Shown: piece by piece, positions 1 to 32,000 of the stretch
Layout: every line of letters begins with the position of its first letter
Numbering within the stretch: the first letter of the stretch is position 1
Source of the DNA: Bacteroidaceae bacterium
Lineage (GTDB): Bacteria > Bacteroidota > Bacteroidia > Bacteroidales > Bacteroidaceae
Assembly: GCA_017461345.1 (NCBI GenBank)
Contig: JAFTYP010000007.1
Span: 106,291 to 138,290, forward strand
Length of the DNA: 32,000 bases
Direction: 5' to 3'
The notes under the pieces: generated by a model
What the model was told of the DNA's origin: nothing
Database searches by the model: none
Seen by the model: only the letters and a program-made list of their open reading frames with translations
Translations under genes and position numbers: made by a program

Positions 1-618
1 GGACTGGTTGCTCTCATCTGGGCAACGGTTGCCATGTATTTCTTCTACAACGAACCCACGCCCGGTTATGTGGAGATGGGCGGAGAAGATGTTCTTAGCA
101 AGGCACCAGGCATTGTAAATCTTGTGTGCAACAGTTGGCTGGGCGTCTTCGGAAGCATACTTGCCATCCTTGGAGTTGTTGCTGCACCTATTACGAGCGG
201 CGATACGGCTTTGCGTTCGGCACGTCTCATCATTGCCGACTTCATACATCTTGAGCAGAAGAGTATTCGCAAACGTCTTTACGTCTGCATTCCCATGTTT
301 GCTGCCGTCATTGCTTTGCTTGTGTGGCAGATGGAGAATCCTCAAGGCTTTGATGTAATATGGAGTCTGTTCGGCTGGAGCAATCAGACGCTTTCAGTCT
401 TTACATTGTGGGCCATCACCGTCTATCTTGCACAGCAACGCAAGTGTTATTGGATAACATTGCTGCCGGCTCTATTCATGACGGTTGTCTGCACCACCTA
501 TATTCTCATTGCTCCCGAAGGTTTCGGGCTCTCGTTTACAATAGGTCTTGCAGGTGGTTTGATGCTGATGTCTCTGTTTGCAGCCATATTCTTGAAATAT
601 AAAAACACTATTAAATAA
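1..618 (+). CDS. cstA: Carbon starvation protein CstA, C-terminal part (5' end outside window)
   Basis: Frame 1 is open from base 1 (GLVALIWATVA precedes the listed Met at 34). Polytopic membrane sequence with the CstA-like segment AAPITSGDTALRSARL. Stop at 616-618. Confidence 0.8.
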   Translation, partial: GLVALIWATVAMYFFYNEPTPGYVEMGGEDVLSKAPGIVNLVCNSWLGVFGSILAILGVVAAPITSGDTALRSARLIIADFIHLEQKSIRKRLYVCIPMFAAVIALLVWQMENPQGFDVIWSLFGWSNQTLSVFTLWAITVYLAQQRKCYWITLLPALFMTVVCTTYILIAPEGFGLSFTIGLAGGLMLMSLFAAIFLKYKNTIK

Positions 619-640
619 CCCATAATTACTTACATTCATT

Positions 641-1123
641 ATGAAGAAAATCATGTTTGCACTGCTTCTTGCAGTCGTTTCAACAAGCGCATTCGCTCAG
701 TTCGAGAAGGGAACAAAGTTTGTAGGTGCTAATCTCCAGGGCACAGGTTTTGGCATGGGATACAGCAAGAGCACAGACTTCCATATCGGTCTTCAGGCCA
801 ATGCCGGTTATTTTATTGAAGACAGTTGGATGCTGCTTGGCGAATTAGGCTGGGCACATCAGAATGGCAAAAGCAACGTAGGCCTTGGTGCAGGTGCCCG
901 TTACTACTTGCAGCAGAACGGTTTCTATTTCGGCGGTATGCTTAAGTACAAGCATATTCCTGCAAACTTCAATAATGTTTATCTGACACCAGAGGCAGGC
1001 TACTGCTTTTTCTTGAACGACCATGTCAGCATCGAGCCGGCTATCTATGTGGATATGTGCTTGAATCACTTCAAGGACTTCACCAATGTGGGTCTTAAAA
1101 TAGGCTTCGGCTACTACTTCTAA
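641..1123 (+). CDS. Small outer-membrane beta-barrel protein (OmpW/porin-family-like)
   Basis: ATG at 641. Signal peptide MKKIMFALLLAVVSTSAFAQ. Alternating Gly/aromatic beta-strand pattern. C-terminal GFGYYF ends in Phe, as is typical of OMPs. Confidence 0.7.
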   Translation: MKKIMFALLLAVVSTSAFAQFEKGTKFVGANLQGTGFGMGYSKSTDFHIGLQANAGYFIEDSWMLLGELGWAHQNGKSNVGLGAGARYYLQQNGFYFGGMLKYKHIPANFNNVYLTPEAGYCFFLNDHVSIEPAIYVDMCLNHFKDFTNVGLKIGFGYYF

Positions 1124-1161
1124 CCTACTGCACAAGTAAGGATATTCCATAAAATGTTCGA

Positions 1162-1196
1162 CCCTCTGAAGTCACAGGCTTCAGAGGGTTCTTTTA
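1162..1196 (+). terminator. Rho-independent terminator after the OMP gene
   Basis: Perfect 10-bp stem ccctctgaag (1162-1171) / cttcagaggg (1179-1188), 7-nt loop, then ttctttta. Confidence 0.75.
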
Positions 1197-1227
1197 TGTC
1201 AGCAACATCCTGCAGTCGGGTCAGCCA

Positions 1228-1410
1228 CCGCCACTCGTCCTTTTGCGCAAATGGACTGCAGGCGTGAAATTCTGCCACTCATTGACTCCTTAAACTTCTC
1301 GTGAGTAATTGCCAAACTTCTGCAGAGAAGTTGCCCGACTTCTCTGCAGAAGTTGGCGAAGTTCTCTTGTATGTTTTCTTAAGCCCTTTCAAGGTGTTTA
1401 TTTTTTGCTT
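1228..1410 (+). repeat. Intergenic repeat element, copy A (~170 bp), with a long central hairpin
   Basis: Aligns by eye to the reverse complement of 9421-9598. Matches include ttttgcgcaaatggactgcaggcgtgaaa vs ttttgccaagtggactgcaggcgtgaaa, and gttctcttgtatgttttcttaag vs gttctcttgagtgttttcttaac. Central hairpin 1317-1352: 14-bp arms cttctgcagagaag / cttctctgcagaag, loop ttgcccga. Ends in a weak stem plus a T-run (1381-1410). Confidence 0.8.
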
Positions 1411-1464
1411 GCTTTTTGTCGGGCACCAATAGTTGACTATATGCCACATTATTAAAGTTGACAT

Positions 1465-1503
1465 ATAAAGAAAGCCCCTGCAAGTCAACAGACTTGTAGG
1501 GGC
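1465..1503 (-). terminator. Rho-independent terminator downstream of ilvC
   Basis: 13-bp stem gcccctgcaagtc (1474-1486) / gacttgtaggggc (1491-1503) with one G-U pair and loop aaca. On the minus strand it is followed by TTTCTTTAT (1465-1473). Lies 35 nt after the ilvC stop. Confidence 0.75.
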
Positions 1504-1537
1504 AATTCTTTGTAAATATCGTTGTACGATATCTTTT

Positions 1538-2581
1538 TTAGTTGTTCTCGGGGCGAAGTGTACGAACTGTTTCTGCTGTACGCCACATTTCGCTCTCGTG
1601 CAAAGCAGCAAGTTCCTTCTCCAAGCCAACACGATAGTCGGGCTTTGAGTTGGCGTCGATGCTGATTTGAGCCTCGTTGCCACACTTTACAGAAGCATAA
1701 AGTTTCTCAACCACGGGCTTGATGGCATCGTGGAAGGGACCCATCCAGTCCAAAGCACCGCGCTGTGCAGTGGTAGAGCAGTTTGCATACATCCAGTCCA
1801 TACCTTTCTGTGCGAAGAGAGGCATAAGGCTTTGTGTGAGTTCCTCTACAGTCTCGTTGAATGCCTCGGAAGGAGTGTGACCGTTCTCACGAAGCACTTC
1901 ATACTGAGCCAGGAGCAAGCCCTGGATGGCACCCATCAGAGAGCCACGCTCGCCAGTGAGGTCGGATGTTGCTTCACGCTCGAAGGTTGTCTCGAAGAGA
2001 TAGCCTGAGCCAATGCCAATGCCGAGAGCCAATGTGCGCTCGAGAGCCTTGCCTGTAGCGTCGTTGTAAACAGCGTATGAACTGTTCAGGCCACGACCTT
2101 CGAGGAACATGGTGCGAAGGCTTGTGCCACTACCCTTAGGAGCAACCATGATAACATCGATGTCCTTAGAAGGAACGCAACCGGTGCGGTCGTTCCATGT
2201 GATAGCAAAGCCATGAGAGAAATAGAGAGCCTTGCCGGGAGTGAGATACTTCTGCAGAGTGGGCCATACGCTCATCACAGCAGCGTCGGACAGCAGACAC
2301 ATCACGATTGTACCCTTGTCGGCTGCTTCTTCAATAGAGAAAAGAGTCTCGCCGGGAACCCAACCGTCGGCAACAGCCTTCTCGTAGGTCTTGCCTTGAC
2401 GCTGACCAACAATAACATTGAAGCCATTGTCGCGCAGGTTACAAGCCTGGCCAGGACCTTGCACACCATAACCGATAACGGCGATGGTTTCGTCCTTCAG
2501 AATCTCACGTGCTTTTTCAAGAGGGAACTCCTCGCGAGTCATCACTTCTTCGATGACACCGCCAAAATTCATTTTTGCCAT
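1538..2581 (-). CDS. ilvC: Ketol-acid reductoisomerase
   Basis: 347 aa with ATG at 2581. N-terminal Rossmann segment IAVIGYGVQGPGQACNLRDNG and class I KARI-like sequence throughout. Confidence 0.95.
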   Translation of the reverse strand: MAKMNFGGVIEEVMTREEFPLEKAREILKDETIAVIGYGVQGPGQACNLRDNGFNVIVGQRQGKTYEKAVADGWVPGETLFSIEEAADKGTIVMCLLSDAAVMSVWPTLQKYLTPGKALYFSHGFAITWNDRTGCVPSKDIDVIMVAPKGSGTSLRTMFLEGRGLNSSYAVYNDATGKALERTLALGIGIGSGYLFETTFEREATSDLTGERGSLMGAIQGLLLAQYEVLRENGHTPSEAFNETVEELTQSLMPLFAQKGMDWMYANCSTTAQRGALDWMGPFHDAIKPVVEKLYASVKCGNEAQISIDANSKPDYRVGLEKELAALHESEMWRTAETVRTLRPENN

Positions 2582-2639
2582 AATTCTTGTTGATTTATTA
2601 TTTTTACATTCTTTTTAGTTATCCTGTCTGTTTGCGTTG

Positions 2640-2647
2640 CAAAGTTA
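2640..2647 (-). promoter_or_regulatory. Candidate Bacteroides-type -7 promoter element (TAACTTTG) upstream of ilvC
   Basis: Minus strand reads TAACTTTG, matching the TAnnTTTG consensus, 59 nt upstream of the ilvC ATG in an 88-nt AT-rich gap. No clear -33 TTTG. Confidence 0.4.
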
Positions 2648-2669
2648 CGACATTATATTTAATTTACCA

Positions 2670-3452
2670 CTATTTAAAATAAACTTTTGCCTGACAAACA
2701 ACTTCTTCCTTTTGGCCAGTCGAATCGCCGAACTTGCGGACTTCAACGTCTGTTTCGTTGTCGTCAATGACTTGTGTATAGAAACTTAGTTTGTCGCCAA
2801 GATATGATTCTGCCTTATAGGCAATCTCGAAACGTGAAAGTTGTCTCTCCTCGAAGTTCTCACGTGGAAAGAGGTTGAGAATATGCTCTATATACTTTAT
2901 ACTATTGATATGTCCGTTGATGTCCACATCGCTGTAATAGGTGTCGATGGCACGAACGAACTGCGGATCGTTGAAACGAAAACGTCCGTGACCTTCGATG
3001 GGACAAATGTTCTTCTCTTCCGGGACGATATAACGGAGAATGTCTCCATCGTATAGTGTCAGCAAGTCGCATGGTTTGCGAGTCTCCAAGTCTATCATGG
3101 CCCATACACTTCTGGCATAACCAAGCACTGTGCCATCGGAGCGATGGATGGAGAAGTTACGATTGGTAAATAACTTCATAACACTCTCTACCCACGTTTT
3201 TACATCACAATGCTCGTATTGCCTGGGCATTTCTTGCATTTCGATGCAGAGACGAGAGAGTACCCATGTGTGTTGAGTCTCGTTGAGTGCGCCGATGCCC
3301 CAACCACGTTTCTGCGAGTGATTGCCGGCAGCATTGAGCAAGTGGTTGCCTAAAACTCCAAGAAAGATTTTACCTGTGAAGTCTACATGGAAAGGCTCTA
3401 CGAAGAAAGGATGTGAGTCGATATATTTGTCTGCTGTTTGTGTATTATCCAT
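2670..3452 (-). CDS. Acyl-[acyl-carrier-protein] thioesterase (FatA/B-like, tandem hotdog)
   Basis: Strong resemblance to Bacteroides acyl-ACP thioesterases (EPFHVDFTGK, LGNHLLNAAG, WVLSRLCIEMQEMP, YSDVDINGHINSIKYIEHIL). I prefer the ATG at 3452 (MDNTQTADKY). The track start at 3548 would overlap ilvN by 86 nt. Confidence 0.9.
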   Translation of the reverse strand: MDNTQTADKYIDSHPFFVEPFHVDFTGKIFLGVLGNHLLNAAGNHSQKRGWGIGALNETQHTWVLSRLCIEMQEMPRQYEHCDVKTWVESVMKLFTNRNFSIHRSDGTVLGYARSVWAMIDLETRKPCDLLTLYDGDILRYIVPEEKNICPIEGHGRFRFNDPQFVRAIDTYYSDVDINGHINSIKYIEHILNLFPRENFEERQLSRFEIAYKAESYLGDKLSFYTQVIDDNETDVEVRKFGDSTGQKEEVVCQAKVYFK

Positions 3453-3462
3453 TCTGTTCAAT

Positions 3463-4347
3463 TCAATGATTCGTTTTCTCTTCCTTAGAACAGGTGGGGG
3501 CTTCTCTTTCTTCTTCACGTTTTGCAATGTATGCGTCAAGTCGTTCAACGCACGACTTTGTTACTGCAATCCGTCCGGTACGTACAAACTGCAATACACA
3601 GCCAATTGTGTCGAGTTGTGTGAAGAGTTCTATTACATCTGTCGTTATTCCGGTATTCTCCACAATAGTATAAGTAGGATTAACCTCAACGATACGTGCA
3701 TCGAAACGACGGACAATACATGAAATTTCTTTATTGGCAAGCACCATTGGCGTGGAAAGTTTCAACAAAGAAGTTTCAAGAATGAAGATTTCGTCATCGA
3801 CGAAGCAGTTGGCTTGCAGCACATCGATTTTCTTTTCAATCTGCCTTGTAAGCATTTCTGCCATTTCCTGCTTGCAGTAACATGTAATCGTGTATTTATG
3901 AACACCCGGAGTGGAGGATGCACATACGTTAAGACTTTCAATGTTTACCTGCCTGCGGGTGAAGACGGCTGTAATCTGATTGAGAATACCAGCAAAGTTT
4001 TCTGAATATATAATGAGCGTGTATAGCGTCAATCCGTCATGACTGAGCAATGCACCCTCGCGACCAGGCACTGTGGGACGAGCGACAGCATTACGGCTGA
4101 ATGTCTCCTTCTGCATGCCTTGTGCATTGTCTTGAGCGAATGTTGCACGACGCTGACGTGCAAGGTTCTTCTCAAAACTGTCTCGTTCAACGGCTGCTGC
4201 AGCAAGAACAGCATCATTAAACTGCAGATCGACGTTCTTTGGTGAGTTTGTGCTCTGTGTCTCTTGAGTCATCTCAAGTTCATCACATTTGCCACAAGTG
4301 TTGCAATCGCCACATTCTGCGGCACCGAATTTATTATTTGTTTTCAT
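3463..4347 (-). CDS. ilvN: Acetolactate synthase small (regulatory) subunit with an unusual ~105-aa N-terminal extension
   Basis: The C-terminal ~185 aa is ACT/IlvN-like (LYTLIIYSENFAGILNQITAVFTRRQVNIESLNV). The ATG at 4347 lies 3 nt after the ilvB stop (TAAGCAATG). The extension carries CGDCNTCGKC. An alternative internal GTG/TTG start cannot be excluded. Confidence 0.85.
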   Translation of the reverse strand: MKTNNKFGAAECGDCNTCGKCDELEMTQETQSTNSPKNVDLQFNDAVLAAAAVERDSFEKNLARQRRATFAQDNAQGMQKETFSRNAVARPTVPGREGALLSHDGLTLYTLIIYSENFAGILNQITAVFTRRQVNIESLNVCASSTPGVHKYTITCYCKQEMAEMLTRQIEKKIDVLQANCFVDDEIFILETSLLKLSTPMVLANKEISCIVRRFDARIVEVNPTYTIVENTGITTDVIELFTQLDTIGCVLQFVRTGRIAVTKSCVERLDAYIAKREEEREAPTCSKEEKTNH

Positions 4348-4350
4348 TGC

Positions 4351-6051
4351 TTAATTCACTTCTAAAAGCATTTCGTCCACATTTGCACCGGGAGGTGTCA
4401 TGGGCAGAACATTGTCTTCCTCTTTTACAGCACATTGCAAGAGGTAAGGACCGTCAGTTTCAAGCATCTCACGAATGGCAGCATCAAGTTCCTCTCTCTC
4501 GACGACAGTGCGGCATGGGATGTTATAACCGGCTGCAATCTTTTCATAATCGGGATTGAGCATGGGGGTGAAAGAGTAGCGTTTGTTGAAGAACATGTAT
4601 TGCCACTGTCTTACATTACCTAAATAATTATTGTTCAGGAGAATCATCTTCACTGGAATCTGGTTCTCCATGATGGTGCCAAGTTCTTGTATTGTCATCT
4701 GGAAACCACCGTCTCCGCAGAACATACAAACCGTCCTGTCGGGAGCACCATAACATGCACCCATTGCAGCCGGTATGCCAAAGCCCATTGTGCCGCAGCC
4801 ACCGCTTGTAACAATAGAACGTGGTTTGCTGAACTTAAAGTAACGACAACCAAACATTTGGTTCTGTCCGACATCCGTCACGAGAATGGCTTCGTTGTTG
4901 GCTGCCTCGCTTACTTTACGCACCACTTCACCCATCAGTAGTGGGCCTTCTGTGGGATTCAGTGCAGCATCAATGACTTTTGTATATTCCTTTTCGGCAT
5001 ATGGTTTGAAGCCATCAATCCATGCTTTGTGAGTTGTCGTTTCTACGAGTTTTGTCACTTCTGGCAATGTCTGTTTGCAGTCGCCAAGTACTGACAGAGT
5101 GGGTTTGACGTTTTTGCCAAGTTCCGATGGATCTATCTCAAAGTGAATAACCTTTGCCTGCTTTGCATACGATTTAAGATTACCCGTTACACGGTCGTCA
5201 AAGCGCATGCCTACAGCAATGAGCAGGTCGCATTGATTGGTCATGGTGTTTGGTGCGAGATTGCCATGCATGCCAAGCATGCCCATGTTTAGAGGATGGT
5301 CTGAAGGAGCAGCAGACAGGCCGAGAATGGTTGAAGCAAAAGGAATCTTTGCTTTTTCGCAGAGTTCAATAACTTCTTTGTTTGCGCCTGCCAGTTCAAC
5401 GCCTTGGCCAACGAGCATGAAAGGTTTTACGCTGTTGTTTATCATGCAAGCAGCCGTTTCATACGCTCCTTTCTCAGGAAGCGGATAGGGGTTATAACTG
5501 CGGATGAAGTCAACTTTCTGCGGAGCATACTCTATCATGGCTGTCTGGGCATTCTTTGCAAAGTCGAGCACAACGGGACCAGGCCTTCCGCTTTTAGCAA
5601 TGTAGAATGCACGTGCCACAGCCCAGGGGATGTCTTCTGCGCGTCGTATCTGGTAGTTCCATTTTGTGATGGGTTGTGTAACACCTACCACATCGACCTC
5701 TTGAAAGGCGTCTGTGCCGAGCATTGCAGCACCTACCTGACCACAGATGACAACCATTGGTGTGGAGTCTATCATGGCATCTGCCACACCAGTAATTGTG
5801 TTCATGGCACCAGGACCACTGGTTACGATGGCGCAACCGACTTTTCCGCTGACGCGTGCATAGCCTTGTGCTGCATGCACTGCAGCCTGTTCGTGACGGA
5901 CGAGGATGTGATGCAATGTTTCTTTGTGGTCGTAGAGCGCATCGTATGTGGGCATGATGGCTCCACCGGGATAACCGAAGAGCACCTCTACGCCCTCATG
6001 CTCGAGGCTTCGCATCAATGCCTCGGCACCGCTTATCTTTTCATTTGTCAT
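4351..6051 (-). CDS. ilvB: Acetolactate synthase large (catalytic) subunit, biosynthetic type
   Basis: 566 aa. ThDP enzyme with an AHAS-like N-terminus (GAEALMRSLEHEGVEVLFGYPGGAIMP) and the ThDP-binding motif GDGGFQM ... NN. ATG at 6051. Confidence 0.95.
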   Translation of the reverse strand: MTNEKISGAEALMRSLEHEGVEVLFGYPGGAIMPTYDALYDHKETLHHILVRHEQAAVHAAQGYARVSGKVGCAIVTSGPGAMNTITGVADAMIDSTPMVVICGQVGAAMLGTDAFQEVDVVGVTQPITKWNYQIRRAEDIPWAVARAFYIAKSGRPGPVVLDFAKNAQTAMIEYAPQKVDFIRSYNPYPLPEKGAYETAACMINNSVKPFMLVGQGVELAGANKEVIELCEKAKIPFASTILGLSAAPSDHPLNMGMLGMHGNLAPNTMTNQCDLLIAVGMRFDDRVTGNLKSYAKQAKVIHFEIDPSELGKNVKPTLSVLGDCKQTLPEVTKLVETTTHKAWIDGFKPYAEKEYTKVIDAALNPTEGPLLMGEVVRKVSEAANNEAILVTDVGQNQMFGCRYFKFSKPRSIVTSGGCGTMGFGIPAAMGACYGAPDRTVCMFCGDGGFQMTIQELGTIMENQIPVKMILLNNNYLGNVRQWQYMFFNKRYSFTPMLNPDYEKIAAGYNIPCRTVVEREELDAAIREMLETDGPYLLQCAVKEEDNVLPMTPPGANVDEMLLEVN

Positions 6052-6054
6052 AAA

Positions 6055-7899
6055 TCAGTCTATTATTCTTATTCCACCTTTGTCTGCACTTGCCACCGAT
6101 TGGGCATATGCTCTCAATGCTTTGCTTACGACGCGATTGCGACGTAACGGCTGTTGTGGACGAGCCGCAAGTTCTTCGTCGGTGAGTTTGACATTGATGG
6201 TACGACTTGGAATGTCGATGACGATGATGTCGCCATCTTTTATCTTGCCGATGTTTCCACCACTGGCTGCTTCGGGGCTGATGTGTCCGATTGAAAGACC
6301 GGATGTGCCGCCGGAGAAGCGGCCGTCTGTAATGAGGGCACACTCCTTGCCCATGTGCATACTCTTAATGTACGAAGTGGGGTAGAGCATCTCCTGCATG
6401 CCGGGACCGCCTTTCGGTCCTTCGTGTGTGATGACTACGCAGTCGCCTTTCTTTACCTTGCCGCTGAGGATGCCTTCGCAAGCATCTTCCTGAGAGTCGA
6501 ATACAACGGCAGGACCTTCGAAGTGCAAGAGTTCAGGAGCAACGCCTGCAGTCTTTACGACGCAACCGTCTTGAGCGATGTTGCCGAAGAGGACAGCCAT
6601 GCCGCCGTCTTTCATGTAGGCATGTTCTATGTCGCGTATGCAGCCGTTTTCGCGGTCGGTGTCGAGTTCGTCCCAGTATGTTTCCTGCGAACCCATGACA
6701 TTGCTGAACTTCCCACCAGGTGCACAACCATAGATGTCGCCAACTTCTTTGCTGACAGGTGCCATCGGGTCGTTGCTCCATGTGCCGTCTGCATTGAGTG
6801 TGAGACCGGTGATAGAATACTTTTGTATGTCTTCGCCGAGCGTTGCACCATTGACGCGCTTGCAGGAGAGGTCGAGCAAGTTGCCTTTGGCGAGTTCTCC
6901 AAGTATGCCGAGTATGCCGCCGGCACGGTTTTCTTCTTGTATGCTGTACTTCTGCCAGTTGGGCGAGAGTTTGCAGAGGAAGGGAACCTTACGGCTCAGT
7001 GCGTCGATGTCTTGCATCTTGAAGTCCACTCCGCCTTCTTGTGCAACGGCCAGCAGGTGGAGCACTGTGTTGGTGCTTGCGCCCATGGCAATGTCGAGTG
7101 TCATGGCATTGAGGAAAGCCTGACGTGTAGCGATGCTGCGTGGCAGAACCGATTCGTCACCGTCCTGGTAGTATGCAAAGGCGTTTTTGACGATAATCTT
7201 TGCAGCGTCCTTGAAGAGGTTTATGCGGTTCTTGTGTGTGGCAAGGATGCTTCCGTTGCCGGGCAGCGAGAGGCCGATGGCTTCGGTCAGCGAGTTCATG
7301 GAGTTTGCTGTGAACATACCGGAGCAAGCACCGCAGCCTGGACAAGCCATCTGCTCTACCTTTGCCAGTTCTTCGTCGCTGACTGTTGTGTCGCCACCCT
7401 TCACCATAGCGGTGATGAGGTCGGCATTCTCGCCATTCAGTTTGTGCGATTCCATGGGACCGCCACTGACGAAGATTGCAGGGATGTTGAGTCGCATGGC
7501 AGCCATCAGCATGCCGGGTGTCACCTTGTCGCAGTTGGAAATGCAAACCATGGCATCGGCTTTGTGTGCATTGACCATGTATTCCACCGAGTCGGCAATG
7601 ATGTCGCGCGATGGCAGGGAGTAGAGCATACCGTCGTGCCCCATGGCAATGCCGTCGTCTATGGCAATGGTGTTGAACTCGGCGGCATAGCAACCGAGTT
7701 TTTCTATTTCTTGTTTTACGATTTGTCCTATTTCGTGGAGATGCGTGTGACCAGGCACAAACTGTGTGAACGAGTTGACAACTGCAATGATTGGTTTGCC
7801 GAATTGTTCGCGCTTCATGCCGTTAGCCACCCAGAGCGCTCTTGCTCCGGCCATGCGTCTGCCTTCGGTGCAGACAGCGCTGCGAAGTTTATGTTTCAT
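6055..7899 (-). CDS. ilvD: Dihydroxy-acid dehydratase
   Basis: 614 aa. IlvD/Edd family with the Fe-S ligand region CDKVTPGM and the C-terminal [14 protein letters not shown] motif. Its stop lies 3 nt before the ilvB ATG. Confidence 0.95.
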
Positions 7900-7936
7900 T
7901 GTTTTTTTGTGTTATCCTTAAAAAAAATATGAGTCG

Positions 7937-7944
7937 CAAAGTTA
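7937..7944 (-). promoter_or_regulatory. Candidate -7 promoter element (TAACTTTG) of the ilv operon
   Basis: Minus strand reads TAACTTTG, 38 nt upstream of the ilvD ATG. A TTTTG (7968-7972) lies 23 nt further upstream as a possible -33 element. Confidence 0.5.
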
Positions 7945-8063
7945 ATACAAATCTTTCATTTAGCCAACAAAACGTCACTTTATTGTGCATTATATTGTCA
8001 AAATGATATTCTTCCTTGTCTATTGAGGCTCATTTGTTTAGCATAAGTGAGCCAATATTGTAT

Positions 8064-8098
8064 AAAAGAAAAGCATCTGCAAATGGATGCAGATGCTT
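8064..8098 (-). terminator. Rho-independent terminator downstream of the LRR gene
   Basis: Stem aagcatctgca (8071-8081) / tgcagatgctt (8088-8098), loop aatgga. On the minus strand it is followed by TTTTCTTTTAT. Confidence 0.75.
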
Positions 8099-8121
8099 AT
8101 GTGGGTGATTGTTGGTGATGT

Positions 8122-9282
8122 TTATCTGTGTTTAATCAGCACTTTCTTCGTAGTGCCGTCGGCGTTACGAATGATGTTGACGCCTTGCTGTGGCTTACCG
8201 ATGCGACGACCTTGCAGGTCGAAGGTTTCTGCGGCCTTCGAAGGAAGGTCAGCAACAGCATCTATTCCTGTGGCATCATCCTTGCCTTTGTATTCAGTCC
8301 ATCTCATTGTACTCTCATCCCAATATTGAGGAATCCAGCCTTTTGCTTTAGCTGCTGCACAGCGAGTGTCTGTCATCACACCATGCTCGCTCGGATTAAA
8401 AATACACGCCCAATAACACTTGTTTGCTATAGGCAGACTCTCAATAAGTTCATCCATTTGTTCGGCCATTATTGGATTGTGAAAGGTACGTAACAAATTT
8501 AGTTTCTTGTTCTTTGATAGGTTCAGTGAGGTTAACTGATTATTATAACACATTAATTGCTTCAATTGCAAATTATTCGAGACATCAAGATACGTCAGTA
8601 AGTTGTCATTGCACTGCAGGGTTGTTAACGATTTGCAATCTAATACATTAATCGTTGATAATTGATTATTGTAACACCATATTATATCAAGTTTGCTACA
8701 GCCAGAGACATCTAGTTCCGTCAATTGATTTAAGTAGCACTTCAATGTTGTCAGAGCATTACAATCAATTGCTTTGAGTGTTATTATTTTATTTGAATAA
8801 CAATCTAACTCTGTCAGTTGTGTACACCCCGAAACATCGAGAGAAATCAATTGATTGGTGCTGCATGAAAGAGATACTAGGTCCTTGTTATTGGAAAGAT
8901 TGAGTTCAGATATAAGATTCCCATCACATTTCAGTATTTGTAATGAGGTATTCTTCGAAAGATTTAATTCTTTCAACTTGTTCCTTTGGCAATTTAATTT
9001 TGTCATTGCTGTAAAGAACTCTATTCCTTTCAGACTTTGTATTTTACCATCTGCTGTTAAATTTTGTGCTAACACATTAATAAAGGTAATACCAGCAATC
9101 TCCTCGTCCGTCAGAACACCATCTTTGCCATATTCTTGACTGAGTACCCAGCCTCGAAAATGCTCATCGGGGAAGTTCTCTTCGTTAATTACGACATCAG
9201 CAGACACGAATGTTGCAGAGAATAAAAGAATAGCATTAGTTAATATAATCCTATAGTATGTCATAATACTAAATAATTTCAT
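8122..9282 (-). CDS. Leucine-rich-repeat surface protein with signal peptide and T9SS C-terminal sorting domain
   Basis: N-terminal hydrophobic signal (ILTNAILLFSATFVSA). About 8-9 tandem 21-aa LRR units (LxxLxCxxNxLxxLDVSxC). The C-terminal FDLQGRRIGKPQQGVNIIRNADGTTKKVLIK resembles the Por/T9SS CTD. Confidence 0.8.
   Translation of the reverse strand: MKLFSIMTYYRIILTNAILLFSATFVSADVVINEENFPDEHFRGWVLSQEYGKDGVLTDEEIAGITFINVLAQNLTADGKIQSLKGIEFFTAMTKLNCQRNKLKELNLSKNTSLQILKCDGNLISELNLSNNKDLVSLSCSTNQLISLDVSGCTQLTELDCYSNKIITLKAIDCNALTTLKCYLNQLTELDVSGCSKLDIIWCYNNQLSTINVLDCKSLTTLQCNDNLLTYLDVSNNLQLKQLMCYNNQLTSLNLSKNKKLNLLRTFHNPIMAEQMDELIESLPIANKCYWACIFNPSEHGVMTDTRCAAAKAKGWIPQYWDESTMRWTEYKGKDDATGIDAVADLPSKAAETFDLQGRRIGKPQQGVNIIRNADGTTKKVLIKHR
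8472..9021 (-). repeat. Tandem ~63-bp coding repeats (LRR units) inside the LRR gene
   Basis: Protein-level periodicity of 21 aa across residues ~88-270 (e.g. TQLTELDCYSNKIITLKAIDC / NALTTLKCYLNQLTELDVSGC / SKLDIIWCYNNQLSTINVLDC). Confidence 0.7.
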
Positions 9283-9317
9283 ATTTAGATAATTTTAATG
9301 TTATACAAAAGTCTGTC

Positions 9318-9325
9318 CAAAATTA
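9318..9325 (-). promoter_or_regulatory. Candidate -7 promoter element (TAATTTTG) of the LRR gene
   Basis: Minus strand reads TAATTTTG, 36 nt upstream of the ATG at 9282. Confidence 0.45.
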
Positions 9326-9420
9326 CGAAATTCGGCAACACAAACAAACTTTTCTAAAAGATTTTTTAATTTATTGAAAACGAACTCATACTTTTCTGTT
9401 TTTGCAGACAAGATACGAGA

Positions 9421-9598
9421 CAAAAAATAACCTCCTTGCGGGAGGTTAAGAAAACACTCAAGAGAACTTCGGCAACTTCTGCAGAGAAGTTGCCCGACTT
9501 CTCTGCAGAAGTTTGTCAATTACTCTGGAGAAGTTTTAGAAGCCGACGAGGGGCTGGTTTTCACGCCTGCAGTCCACTTGGCAAAATGGACGCGTCCT
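9421..9598 (-). repeat. Intergenic repeat element, copy B (inverted relative to copy A)
   Basis: Its reverse complement aligns with 1228-1410. Central hairpin 9476-9511 has the same 14-bp arms and the same plus-strand loop ttgcccga. Terminal stem cctcc ttgcg ggagg (9431-9445) is followed on the minus strand by TTATTTTTTG. Confidence 0.8.
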
Positions 9599-9617
9599 TC
9601 GGGGCGAACGGACGCGT
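9581..9617 (-). terminator. Hairpin built from GGACGCGT palindromes; probable terminator of the lipid operon
   Basis: Arms acgcgtccttcg (9590-9601) / cgaacggacgcgt (9605-9617) with one bulge and loop ggg. On the minus strand it is followed by CCATTTTGCC. Lies 24 nt after the thioesterase stop. Confidence 0.5.
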
Positions 9618-9640
9618 GGTGTTGGAAACCGTTTTGGGAG

Positions 9641-10069
9641 TTATTGTTGTTTAAGCCACTTTTCTTTCCATGCCTTCACAAAGTCGGGCAGGTCCAGCAT
9701 CAAATCGCCGTTGGACTCGACAAACAACTGTGTGGTTTCTCCTTCGCAACAGAGTACGCCATCGCTCTCGCGGTAGATGCGGTATTTATAGTCGAGGCGT
9801 GCTCCGCGCTTGGGAACGAATGTAGTGTGAATAACTGCAACATCGCCCATCTGCAAGGATGCGTAGTGACGGGTGTGTACATCGTAGATGGGGGCATAAA
9901 TGCCTGTCTGTTGCATTACATCGTAACCCATGCCCGGATAATGACGGCCGAAGGATTCACGACCGTCTTCGAAATATACGATGTAATTCCCATGCCACAC
10001 TATGCGCATGGAGTCTATCTCGCTGAACTTTACTGGAACACGGCAAACATCTGTTATTTCCATAGGCAT
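9641..10069 (-). CDS. 4HBT/YbgC-family hotdog acyl thioesterase
   Basis: 142 aa with ATG at 10069. VKFSEIDSMRIVWHGNYIVYFEDGRE matches the 4HBT-type catalytic Asp / aromatic pattern. Confidence 0.8.
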   Translation of the reverse strand: MPMEITDVCRVPVKFSEIDSMRIVWHGNYIVYFEDGRESFGRHYPGMGYDVMQQTGIYAPIYDVHTRHYASLQMGDVAVIHTTFVPKRGARLDYKYRIYRESDGVLCCEGETTQLFVESNGDLMLDLPDFVKAWKEKWLKQQ

Positions 10070-10179
10070 GGGTTGTAACTTGAATGGTTATACGGTCTTG
10101 TTTAAGGTGACAAAATCTCTGTCTGCCCTGTTTCTCTTGAGTGGACAGACGGGTGGGGCGGATGTGTGTGTGGTGGGAA

Positions 10180-10914
10180 CTACGTATATAATCCTCCGTT
10201 GATGGAAATGACGTTGCCGGTAATATATCCTGCCTGTGGACTGCACAGGAAGGCTACACACTCTGCAACCTCCTCGGGTGTACCGAAACGGTTGGCAGGG
10301 ATGGTTTTCTTCAGTGCTGCTTCGTCGAGGCCTTCTACCATGTCTGTCTTGATGAAACCTGGTGCGATGGCATTGCAGGTGATGTTTTTCTTGGCCACTT
10401 CCTTAGCCAGAGCCTTGGTGGCAGCAATGAGTCCACCCTTGGCAGCAGAGTAGTTGGTCTGTCCCTGCATACCCATAATGCCACTTACGCTGGCCATATT
10501 GACGATGCGGCCGAACTTGTGGAACTGCATGGGCATGAGCAGAGGTTGGGTTACGTTGTAGAAGCCGTTGAGGCTCACGCCAAGTACGCTGATCCAATCT
10601 TCCTGTGGCATGAGAGACATGATGTTGTCCTTTCGTATGCCGGCATTGTTGACAAGAATCTCTATGTATTCGTCCTGGTCTGCATGAGCCTGCTGCCATG
10701 CCTCGATGGCAGAGCGGGTCTCTTCGGCATTGCTGACATCGAACTTCATCAGTTCGCCGTCGGAGCCTGCTTCGCGTACAAGGCGCAGCGTCTCTTCTGC
10801 TGCGGCGGTGTTGCCTGCAAAGTTGATAAGAACATTGTAGCCCATCTGAGCCAGTTTGACACATACGGCACGTCCGATGCCACGGCTGCCGCCTGTTACA
10901 AGTGCATACTTCAT
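10180..10914 (-). CDS. SDR 3-oxoacyl-ACP reductase (FabG-like ketoreductase)
   Basis: 244 aa. Contains TGGSRGIGRA (TGxxxGxG), NNAG, and the catalytic YSAAKGG (YxxxK). Confidence 0.9.
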   Translation of the reverse strand: MKYALVTGGSRGIGRAVCVKLAQMGYNVLINFAGNTAAAEETLRLVREAGSDGELMKFDVSNAEETRSAIEAWQQAHADQDEYIEILVNNAGIRKDNIMSLMPQEDWISVLGVSLNGFYNVTQPLLMPMQFHKFGRIVNMASVSGIMGMQGQTNYSAAKGGLIAATKALAKEVAKKNITCNAIAPGFIKTDMVEGLDEAALKKTIPANRFGTPEEVAECVAFLCSPQAGYITGNVISINGGLYT

Positions 10915-10942
10915 ATCTGGTTTAGTTATTGTAAAATGGTTG

Positions 10943-12361
10943 TTAGGGAATTGTACTGTTTTTTATCTCTTGACAAGTATAAGATGCTGTCATAGTGACG
11001 CCATGCAATCCATGCAGCATCAGGTTCTGCCCCGTCATGAACAGATTGGGAATCTGTGTCTTTGGAGAGACGATAGTCATCATGGGACTACTGAAGTCCT
11101 TGCGGAAGCCAAAAGCACTGCCTTCGGGTGTCATATTATAGTCCCTGTACGTCAGAGGTGTGCTCGACCACGTTTTGACTACCTTCTCGCCAAGACCGGG
11201 GATGGCCTTTTCTGCCAGAGCAATGCACTGCTCGGCAACCCGGGCTTTCATCTCCTCGTATGCCTTGGGGCGATGGAAGAGTTTGCTGCCCTCGTAGTCT
11301 TTGACCACTTCCCATAACATGGGAGTAAGGATGTCTATGTTTGTTACACTTTCTCCCTCCTCCGCTATCCTGGCACTCATCATGATGCCTTTGACGGTGA
11401 GACTTCTGTCGATTGCCATGTCCCAACAATCCGATGCTGCAAAAACAAACTTGTTGTGGTTGAAGTAGGGCAGGGAATCGCTCCTCAACTGTAGGTGCAG
11501 AGTGAAGATGCCAAAGGTGTTGGGTTGCATGCTCATACGCCGACGGAAGACTTTCTTCATTTGCGAACACTCTTCGACCAGGGAGCATGTAACGGCAGGG
11601 TGTGCATTGCTGACGAAGATGTCGGCTCCATACGACGTTCCGTCGGCACAGACGGCACAGACAATCCGTCCGTCCTTCTCCTTGAGGGCGACGACTTCCT
11701 TGTCTGTCAGCACCTCGCCGCCCAAAGCACGTATCTGCTCTGTCAGACAGGATACAAGACGATTGCCATCGGCAGCCAAACGCCAACTGCTTTCTATGAA
11801 CGGAGCAGTGCCATGAACATAGGTGAACAGAGGAAGTGTTTCTTTGCGCAACTCCATCTTGCATGTGGCTGGAGCAGAAAGTATCTGCAGAAGAAGAGGG
11901 TCGGAAATAATCGAAGTCAAGTATTCCCAGGCATTGGTCTTCTGCAACCAAAGTTCGTCGGTACAGTCAAGAAGTTCTCCATACAAGTCAAGGCCTTTCT
12001 CCTCGTTCGGGAAATAACGCTTCATGGCAGCAATGAAGCGTTTCTTGCCCTGTGGCCAGCAGAACTTCCGACCACCGACGTAAATCTCCTCGAAACAGTC
12101 TGCGTCCATCTGTCTCCACGGGAGAGTCATCAATCCCAGACTTTTAAAAGCATCATACAGTTGACCGCCTTCTGACAGTCCACCCACATAATGCAAGCCA
12201 GTGTCGTGTGCAAGTTTACCGCGACGAAAACTTTGCATACAGCCACCTGCCTGATGCTGACGTTCCAGGACAAGGACTTTTCTCCCCTCCATTGCCATCA
12301 TCAGAGCAACCTCAAGACCTCCGAGTCCGCTGCCTATAATAATAATGTCAGACTTTGTCAT
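10943..12361 (-). CDS. FAD-dependent oxidoreductase of the phytoene desaturase (CrtI) / RetSat-like family
   Basis: N-terminal DIIIIGSGLGGLEVALMMAMEGRKVLVLERQHQAGG (GxGxxG plus acidic residue plus GG). About 470 aa, typical for COG1233-type enzymes. The track start at 12364 is TTG; ATG at 12361 is preferred. Confidence 0.75.
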   Translation of the reverse strand: MTKSDIIIIGSGLGGLEVALMMAMEGRKVLVLERQHQAGGCMQSFRRGKLAHDTGLHYVGGLSEGGQLYDAFKSLGLMTLPWRQMDADCFEEIYVGGRKFCWPQGKKRFIAAMKRYFPNEEKGLDLYGELLDCTDELWLQKTNAWEYLTSIISDPLLLQILSAPATCKMELRKETLPLFTYVHGTAPFIESSWRLAADGNRLVSCLTEQIRALGGEVLTDKEVVALKEKDGRIVCAVCADGTSYGADIFVSNAHPAVTCSLVEECSQMKKVFRRRMSMQPNTFGIFTLHLQLRSDSLPYFNHNKFVFAASDCWDMAIDRSLTVKGIMMSARIAEEGESVTNIDILTPMLWEVVKDYEGSKLFHRPKAYEEMKARVAEQCIALAEKAIPGLGEKVVKTWSSTPLTYRDYNMTPEGSAFGFRKDFSSPMMTIVSPKTQIPNLFMTGQNLMLHGLHGVTMTASYTCQEIKNSTIP

Positions 12362-12478
12362 CAACTTATTTGTGTCTCATATTCGTCGACAAACAGATGG
12401 GGCTCTGTTGGCATAGCGTCATAAAACATTCATGAAGCCGAGCGAATCGAGTTAATGTGTTTCCAACGAATAGTCTTG

Positions 12479-12850
12479 TCATGCCTTATGCAAGAGACCT
12501 TTCAATGTCATATAAGTCTGTTTGTCGTCTGCAATGGAAGCCTGCACAGAAAACCCATCATCGGTAGGAGTAAGCGTCACTTGCACATCAACCTCGGGAC
12601 AGACGGTGGGAGTAGCCAGAGTAGTCAGACGGCATTGTTTGATTGCAGCGTATCGCAACTGCACGCCACACAACAGGATTGCACATTCCTTTATTGTTTC
12701 AATGTTGCAAACTCCCGGGCAGACAGGATCTTCAGGGAAATGTCCGTCATAGACATTACATTCTGGAAGTATTGCCACATGATACTTTGCACTGAGACCT
12801 TCGCCTCGTTCTTCGGACAATACTTTATAGAACTTGTTTTCTAATAGCAT
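12479..12850 (-). CDS. FabZ/FabA-like hotdog 3-hydroxyacyl-ACP dehydratase
   Basis: DGHFPEDPVCPGVCNIETIKE matches the FabZ active-site HFPxxPVxPGV motif. The track start at 12892 is TTG and overlaps the upstream gene; ATG at 12850 (MLLENKFY) is preferred. Confidence 0.75.
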   Translation of the reverse strand: MLLENKFYKVLSEERGEGLSAKYHVAILPECNVYDGHFPEDPVCPGVCNIETIKECAILLCGVQLRYAAIKQCRLTTLATPTVCPEVDVQVTLTPTDDGFSVQASIADDKQTYMTLKGLLHKA

Positions 12851-12875
12851 TATTATATATAATGTATTGTAATCT

Positions 12876-13310
12876 TCAATCCTCGCGTACAAAGATTTTC
12901 ATCTGTGTCTCTGCTATAATCTCTTCTCCGACAACAGTTGTGCCACTGATTATGGTAACGCCACCCACTGTCGCACCCATAACGATGCTCGTCTGCAATT
13001 CTTCGCCCAATCCTGGACGACGGTACAGACGGAAGTTCTTCACTTCCCCGATATATCCTACAGGAGGTTTCGTTGCCCCTTCGGCTACTGCACGATAGCC
13101 GGCAAAAGCAGATGCACATTGAGCAATATGTTCTATCACTCCAGGCTCTGCAATCTGTCCGTCTTCCTCGAGGAAGAAATTGTCTTCGCGAATCATCAAA
13201 CGACAGGAACACTCGTCCCCGTCAACCTTCAGCAACTCGTCCACCATCATGATGGGTGAGCGCTGTGGTATGAGTTCTTCAATCTTACTGATGGCTCTCG
13301 ATGTAGTCAT
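12876..13310 (-). CDS. Second hotdog-fold dehydratase (ApeI-like / FabA-like domain protein)
   Basis: 144 aa. N-terminal LIPQRSPIMMVDELL resembles the IPHRxPxLxVD motif of dehydratases in aryl-polyene-type loci. The ATG at 13310 overlaps the ACP gene by 26 nt. Confidence 0.65.
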   Translation of the reverse strand: MTTSRAISKIEELIPQRSPIMMVDELLKVDGDECSCRLMIREDNFFLEEDGQIAEPGVIEHIAQCASAFAGYRAVAEGATKPPVGYIGEVKNFRLYRRPGLGEELQTSIVMGATVGGVTIISGTTVVGEEIIAETQMKIFVRED

Positions 13311-13524
13311 ACAGGTCGTTGAATGTCTTTACACTTGGAAGGTCGGCAACAGGAATCTTAACCTTGAAGGTGTACTGAACAACAGCAACCAGGTCGACGA
13401 GACTCAAACTGTCCAACTGCAGTGTATCATAGATTACAGCATCGGGAGTTATGACTTCCTGTTCTACCTCAAACTCCTCTGAAAGTGTTTCAATAACCTT
13501 CTCAATAATTTCTTCTCTTGTCAT
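13285..13524 (-). CDS. Acyl carrier protein
   Basis: 79 aa. LQLDSLSLVDLV contains the DSL phosphopantetheine-attachment serine. The track start at 13530 is TTG; ATG at 13524 is preferred. Confidence 0.85.
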   Translation of the reverse strand: MTREEIIEKVIETLSEEFEVEQEVITPDAVIYDTLQLDSLSLVDLVAVVQYTFKVKIPVADLPSVKTFNDLYDYIESHQ

Positions 13525-13570
13525 AATCAATTCAAATTGGTTATAATGTTAATAATTAGTGTTTGTTTTA

Positions 13571-14791
13571 TTATAGGTTCTTTACGATAAGGGTGCTGTT
13601 TGTCCCGCCAAAGCCAAAACTGTTGCTCAGGAACATATCAAAATGTTTCTCTGTTGTTTCCGGGATGATATTCACGCATGCAGTCTCTTCGTCGGGCTCC
13701 TCGAAGTTAATGTTGCCGGCAATGAAGTCATTCTTCATCATCAGCATACTATAGATGCACTCGGCAGCACCTGCTGCCCACATCTCATGTCCCGTCTGTG
13801 ATTTGGTAGAGGTAACAGGGATTGCATAATCGCCGAATATTTGTTTGATGGCCATAGCCTCGCGTCCGTCGCCGGCATGAGTGCTGGTGGCATGGGCATT
13901 GAGATAACCAATTTCTGTAGGATTGATGCCTCCATTGCGAATGGCAAGTTCCAACGAACGAGCAGGACCTGCCACGTTGGGTGTGGAAATGTGATCGCCG
14001 TTACCACTGAAGCCCCAACCTACAATCTCGGCAAGAATGGGTGCGCCGCGCTTGACAGCATGTTCATAACTTTCCAGAATAATGGTAGCAGCACCACCAC
14101 CAGGAACCAGACCATCGCGATTCTTATCGAAGGGACGACTGGCTTTAGCAGGTTCATCTTCACGAGTGGAGAATGCCTGAATACCATCAAAACTTGCAAC
14201 ACAATACATGTTTGCCTCTTGGGCACCGCCAGTGATAATACAGTCGGACAAACCATTCTTGATGAGCAGATAGGCATTGCCTATTGCCAAAGAAGAACTT
14301 GCACATGCAGCACTGCTTGTGAGGTTGATGCCACGGAGGCGGAACAGACATGCTAGATTCATGGTTACGGTGCTGTTCATGCTTTGGAAAATGGCTCCAC
14401 TACCGCATGCACTGGTCTCCTTGAATTCGCGGAAACGGTCCAGGGCAACCATTGTGGCTTCGGCAACGCTATCGTTACCATAAATGATACCTACTTCGTG
14501 AGAATCAATATAATCCTGGTCCAGACGTGCATGCTCTAAAGCGTCTTTTGTTGCCATGTATGCATACTGTGCTTCTTCGGGCATAAACTGACGCATAGAA
14601 CGGCAAACTAACTTTTTCAAGTCGGGCTTTGGCACATCGGCACATAGTCCGCTGCGGAATCCCATATCTTTTCTTTCCTGAGAGAAAATGATACCGCTTT
14701 TCCCATCATACAGGTTCTGTCGTACTTCGTCCAATGTCTGGCCTAAGCACGACCAGATTCCCATACCTGTAATAACAACTCTATTTTCCAT
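13571..14791 (-). CDS. Beta-ketoacyl-ACP synthase (KAS I/II-type, elongating)
   Basis: 406 aa. Active-site Cys in SSAACASSSLAIG, His in NAHATSTHAGD and His in QTGHEMWAAGA (a C-H-H triad). C-terminal NSFGFGGTN. Confidence 0.9.
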   Translation of the reverse strand: MENRVVITGMGIWSCLGQTLDEVRQNLYDGKSGIIFSQERKDMGFRSGLCADVPKPDLKKLVCRSMRQFMPEEAQYAYMATKDALEHARLDQDYIDSHEVGIIYGNDSVAEATMVALDRFREFKETSACGSGAIFQSMNSTVTMNLACLFRLRGINLTSSAACASSSLAIGNAYLLIKNGLSDCIITGGAQEANMYCVASFDGIQAFSTREDEPAKASRPFDKNRDGLVPGGGAATIILESYEHAVKRGAPILAEIVGWGFSGNGDHISTPNVAGPARSLELAIRNGGINPTEIGYLNAHATSTHAGDGREAMAIKQIFGDYAIPVTSTKSQTGHEMWAAGAAECIYSMLMMKNDFIAGNINFEEPDEETACVNIIPETTEKHFDMFLSNSFGFGGTNSTLIVKNL

Positions 14792-14836
14792 AATGGTCTA
14801 ACAATTATGTGTCTAATTATATTTTTACTGCAATAC

Positions 14837-15970
14837 TTATCCAATCATCTTTCCGTAACATCGTCTGCGCTTCAGTGTCTCCGGATTCAGAGGCTTCCAC
14901 TGACTGAGTTCCTTGACATTGTCTTCCAGTTGTGGACCAGTTTCTGCATATTTGTAACCTTTCTTATTATAGATTGGAATGAGATCGTTAAAGATCAAAG
15001 CATTTACTCCCAAGCCTTGCATATCCGGACGGACTGCGATAAGCATCATGTTTACTGTATCCTCGTGTTTTATCTTCAGTGCCTTTAACATGTGCCACCA
15101 GCCAGTGGGGAAGAGTTTGCCTTTCGACTTTTGCAGCGCCCTGGACATACTTGCCATTGTGACGGCTGCTGCAACCAGTTCTCCTTTTTCGTTTTCTACC
15201 AAAGGAATCAAATCCATGTCTGCAACAGGAAGATACATCTTCAGGAAGTAATCTACTTGATTGGGGGTGAAAGAACTATATCCAAACAGAGGAGCATAAG
15301 CCTGATTCATTAACTCGAAAACTCTACGTCCTTCGCCATTGAAAGCCTCCTGCAATGTTACTTTTCGGACTTTCAGGCCATACATCTCGCTGCTCAATTT
15401 GGCTACACGCGCATATCTTAAAGGAATCTCGCTTGGAATCTCTACTCTTATTTGAAGCCAATCTACAATCTTGGAATACCCATGGGATTCCATGTGTTTG
15501 GGATAATAGGGATAGTTGTAGATGTCTATCATGGACCCCAAGCGGTCAAAATCCTCAACGAGCATGCCTTCTTTGTCGAAATCAGTGATACCCAACGGTC
15601 CTTGTATCTCTGTCATGCCTCGCTCTTTGCCCCACTTTGCTACTGTATCGAGCAGAGCCTTGCTCACATCAAGGTCATCGATAAAATCTATGTAACCAAA
15701 GCGAACAATGGAAGTGTTCCACTTCTTGTTTGCTCTTGAATTTATAATACCGGCTATTCGACCTACAACCTCACCATCCTTTTCTGCGATGAAAGCCTGA
15801 ACTTCGGTGAATTTCAGGCCATGATTCTTTTCGGGATTAAAACTGTCACGAACATCATTTGCCATCTCTGGAACATACTGTTCATTACCGTTATACAAAT
15901 TAAGAGGGAAATTGATAAACTTTTTCAACTCTTTCTTTGTAGACACTTTTTTTATACAGACATTTTCCAT
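14837..15970 (-). CDS. Two-lobed GNAT-fold acyltransferase-like protein
   Basis: 377 aa. GNAT motif A-like VRPDMQGLGVNALI near the C-terminus. N-terminal lobe with EKDGEVVGRIAGIINSRANKKWN and RFGYIDFIDD. The acceptor and donor substrates cannot be read from the sequence. Confidence 0.6.
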   Translation of the reverse strand: MENVCIKKVSTKKELKKFINFPLNLYNGNEQYVPEMANDVRDSFNPEKNHGLKFTEVQAFIAEKDGEVVGRIAGIINSRANKKWNTSIVRFGYIDFIDDLDVSKALLDTVAKWGKERGMTEIQGPLGITDFDKEGMLVEDFDRLGSMIDIYNYPYYPKHMESHGYSKIVDWLQIRVEIPSEIPLRYARVAKLSSEMYGLKVRKVTLQEAFNGEGRRVFELMNQAYAPLFGYSSFTPNQVDYFLKMYLPVADMDLIPLVENEKGELVAAAVTMASMSRALQKSKGKLFPTGWWHMLKALKIKHEDTVNMMLIAVRPDMQGLGVNALIFNDLIPIYNKKGYKYAETGPQLEDNVKELSQWKPLNPETLKRRRCYGKMIG

Positions 15971-16018
15971 CAGATTTTATATTTCTTGCACGAGATACAA
16001 ATTCTGTATATATGCGGA

Positions 16019-16026
16019 CAAAATTA
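16019..16026 (-). promoter_or_regulatory. Candidate -7 promoter element (TAATTTTG) of the lipid operon
   Basis: Minus strand reads TAATTTTG, 49 nt upstream of the ATG at 15970, in an AT-rich ~400-bp intergenic region. Confidence 0.45.
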
Positions 16027-16189
16027 CAAAATTTCGGATATGTTTGAATGTGATTTTAATTACGAATACAAAGATACGAAAAGGTAGCCGAATTCGGAGT
16101 AAATTACTAACAAAATAACCTGTTGCGAGAGATATCGAATAATATAAACGACAAGTTGAACAAGCCCATTCGTCTACTTGCCTCAACGG

Positions 16190-16217
16190 ACGCGTCCATT
16201 TGATAAAATGGACGCGT
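16190..16217. repeat. GGACGCGT-palindrome hairpin, related to 9590-9617
   Basis: Perfect 12-bp arms acgcgtccattt (16190-16201) / aaatggacgcgt (16206-16217), loop gata. Shares aaaatggacgcgt and ggacgcgtggtgt with the 9583-9622 region. Confidence 0.75.
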
Positions 16218-16373
16218 GGTGTGTACTTTCCTGATTTTGGTTGTCAGTTTAGAGGTTTATTCCGACAAGGGGCTTATATGTGTCAGTCTTTATTCCTATA
16301 CTCGGTTGACAGATTAAATTATTCTGTTGGAATTGACAAAGCGTAGTGTCTGTTTTATTTGTTAAACAGTCGC

Positions 16374-17378
16374 TTAGGGTGTGTTTGTATGCAGAATATT
16401 GGTAATTGTCTGCTGTTCTTCTTCGCTGAATTTTGGACTTTGGAGGGCGGAAAGATTCTGGCGGAGTTGGGCGGGCGAACTTGCTCCGACGAGGACACTG
16501 GTGATGCCGGGGTGGTGCAGAATCCAACTTAATGCCATCGTTGAAAGGGTTTCGCCTCGCATGACAGCCAGTTCGTTCAACTGCTTTATTTTGTTGAGCA
16601 CCTGCGGTGTGAGCATGTCGGCATGGAGGTAGCGTGGGTCGTGCGCCATACGGCTGTCGGACGGGATGCCGTTGAGGTAGCGATTGGTGAGCAGGCCTTG
16701 TGCCAGAGGCGAGAAACTGATGAAGCCTGTCTGGTTCTGGGCTATGGCGTCCAGTATGCCTTCTGCTTTGGGCGTCTGGTCGAAGAGGTTGAACCGACCC
16801 TGGTATATGAGGCAGGGGACGTCGTGCTGCCTTAGGTAGTCGTAACCTTTTAGCGTAGCATCCAACGGCCAACGCGACAGACCGACGTAGAGTGCCTTGC
16901 CTGCCCGCACAATGTCCACCAATGCCTGCAGTGTTTCCTCCAGCGGAGTAAAGGGATCGTAACGATGACAATAGAAGAGGTCCACGTAGTCGAGGCGTAA
17001 ACGGCGCAGACTTTGGTCCAGACTTGCCACCAAATGTTTGCGCGAAGCCCACGAGCCATAAGGGCCATCCCACATGTCGTAGGCGGCTTTTGTGGCAATG
17101 AACAATTCGTCGCGATAAGAGGAGAGGTCGTCGTGAAGGAACTTTCCCAGCCGTTGCTCTGCTGCACCGGGCTCCGGACCGTAGTTGTTAGCCAGGTCGA
17201 AGTGTGTGATTCCTGCATCGAAGGCTGCTCGCACGATGGCTCGACTCTGCTCCTCGGGCGTGATATTACCGAAGTTGTGCCAGAAACCCAACGAGATTGC
17301 CGGCAGCAATACACCCGAGTTGCCGCAACGGCGGTACTGCATATCTCCGTATCGGTTTGCGTCGGCAGAATACATCAT
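16374..17378 (-). CDS. Aldo/keto reductase (YghZ/Gpr-like)
   Basis: 334 aa. N-terminus RYGDMQYRRCGNSGVLLPAISLGFWHNFG closely parallels the E. coli YghZ-type AKR. DLANNYG and a conserved AKR core are present. Confidence 0.85.
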   Translation of the reverse strand: MMYSADANRYGDMQYRRCGNSGVLLPAISLGFWHNFGNITPEEQSRAIVRAAFDAGITHFDLANNYGPEPGAAEQRLGKFLHDDLSSYRDELFIATKAAYDMWDGPYGSWASRKHLVASLDQSLRRLRLDYVDLFYCHRYDPFTPLEETLQALVDIVRAGKALYVGLSRWPLDATLKGYDYLRQHDVPCLIYQGRFNLFDQTPKAEGILDAIAQNQTGFISFSPLAQGLLTNRYLNGIPSDSRMAHDPRYLHADMLTPQVLNKIKQLNELAVMRGETLSTMALSWILHHPGITSVLVGASSPAQLRQNLSALQSPKFSEEEQQTITNILHTNTP

Positions 17379-17401
17379 TCGTTGTCAATTTGTTGATGTC
17401 C

Positions 17402-18586
17402 TTATTTGTTTATGGGTTTTAGAACGCACATGGCTTCCATGAGCATGCAGCCGGTGAGGTGAGGCGTCAGCCCGACGGGCTGATCGTCGGCAGGTGCTTG
17501 GCGCCAACGACCTGCATAGAGCATGGTTCTTGGGTTTACACCTTTTTCTGCCATTGTGGTTGCAAGAGAAGTAAGATAGTCATGGAACTTCTTTCGCGTG
17601 TCGATGTCCAATGTCTCTTCGTTGATGAGTTTTACAAAATAGCGGAAGAAAATGCCATGAAACAAACCGCCGTCGCCCGATGTTGCATCAGACAGGACAC
17701 CGTTTCGCGTCATTCGGTCTGTCACATAAGTTGCTGCTAATGTTGCATCTTGCAGATATTGTTTGTCGCCGGTGAGCAGATAGAGTTCGTGGGCAGCGCC
17801 GAGGAAGGTGCCGATGTTGTAGGTGAAAATCCATCTCTTCTGAATTCTGCCTTCCTTGTTAATGTTGTCATATACGGCTCCCGTTTCACGGTCGAAGAGG
17901 ACATTCTTTTCCCATGTGTAGATTTTGATTGCCTGATTCAGATATGCGTCGCGGCTCTTGCCGCCAGTGAACTTTGCATCATTGTAGAAACGGCACAATC
18001 GTGCAGCAATGAGGGCAGCAGGACCATTGGAACAAGCATTTTTCGATTTGCTGACATCTGTCTTCCATGTGATGCCACCATACCAGGGGAATTCGTCCTC
18101 CGGACCCCATGTGGGCCAAATCCAGTCGTCGTACATCTGACGTGCCTTGTTGATGTACTGCTTTTCTCCTGTGGCTTCCCACATGCGAATCTGTGCAAGC
18201 ACCATCCACTCCATGTCGTCCACAAAGTCGTTCCACCATGGGTCTTTAGGATTCTTCTTGCCGGCAAAATTGTATTTTGGTGCGCCTTCCCACCAGAGCG
18301 GAAAGATGTCTTTGTATGTTTTCTTGCCGGAACGCATATAAGCATCCACCATAACATCCATTGCGTGTGCCTGTGGCCAGTAATGTTCTGTTGTCATGTT
18401 GGAGAGGTTGCTGCCATAGTTGAAGTAATAACGACCGGAGTATCCTTCAAAATTGGCTCCCCAAAAGTTGTTGATTAAAGCAGTCGACATACCGTCTGCC
18501 ATTTTGTTCCAATACGCTTTGTCCTTTTTAGCCAGACAACCAAACGAGGTGGCAATCACAAGAATTAAGGTTAAAATAAATCTCAT
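17402..18586 (-). CDS. GH76-like glycoside hydrolase (putative alpha-1,6-mannanase) lipoprotein
   Basis: Lipoprotein signal (ATSFGC). Motifs HYWPQAHAMDVMVDAY, DDMEWMVLA, NGPAALIAARL, FTYNIGTFLGAA and GGLFHGIFFRY resemble GH76. Its stop lies 23 nt before the AKR start. Confidence 0.6.
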   Translation of the reverse strand: MRFILTLILVIATSFGCLAKKDKAYWNKMADGMSTALINNFWGANFEGYSGRYYFNYGSNLSNMTTEHYWPQAHAMDVMVDAYMRSGKKTYKDIFPLWWEGAPKYNFAGKKNPKDPWWNDFVDDMEWMVLAQIRMWEATGEKQYINKARQMYDDWIWPTWGPEDEFPWYGGITWKTDVSKSKNACSNGPAALIAARLCRFYNDAKFTGGKSRDAYLNQAIKIYTWEKNVLFDRETGAVYDNINKEGRIQKRWIFTYNIGTFLGAAHELYLLTGDKQYLQDATLAATYVTDRMTRNGVLSDATSGDGGLFHGIFFRYFVKLINEETLDIDTRKKFHDYLTSLATTMAEKGVNPRTMLYAGRWRQAPADDQPVGLTPHLTGCMLMEAMCVLKPINK

Positions 18587-18628
18587 ATTTGCTTGTTTTG
18601 CTTAATAATATTTCATTCAATCAGGTTG

Positions 18629-18636
18629 CAAAGTTA
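18629..18636 (-). promoter_or_regulatory. Candidate -7 promoter element (TAACTTTG) for GH76-AKR
   Basis: Minus strand reads TAACTTTG, 43 nt upstream of the ATG at 18586. Confidence 0.45.
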
Positions 18637-18755
18637 TAAAAAGTTGCTGAATAATAGTGTGATATTTATACATTATTAAATAATTATATGATTATTTTAT
18701 TTGCTTGACATTGTTTAGTCCTTGTGTATTTGATATCGCATTGATTGGACGAGAT

Positions 18756-18788
18756 CAAAAAGCAGAGGCACAATGACGTGCCTCTGCT
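18756..18788 (-). terminator. Rho-independent terminator downstream of nifJ
   Basis: Perfect 11-bp stem agcagaggcac (18761-18771) / gtgcctctgct (18778-18788), loop aatgac. On the minus strand it is followed by TTTTTGAT. Confidence 0.8.
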
Positions 18789-18840
18789 TTCGGTAGTAGT
18801 CGGATTGCTCCGATTATTTCATTTGCTCAGTATGTTCTTA

Positions 18841-21800
18841 TTAAATGCTCCAGTCTTCCTGTGTCTTGCGAACATAGGTCTTGTAGCGGCGCTGTGCTGC
18901 TTCCTTACAAGCATCGTAGAGTTGTTGTGCCTCTTCGGGTGCTGCTTTCTTGAGAGAGAGGAAACGCACCTCGCCCTCGAGGAAGTCCTGGAACTTGTCC
19001 CAATCGGGCTCCTTGCTGTCGAGTTGGAAGGGAGTCTTTCCTTCTTCTGCCAAAGCAGGATTGTAACGCCACAAGTGCCAGTAGCCACATTCTACAGCCT
19101 TTGCCTCTTCAGCCTGGCTCTGACCCATGCCGCCCTTAGCCTTCCAGCCGTGGTTGATACAGGGAGCATAAGCAATGACGAGTGAAGGACCATTCCATGC
19201 TTCTGCCTCGCGGAAGGCCTTGAGACACTGGCTCTGGTCGGCACCCATAGCAACTTGTGCCACATAGACGTTGCCGTATGTTGCTTGCATCAGGCCAAGA
19301 TCCTTCTTGCCTACACGCTTACCGTTTGCTGCGAACTGAGCAATGGCACCGATAGGTGTTGCCTTCGACGCCTGACCGCCGGTGTTGGAGTAAACCTCGG
19401 TGTCGATAACGAAGATGTTCACGTCTTCGCCACTGCCGATTACATGGTCGAGACCACCGTAACCGATGTCGTATGATGCACCGTCGCCACCGATAATCCA
19501 CTGCGAGCGTTTTACCAAATAGTGGTCAAGTTCCTTGAGTTGAACACATGTGGGGCAGCCTGCCTCTGCACCTGCTGCAATGAGAGGCTTCAGAGCAGCG
19601 GCTGCAACCTTCGAAGCATCAGCATCTGCCTGGCTTTCAATCCACTGCTGTGCTGCAGCCTTAAACTCGGCATTGACATTCTCGTCTGCAATAAGTTCCT
19701 GAAGCAACTGGGTGATGCGCAGTTTCATCTTCTTGTTGGCCAATACCATGCCAAGACCGAATTCGCAGAAGTCCTCGAAGAGACTGTTTGCCCATGCCGG
19801 ACCCTGTCCCTTGGCATTCTTGGTGTATGGTGTAGAAGGAATAGAGCCCGAATAGATAGAAGAACAACCTGTGGCATTGGAAACCATCTGACGATCGCCG
19901 AAGAGTTGGCTGATGAGTTTCACGTAAGGTGTCTCACCACAACCGGAGCAAGCACCGCTGAACTCGAAGAGTGGTTGTGCAAACTGGCTGTTCTTGGGGC
20001 TCTGTTTGATGTCAACAAGGTCTTGCTTGGAAGTAACATTCTTGACGCAGTATTCCCAGTTCTTTGCTTCCTGTATTGCTTCTGCACTTGAATCGTCGTA
20101 AGATATCATCTTCAGCGCAGGACCGCCCAGTTTCGGGTTGCCTGGACAAACGTCGGAACAGTTGCCACAACCGAGACAGTCTTTCACGCCCACCTGAATA
20201 ACGAAGTGCATACCCTTCATGGCTGCCGGAGCCTTCATCTCGATGCTCTTGCCTTCGAAGCCCTTCACTTCCTCTTCGTTCATGACGATAGGACGAATGC
20301 TTGCATGAGGACAAACAAATGCACACTTGTTACACTGGATACAGTTATCGGGATTCCATACGGGGACGAAGCCTGCTACGCCACGTTTCTCGTAAGCCGA
20401 TGTACCTTGTTCCCATGTGCCGTCTTCGTAACCCTTAAAGGCACTGACGGGAAGGTCGGCACCATTCTGGGCATTGATGGGACGAACAAGTTTGGTGATA
20501 TATTCGGGTTCGTCGTAAACAGGAGCATCGTCGGCAGGAAGGTTGGCCCATGCTGGGTCAACGGCCAATACCTTATACTCACCACCACGGTCAACAGCAG
20601 CGTAGTTCATGTTCACAACGTCTTCACCCTTCTTGCCGTAAGACTTAACAATGGCTTTCTTCATCTGCTCAATTGCAAGGTCTACGGGGATAACTTCAGT
20701 AATACGGAAGAAGGCACTCTGCAGGATGGTGTTTGTTCTGTTGCCGAGACCAATCTCCTGTGCAATCTTGGTTGCGTTGATGTAATATACTGTGATATTC
20801 TTCTCTGCAAAGTACTTCTTAAGATTGTTTGGAATGAACTTTACAAGTTCTTCGCCTTCGAAGATGGTGTTCAAGAGGAACTGACCATTTGGACGCAGAC
20901 CACGAATAACATCATACATTCGCATGTAAGCCTGAACATGGCATGCAACGAAGTTAGGAGTCTTAATCTGGTATGTGCTGCGAATGGGTGTATCGCCAAA
21001 ACGCAGGTGTGAGCAGGTGAAGCCACCGCTCTTCTTTGAGTCGTAACTGAAGTATGCCTGACAATACTTGTTTGTGTTGTCGCCAATAATCTTGACACTA
21101 TTCTTGTTGGCACCTACAGTGCCATCAGCACCAAGACCGAAGAACTTGGCTTCGAAGATACCTTCGCCACCCAATGCCATCTCTTCCTTGATGGGCAAAG
21201 AAGTGAAGGTGAGGTCATCGACGATACCTACAGTGAAATGATTCTTGGGTTTAGGCAACTCAAGATTCTCATAGACGCTGAGCATCATGGTGGGTGTTAC
21301 GTCGGCAGAGCCAAGACCATAACGGCCGCCTACGATGACAGGAGCATTCGGCTGACCATAGAAAGCATCGCGAACATCAAGGTACAATGGCTCGCCATTT
21401 GAACCGGGTTCTTTCGTGCGGTCAAGCACAGCAATGCGTTTGCAGGTCTGTGGAACTGCAGCCAGCAGGTGCTTTACGCTGAAAGGACGATACAAATGAA
21501 CGCTTACCATGCCATACTTCTTGCCGTTGGCGTTTGCGTAGTCGATAGCCTCGCGTGCTGCTTCGGTTGCAGAACCCATCAGGATGATAACTTGTTCTGC
21601 ATCTTCTGCGCCATAATAACTGAAGAGTTCGTATTTGCGACCGGTACGTTCGCTGATGGCTGCCATATATTTCTCTACAATAGCAGGAACTGCGTCATAG
21701 AAGCGATTGCAACTTTCACGATGAGCAAAGAAAGTCTCGGGGTTTTCGGCCATACCCTTTGCCTGAGGATGTTCGGGTGAAAGGGCACGAGAACGGAACT

Positions 21801-22410
21801 CGCTGACTGCTTTCTGGTCAACAAGGTCGCGAACATCGTCTTCCTCCAAAAGTTCTACCTTCTGGTATTCGTGAGAGGTGCGGAAACCATCGAAGAAGTT
21901 GATGAAAGGTACGCGTGCTTCCAGTGATGCAAGATGAGCAACGGCACTAAGGTCCATCACTTCCTGAACACTGCCTTCTGCCAACATGGCAAAACCTGTC
22001 TGACGACAAGCCATTACGTCGCTGTGGTCGCCAAAGATACAAAGAGAGTGAGAAGCAATAGTACGTGCAGAAACATGAAAGACGCTGGGCAGCAATTCGC
22101 CTGCAATCTTATACATGTTGGGTATCATTAGGAGCAAACCTTGGCTGGCAGTAAAGGTGCTTGTAAGCGCACCTGCTTGTAGCGAACCGTGTACTGCACC
22201 AGCAGCACCGCCTTCGCTTTGCATTTCTTGAACCATTACAGTGTCGCCGAAGAGGTTCTTACGTCCCTGAGCGGCCCACTCGTCAACATGCTCCGCCATT
22301 GGAGATGAAGGAGTGATAGGGTAGATGGCAGCAACTTCGCTGAACATGTAGGCTACATGTCCGGCACAGGTGTTTCCATCCCATGTTACGAATTTCTTTT
22401 GTTTTGCCAT
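18841..22410 (-). CDS. nifJ: Pyruvate:ferredoxin (flavodoxin) oxidoreductase
   Basis: 1189 aa single-polypeptide PFOR. N-terminus WDGNTCAGHVAYMFSEVAAIYPITPSS. Two 4Fe-4S ferredoxin motifs (CIQCNKCAFVCPH, CLGCGNCSDVCP). C-terminal ThDP-binding GDGASYDIG. Confidence 0.95.
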   Translation of the reverse strand: MAKQKKFVTWDGNTCAGHVAYMFSEVAAIYPITPSSPMAEHVDEWAAQGRKNLFGDTVMVQEMQSEGGAAGAVHGSLQAGALTSTFTASQGLLLMIPNMYKIAGELLPSVFHVSARTIASHSLCIFGDHSDVMACRQTGFAMLAEGSVQEVMDLSAVAHLASLEARVPFINFFDGFRTSHEYQKVELLEEDDVRDLVDQKAVSEFRSRALSPEHPQAKGMAENPETFFAHRESCNRFYDAVPAIVEKYMAAISERTGRKYELFSYYGAEDAEQVIILMGSATEAAREAIDYANANGKKYGMVSVHLYRPFSVKHLLAAVPQTCKRIAVLDRTKEPGSNGEPLYLDVRDAFYGQPNAPVIVGGRYGLGSADVTPTMMLSVYENLELPKPKNHFTVGIVDDLTFTSLPIKEEMALGGEGIFEAKFFGLGADGTVGANKNSVKIIGDNTNKYCQAYFSYDSKKSGGFTCSHLRFGDTPIRSTYQIKTPNFVACHVQAYMRMYDVIRGLRPNGQFLLNTIFEGEELVKFIPNNLKKYFAEKNITVYYINATKIAQEIGLGNRTNTILQSAFFRITEVIPVDLAIEQMKKAIVKSYGKKGEDVVNMNYAAVDRGGEYKVLAVDPAWANLPADDAPVYDEPEYITKLVRPINAQNGADLPVSAFKGYEDGTWEQGTSAYEKRGVAGFVPVWNPDNCIQCNKCAFVCPHASIRPIVMNEEEVKGFEGKSIEMKAPAAMKGMHFVIQVGVKDCLGCGNCSDVCPGNPKLGGPALKMISYDDSSAEAIQEAKNWEYCVKNVTSKQDLVDIKQSPKNSQFAQPLFEFSGACSGCGETPYVKLISQLFGDRQMVSNATGCSSIYSGSIPSTPYTKNAKGQGPAWANSLFEDFCEFGLGMVLANKKMKLRITQLLQELIADENVNAEFKAAAQQWIESQADADASKVAAAALKPLIAAGAEAGCPTCVQLKELDHYLVKRSQWIIGGDGASYDIGYGGLDHVIGSGEDVNIFVIDTEVYSNTGGQASKATPIGAIAQFAANGKRVGKKDLGLMQATYGNVYVAQVAMGADQSQCLKAFREAEAWNGPSLVIAYAPCINHGWKAKGGMGQSQAEEAKAVECGYWHLWRYNPALAEEGKTPFQLDSKEPDWDKFQDFLEGEVRFLSLKKAAPEEAQQLYDACKEAAQRRYKTYVRKTQEDWSI

Positions 22411-22481
22411 AACTTTATTAAAATAAATCTATTATTCGTTTTACTTATTATATTCTGTTTGTGAATTTCTTCAATGAGGGA

Positions 22482-23663
22482 TTAGTATAAGAAACCGTAC
22501 ATCCAGAGTGGTATTTCCTGTTCGAATCCTTGCTTAACGCCTGCTAATGCATAGAGAACATCGGTGTTCTTGCGTTTGGGCTGTTCGAGACAGATGCGGA
22601 ATTTCTGTGTTTTGTCGACGATGAAGGTGCAACTGCGGTCGCCTTTCTCGACCTTGTGTCGTCCCCAAAGTGCATTTTGGAAGAATGTCTCCATAATCAT
22701 TTGCTCGTCGTTATAGTCAGGCATCATTGCATAAATGAGATTTGTATTGTGCATTAGGATGCTTGCCGGCTTTTTGGGGAAATCTTCTCCCGGACGATAA
22801 AGCATGTTGAGCAAACGTGCATCGGTAAGATATTTGATGTAATTTACCACTGTGGCACGACTTGTTTGCAAGTCCTGTGCCAGTTGGCTGACGTTAGGGG
22901 CTCCGTAATCTCCTGTGGCGAGAAGATAAAGGAGTTTCTTGATTTTGCTGAGATACTTGAGGTCAATCTGCTTGATGAGAAGGATGTCGACCTCAATCAT
23001 CATATTGATGACTTTGAGCAGGTTCTCAATGAAACTTGATTTCTCCATGAAGAAGGGGTAATACCCATGATGGAGATAGTCGTTGAAGTAGTCGAGCGGA
23101 TTGACTTGTGACAATACTTCTTCTGCAATACGCTCGTGGCGGTTCTGTATTTCCCGTATGGTATATGTTCGGAAGTTTGTTCCTGCTCGGAGATTCAGGT
23201 ATTCGCGGAATGAGAAACCACGCAGGTTGTAACTGGCTGCGATTCCGTTGAGTTCCTGGTTCTCTTCTTTAAGACGCATTACACTTGAGCCAGTGAAGAT
23301 GACCTTGAGGCGTGAACAGCGGTCGTGAATGAGGCGCAGTTCGTGGCTCCATTCTGGATATTTGAAGACTTGGTCTATGAGCAGAACTTGTCCTCCTGCC
23401 TGCATGAATTCTTGTGCAAATTGAAAAAGTGTTTTGCCCTGGAAGTAGAAGTTGTTCATGTTGATGTATAAACATCTTTTGTCTCTAGGGCCGAAGTTTT
23501 CTTTTGCATACTGGAGCAGGAAAGTTGTTCTGCCTACGCCACGGCTTCCTTTGATGCCGATGAGTCGTTTGTGCCAATCAATTTCGTCCATCAATGCTCT
23601 TCTGATGGGGGCTTGTGTGCGCTCCACCAGGTATTGATGCATCCTATAAAAAGAATCGAACAT
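22482..23663 (-). CDS. AAA-family ATPase (AAA_14 / DUF4143-type)
   Basis: P-loop-like GSRGVGRTT, followed by a DUF4143-like C-terminal region with a wHTH-like segment. The ATG at 23663 is preferred because a TATCTTTG promoter motif (23692-23699) lies inside the longer track ORF. Confidence 0.7.
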   Translation of the reverse strand: MFDSFYRMHQYLVERTQAPIRRALMDEIDWHKRLIGIKGSRGVGRTTFLLQYAKENFGPRDKRCLYINMNNFYFQGKTLFQFAQEFMQAGGQVLLIDQVFKYPEWSHELRLIHDRCSRLKVIFTGSSVMRLKEENQELNGIAASYNLRGFSFREYLNLRAGTNFRTYTIREIQNRHERIAEEVLSQVNPLDYFNDYLHHGYYPFFMEKSSFIENLLKVINMMIEVDILLIKQIDLKYLSKIKKLLYLLATGDYGAPNVSQLAQDLQTSRATVVNYIKYLTDARLLNMLYRPGEDFPKKPASILMHNTNLIYAMMPDYNDEQMIMETFFQNALWGRHKVEKGDRSCTFIVDKTQKFRICLEQPKRKNTDVLYALAGVKQGFEQEIPLWMYGFLY

Positions 23664-23691
23664 AAAGATAAAGAAAAATATATTTGCGTTG

Positions 23692-23699
23692 CAAAGATA
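23692..23699 (-). promoter_or_regulatory. Candidate -7 promoter element (TATCTTTG) of the ATPase gene
   Basis: Minus strand reads TATCTTTG, 29 nt upstream of the ATG at 23663. Confidence 0.45.
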
Positions 23700-23750
23700 C
23701 ACTTTTCTTGTCAAAATGCAAAGTCTAAATAGCAAAAAGTGTGTTTTTGC

Positions 23751-24437
23751 TTATTTTTTCCTTGGGAAAACATCAATGTGACGCATCTGAACCATGATGG
23801 CTGTTTGTCTTTTCAAAATATATGAAGACGGATCTTTTGCGTCGTATTTCAAGGGATTGGGAAGTGTTGCCGCGATAAGGGCGCAGTTCGGTCGTGTGAG
23901 TGTAATGGCTTTGCGGCCGAAGTGTTGGTTGGCGGCTGCTTCGGCTCCGTAGATGCCGTTGCCCATCTCGATGGAGTTCAGGTAGACTTCCATGATGCGT
24001 TCCTTGCCCCAGACGAGTTCGATGAGGATGGTGAAATAGACTTCCAGTCCTTTCCGGAGCCAGGTTGAACTTGGCCAAAGGAAGACGTTTTTTGCTGTTT
24101 GCTGGCTGATGGTGCTACCTCCTCTAATGCGTTTGCCGCTGCGTCGTTCTTCGATGGCATTGTTTATTTCGATGAAGTCGAAGCCGTTGTGCATGAGGAA
24201 GCGTTGGTCTTCGCTTGCCATAACTGCAACGGGCATATAGATGCTCATCGAGTCGAGTGGCACCCAGTGGTGTTTAAGGCGTAAGGTTTCGCCATGCCAC
24301 ACCTGTTGTGTGCAACGGATGAGCATAAGTGGCGTGACATATACGGGACACCATTTATATATTAAAACAGCGAGGATTGTACTCCCAAAGAATAGGAGTA
24401 CAATCCATCGGATGATTCGTTGTATTTTTTTGAACAT
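23751..24437 (-). CDS. mtgA: Monofunctional biosynthetic peptidoglycan transglycosylase
   Basis: 228 aa. N-terminal TM helix and GT51 motifs [14 protein letters not shown] and [13 protein letters not shown]. Confidence 0.9.
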
Positions 24438-24482
24438 TTTTCTCCTCTTCTGTTTTTTGAAAAGGATATATGGGTGAAGGGT

Positions 24483-25223
24483 TTACTTTAAGGTGCCTTC
24501 TTTGGCAGCGTCAATCATTTCCTGGCTTGCATAGAGATATACTTCTACACGGCGGTTCTGCTGCTTGCCTGCTGCTGTGCTGTTGTCGGCTACGGGGTTG
24601 CTTTCGCCAAGACCAACGACTTCTTTGATCTGGTTTGCTGCTGCACCGTGCTTCTGGAGGAAGTTGCTGACTGCTTCTGCGCGTTCTTCGGAGAGTTTCT
24701 GGTTGGCTGCGATGCTTTGTTCTGCTGTCTTGCCTTTCCAGGGGTCGTTATCGGTGAAGCCTACGATGCCTACGTTCATGTCGGCATTCTTGCCGAGGAC
24801 GTTTGTGGCAAATTGCGTGAGGGAACTTTGTGCTGCTGCGCTGAGTACAGACTTGCCGCTCTGGAACAGTATGCCGCTATCGAAGGTTACCTTGACTGCC
24901 TGATAGCCGTTGGCGTCCACTGCGTCTGAAACTTGTGCGTTTGCGATGGCTTCTGCTTCTTTCTTGGCTTTGTCCATCTTCTTGCCGATGAGGATGCCTG
25001 CTGTTGTGCCGCCTGCTGCGCCTACGCCTGCGCCGATGGCTGCGCCCATCTTTGCGCCGCTTGAGCCGTTGATAAGTGCGCCGATGGCTGCACCGAGACC
25101 TGCGCCGAGAGCACCGCCGCCTGCGCCTCCGATAAGGCCGCCTTTGGTTTTGTTGTTCATGTTACAGCCGGAGAGTACCATGCCCATGGCAAGGATTCCC
25201 AAAAGAATTTTCTTTGCTTTCAT
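24483..25223 (-). CDS. OmpA-family lipoprotein with N-terminal glycine-zipper region
   Basis: ATG at 25223 gives MKAKKILLGILAMGMVLSGC (lipobox). A Gly/Ala-rich zipper (GGAGGGALGAGLGAAIGAL...) follows. C-terminal OmpA-like domain (GFTDN, LSEERAEAVSNFL, NRRVEVY). The longer track start lies upstream of the promoter motif. Confidence 0.85.
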   Translation of the reverse strand: MKAKKILLGILAMGMVLSGCNMNNKTKGGLIGGAGGGALGAGLGAAIGALINGSSGAKMGAAIGAGVGAAGGTTAGILIGKKMDKAKKEAEAIANAQVSDAVDANGYQAVKVTFDSGILFQSGKSVLSAAAQSSLTQFATNVLGKNADMNVGIVGFTDNDPWKGKTAEQSIAANQKLSEERAEAVSNFLQKHGAAANQIKEVVGLGESNPVADNSTAAGKQQNRRVEVYLYASQEMIDAAKEGTLK

Positions 25224-25283
25224 TTCCTTGAATCTTTTAGTTATTACGCTTCTTGTTTTTCTCTTTTTACCTTTTTTCAAATG

Positions 25284-25291
25284 CAAAGATA
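25284..25291 (-). promoter_or_regulatory. Candidate -7 promoter element (TATCTTTG) for the OmpA-family gene and mtgA
   Basis: Minus strand reads TATCTTTG, 61 nt upstream of the ATG at 25223. Only a 45-nt gap without a promoter motif separates the OmpA-family gene from mtgA. Confidence 0.45.
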
Positions 25292-25334
25292 AACATTTTT
25301 CTTTTTATTAGGTGGTAAATCGGCATTTTTTTCG

Positions 25335-25342
25335 TATTTTTG
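25335..25342 (+). promoter_or_regulatory. Candidate -7 promoter element (TATTTTTG) far upstream of proS
   Basis: Plus strand reads TATTTTTG, 188 nt before the proS ATG. A one-mismatch alternative, TATTTTCG, lies at 25470-25477, 53 nt before the ATG. Confidence 0.35.
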
Positions 25343-25393
25343 CACACGGATTTAACATATGAAAATGTATTCTCGAAGTGTCTTGCTGAAATA

Positions 25394-25481
25394 GGTTAAC
25401 CTAATTGGGCATAATGCTTAACCATTCTTTCGATAATGGTTAACCTTTATGACAATAATCCTTAACCTTTATTTTCGACAT
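25394..25481 (+). promoter_or_regulatory. Four tandem 22-bp units each carrying a (G)GTTAACC core
   Basis: TTAACC starts at 25396, 25418, 25440 and 25462, exactly 22 bp apart. Units: ggttaacctaattgggcataat / gcttaaccattctttcgataat / ggttaacctttatgacaataat / ccttaacctttattttcgacat. Units 2-3 also form a 9-bp inverted repeat, ttaaccatt (25418-25426) / aatggttaa (25435-25443). Confidence 0.6.
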
Positions 25482-25529
25482 GGCACGCCGAGTTCGATAA
25501 CGACTATAATATAATATCAAGAAAGCAAT

Positions 25530-27011
25530 ATGGCAAAAGAATTGGATTTCCTGACCAAACGTAGTGAAGACTACAGCAAATGGTATAATGAACTGGTTGT
25601 AAAGGCCAACCTCGCCGAACAGAGCGACGTGCGCGGCTGTATGGTTATCAAGCCTTACGGCTACGCAATCTGGGAGAAGATGCAGCGCACATTGGACGAT
25701 ATGTTCAAGGAGACAGGTGTGCAGAATGCCTATTTCCCATTGCTCATCCCGAAGAGTTTCCTCTCTCGCGAGGCTGAACACGTGGAAGGCTTTGCCAAAG
25801 AGTGTGCCGTTGTGACACACTATCGCCTCAAGACCAATGAGACAAACGATGGCGTGGTTGTCGACCCTGCAGCACGACTGGAGGAAGAACTCATCATTCG
25901 TCCTACTTCGGAAACCATCATCTGGAATACTTTCAAAAACTGGATACAGTCTTATCGCGACCTTCCTTTGCTGGTCAACCAGTGGTGCAACGTAATGCGT
26001 TGGGAGATGCGTACGCGTTTGTTCCTTCGCACCAGCGAATTCCTCTGGCAAGAAGGTCATACGGCGCATGCAACTCGCGAGGAAGCAGAAGAACGCGCAC
26101 AGCAGATGCTCAAGGTTTACGCAAAATTTGCAGAAGAATACATGGCTGTCCCGGTAGTACAAGGCGTGAAGAGCGAAACAGAACGCTTTGCCGGTGCACT
26201 CGACACCTATACCATCGAGGCCATGATGCAGGACGGTAAAGCATTGCAAAGCGGCACAAGCCATTTCCTTGGACAGAACTTCGGCAAGGCATTCGACGTA
26301 CAGTTCCTTAATAAAGAAAACAAACCCGAATATGCATGGGCAACGTCTTGGGGCGTCAGCACACGACTCATGGGCGCGCTCGTCATGACACACAGCGACG
26401 ATAACGGCCTCGTTCTGCCTCCCGCACTTGCCCCAATCCAGGTGGTTATCATTCCCATTGGCGGCAAACCCGAACAGGTTGCAGCCGTCGATGCAGCCGT
26501 TGCTCCTATTGTCGATGAACTCAAGAAGAAGGGCATCAGCGTGAAGTATGATAACGCTGACAACAAACGTCCGGGTTTCAAGTTCGCAGATTACGAACTC
26601 AAGGGCGTTCCCGTTCGTCTTGTGCTTGGCGCACGTGACCTGGAGAATGGAACTGTGGAAGTAATGCGTCGCGATACACTCGAGAAGGAGACACGTCCCC
26701 TCGAGGGCATTGTTGCATATGTAGAGCAACTCCTCTCCGATATTCAACAAAATATATTCGCAAAGGCAAAGGCATTCCGCGACGCCCATATCTATGAATG
26801 CGACGACTACGAAGAGTTCAAGCAGCGCGTTAAGGACGGCGGTTTCTTCCTTTGCCATTGGGACGGCACAGCCGAGACCGAGGCAAAGATTAAGGAAGAC
26901 ACGCAGGCCACCATCCGTTGTGTGCCGTTTGGTGTAGAACAGACACCAGGCGTGGATATGGTCAGCGGCAAACCCAGTAAGGCTCGTGTCCTTATTGCCA
27001 GAAGTTACTAA
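25530..27011 (+). CDS. proS: Prolyl-tRNA synthetase (archaeal/eukaryote-like type)
   Basis: 493 aa. N-terminus [38 protein letters not shown] and class II motifs. C-terminal ...ARSY is typical of this ProRS type. Confidence 0.95.
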
Positions 27012-28296
27012 TATCTCTTCCCTCAACTCCTCTCCCGATGTGGGGGAGGAGAGGCAGAGAGAAAGTCTTTCCTCAATAGGAAAGGCTTGGTGTCTTACTC
27101 TCTTTGTTGCGGAAGAAATTCCTGCTACGATTGTTATCTATGTGGCTTTGCTGATGTTCCTCCAGTTCGGAATGTCGTTGGCAGAAGCCACATTTTTTTC
27201 AGCCTTGCTCTTTGTGCCCTGGGCGTTGAAGTCTTACTTCCGCTCTTGGGTGGAGCGTATTGGGCAGATACGACTGTTGTTGCATGCTGTCGAGATGTTG
27301 CTTTGCGGTGCCCTCGTCCTTTTAGGCTACTGCTGTAACAAGGGAGCCCTGCCTGTTTTCTACTCTTTATTCAGCATCAGTCTGCTGTGTGCCATACATG
27401 GCCTGGTGTCACAAACTTGTTGCGAACGGACGATACATCCCCTTTATAGACGTTTCCTTACGCCTGTGGGGCAGTTATGTTCGCAAATGACAATCGTGTT
27501 TACCTATGGCGCTTTCATTTTTCTTATCGGCATTCTGCAAATATATTCCCGCAACATTCGCTATTCGTGGCAGACGGGTTGCTACGTGGCAGCAGGCGTT
27601 CTGTTGCTGTTCACTCTGTTTCATCTTGTGATCCTGACAATGTCGAACGACGGTCCTTCGGTAGCAACAAGAAGATGTCGCAAGGAATCTCTCCTTACTC
27701 GTGATGATTTTTGGCGTGGTGCTTCTCTTCTCTTTTTACTTCTTTTGCCACAGGGACTGATGTTCTACGCGCGCGTATTATATTTATATGATGTACATTT
27801 CAATGGCGGTCTGCAATGCACCATACAGGAGATCGGCTTCGCTCAGGGAACGGTAGGCGTTATTGCTTTCAGCATTGGCCTGCTCCTCGGTCGTAGGCTC
27901 GTAAGTAAAACCACTCTTCGAGGCAAAAGTCATGGCGGAGGAATTTTCTTTTGGCTTATGGCTCTCTCCCTCGCTCTGTCTCCATTAGTCTATCTGACTA
28001 TGACCGCCTTCCCGCCACATCATCTGTTACATTTGAGCCTGTGCACTGGTTTGGCTCAACTTTTATTCGGCTTTGGGTTAAGTGCCTGTCGTTTTCCGCT
28101 TTGCGACATTTCCGAAGTACGTTATGACACGATGCTCAATGTGCTTCGTGTCCCTCCCTTTGCTGCCACCATGCTTATGCCTATGGCAGTGAGCGGCTGG
28201 CTTGTTACGCAACTGGGCTACGCCAACTTCTTCCTCTTCAACACAGTTTGTGCTTTCTTTTGTTTGTTAGGCATTTTTATTTTGCGTCGACCTTAG
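26986..28296 (+). CDS. Divergent AmpG-like MFS-type polytopic membrane protein
   Basis: About 12 hydrophobic segments. [29 protein letters not shown] and [15 protein letters not shown] line up loosely with AmpG-family motifs as I recall them (EGLPY, LPWxxKxxWxPxVD, HDIAxDG). There is no in-frame ATG near the 5' end: the track start at 26986 is GTG, and alternatives are TTG 26995 and GTG 27040. It overlaps proS by up to 26 nt. Confidence 0.5.
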
Positions 28297-28432
28297 TCAC
28301 CCAAATTCTAAGAATAGGTTTTCATAACTTGTCTTGCCGTAGAAATACAACCATCTATTTTCTCCCAAACGAATAGGGAAATCCCTCCGACACTTTAGGG
28401 GAAATCACCTGCAAATGCTCACGACAATGCCG

Positions 28433-28440
28433 TACCTTTG
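28433..28440 (+). promoter_or_regulatory. Candidate -7 promoter element (TACCTTTG) of the His-rich protein gene
   Basis: Plus strand reads TACCTTTG, 43 nt upstream of the ATG at 28483. Confidence 0.45.
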
Positions 28441-28482
28441 CAGTAGAAACAAAAAAGAGAAAATGTTTAACCCTAAAAAACA

Positions 28483-28830
28483 ATGGTTATGAAAAAGATG
28501 ATTTACCTCGCCGCATTTGCTATCATGATGGCAATGGGCAACATGGATGCTAACGCAAAGGCTCACGCAAAGCATAACGATAAGGGTAGAGTGGAAATGC
28601 CTGGCAATGTAGGGCACAAGGTTTATGCAGGCCATCGCAATCATAACGCTAAGAGCCACGAGCGCAGAATGGCGGAGGAACGTCGTCGCAGGGAAGAGAT
28701 GCGTCGTAGAAATGCTCACCACCATCATCACACACATCACTGTAATGTTGTTGCCTGCAAAGGCAGTGCTGTGGCTGGAATAGCAGCAGGTGTGGCTGTT
28801 GCAACCATCATCGGAGCACTTGTCAATTAG
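28483..28830 (+). CDS. Small His/Arg-rich protein with signal peptide and C-terminal glycine-zipper hydrophobic helix
   Basis: 115 aa, with possible starts at 28483, 28489 or 28498. Signal-like MKKMIYLAAFAIMMAMG. Many His residues in the central region, including HHHHHTHH. An RRRREEMRRR block. C-terminal GSAVAGIAAGVAVATIIGALVN. Bracketed by a promoter motif and a strong terminator. Confidence 0.6.
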   Translation: MVMKKMIYLAAFAIMMAMGNMDANAKAHAKHNDKGRVEMPGNVGHKVYAGHRNHNAKSHERRMAEERRRREEMRRRNAHHHHHTHHCNVVACKGSAVAGIAAGVAVATIIGALVN

Positions 28831-28853
28831 GAATTGTTTATACGAAAAATATA

Positions 28854-28887
28854 AATGGGGTGCAAACATAATTGTTTGCACCCCATT
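28854..28887. terminator. Bidirectional rho-independent terminator between convergent genes
   Basis: Perfect 14-bp stem aatggggtgcaaac (28854-28867) / gtttgcaccccatt (28874-28887), loop ataatt. T-rich tracts on both sides: gttgtt on the plus strand, ttatattttt on the minus strand. Confidence 0.8.
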
Positions 28888-28908
28888 GTTGTTATGTGTC
28901 GAGAAACA

Positions 28909-30105
28909 TTATTTAAGTTTTGCCAAAGTCTCTTTGATGCGACGCATAGCCTCGACGATATTCTCGTCGCTGGTGGCATAACTCATTCGGAAGCACTCGG
29001 GTGAGCCGAACGCATCACCACCAACTGTTGCTACATGCCCTTCCTCGAGCAGGTACATGGCAAGGTCGGTCGAGTTGTTAATGACACGCTCACCGTCGCT
29101 TTTACCGAAGAAACTGCTGCATTTGGGGAAAAGGTAGAAGGCGCCTTGAGGTTCGTTTACTTCGAGGCCGGGAATTTCTTTCGCAAGTTTGACGATAAGG
29201 TTTTTACGACGCTCGAATGCTTTGCGCATGTCTTCTACACACTGTTGGTCGCCGGCAAAAGCCGCCTCGGCTGCTTTTTGGCTGACAGAACAGGGACCAC
29301 TGGTGTACTGGCCCTGGAGTTTGTTGCAACCTTTTACAATCCATTCGGGAGCCGCAATGAAACCTATGCGCCATCCAGTCATGGCATATGCCTTGCTGAC
29401 GCCATTGATGATGACCACGCGGTCCTTAATGTCGGGGAACTGAGCCATGCTTGCATGCTGTCCGACATAGTTGATGTGCTCATATATCTCGTCGGCAATG
29501 ACGATGACATTTTCGTGGCGGAGCAGTACATTCTTCAATGCTTCGAGTTCTTCTTTGCTGTAAACAGAACCTGTAGGGTTGCTGGGCGAACAGAGAATGA
29601 GTGCCTTTGTCTTGGGAGTGATGGCTGCTTCGAGTTGCTCGGGAGTAATCTTGAAGTCCTGCTCGATAGTTGCTTCTACATAAACAGGGGTGCCTTCTGC
29701 CAAGAGTACCATTTGAGGATAACTTACCCAATATGGAGTTGGGATAATCACCTCATCACCTGCGCTGACGATAGCCATGATTGTGTTGCAGACGCTTTGC
29801 TTTGCACCGTTGCTGCAAAGAATCTGACCGGGAGCATAGTCCAGCCCGTTTTCGTTCTTCAACTTATTGACGATAGCCTTCTTCAGTTCGGGATAACCGG
29901 GAACAGGACTATATCGACTATAGTTGTCTTCTACGGCTTTGATTGCTGCAGCCTTGATGTGGTCTGGCGTGTTGAAGTCGGGTTCACCCACACTCATGTT
30001 GATTACGTCTACACCTTCTGCCTTGAGTTCGCTGCTGCGCTGGCTCATGGCAAGTGTTGCACTGGGCGAGAGGCGGTTCAGTCTCTCTGAAAGATTTGTG
30101 TTCAT
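28909..30105 (-). CDS. aspC: Aspartate aminotransferase (class I PLP aminotransferase, subgroup Ib-like)
   Basis: 398 aa. LSPSATLAMSQRSSELKAEGVDVINMSVGEPDFNTP parallels Thermus/Bacillus-type AspAT. The PLP lysine lies in VSKAYAMTGWRIG. Confidence 0.8.
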   Translation of the reverse strand: MNTNLSERLNRLSPSATLAMSQRSSELKAEGVDVINMSVGEPDFNTPDHIKAAAIKAVEDNYSRYSPVPGYPELKKAIVNKLKNENGLDYAPGQILCSNGAKQSVCNTIMAIVSAGDEVIIPTPYWVSYPQMVLLAEGTPVYVEATIEQDFKITPEQLEAAITPKTKALILCSPSNPTGSVYSKEELEALKNVLLRHENVIVIADEIYEHINYVGQHASMAQFPDIKDRVVIINGVSKAYAMTGWRIGFIAAPEWIVKGCNKLQGQYTSGPCSVSQKAAEAAFAGDQQCVEDMRKAFERRKNLIVKLAKEIPGLEVNEPQGAFYLFPKCSSFFGKSDGERVINNSTDLAMYLLEEGHVATVGGDAFGSPECFRMSYATSDENIVEAMRRIKETLAKLK

Positions 30106-30134
30106 GTCGATATATAGAGTTTAAAGATTTTGTA

Positions 30135-31346
30135 TTAGAGTTTATGTCCCATTCTTGTTTTTTTCGTTTCAAGATAAGAGCGATTGTATTTGTTGGGCTC
30201 GATAACGATGGGAATGTTTTCGACGATGGTCAGTCCGTAACTTTCCAGTCCGACACGTTTGACGGGGTTGTTGGTGATAAGACGAATTTTGCCGACTCCC
30301 ATTTCTCGAAGAATCTGTGCGCCTACGCCATATTCGCGTTCGTCGGGTCGGAAGCCGAGATGAATGTTGGCATCTACGGTGTCGTCGCCTTCCTCTTGGA
30401 GTTTGTAGGCAGCAATTTTGTTCATCAGTCCGATGCCACGTCCTTCTTGGCTGAGGTAAACAATGATGCCTTTGCCTTCTTTTTCTATCATTCGCATGGA
30501 TTCGTGTAATTGCTCGCCACAATCGCATCGCTGGCTACCGAAGATGTCGCCAGTCATACAACTGGAATGCATCCTGACCAGCACTGGTTCGTCTTCTGTC
30601 CACTCGCCTTTGTAGAGGACAACATGTTCCAGTCCGTTGCTTTTCTGACGGAACGGGATTATGTGAAAGTGACCGTCTGCTGTAGGCATGTCTGCTTCTA
30701 CGCCTTTCTCTACGAGCGACTCTTGTTGGAGTCGATATGCTATCAGGTCACGTATGCTAATGATTTTCAATCCGTGCTCACGAGCCACTTCTTTGAGTTG
30801 TGGCATACGTGCCATCGTTCCGTCTTCGTTTAATATTTCAATGAGAGCGGCTGCTGGTTGAAGGCCAGAAAGACGTGCAAGGTCGATGGCTGCTTCTGTG
30901 TGGCCTGCTCTGCGGAGAACCCCTTTATCTTGAGCATAAAGAGGGTTTATGTGTCCAGGGCGACCAAAGTCGGAGGGTTTGCGATTTGGGTCGGCAAGGG
31001 CACGGATGGTTTCGGCACGGTCGTGGGTGCTTACGCCTGTTGTGCAACCATCAAGGAGGTCGACCGTAACGGTAAATGGTGTGCCAAGCATACTGGTGTT
31101 GTCTGCCACTTGATGTTCAAGTTCCAGTTCTGCTGCTCGGCTCATGGTAATTGGTGCGCAGAGCACGCCTCTGCCGTTCTTCAGCATAAAGTTTACCTTT
31201 TCGGGGGTAATCATTTCGGCTGCGGTGATGAAGTCGCCTTCGTTTTCTCGGTCTTCGTCGTCGACCACGATGACGAATTTGCCTTGACGGAAATCGTCGA
31301 GAGCGTCTTCAATGGTGCTTAGTACCTTTTCGTTATTGTTGTCCAT
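30135..31346 (-). CDS. ribBA: Bifunctional 3,4-dihydroxy-2-butanone-4-phosphate synthase / GTP cyclohydrolase II
   Basis: 403 aa. RibB half ([23 protein letters not shown]) followed by RibA half ([27 protein letters not shown]). Confidence 0.95.
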
Positions 31347-32000
31347 ATCCTTTCTTTATGATTCTTTCGGAAATCAGTGTGTTGATATTTTGAATTTTAT
31401 GCATATCGAGTCTGAGTCTTAGCCTGTATCGCCAGATGCGCAGGTAGAAGAAGAGTCCTATCGGGAAAATGATGCCGACGGTCATGTTCAGTCGTTTGTT
31501 ACTGAATGGACGGGTGTGCGCGCTGGGATTTATGATGGGGTAGTCGTTAATGTACATGAGCAGTACGTTGTCTCGACTGTTGTGCAGTTCTTCTATTAGT
31601 CCTTCCAGGCGTTGGCTAAGGTTGGCTGCATTTTTGTCTTGGCCGGGGCGGAAGAAAATGTCAATGTAGTTTGGTATGCGTCGCAGGTGCATTGACATCC
31701 TGCATTTTGTGCAGAAGTCTGTCAGTTCGTCGAGCCTTTGTGGCAGTGTGGTGTAGTCCGGGTCGGTAATGATGACTTCTTTTCGGTTTAACTTGCGACT
31801 TGGACGAAGTCCAAATAGTTGCATAAAGAAATTGCGATAGCCTTCGATGTTGAAGACCACGCTGTCGCTGTTTGCTTTGTATGTAAGGAAGATGCCGGTG
31901 GCGAGCAGTACGAAACTGCTTAGCCATGTTCCGCTGCTTACGGTCCATGCATCTACTTTCGCATTGTTTTCGCCTGCCTGGTCAACGATGTAATAGAAGA
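31333..32000 (-). CDS. Hypothetical membrane protein, C-terminal part (5' end outside window)
   Basis: The frame stays open to base 32000 ([20 protein letters not shown]... precedes the GTG listed at 31860). Two hydrophobic helices ([16 protein letters not shown] and [15 protein letters not shown]) flank a ~130-aa soluble region. Its stop overlaps the ribBA start by 14 nt. I do not recognise a family. Confidence 0.4.

Follow-up and report, generated by a model that had tools for sequence, protein, structure and literature searches.

The analysed window, a 32-kb stretch of DNA from an uncultured gut Bacteroidales bacterium, carries eight co-directional genes on the minus strand across positions 9641–15970, which were confirmed by both the ORF listing and direct reading of the sequence (Table 1). 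In transcription order, the junctions between them measure 45, 46, -26, 25, 117, 28 and 110 nt, exactly reproducing the sizes given in a preliminary description of the locus. Because no gap exceeds 117 nt, one gene pair overlaps by 26 nt, promoter-like motifs are present upstream of the first gene only and a hairpin follows the last gene, the eight genes probably constitute a single operon. Each of the ORFs is full length, and the catalytic motifs are intact.

Table 1. Genes, promoter-like motifs and hairpins at the locus
Feature	Position	Strand	Remarks
Second hairpin, arms CACGCGTCC...GGACGCGT same as those of the 3' hairpin	16190-16217	-	Upstream of the promoter region
TATCTTTG, second TAnnTTTG	16069-16076	-	
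TAATTTTG, Bacteroidetes-type -7 promoter-like motif	16019-16026	-	49 nt upstream of the GNAT start codon
Tandem-GNAT acyltransferase	14837-15970	-	377 aa
KS, elongating beta-ketoacyl-ACP synthase, FabB-like	13571-14791	-	406 aa; full Cys-His-His triad
ACP, acyl carrier protein	13285-13524	-	ATG start, 79 aa; DSL serine at residue 38
DH1, ApeP-like hotdog protein	12876-13310	-	144 aa; Glu kept, FabZ catalytic His absent
DH2, ApeI/FabZ-like hotdog dehydratase	12479-12850	-	ATG start, 123 aa; catalytic His in GHFP
FAD-dependent oxidoreductase, CrtI/CrtD/PDS fold	10943-12361	-	ATG start, 472 aa
KR, 3-ketoacyl-ACP reductase, FlxB/ApeQ type	10180-10914	-	244 aa
TE, 4HBT-fold (YbgC/FadM-like) thioesterase, nearest ApeK	9641-10069	-	142 aa
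Stable hairpin, then CCAUUUUG / short U-run	9590-9617	-	23 nt past the TE stop codon

The motif TAATTTTG and the 3' hairpin were both found where the preliminary description had placed them. Between positions 9600 and 16100, TAnnTTTG occurs on the minus strand only at the two sites listed in Table 1, and the internal gaps of the operon contain none on this strand. The whole window contains 23 such motifs versus 19 expected; as this represents no enrichment, TAATTTTG is regarded simply as consistent with a promoter. The 3' hairpin (approximately -17 kcal/mol, z = -2.7) is likely the terminator of the operon. The second hairpin is another copy of this palindromic element and is likely to terminate the AKR gene. 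Two matches to the element were found versus 0.16 expected, and it was seen in contigs of this same species only.

The serine of the carrier protein and the catalytic triad of the KS were confirmed, the KS residues Cys163, His300, Lys330, His335 and Phe394 being equivalent to C163, H298, K328, H333 and F392 of FabB. In BLASTP comparisons, the KS shows 41% identity to Escherichia coli FabB (295 bits), 36% to FabF, 35% to ApeR and 31% to ApeO, and its score is under all NCBIfam cut-offs for FabB and FabF. It is FabB-like, as ApeR also is; Met138 and Phe201 of the FabB pocket are kept, with Met replacing the aryl-stacking Tyr of ApeR. The KR contains the motifs TGGSRGIG, NNAG and YSAAK and passes the FlxB equivalog model NF053542 (387.8, cut-off 340). 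It also passes one FabG equivalog (301 > 273), with a higher score for FlxB, and is 46% identical to ApeQ versus 39% to FabG. The nearest match of the TE is ApeK (27% identity, E = 3e-12), and its N-terminal Asp is present (ID at residue 18). The ACP and both DH proteins score well below the NCBIfam cut-offs for AcpP and FabZ.

The locus had been described as encoding two different hotdog dehydratases. This holds for DH2, but DH1 lacks the catalytic His and retains only the Glu (IEHIAQ). DH1 is most similar to ApeP, and DH2 matches ApeI and FabZ about equally (BLASTP). In an alignment, the two proteins divide His and Glu in the same way as ApeP and ApeI, a split that is kept in 19 DH1 and 10 DH2 homologues. 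Their Pfam scores for ApeP-like (13.9 versus 27) and ApeI-like (17.4 versus 28.5) are both under the gathering cut-offs, and DH2 passes that for FabA-like (28.4 > 23). The 26-nt overlap between ACP and DH1 is credible because the similarity of DH1 to FabZ starts at residue 7, no alternative start codon precedes its conserved LIPQRxP motif and the NCBI gene calls of two relatives show the same overlap; a shorter, 124-aa DH1 was chosen by a metagenome gene caller.

The AlphaFold2 model of the flavoenzyme (pLDDT 89.8) shows a CrtI/CrtD fold (TM 0.77), with 4REP, 4DGK and 5MOG as the best PDB neighbours. Its score (69.8) is under the NCBIfam crtI_fam cut-off (238.1), its annotation class is that of the flexirubin protein FlxV, and carotenoid genes are absent from the window. 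The N-terminal half of the GNAT matches Pfam Acetyltransf_1, and its C-terminal half contains the CoA/pantetheine-binding motif A (QGLGVNA at residue 318); the protein has no sequence relative in the PDB. In agreement with the preliminary description, the 32-kb window contains no FabI/FabK-type enoyl reductase, malonyl-CoA:ACP transacylase, second KS or CLF, ammonia-lyase, AMP-ligase, LolA or MMPL gene. FabD and FabH are also absent from the operon.

The closest relatives (78–90% identity in GNAT and 96–97% in KS) share all eight genes and their order and also have genes for an MMPL protein, a DUF5686 outer-membrane protein and a LolA-like protein, and thus possess an 11-gene cluster. The window lacks exactly these three genes, with breakpoints at gene borders and no remnants or paralogues of them in the 32 kb. 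The AraC regulator located upstream in the relatives is also missing. The simplest reading is that the operon is derived from such a cluster by loss of the transport genes and lies in a different genomic context, and the earlier view of a minimal stand-alone version, whose compactness pointed to a distinct product, was not sustained. Nor is the GNAT-headed layout a peculiarity of this locus, being the usual arrangement across at least 28 Prevotella-like species. The 11-gene cluster family is common in Prevotella-like bacteria and related to the aryl-polyene (APE)/flexirubin pigment clusters; no chemical characterisation of it was found in the literature and databases searched.

Versions without MMPL are present in approximately 10 other species, indicating that short forms recur and persist. 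Several species retain only GNAT, KS, ACP and the flavoenzyme, without KR or DH, which suggests that the flavoenzyme may matter more to the core chemistry than a KR/DH polyene cycle does. Across Bacteroidales the cluster has a patchy distribution, and its presence and composition vary among related species; KS, ACP and the flavoenzyme are the part that is invariant across species. A second architecture, headed by PlsC, has the same core as the cluster. The dN/dS values are 0.007–0.15 in every measurable gene, with the lowest (0.007) in KS. These values indicate strong purifying selection on the remaining genes, in which, as dS is saturated, selection after the loss of the transport genes is not separable from that before it.

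Taken together, these features support the earlier assignment of the locus as a dedicated type II FAS/PKS-like operon. Judged from its sequences, it belongs to the APE/flexirubin superfamily: the catalytic core of these clusters offers the nearest matches to its parts, as the FlxB match of the KR, the ApeK-like TE and the ApeP/ApeI-like DH split indicate. It is nevertheless neither a canonical APE nor a canonical flexirubin cluster, since both a KS-CLF pair and an aryl-starter enzyme are absent. Because these are missing and the KS carries Met138, an aryl polyene is an unlikely product. We propose, with a probability of roughly 0.55, that the operon specifies a pathway of this superfamily in which chains are built on a dedicated ACP, and that these chains end up in a specialised acyl lipid, unsaturated and possibly of a short polyenoic kind, and not in bulk fatty acids. 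Gene content, catalytic motifs, family relationships, synteny and selection are the observations behind this proposal, from which we infer every chemical step and the product.

In the proposed pathway, the operon's own ACP would be primed by an acyl group from primary metabolism or by the tandem GNAT, and would receive malonyl units from the housekeeping FabD. The homodimeric FabB/ApeR-like KS would elongate the chain, and the FlxB/ApeQ-type KR would reduce the 3-keto group. Dehydration would be performed by a DH1:DH2 heterodimer with a composite site comprising His from DH2 and Glu from DH1, as the E. coli ApeP/ApeI sequences suggest. As there is no FabI/FabK-type enoyl reductase, the double bonds would persist, and polyene formation is possible. 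As a tailoring step, the flavoenzyme may then desaturate, isomerise or saturate the chain, before its release by the thioesterase or its transfer by the GNAT. In the relatives, the product would reach the outer membrane via the MMPL pump, the LolA-like carrier and the DUF5686 protein. Given the loss of these genes, the product in the window's lineage may be cell-internal or located in the inner membrane, or may rely on transport genes elsewhere.

A possible, though not favoured, alternative is that the biosynthetic unit comprises only the seven genes from KS to TE, the GNAT being an unrelated acetyltransferase broadly conserved in Bacteroidales. Its family is indeed very large (4977 clusters at 50% identity), it shows no similarity to known acyl-ACP-using or PKS-loading GNATs, and approximately 50%-identical homologues in Bacteroides, Alloprevotella and Mediterranea are located beside parE, coaD and a Ctp protease gene, with no KS cluster within 10 kb. 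However, the gene is directly upstream of KS in essentially every co-directional cluster locus of approximately 28 species, with gaps mostly below about 100 nt (up to about 160 nt) and with different flanking contexts, and in a neighbour-joining tree the GNATs linked to the cluster group together as a single clade. A 58%-identical GNAT also adjoins the same core in the PlsC-headed clusters, on the opposite strand, so that this clade stays beside the cluster in two different architectures. The restriction of promoter-like motifs to the region upstream of GNAT, with none between GNAT and KS, likewise argues against a mere neighbour. Transfer of the chain to an amine acceptor by the GNAT is possible, and priming of the ACP is equally conceivable.

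Other readings concern the whole operon. It is rather doubtful that it forms an auxiliary unsaturated-fatty-acid branch, in which the flavoenzyme dehydrogenates or isomerises acyl-ACP in a FabX/FabA-like manner and the KS elongates the chain to a monounsaturated fatty acid for ordinary membrane lipids under anaerobic conditions. Helicobacter pylori FabX is a precedent for flavin-dependent acyl-ACP desaturation, and the FabB-like pocket and higher identity of the KS to FabB than to ApeR or ApeO, its extreme constraint, the FabA-like match of DH2 and the invariant core would fit such a role. In contrast, the export genes of the relatives fit a specialised envelope lipid rather than phospholipid acyl chains, ApeQ, ApeK and ApeP are closer matches to the KR, TE and DH proteins than FabG and FabZ are, the distribution is patchy, and a dedicated TE and ACP are unnecessary for feeding PlsX/PlsY/PlsC. 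The loss of all three transport genes could also mean that this lineage is giving up the pathway. A decaying remnant, with eight genes inactive or becoming pseudogenes after this loss and the move of the locus, would be in keeping with the missing AraC regulator, the lack of transport-gene remnants and the rarity of the species in the collection (6–7 contigs). It is nevertheless improbable in view of the intact ORFs, the dN/dS values of at most 0.15 (at saturated dS), the MMPL-less versions elsewhere, and the identity of the GNAT protein in contigs of independent samples and of KS in the three that reach far enough. That the operon is the primary fatty-acid synthase of the organism is very improbable indeed, even though KS, ACP, KR, DH and TE functions are all encoded, KS is highly conserved and the KR passes a FabG model. 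FabD, FabH and an enoyl reductase are lacking, KS, ACP and both DHs are well under the housekeeping cut-offs, one DH has no catalytic His, most Bacteroidales have no cluster beside GNAT, KR and DH are dispensable in several species, and a related genome (L042) encodes a distinct FabF-like KS (34% identity). A separate complete fab set is expected in the same genome, of which the window covers 32 kb.

In comparison with the E. coli FabB/FabA/FabZ/FabG synthase, the operon has the same folds and catalytic residues, including the triad, lysine and gating Phe of the KS. It differs in the scores of KS, ACP and the DH proteins, which are under the equivalog cut-offs, in lacking FabD, FabH and FabI, in the division of the DH into complementary halves and in the clustering of its genes with a CrtI-fold enzyme and a TE, and with lipid export genes in the relatives. 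CrtI-family enzymes that act on non-carotenoid lipids include UfaD, a fatty-acyl desaturase in the synthesis of furan fatty acids, and RetSat, a saturase of vertebrates. The window's flavoenzyme shares their CrtI/CrtD/PDS fold but is below the crtI_fam cut-off. Granadaene is a polyene chain built by type II FAS-like enzymes on a dedicated ACP without enoyl reductase, which an N-acyltransferase joins to an amine before export. The window would share this logic, as a functional analogy only, if its GNAT offloads the chain, but the acyltransferase type and transporters are unlike those of the window and its relatives. Such amide polyene pathways (Streptococcus agalactiae cyl operon) are mentioned in PMC8253772.

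The APE cluster apeA-apeR of E. coli CFT073, Xenorhabdus and Acinetobacter (PMC8253772, PMC8358021) has counterparts of KR, TE and a homodimer-type, FabB-like KS, a DH pair matching ApeP and ApeI, and ApeM, to which the relatives' MMPL protein is 20% identical. However, the identities are low (20–46%), and the window has a single ACP and lacks the ApeO-ApeC KS-CLF pair, the aryl loader ApeH, ApeD, ApeJ and ApeB; its KS resembles FabB more than ApeR, and the flavoenzyme and GNAT are additional. The flexirubin cluster (Chitinophaga pinensis flxA-flxY; Flavobacterium johnsoniae; PMC3992019), compared at the sequence level through the FlxB model, differs in having the tyrosine ammonia-lyase FlxA, the CoA ligase FlxY, the extra condensing enzymes FlxI/L/N/O, a second ACP, methyltransferase, halogenase and glycosyltransferase genes and the DarA/DarB resorcinol genes. 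The tandem GNAT of the window and the DUF5686 protein of its relatives are further differences. Aryl-polyene clusters are routinely called in Prevotella in antiSMASH surveys, and an arylpolyene-type cluster of Bacteroides has been reported to be syntenic with the flexirubin cluster, which shares with the window the FlxB-type KR and with its relatives LolA/MMPL-type export (FlxQ and FlxU).

The operon is real and intact. The eight co-directional minus-strand genes that the preliminary description placed at 9641-15970 were recovered both from the ORF table and by direct reading of the sequence, and the junction lengths reported there (45, 46, -26, 25, 117, 28, and 110 nt in transcription order) proved to be exact. 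The 26-nt overlap of ACP and DH1 is credible, because the similarity of DH1 to FabZ begins at residue 7, no other start codon lies ahead of its conserved LIPQRxPxxMVD motif, and an overlap of the same length is present in the NCBI gene calls of two relatives. The promoter-like sequence TAATTTTG noted earlier is indeed found at 16019-16026 on the minus strand, where it and TATCTTTG at 16069-16076 are the only TAnnTTTG sequences between 9600 and 16100. Since this motif is not enriched in the whole window (23 observed versus 19 expected), its upstream position is consistent with a promoter but does not prove one. A short U-run comes after the stable 3' hairpin at 9590-9617, which was likewise detected (approximately -17 kcal/mol, z = -2.7). 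A consensus scan of the operon found no internal terminator signals above chance, and an Rfam scan of the window returned no RNA families. A second stable hairpin with the same arms (ACACCACGCGTCC ... GGACGCGT) is located at 16190-16217, and the pair flanks the operon on both sides. The arm 9-mer occurs in two copies in the window (0.16 expected), and the pattern was found, among the 93 loci searched, only in contigs of the window's own species. These paired hairpins may represent a species-specific palindromic repeat/terminator element or the borders of a relocated segment.

Positions of the operon genes, of the sites occupied by transport genes in relatives, and of recurrent genes at related loci (L-numbers denote related loci)
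Feature	Sequence	Position	Strand	Remarks
GNAT	window	14837-15970	-	ORF table and sequence
KS	window	13571-14791	-	ORF table and sequence
ACP	window	13285-13524	-	ATG start, 79 aa
DH1	window	12876-13310	-	ORF table and sequence
DH2	window	12479-12850	-	ATG start, 123 aa
Flavoenzyme	window	10943-12361	-	ATG start, 472 aa
KR	window	10180-10914	-	ORF table and sequence
TE	window	9641-10069	-	ORF table and sequence
MMPL site	window	12372-12476		in place of MMPL, L088 alignment
DUF5686 site	window	10916-10962		in place of DUF5686, L088 alignment
LolA-like site	window	10065-10183		in place of LolA-like gene, L088 alignment
MMPL/HpnN-like RND pump	relatives			~825 aa; variable cluster component
CarboxypepD_reg + DUF5686 protein	L006	17497-20193		~900 aa; frequent cluster component, presumed outer-membrane protein
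LolA-like protein	relatives			~194 aa; variable cluster component
AraC-family regulator	L088	2160-3044		divergent, precedes cluster
AraC-family regulator	L089	7786-8670		divergent, precedes cluster
AraC-family regulator	L101	2122-3033		divergent, precedes cluster
CDP-alcohol phosphatidyltransferase family	L011	11131-12147
CDP-alcohol phosphatidyltransferase family	L028	4502-5485
CDP-alcohol phosphatidyltransferase family	L014	20899-21129

The neighbouring genes are unrelated, as had been stated: PFOR, GH76, and AKR genes lie on one side and an LRR protein gene and the ilv operon on the other. Within the ilv operon lies a gene for a FatA/B-type acyl-ACP thioesterase (2670-3548, minus strand; both Pfam Acyl-ACP_TE domains, N- and C-terminal), in the order ilvD-ilvB-ilvN-[TE]-ilvC, an arrangement that links branched-chain amino-acid synthesis with the release of fatty-acid chains. 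Three further ORFs are candidate genes, at 26986-28296 (plus strand, 436 aa), 28405-28881 (minus, 158 aa), and 31333-31860 (minus, 175 aa), none of which has a Pfam match at E ≤ 0.001.

The claim that the locus is a minimal stand-alone cluster did not survive comparison with its relatives. A scan of species-representative genomes with a 12-sequence GNAT alignment as query yielded at least 593 matches. Among the best 80 loci, which were examined, approximately 28 Prevotella-like species carry GNAT directly followed by KS and ACP, with the flavoenzyme further on, and DH1, DH2, KR, TE, MMPL, DUF5686, and the LolA-like gene are present or absent depending on the species. The closest lineages, namely L088, L006/L086, and the abundant sister lineage L089-L091 (GNAT 89-90% identical to that of the window), contain a full set of 11 genes in the order GNAT-KS-ACP-DH1-DH2-MMPL-flavoenzyme-DUF5686-KR-LolA-like-TE. 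The window is collinear with L088 in a DNA alignment except for the transport genes, and the breakpoints coincide with gene borders, which identifies the 117- and 110-nt gaps, the largest in the operon, as positions of transport genes in the relatives. Two of the three closest lineages, L088 and L089-L091, have a divergent AraC regulator and the Bat operon ahead of the cluster. Taken together, the 11-gene relatives and the collinear breakpoints suggest, most simply, that the window holds a relocated derivative without exporters, not a primordial minimal cluster. Forms without MMPL were also found in approximately 10 other species among the best 80 loci. The exact AKR protein was also used as a query to look for an 'empty site' (AKR beside LRR/ilvD with no operon); this retrieved only contigs with the same arrangement as the window. 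A divergent AraC regulator precedes clusters of either architecture, GNAT-headed or PlsC-headed, and L088 and L089 additionally have BatA-D (aerotolerance) genes and a gene for a PAP2 phosphatase ahead of the cluster; the AraC regulator, BatA-D, and PAP2 phosphatase are all missing from the window copy.

All ORFs and motifs of the eight-gene operon are intact. The dN/dS values against L089, L088, and L006 are 0.007 for KS, 0.00-0.03 for ACP, 0.03 for KR, 0.02 for TE, 0.07-0.15 for DH1, 0.09-0.13 for DH2, and 0.07 for the flavoenzyme, with dS saturated for all genes, so that these values do not isolate the selection that followed transporter loss. The KS value represents an unusually strong constraint for an enzyme of an accessory pathway, and the KS protein is 96-97% identical across the three lineages despite the saturated synonymous sites. 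Protein identity to L006 forms a mosaic (97% for KS, 68% for the flavoenzyme). Recombination was rejected as its source because of the uniform dS saturation, and the mosaic instead reflects a different constraint on each gene.

KS is of the elongating type, with Cys163, His300, Lys330, His335, and Phe394 all present in a motif check. In BLASTP comparisons, it is 41% identical to FabB of E. coli, 36% to FabF, 35% to ApeR, and, over 262 aa, 31% to ApeO; ApeC gave no match. Its scores are below every NCBIfam FabB/FabF cut-off (374.7 versus 630 for FabB and 345.8 versus 493.75 for FabF), and tblastn with KS revealed no second copy in the whole window. The protein keeps Met138 and Phe201 of FabB and does not have the aryl-stacking Tyr of ApeR, a pocket that makes an aryl polyene product unlikely. 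ACP contains the DSL serine and scores 54 against the NCBIfam AcpP equivalog cut-off of 65. KR contains the SDR motifs TGGSRGIG, NNAG, and YSAAK and passes the NCBIfam equivalog NF053542 FlxB_rubin_SDR (387.8 bits, cut-off 340); it also passes one FabG model (301 > 273) with a lower score, and its identity is 46% to E. coli ApeQ versus 39% to FabG (BLASTP). TE belongs to the 4HBT thioesterases, with ApeK as its nearest match (27% identity, E = 2.6e-12, BLASTP).

The two hotdog proteins differ in their catalytic residues. In BLASTP against E. coli proteins, the top match of DH1 is ApeP, and DH2 matches ApeI and FabZ. An alignment with FabZ, FabA, ApeP, and ApeI of E. coli showed that DH1, like ApeP, has no catalytic His but retains the Glu (IEHIAQ), and that DH2, like ApeI, retains the catalytic His (GHFP). 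This split, which is kept in 19 DH1 and 10 DH2 homologues, implies a predicted DH1:DH2 heterodimer with a single composite active site. The ApeP/ApeI assignment rests on the BLASTP matches and the catalytic-residue pattern, since the precomputed Pfam labels, when re-scored, were below their gathering cut-offs (ApeP-like, 13.9 versus 27; ApeI-like, 17.4 versus 28.5); scores against the NCBIfam FabZ equivalogs were also below cut-off (33.5 versus 113 for DH1 and 26 versus 155 for DH2). Eight species (L014, L018, L020, L022, L023, L029, L031, and L033) have DH1 and no detectable DH2, and seven others have neither at the cluster locus. Because of the former group, DH1 may have a role other than that of half a dehydratase.

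The AlphaFold model of the flavoenzyme (pLDDT 89.8) has carotenoid desaturases as its best PDB neighbours, namely 4REP (TM 0.77), CrtI (4DGK), and PDS (5MOG); its score against TIGR02734 crtI_fam, 69.8 bits, lies below the cut-off of 238.1 and thus outside the family by sequence. GNAT is a tandem protein. Its N-terminal half matches Pfam Acetyltransf_1 (25 bits, cut-off 20.7), as do 28 of 30 GNAT family members, and its C-terminal half contains a motif A (Q/R-x-x-G-x-G/A) as QGLGVNA at residue 318, in a region that aligns to the motif-A region of RimI in a profile search. In PDB, sequence and profile searches yielded generic GNAT motif-A matches only and no solved relative, so neither a loader nor an N-acyltransferase role is supported. 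The AlphaFold model, built from a shallow alignment, reached a pLDDT of only 57, too low for a fold search.

The GNAT family comprises approximately 5000 clusters at 50% identity, and homologues of approximately 50% identity in Bacteroides, Alloprevotella, and Mediterranea adjoin parE, coaD, and a Ctp protease gene, with no cluster nearby. The cluster-linked GNATs form one clade and stay with the cluster in three or more genomic contexts. At the PlsC-headed loci L011 and L101, where the order is PlsC acyltransferase-KS-ACP-DH1-TE-DH2-MMPL-flavoenzyme-KR-LolA, a 58%-identical GNAT adjoins the cluster on the opposite strand. It is thus quite probable that this clade is linked in function to the cluster, in which it may offload the chain to an amine, prime the ACP, or modify the acceptor. 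A gene for a 338-aa protein of the CDP-alcohol phosphatidyltransferase family adjoins the cluster in three species, and in L011 this gene begins before the GNAT gene has ended. This recurrence hints that the acceptor or the final product is of the phospholipid type.

These assignments would fit a pathway in which the private ACP is extended by the FabB/ApeR-type KS with malonyl units supplied through the housekeeping FabD, the FlxB/ApeQ-type KR reduces, and the DH1:DH2 heterodimer dehydrates. With no enoyl reductase, unsaturation would build up; the CrtI-fold enzyme might then desaturate, isomerise, or saturate the chain before its release by TE or transfer by GNAT. In the relatives, MMPL, the LolA-like carrier, and DUF5686 would carry the product to the outer membrane; we found a single mention of DUF5686 among the papers searched. 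The polyene reading is tempered by several species that retain, among the best 80 loci, only GNAT, KS, ACP, and the flavoenzyme, and also by the Met138 and Phe201 of KS; a fatty acyl product with simpler unsaturation is a realistic alternative. We tentatively propose, with a probability of roughly 0.3, that GNAT, KS, ACP, and the CrtI-fold enzyme, the invariant core, mark out a distinct class of envelope lipids in Bacteroidales, with a non-aryl chain on a private ACP, CrtI-type desaturation or isomerisation of acyl-ACP or acyl-lipid, priming or offloading by GNAT, and outer-membrane delivery by MMPL, LolA-like protein, and DUF5686. If this proposal is true, the window would be a natural exporter-less variant that accumulates an intermediate or free acid. 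Synthesis and export are separated in the natural forms with 8 and 11 genes, which offer a ready experimental comparison for identifying the product and assigning functions to DUF5686 and the GNAT family. The family-level question, namely which lipid is made and which functions GNAT, the CrtI-fold enzyme, and DUF5686 have, outweighs the window copy itself.

Published genome-mining surveys label such BGCs as arylpolyene in Prevotella and Bacteroides from gut, rumen, and oral habitats and liken one to flexirubin, and some even regard the clusters as producing flexirubin; the literature searched contains only such survey-level calls and no characterised product for this cluster type. The resemblance to the catalytic core of APE and flexirubin loci was borne out by the FlxB-type KR, the ApeQ- and ApeK-like enzymes, and the ApeP/ApeI split. 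The absences listed in the preliminary description (enoyl reductase, FabD, CLF, aryl-starter, and export genes) also stood when the whole 32 kb was examined by Pfam assignment and tblastn: no FabD, FabH, FabI/K, second KS/CLF, ammonia-lyase, AMP-ligase, LPLAT, glycosyltransferase, LolA, or MMPL (RND) gene was found. The LolA-like and MMPL genes are present in close relatives, and AMP-binding and ammonia-lyase genes are absent from the 11-gene relatives as well.

Compared with the APE pathway, the operon matches the complementary-residue hotdog pair ApeP/ApeI with DH1/DH2 and has an ApeQ-type KR and an ApeK-type thioesterase, but it has a single KS in place of the heterodimeric KS-CLF pair (ApeO-ApeC), and aryl starter activation (ApeH, or ammonia-lyase plus CoA ligase) is missing from the window. 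Compared with flexirubin synthesis, the FlxB-type SDR reductase is matched, and the flavoenzyme, judged by its annotation class and CrtI-like fold, may correspond to FlxV; the tyrosine ammonia-lyase FlxA, the CoA ligase FlxY, and DarA/DarB are found neither in the window nor in the flanks of the relatives' clusters. The lack of a KS-CLF pair, aryl-starter activation, and export speaks against both pathways. Compared with housekeeping type II FAS, KR passes one FabG model, but KS, ACP, DH1, and DH2 are below the NCBIfam equivalog cut-offs; a role as the primary FAS was rejected. The operon should therefore not be filed as an APE, flexirubin, or housekeeping FAS cluster. The missing aryl loader and KS-CLF pair, the FabB-type KS pocket, and the conserved CrtI-fold enzyme and tandem GNAT argue for a product that would differ from aryl polyenes and flexirubins and that has not yet been described. 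This would be a lipid in the outer membrane of host-associated bacteria that are very abundant. This kind of cluster is already known, and what is new is its exporter-less, GNAT-headed, aryl-less form.
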